This document shows positions 1 through 1,054 of a stretch of DNA of 1,054 nucleotides, piece after piece. Location: the NCBI GenBank assembly GCA_000004985.1, contig GG739591.1; one strand, written 5' to 3'. The notes below the pieces were generated by a model that worked only from the letters and a program-made list of their open reading frames with translations, did no database searches and was not told where the DNA came from. Position numbers and translations under genes: made by a program. This stretch comes from Naegleria gruberi (Eukaryota). The stretch's first letter is position 1. The number at the start of each line of letters is the position of its first letter.

Positions 1-973
1 AACTTGACTCGCTCTCAAAACAAAGACGATCGTTCACATAGATCTTGGTGCCATCTACAAATGATTTAATAATGACTACCGTGTAAGTTTGCGATAACAT
101 ATGAATTTCGTTAGGAATAGTTTGGATATATCTATCATTAAATTCAATAGTTTGACCTTCAAAAAATAGCGAAGTTCCTGACATGTAAATGGAGAATGAG
201 GGTCCACTCGTAATATTCATAATTGGATTGTATTCCTTAAACTCTTTAACATTAACCTTAAATGAAACATAAAAATCATTCGAGAACATGTAGAGAGGGG
301 AAATGTTGTCCTTGGTTCTTCCAATGAGACCGCTTCCATTACGGAACGATATTAAACCATCAACAAGCACCAAGTTAACAACAGATATTGTTAAATTACC
401 ACCTAGCTCGTTGAGATTGAAAGAACCGTCAGAGTTTTTCCACAAGTATTCTGAACTCATCTTTAACCTGAATGAATAATTTGGATATTCTGCCTTCAGT
501 GTTGATTGGAATGTTTGCAGTTCTTTAACAAATAATGTGTCAACTCCACTTTGAATATAGTCTGTTGATTTGCAATCGTTCCCGCAACTGTTTGAGTGAA
601 CATATCCAATAATTAATTCGCATGAATCTCCCCCATATACTACACCATCTTGAATGGTGCAATTACACATGTTCGGACCAATACAAGTACCATGTCCTGA
701 ACAAACATTAGGTTCATCGTTGTATATTATTCCAAAACAAGTGTGAGTTTCACATTGAGAATTAGTATGACCAGGAAAACATGAACAAATATCCGTGTCA
801 ACACATATACCATGTCCTGAACAAACATTAACGAGATCTGAACTTGGAATTTCGAAACAAGAGAAATCTTCTGCATCCACAAGACAACATCCAACAATCA
901 CCAACAGCACCAACAACAAATGCACATGCTTTGTATGCTGCGTGTGTATTTTCCTCGAGTATGAAAGACGCAT
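1..973 (-). CDS. Partial CDS (3' end lies beyond the left window edge) for a secreted modular protein: signal peptide, two EGF-like domains, then a LamG/ConA-like domain. The first 324 aa lie in the window.
   Basis: Hand translation of minus-strand frame with codon starts at 973, 970 ... 4. ATG at 973-971 and 324 sense codons to position 2 with no TAA/TAG/TGA. In AT-rich DNA, a stop-free run of this length in a non-coding frame is very unlikely. An in-frame TAA at 979-977 lies two codons upstream of the ATG, so the ORF cannot extend further 5'. The N-terminus has the charged-then-hydrophobic-then-VDA layout of a signal peptide. Two canonical 6-Cys EGF modules follow. The ORF track omits it, presumably because it has no stop in the window. 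Confidence 0.82.
   Translation of the reverse strand, partial: MRLSYSRKIHTQHTKHVHLLLVLLVIVGCCLVDAEDFSCFEIPSSDLVNVCSGHGICVDTDICSCFPGHTNSQCETHTCFGIIYNDEPNVCSGHGTCIGPNMCNCTIQDGVVYGGDSCELIIGYVHSNSCGNDCKSTDYIQSGVDTLFVKELQTFQSTLKAEYPNYSFRLKMSSEYLWKNSDGSFNLNELGGNLTISVVNLVLVDGLISFRNGSGLIGRTKDNISPLYMFSNDFYVSFKVNVKEFKEYNPIMNITSGPSFSIYMSGTSLFFEGQTIEFNDRYIQTIPNEIHMLSQTYTVVIIKSFVDGTKIYVNDRLCFESESS
2..493 (-). other. Laminin-G / concanavalin-A-like lectin-type beta-sandwich domain (aa ~161-324). Tentative, and truncated by the window edge.
   Basis: Low-cysteine region with an SFRLKM segment (compare LamG 'sFeFRT'). About 30 aa later comes NLVLVDGLISFRNGSG, resembling the LamG core '(D)FLaLELvDGrl.f.fdlGSG'. 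Later, TVVIIKSLVDGTKIYVNDRLC ends in a Cys, consistent with the C-terminal LamG disulfide. Six N-x-S/T sequons are present (NYS, NLT, NGS, NIS, NIT, plus NCT in EGF-2). This is an assignment by eye only. Confidence 0.35.
617..739 (-). other. EGF-like domain 2 (aa 79-119).
   Basis: Cys pattern C79-x11-C91-x5-C97-x5-C103-x1-C105-x12-C118-E, with a VVYGGDSCE ending typical of EGF (G-Y-x-G-x-x-C-E). It is about 40 aa downstream of EGF-1 with the same (P/V)NVCSGHG core. Confidence 0.65.
688..710. repeat. Copy 1 of a perfect 23-nt direct repeat (taccatgtcctgaacaaacatta on the + strand).
   Basis: Identical to 808..830. It encodes the NVCSGHG core of EGF-2 on the minus strand. Flanking bases diverge immediately on both sides. 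Confidence 0.9.
749..859 (-). other. EGF-like domain 1 (aa 39-75).
   Basis: Cys pattern C39-x11-C51-x5-C57-x5-C63-x1-C65-x8-C74-E. It has the hallmark CxC...G(aromatic/His)...C-E ending and the CSGHGxC motif seen in tenascin/teneurin-type EGF repeats. Confidence 0.65.
808..830. repeat. Copy 2 of a perfect 23-nt direct repeat (taccatgtcctgaacaaacatta on the + strand).
   Basis: Identical to 688..710. The spacing is exactly 120 nt, which is 40 codons, the EGF module period. It encodes the (x)NVCSGHG core of EGF-1 on the minus strand. Confidence 0.9.
872..973 (-). other. Predicted N-terminal signal peptide (aa 1-34, MRLSYSRKIHTQHTKHVHLLLVLLVIVGCCLVDA), with likely cleavage after VDA.
   Basis: Basic/His-rich n-region (R2, R7, K8, H10, H13, K15, H16, H18). 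A 14-residue hydrophobic core LLLVLLVIVGCCLV. V at -3 and A at -1 before E35-D36. Direct reading of the translation; not run through SignalP. Confidence 0.6.
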
Positions 974-1054
974 TTTTTATGACTGGTACAGTGCGTGTAG
1001 TTGGCTGAGTGTTGTCCAAATATGAAGATATCAAAAACCTTACTACAGTTATTA
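974..1054 (-). promoter_or_regulatory. 5' flank and putative 5'UTR/promoter region of the minus-strand gene.
   Basis: Minus-strand reading gives ...cactgtaccagtcataaaaaATGcgt, an A-rich start context with A at -3. No GGAGG-like Shine-Dalgarno is present. Stops occur in all three minus frames within this 81 nt. No convincing TATA box or -10/-35 pair identified. Confidence 0.25.

Follow-up and report, generated by a model that had tools for sequence, protein, structure and literature searches.

A small scaffold of Naegleria gruberi with the probable 5' part of a gene for a secreted or surface EGF/Laminin_G_3-type protein

Introduction

Proteins in which EGF modules are combined with LG/LNS domains are found in animals, e.g. 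neurexins, laminin alpha chains, agrin, Gas6, and CELSR, and a comparable layout is seen in the protein fragment described here from the heterolobosean amoeba Naegleria gruberi. The resemblance to the animal proteins is one of architecture and not of orthology, as the Naegleria sequence has no match to Laminin_G_1/2 and shares 5-11% identity with them in structural alignments. Two further groups have the superfamily fold alone in common with it, namely the lectin-like Hc-N domain of clostridial neurotoxins and NTNH (Toxin_R_bind_N, PF07953), which stays below the Pfam cutoff and comes with no toxin context, and the CBM40 sialic-acid-binding modules, likewise below the Pfam cutoff and with no sialidase context. 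Among solved structures, the EGF-rich tubular mastigoneme proteins of Ochromonas (PDB 9ufe) provide the best sequence match to the EGF pair (E = 1.8e-7, residues 40-103), but this match is limited to the EGF modules, the lectin-fold domain has no counterpart there, and nothing points to a role in flagellar hairs.

The one true relative stems from the same species. NAEGRDRAFT_58267 (XP_002676246.1, UniProt D2VHZ3) is an uncharacterized protein of 5396 aa encoded on a 461,873-bp scaffold of N. gruberi, and it shares with our fragment a module made up of an EGF pair, a helix with the motif NYSFRLK and a Laminin_G_3-like beta sandwich. Eleven copies of the lectin-fold domain, dozens of EGF modules, long Cys-rich linkers, an N-x-T-rich tract and a transmembrane anchor are found in NAEGRDRAFT_58267 alone, whereas a signal-peptide-like start, a shorter linker and a single visible (cut) copy of the domain characterize the fragment, the model of NAEGRDRAFT_58267 being devoid of a signal peptide. 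A literature search with the accessions and with Naegleria in combination with laminin G or Laminin_G_3 returned nothing relevant on either the protein or its paralogue. Here, we analyse the fragment on the stretch of DNA of 1,054 bp that carries it (hereafter the window) and compare it with this giant paralogue.

Results

All features of the window that we assign to the gene lie on the minus strand and are given from the 5' end of the gene onwards:

974..1054, minus strand: 5' flank or untranslated leader with in-frame stops and an A-rich context (AAAAA) directly before the ATG, from the frame translation
2..973, minus strand: coding sequence open over 324 codons and unterminated in the window, the 5' portion of a gene, equal to XP_002667946.1/EFC35202.1 plus one codon
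872..973, minus strand: signal-peptide-like segment, residues 1-34, from a Kyte-Doolittle profile and sequence inspection
752..859, minus strand: EGF module 1, residues 39-74, with the pattern C-x11-C-x5-C-x5-C-x-C-x8-C and the best Pfam EGF_2 stretch at residues 49-74
620..739, minus strand: EGF module 2, residues 79-118, with the pattern C-x11-C-x5-C-x5-C-x-C-x12-C and the second EGF_2 stretch
542..619, minus strand: short linker, residues 119-144, holding an additional pair of cysteines (C130, C134), from the cysteine spacing
2..541, minus strand: putative divergent concanavalin-A-like / Laminin_G_3-type domain, residues 145-324, interrupted by the end of the contig, from the profile of paralogue copies and a structure model

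The open 324-codon frame (2..973, minus strand) starts with a methionine codon at 973-971 and runs through 323 more sense codons to position 2, and the six stops that this frame contains in all are situated 5' of the ATG. An initial annotation of the sequence had described the frame from 973 as stop-free, and our re-translation likewise found no in-frame stop between 2 and 973. The same annotation had placed a TAA immediately before the ATG; an in-frame TAA is indeed the nearest upstream stop (979-977), but one AAA codon (Lys, 976-974) stands between the two. The GC content of the window is 31-40%, a stop is expected at 7.1% of codons from its base composition, and 325 open codons would be encountered by chance with p ~4.5e-11. 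The remaining five frames contain 14-27 stops each, and their longest open run amounts to 84 codons.

As had been noted before, the track of open reading frames (at least 60 aa) holds just two short overlapping entries, 795..1025 on the plus strand (76 aa) and 828..1034 on the minus strand (68 aa), while the 324-codon frame is missing from it because the list leaves out ORFs running off the sequence. Both short ORFs lie across the 5' end of the real gene, the one running antisense to it and the other in a different frame, and nothing in our analyses supports either of them as a gene. The accompanying warning that annotation would miss the gene applies to this track but not to RefSeq, which holds the model: the translation is 100% identical over its full length to the 323-aa XP_002667946.1/EFC35202.1, ‘predicted protein, partial [Naegleria gruberi]’, a 3'-partial model that is one codon shorter than the frame permits. 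The gene is already part of the public annotation and not new. As XP_002667946.1 sits on one contig of exactly 1054 bp, the window is a complete small unplaced scaffold of the N. gruberi assembly. The gene lies on the minus strand, the window carries its promoter-proximal end, and no more than a single exon is visible. A scan of the window against Rfam gave no RNA family, and a search of the window for inverted repeats gave none.

The first 34 residues show, by inspection alone, the layout of a secretory signal (basic n-region, h-region of 7-15 residues, small residues at -3/-1). The n-region is basic (R2, R7, K8, K15), a hydrophobic core of 14 residues follows at residues 19-32 (LLLVLLVIVGCCLV), and V32-D33-A34 precedes E35 as a V-x-A site, so that the sequence makes A34|E35 the likely cleavage point. 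Kyte-Doolittle hydropathy peaks at 2.36 in residues 16-34, and the core falls short of the length of a typical membrane span. The fragment contains six N-x-S/T sequons as compared to ~3.9 expected by composition.

Two EGF modules follow. Pfam EGF_2 (PF07974) scores 25.0 bits against a cutoff of 22.1 in two stretches, and both units possess the full six-cysteine pattern with the C4-x-C5 motif and the C5-x8-12-C6 loop. Of the three EGF families that had been anticipated, PF07974 was therefore recovered above its cutoff, PF00008 appeared weakly (E = 0.034) and PF12661 gave no match; EGF_Teneurin was sub-threshold in the Pfam scan of the protein. A direct repeat of 46 nt in the DNA (665-710 and 785-830, 80% identical, exactly 120 nt or 40 codons apart) identifies the two modules as a tandem duplication. 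The linker behind them (residues 119-144) matches no Pfam family.

The remaining two thirds of the protein consist of an N-terminal helix (~residues 145-171, window 461-541) and subsequent beta strands. When the C-terminal 204 aa were run exhaustively with HMMER against 1.84 billion representatives, one true relative emerged, NAEGRDRAFT_58267 (E = 3.9e-144, 38% identity, 8 stretches). Together with the identity to the NCBI gene model, this match bears out the earlier proposal of a real gene. A profile built locally from the best copies revealed 11 copies of a domain of ~228 positions in NAEGRDRAFT_58267 that alternate with EGF modules, the domain of the window being 38-51% identical to the best of them. 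It covers positions 1-181 of the 228-position profile (E = 9e-86). The C-terminus had been predicted to lie beyond position 1, and ~47 profile positions of this final domain are indeed absent from the window, including the last strands (‘..iGfd....f.G.iD.i.i’).

Pfam gave no match to the domain of the window itself even at E = 10, irrespective of whether residues 121-324, 135-324 or 182-324 were used, and PF00054 and PF02210 (Laminin_G_1/2) matched neither the window protein nor any paralogue copy at E <=1. We aligned the window domain with ten paralogue copies (alignment A1) and scanned each copy against Pfam. Laminin_G_3 (PF13385) matches five paralogue copies in all, two of them above the curated cutoff:

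Paralogue residues 620-835: Laminin_G_3 (PF13385), 33.6 bits, above the 27.6-bit cutoff
Paralogue residues 3515-3738: Laminin_G_3 (PF13385), 29.3 bits, above the 27.6-bit cutoff
Paralogue residues 1025-1258, 51% identical to the window: Laminin_G_3 (PF13385), 24.9 bits, E = 2.4e-5, profile positions 28-140 of 151, below the cutoff
Two further paralogue copies: Laminin_G_3 (PF13385), below the cutoff

The AlphaFold2 model obtained with alignment A1 (mean pLDDT 65, pTM 0.55, with values >80 in the beta-sandwich core and in the last ~90 residues) consists of one helix and 14 beta strands; a single-sequence AlphaFold model of residues 121-324 reached a pLDDT of 37 and was set aside. Foldseek assigned the model to the ConA-like fold class as well, but with weak scores (best E = 1.3e-3, TM ~0.4). 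The predicted fold is a ConA-like/LG jelly roll, i.e. a curved two-sheet beta-sandwich, and the signature strand of Laminin_G_3 (‘...G T x v Y v N g ...’) is also present in the window. Compared to the 151-position Laminin_G_3 model, the window domain has an extra N-terminal helix and strands that fall outside the model. Taken together, transitive and structural evidence suggests that it belongs to the ConA-like lectin/glucanase superfamily, Laminin_G_3 type; the assignment takes this route because the window's own domain matches no Pfam model. The possible laminin G domain of the initial annotation is thus upheld for PF13385 and the superfamily, via the paralogue copies and the predicted fold, and fails for PF00054 and PF02210.

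Two other matches to this region were rejected as chance. A Plasmodium-type thioredoxin match (E = 0.04-0.065, 47 residues) is not significant, lacks the CxxC motif and contradicts the beta-sandwich model. A bacterial-type protein of 4115 aa (E = 1.6e-6) aligns a stretch of 28 residues (window residues 269-296) with the unit ‘YIDTIPGEIGVGCDTIRMLDLY’, which forms part of a tandem repeat (‘...NTYDFAGQYIDTIPGEIGVGCDTIRMLDLYIEP...’) at residues ~700-1900 of that protein, and we judged this to be chance and not homology, the score being inflated because the unit is repeated ~10-fold.

Besides NAEGRDRAFT_58267, the exhaustive search of 1.84 billion representatives gave no true relative of the lectin-fold domain at E <=0.001. 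A word-indexed protein search, either with the C-terminal region alone or with the 11-row alignment, returned the query's own record only. It also missed NAEGRDRAFT_58267 despite the presence of this protein in the collection and long shared exact words (e.g. YNPIMNITSG); very long proteins may be out of reach of the word index, and its negatives need care. Metagenomes offered neither environmental relatives nor an extension in a protein-pattern scan, and an exact-DNA scan with the left end of the window found nothing there. As far as the databases go, the lectin-fold sub-family looks restricted to N. gruberi, while the superfamily is universal.

The giant paralogue itself possesses 171 N-x-S/T sequons and, at its C-terminus, a helix of strong hydrophobicity (ILAGAISGAVAIILIVTVLVFVVAGIW) with a short cytoplasmic tail behind it that is first basic and then acidic. 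Its sequence gives the impression of a type I membrane protein with heavy glycosylation. Its model opens mid-domain (residues 47-117 correspond to profile positions 151-223). Because of this mid-domain beginning and the missing signal peptide, the annotated start is almost certainly wrong or adjoins an assembly gap. Residues ~2300-2465, situated between two modules, are composed of long degenerate N-x-T/S repeats (‘NFTNSNFTSDNITIGNYTYTN...’) with no counterpart in the window; this tract looks like a mucin-like, hyper-N-glycosylated spacer.

Discussion

We are confident that the open frame is truly the 5' portion of a gene whose product is an EGF/Laminin_G_3 protein, secreted or on the cell surface. 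The coherent modular protein that had been perceived in the sequence at the outset is confirmed in its parts, with a signal-like segment, two EGF modules, a linker and the first ~80% of a lectin-fold domain. In such a protein, the nascent chain would enter the ER through the signal peptide and might be N-glycosylated at the six sequons. Judging from the domain classes, the disulfide-locked EGF modules would serve as rigid spacers, and the lectin-fold domain(s) would recognize glycans or proteins as ligands, either on the cell surface or in the surrounding medium. A product that enters the ER, holds EGF spacers and binds ligands through a lectin fold would be a secreted or membrane-anchored adhesion/recognition glycoprotein of the amoeba surface, the most likely role in our view, to which we give about an even chance. 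Should the family turn out to be a surface adhesin specific to Naegleria, it could be relevant to substrate or prey recognition by the amoeba.

What follows beyond position 1 would comprise at least ~47 residues and possibly thousands. We tentatively propose that the fragment might be the signal-peptide-bearing N-terminus of a giant membrane-anchored protein, either a second paralogue or the start of NAEGRDRAFT_58267, and thus a member of an EGF/LG-like family that is confined to Naegleria gruberi in the exhaustive search and mimics neurexin/laminin-type adhesion proteins. If true, this ‘metazoan-looking’ surface adhesin would be an independent, lineage-specific invention in a heterolobosean amoeba.

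Alternatively, the stop codon might follow soon after the contig end, giving a small secreted protein of ~370-400 aa with a signal peptide, two EGF modules and one lectin-fold domain that acts as a soluble lectin-like factor. Some ~47 more residues would complete the domain, the linker between EGF module 2 and the domain is far shorter than the Cys-rich linkers of NAEGRDRAFT_58267, and no feature of the window demands more modules. On the other hand, every domain copy in NAEGRDRAFT_58267, the only known relative, is succeeded by more EGF modules, with a membrane anchor at the end of the chain, which leaves the small soluble protein somewhat doubtful.

It is unlikely that the fragment belongs to the NAEGRDRAFT_58267 gene itself as its missing 5' end, split off by an assembly gap, even though the two seem to complement each other at first sight: the 5396-aa model lacks a signal peptide and opens partway through a lectin-fold domain, the window provides a start codon, a signal peptide and the same type of module, and it is the only other sequence with the domain among the 1.84 billion representatives. 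The profile coordinates, however, overlap with different residues. The window covers positions 1-181 and NAEGRDRAFT_58267 starts at ~position 105, with QTYTVVIIKSFVDGTKIYVNDRL in the window versus TYPFYLALVKSSSQGLKLVANTTDVY in the paralogue. The two are therefore not directly contiguous, and at least one further EGF/lectin module would be needed in the unsequenced gap.

We consider it highly improbable that the window represents the remnant of a dead gene or an artefact of assembly (e.g. an orphan scaffold or a repeat read that was collapsed or chimeric) and yields no protein. An unplaced 1,054-bp scaffold is a possible assembly leftover and a highly repetitive family invites mis-assembly, but the start and the signal-like segment are intact, the 324 codons are free of stops and frameshifts, 12 of the 12 EGF cysteines are kept, and so are the (nearly) invariant residues of the paralogous copies (K, S, G, N in A1). 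An identity of just 38-51% further implies that the window is not a mis-assembled copy of NAEGRDRAFT_58267. Finally, an open frame arisen by chance in AT-rich DNA, for which nothing speaks beyond the absence of stops that served as the original cue, can be dismissed as practically impossible given the probability of ~4.5e-11 and the significant matches at the protein level (EGF_2 and the N. gruberi paralogue).

The genuine gene fragment is in itself an ordinary result, in that the gene is deposited, the domains are common and the omission from the track is a property of the ORF lister. Its value lies chiefly in quality control, as the sole gene on a short contig goes unseen when an ORF track leaves out open-ended frames. 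Added to this are the assignment of the C-terminal two thirds of a RefSeq ‘predicted protein’, which has no other annotation, to the ConA-like/Laminin_G_3 type, the tie between XP_002667946.1 and a single giant N. gruberi paralogue, and the sign that the gene model of this paralogue is 5'-incomplete.

A minor observation concerns the EGF pair, whose closest non-self match is a 425-aa JGI metagenome protein with ~9 EGF modules of the same ‘CFGI...VCSG.G.C’ type. Behind these modules come a transmembrane helix and the first part of a protein-kinase domain (GSFGVVF), so that the protein, which probably stems from another protist, has the architecture of an EGF-repeat receptor kinase.

Follow-up and report, generated by a model that had tools for sequence, protein, structure and literature searches.

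An unplaced contig of Naegleria gruberi carries the 5' end of a gene for a putative secreted or surface protein with EGF-like modules and a laminin G-like domain

Two tandem EGF modules with a CSGHGxC core, noticed in a stretch of DNA that had been read with a prokaryote-style ORF caller, raise the question of what kind of organism the DNA comes from and what the protein carrying the modules might do. The original prediction favoured a eukaryotic source. It allowed also for a eukaryotic virus and kept, as a fallback, a bacterium with a horizontally acquired eukaryote-like adhesin. The window, by which we mean the whole 1,054-nt stretch of DNA that was analysed, is an entire contig. It is unplaced and contains nothing beyond a fragment of one gene and the 81 nt that flank it on the 5' side.

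The ORF lies on the minus strand (positions 2-973). It begins with an ATG at 973-971 and stays open for 324 codons up to the contig end, where it is cut before any stop codon. The stop-free run in this frame is 325 codons long, whereas the longest such run is 84 codons in the remaining five frames and 153 codons in 2,000 shuffles of the window. An Rfam scan of the window found no RNA family. Along its entire length, the translation shows 100% identity to an NCBI entry, 'predicted protein, partial [Naegleria gruberi]', the sole contig of which has the length of the window (1,054 nt). The window thus covers the 5' part of an N. gruberi gene whose product has already been deposited as an uncharacterized predicted protein. 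N. gruberi is a heterolobosean amoeboflagellate, and identity to its record means that the source is eukaryotic, as had been proposed. The sole real relative of the non-EGF part of the protein is also from N. gruberi. The identity to the record, the presence of that relative, a paralog, on a large scaffold and a matching GC content together mark the window as part of a nuclear gene. Its GC content is 35.9% (31.5% at third codon positions), in agreement with the 35% of the published Sanger assembly of N. gruberi (PMC9928731).

The 81 nt of 5' flank (positions 974-1054, minus strand) were read directly. The bases immediately 5' of the ATG, CATAAAAA, are A-rich, and an in-frame TAA stands two codons 5' of the ATG. 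No GGAG-like site was seen anywhere in the 81 nt. The A-rich, Kozak-like start and the lack of a Shine-Dalgarno sequence that had been described for this locus are therefore both borne out. Because this is protist DNA, prokaryote-style ORF calling is not appropriate for the window, nor is a scan for ribosome-binding sites.

Relatives were sought in prokaryotic, viral and metagenomic collections. Scans of 185,579 genomes of bacteria and archaea, of the 2.9 million viral contigs of IMG/VR and of JGI metagenome contigs yielded none. The only other match of the full-length query was a metagenome protein (P0002), and it was confined to the EGF region, with 45% identity. P0002 consists of EGF repeats of the same kind (with precomputed EGF_TEN calls), followed by a membrane span and then the start of a kinase. 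It too is eukaryotic, as its contig carries genes for a histone, an ankyrin, a cytochrome b5 and a kinase. The part of the window protein that follows the EGF modules (residues 120-324, 205 aa) was searched separately with exhaustive HMMER against 1.84 billion representative proteins, and three matches were returned. These were the protein itself, an N. gruberi protein (P0003, NAEGRDRAFT_58267; E = 4e-144 in 8 stretches), which is the sole real relative of the non-EGF part, and a 4,115-aa bacterial repeat protein (P0004; E = 2e-6). The last was rejected as an artefact, because its score adds up from about 15 stretches, each about 28 residues long and worth about 2 bits. A word-indexed homolog search with a 7-copy alignment found the window's own protein alone. 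The same kind of search with a 12-copy alignment gave zero matches and missed even the window's own protein, which is a row of that alignment, and so is uninformative.

These searches bear directly on the two non-cellular or non-eukaryotic origins that had been considered. A bacterial adhesin of eukaryotic type is conceivable in principle, as EGF-like and Laminin_G_3 domains are generally known from bacterial surface proteins, and the best solved structures for the repeat profile of the family, 4qvs_A and the Geobacillus arabinanase 5hon, are bacterial. However, the N. gruberi record is identical, the sole real relative sits on a 462-kb N. gruberi scaffold, the bacterial and archaeal genomes hold no relative, the lone bacterial match is a repeat-summing artefact, and the start context is A-rich with no Shine-Dalgarno sequence. 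Best matches to bacterial proteins of the same domain order, which had been named as the observation that would speak for a bacterial protein, were not found among those genomes. Horizontal acquisition by a bacterium is effectively excluded and is given almost no weight here. A gene of a giant or other eukaryotic virus, or a virus-derived insertion, might be suggested by the shortness and unplaced status of the contig, and some large DNA viruses of amoebae are generally known to encode EGF-like repeats. Against this, the viral contigs contain no relative, the nearest relative, a cellular gene of N. gruberi, has domains of the same types, and the composition agrees with that of the host genome. 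A viral origin is likewise effectively excluded, being very improbable if slightly less so than a bacterial one. A nuclear gene of N. gruberi is the reading followed below.

The N-terminus has the features of a probable cleavable signal peptide (residues 1-34; positions 872-973, minus strand). A basic n-region (residues 2-18) precedes a hydrophobic core, LLLVLLVIVGCCLV (residues 19-32), which is the Kyte-Doolittle maximum of the protein. The core is followed by VDA|ED, where V-D-A before E35 fits the -3/-1 rule. Judged by eye, these features agree with the cleavable signal peptide that had been predicted, and the N-terminus would be removed upon secretion. The original prediction also counted six N-glycosylation sequons as a eukaryotic trait. 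Six N-x-S/T sequons are indeed present (at residues 104, 165, 193, 212, 223 and 253), but the number is within the expectation from composition. Shuffled versions of the protein contain 3.9 +/- 1.7 sequons, and 18% of them reach at least six, so that the count does not serve as evidence.

The two EGF modules follow the signal peptide. Module 1 comprises residues 39-75, from C39 to E75 (positions 749-859, minus strand; CFEIPSSDLVNVCSGHGICVDTDICSCFPGHTNSQCE), with a cysteine spacing of 11-5-5-1-8. Module 2 comprises residues 79-119, from C79 to E119 (positions 617-739, minus strand; CFGIIYNDEPNVCSGHGTCIGPNMCNCTIQDGVVYGGDSCE), with a spacing of 11-5-5-1-12, the difference residing in a 4-residue insertion in its last loop. 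Each module has six cysteines, with CSGHGxC between the second and the third, and both comply with the six-cysteine pattern C-x(n)-C-x(3-8)-C-x(4-14)-C-x-C-x(8-14)-C over about 40 residues. Even one such pattern was found in only 1 of 20,000 shuffles of the protein. The Pfam model EGF_2 (PF07974) detects the region at 25.0 bits, above its curated cut-off of 22.1 (E = 2.4e-5), in two stretches, of which the better covers residues 49-74 and the other supports module 2. The identity of 45% to P0002 further supports module 1, and alignments to P0002 and to a mastigoneme protein support module 2. At the DNA level, the only notable repeat of the window is a direct repeat of 46 nt (positions 665-710 and 785-830), 80% identical and spaced by 120 nt (40 codons), which encodes the NVCSGHGxC cores of both modules. 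Its presence at both cores indicates that the modules are a true tandem duplication. The claim of two tandem EGF modules with a CSGHGxC core at 617-859 is therefore upheld by the profile and the cysteine spacing.

The description of the modules as canonical does not survive closer comparison. The generic Pfam EGF model scores 14.9 bits, below its cut-off of 21.5, and EGF_CA has no match at E <= 1 in the Pfam scan of the window protein. A calcium-binding motif of the form D/N-x-D/N-E/Q-C was not seen on direct reading, the residues before C39 being DFS and those before C79 being THT. Neither of the two modules matches the PROSITE EGF_1 or EGF_2 patterns, and neither ends exactly in CxCxxG(Y/H)xGxxCE, the motif that had been ascribed to them. 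In module 1, N replaces the second G of that motif, and, relative to the PROSITE-type signature, H and N replace the aromatic residue and G. In module 2, V replaces the first G of the motif and the 4-residue insertion is added. PROSITE EGF patterns are an aid to diagnosis and are known to miss some true modules, and the mismatch therefore weakens the word 'canonical' and not the term 'EGF-like'. Both modules are EGF-like without being strictly canonical, and they are ordinary for eukaryotic extracellular proteins. In the AlphaFold model of the whole protein, where the disulfide pairing 1-3, 2-4, 5-6 and the two-hairpin fold were sought, the EGF region has a pLDDT of 22-30 and shows no structure.

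The modules had also been called tenascin/teneurin-type. This holds for the core, as the EGF repeats of tenascins and teneurins (EGF_Teneurin, PF23106; EGF_TEN, PF25024) have in common with the window a CSGHGxC-type core and six-cysteine repeats arranged head to tail. It does not hold at the level of the family profile, since EGF_Teneurin scores 18.5 bits against a cut-off of 24.3. The best sequence match among solved structures is an EGF module of stramenopile tubular mastigonemes (PDB 9ufe; E = 1.8e-7). The likeness to tenascin/teneurin and mastigoneme proteins is confined to the EGF modules. The family thresholds are not reached, and the first Cys-Cys loop of the window modules is 11 residues long.

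The remainder of the protein is best understood from its paralog. NAEGRDRAFT_58267 (XP_002676246.1; UniProt D2VHZ3) is an uncharacterized type I membrane protein of N. gruberi, 5,396 residues long and encoded on a scaffold of 461,873 nt. In it, about 39 six-cysteine EGF modules alternate with jelly-roll copies, about 11 according to an HMM built from the repeat alignment. Read directly, its C-terminus shows a hydrophobic transmembrane stretch and then a short tail. The window protein and the paralog share a jelly-roll domain, the helical linker that precedes it, a YSFRLK motif, and EGF modules of the form CFGI...VCSG(H/N)GxC...CxC. Further features of the paralog are a stalk rich in N-x-T, the C-terminal membrane anchor and an additional Cys-rich insert that lies between EGF modules. 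The window, for its part, has the predicted signal peptide, the EGF pair and a single jelly-roll copy before the contig ends. In the collections searched here, the family appears in N. gruberi alone, and NAEGRDRAFT_58267 is the one other detectable member. A literature search on the paralog and on Naegleria proteins of the EGF-like and laminin G kinds returned nothing specific, and no experimental characterisation of any family member was found in the literature.

The linker between the EGF pair and the jelly roll (residues 120-165; positions 479-616, minus strand) was delimited by the alignments to the paralog. It has two extra cysteines, C130 and C134, and a predicted helix at residues 146-162, which appears in both structural models with low to moderate confidence and is the counterpart of the helix found ahead of every jelly-roll copy in the paralog. 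The laminin G-like (concanavalin A-like) jelly-roll domain itself (residues about 166-324; positions 2-478, minus strand) is assigned by homology to the paralog copies. It halts exactly at the contig end and is incomplete, the last approximately 55 residues (about four strands) being missing. Compared with Pfam, residues 120-324 of the window match no family at E <= 1; the copy is divergent as well as incomplete. Laminin_G_1 and Laminin_G_2 (PF00054, PF02210) match neither the window nor the paralog copies. Laminin_G_3 (PF13385) is detected at E <= 0.01 in 5 of the 12 copies, with a best E of 4.8e-8. Two copies exceed its curated cut-off of 27.6 bits, at 34 and 29.4 bits, and the copy nearest the window reaches 24-25 bits. 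The profile made from the twelve copies finds the S-layer domain-containing protein 4qvs_A in the PDB at E = 3.8e-5. The window copy itself scores nothing against Laminin_G_3, and the subfamily, found here in N. gruberi alone, is divergent. Placement of the window copy in the Laminin_G_3 superfamily comes through its clear homology to the paralog, as judged by sequence comparison, and not through a direct profile match.

Structure prediction leads to a similar assignment. AlphaFold with an alignment of 7 rows modelled the whole window protein poorly (mean pLDDT 46.6), leaving the EGF part unmodelled, and its fold matches were weak (best E 2.7e-3). In the same model, residues 230-324 form beta-strands with a pLDDT of 64-87. 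The complete paralog copy nearest the window, modelled with the twelve-copy alignment, gave a mean pLDDT of 76.8 and a pTM of 0.75, and is a helix followed by an all-beta sandwich, that is, a jelly-roll beta-sandwich fold. As the window copy has no Pfam match and a poor model, the fold assignment rests on homology to the paralog copies. Foldseek with the paralog-copy model returned 321 PDB matches at E <= 1e-3, led by the binding domains of clostridial neurotoxins. The top match is the clostridial HCN jelly roll (Toxin_R_bind_N; E = 3.6e-8, query TM-score about 0.5), in which a helix likewise leads into the jelly roll. The corresponding Pfam model gives at most 20.9 bits with two paralog copies, below its cut-off of 23.8. 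No toxin domains are present, and the likeness is one of fold alone. The HCN jelly roll is not the half of the toxin's binding domain for which ligand binding is established, and the fold alone is therefore no proof of lectin activity. From the profiles and the models taken together, the family has its place as a divergent offshoot within the concanavalin A-like (LamG/pentraxin/CBM40) jelly-roll superfamily.

Does the window then represent an independent gene? It could instead be an assembly leftover without a functional gene of its own, such as a haplotype that the assembly did not collapse, the remains of a giant gene rich in repeats, or the 5' end that NAEGRDRAFT_58267 lacks. The contig has only 1,054 nt and lacks a stop codon, and the published assembly is a Sanger assembly in 1,977 scaffolds (PMC9928731). 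The gene model of NAEGRDRAFT_58267, moreover, begins inside a jelly-roll domain and is devoid of a signal peptide, so that it requires something upstream, an exon or other sequence, like that present in the window. On the other hand, the ORF of the window is intact for 324 codons and retains the invariant residues of the family. With the two nearest paralog copies the window domain shares 51% identity (E = 2.5e-54 and 2.7e-49), and so it is not an allele of either. Compared by eye with the first, partial domain of the paralog, it is about 15% identical over the common columns. The two are therefore not the same copy, and joining of the contig to the paralog by direct overlap is ruled out. A version in which the window is the missing 5' end, with an assembly gap between it and NAEGRDRAFT_58267, is a live alternative. 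Taken as a whole, the assembly-leftover explanation is unlikely, although it deserves considerably more attention than a viral or bacterial origin.

The account that we favour, with a probability of roughly 0.8, is that this orphan contig holds the 5' end of a gene for a secreted or surface protein of adhesion or recognition. The product would enter the secretory pathway by means of the N-terminal signal peptide, and the mature protein would be extracellular, a location that fits because the twelve EGF cysteines need an oxidising compartment. The EGF modules may serve as rigid, disulfide-bonded spacers. The jelly roll may be the ligand-binding unit, for a glycan or a protein, by analogy with LamG, pentraxin and CBM40-type domains, which have roles in binding, and with the paralog. 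The complete gene would be expected to continue with more EGF and jelly-roll units and perhaps a membrane anchor, like the paralog. By the same analogy, adhesion or recognition, either at the surface of the amoeba or in what it secretes, is the most likely role, and adhesion to substrate or prey would be the most economical reading.

A broader proposal can be made more tentatively. N. gruberi may have a family of very large surface receptors in which LamG-like jelly rolls alternate with EGF modules, a non-metazoan architecture of the neurexin/laminin/agrin type that would have arisen independently. The window would then encode the secretory N-terminus of another such receptor, a second family member not represented in the main assembly, and the family could mediate recognition of substrate or prey. 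We regard this as possible but doubtful. The likeness to the metazoan proteins that combine LG/LNS domains with EGF modules (neurexins, laminin alpha chains, agrin, perlecan and Crumbs) is one of architecture and fold only. Annotation of this kind is already recognised in Naegleria, where 40 predicted proteins carry the annotation 'laminin' in a pangenome study (PMC9928731).

The EGF modules, from which the locus was first noticed, are expected traits of a eukaryotic extracellular protein. What the present analysis adds is a reading of the 205 residues that follow the EGF pair, previously unannotated, as a divergent, incomplete laminin G-like domain, common to the window and a single giant paralog. 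If the family is part of the adhesion or prey-recognition machinery of the amoeba, it would be of interest to protist cell biologists.

The two tandem EGF modules of the window protein resemble each other at the DNA level as well. A direct repeat of 46 nt (window 665-710 and 785-830; 80% identical, 120 nt apart) encodes the NVCSGHG core of both EGF1 and EGF2, and the two module sequences have in common about 23 consecutive identical bases, counted by eye (TAATGTTTGTTCAGGACATGGTA on the coding strand). Such a repeat suggests that tandem duplication or gene conversion took place fairly recently. Outside the modules, two additional cysteines, C130 and C134, lie in the linker directly after EGF2 (window 575-586; SNSCGNDCKS), and a lone cysteine, C318, lies close to the contig end. 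In the alignment of the window domain with the paralog repeat segments (A3), none of these segments reaches the part of the linker that carries C130 and C134.

The giant N. gruberi paralog, P0003 (NAEGRDRAFT_58267), has a gene model whose first residues (1-125) already lie partway through a jelly-roll domain, and which has no signal peptide. Because of this mid-domain start and the missing signal peptide, the model probably lacks part of the 5' end of the gene. The type of N-terminus absent from the model is exactly the type present in the window. In the overlapping jelly-roll part, identity between the window and P0003 is about 15% (by eye, from the alignment), and the two are therefore not directly joinable. 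Elsewhere in P0003, N-x-T/S repeats (NFT, NLT, NIT, NYT) account for nearly all of a stretch of about 140 residues (~2330-2470), which probably forms a heavily N-glycosylated stalk within the protein.

For the jelly-roll family of the window and P0003, negative results from the word-indexed homolog search are unreliable, since the 12-copy alignment gave no matches at all as a query, missing even the window's own protein, one of its rows, and the search with the 7-copy alignment missed the 5,396-aa paralog too.

Through the EGF region, the window protein is related to a metagenome protein, P0002 (JGI metagenome sample 3300062526, contig L001, 4566-5843), whose EGF repeats are of the same CFGI...VCSGxGxC type as the window modules. 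The contig is eukaryotic, with histone, ankyrin and cytochrome b5 genes. In P0002, about eight EGF repeats come first, then a membrane span, and after it a kinase domain begins. Since the adjoining called gene is a kinase fragment, the two are probably a single receptor-kinase gene that was split by a prokaryote-style gene caller.
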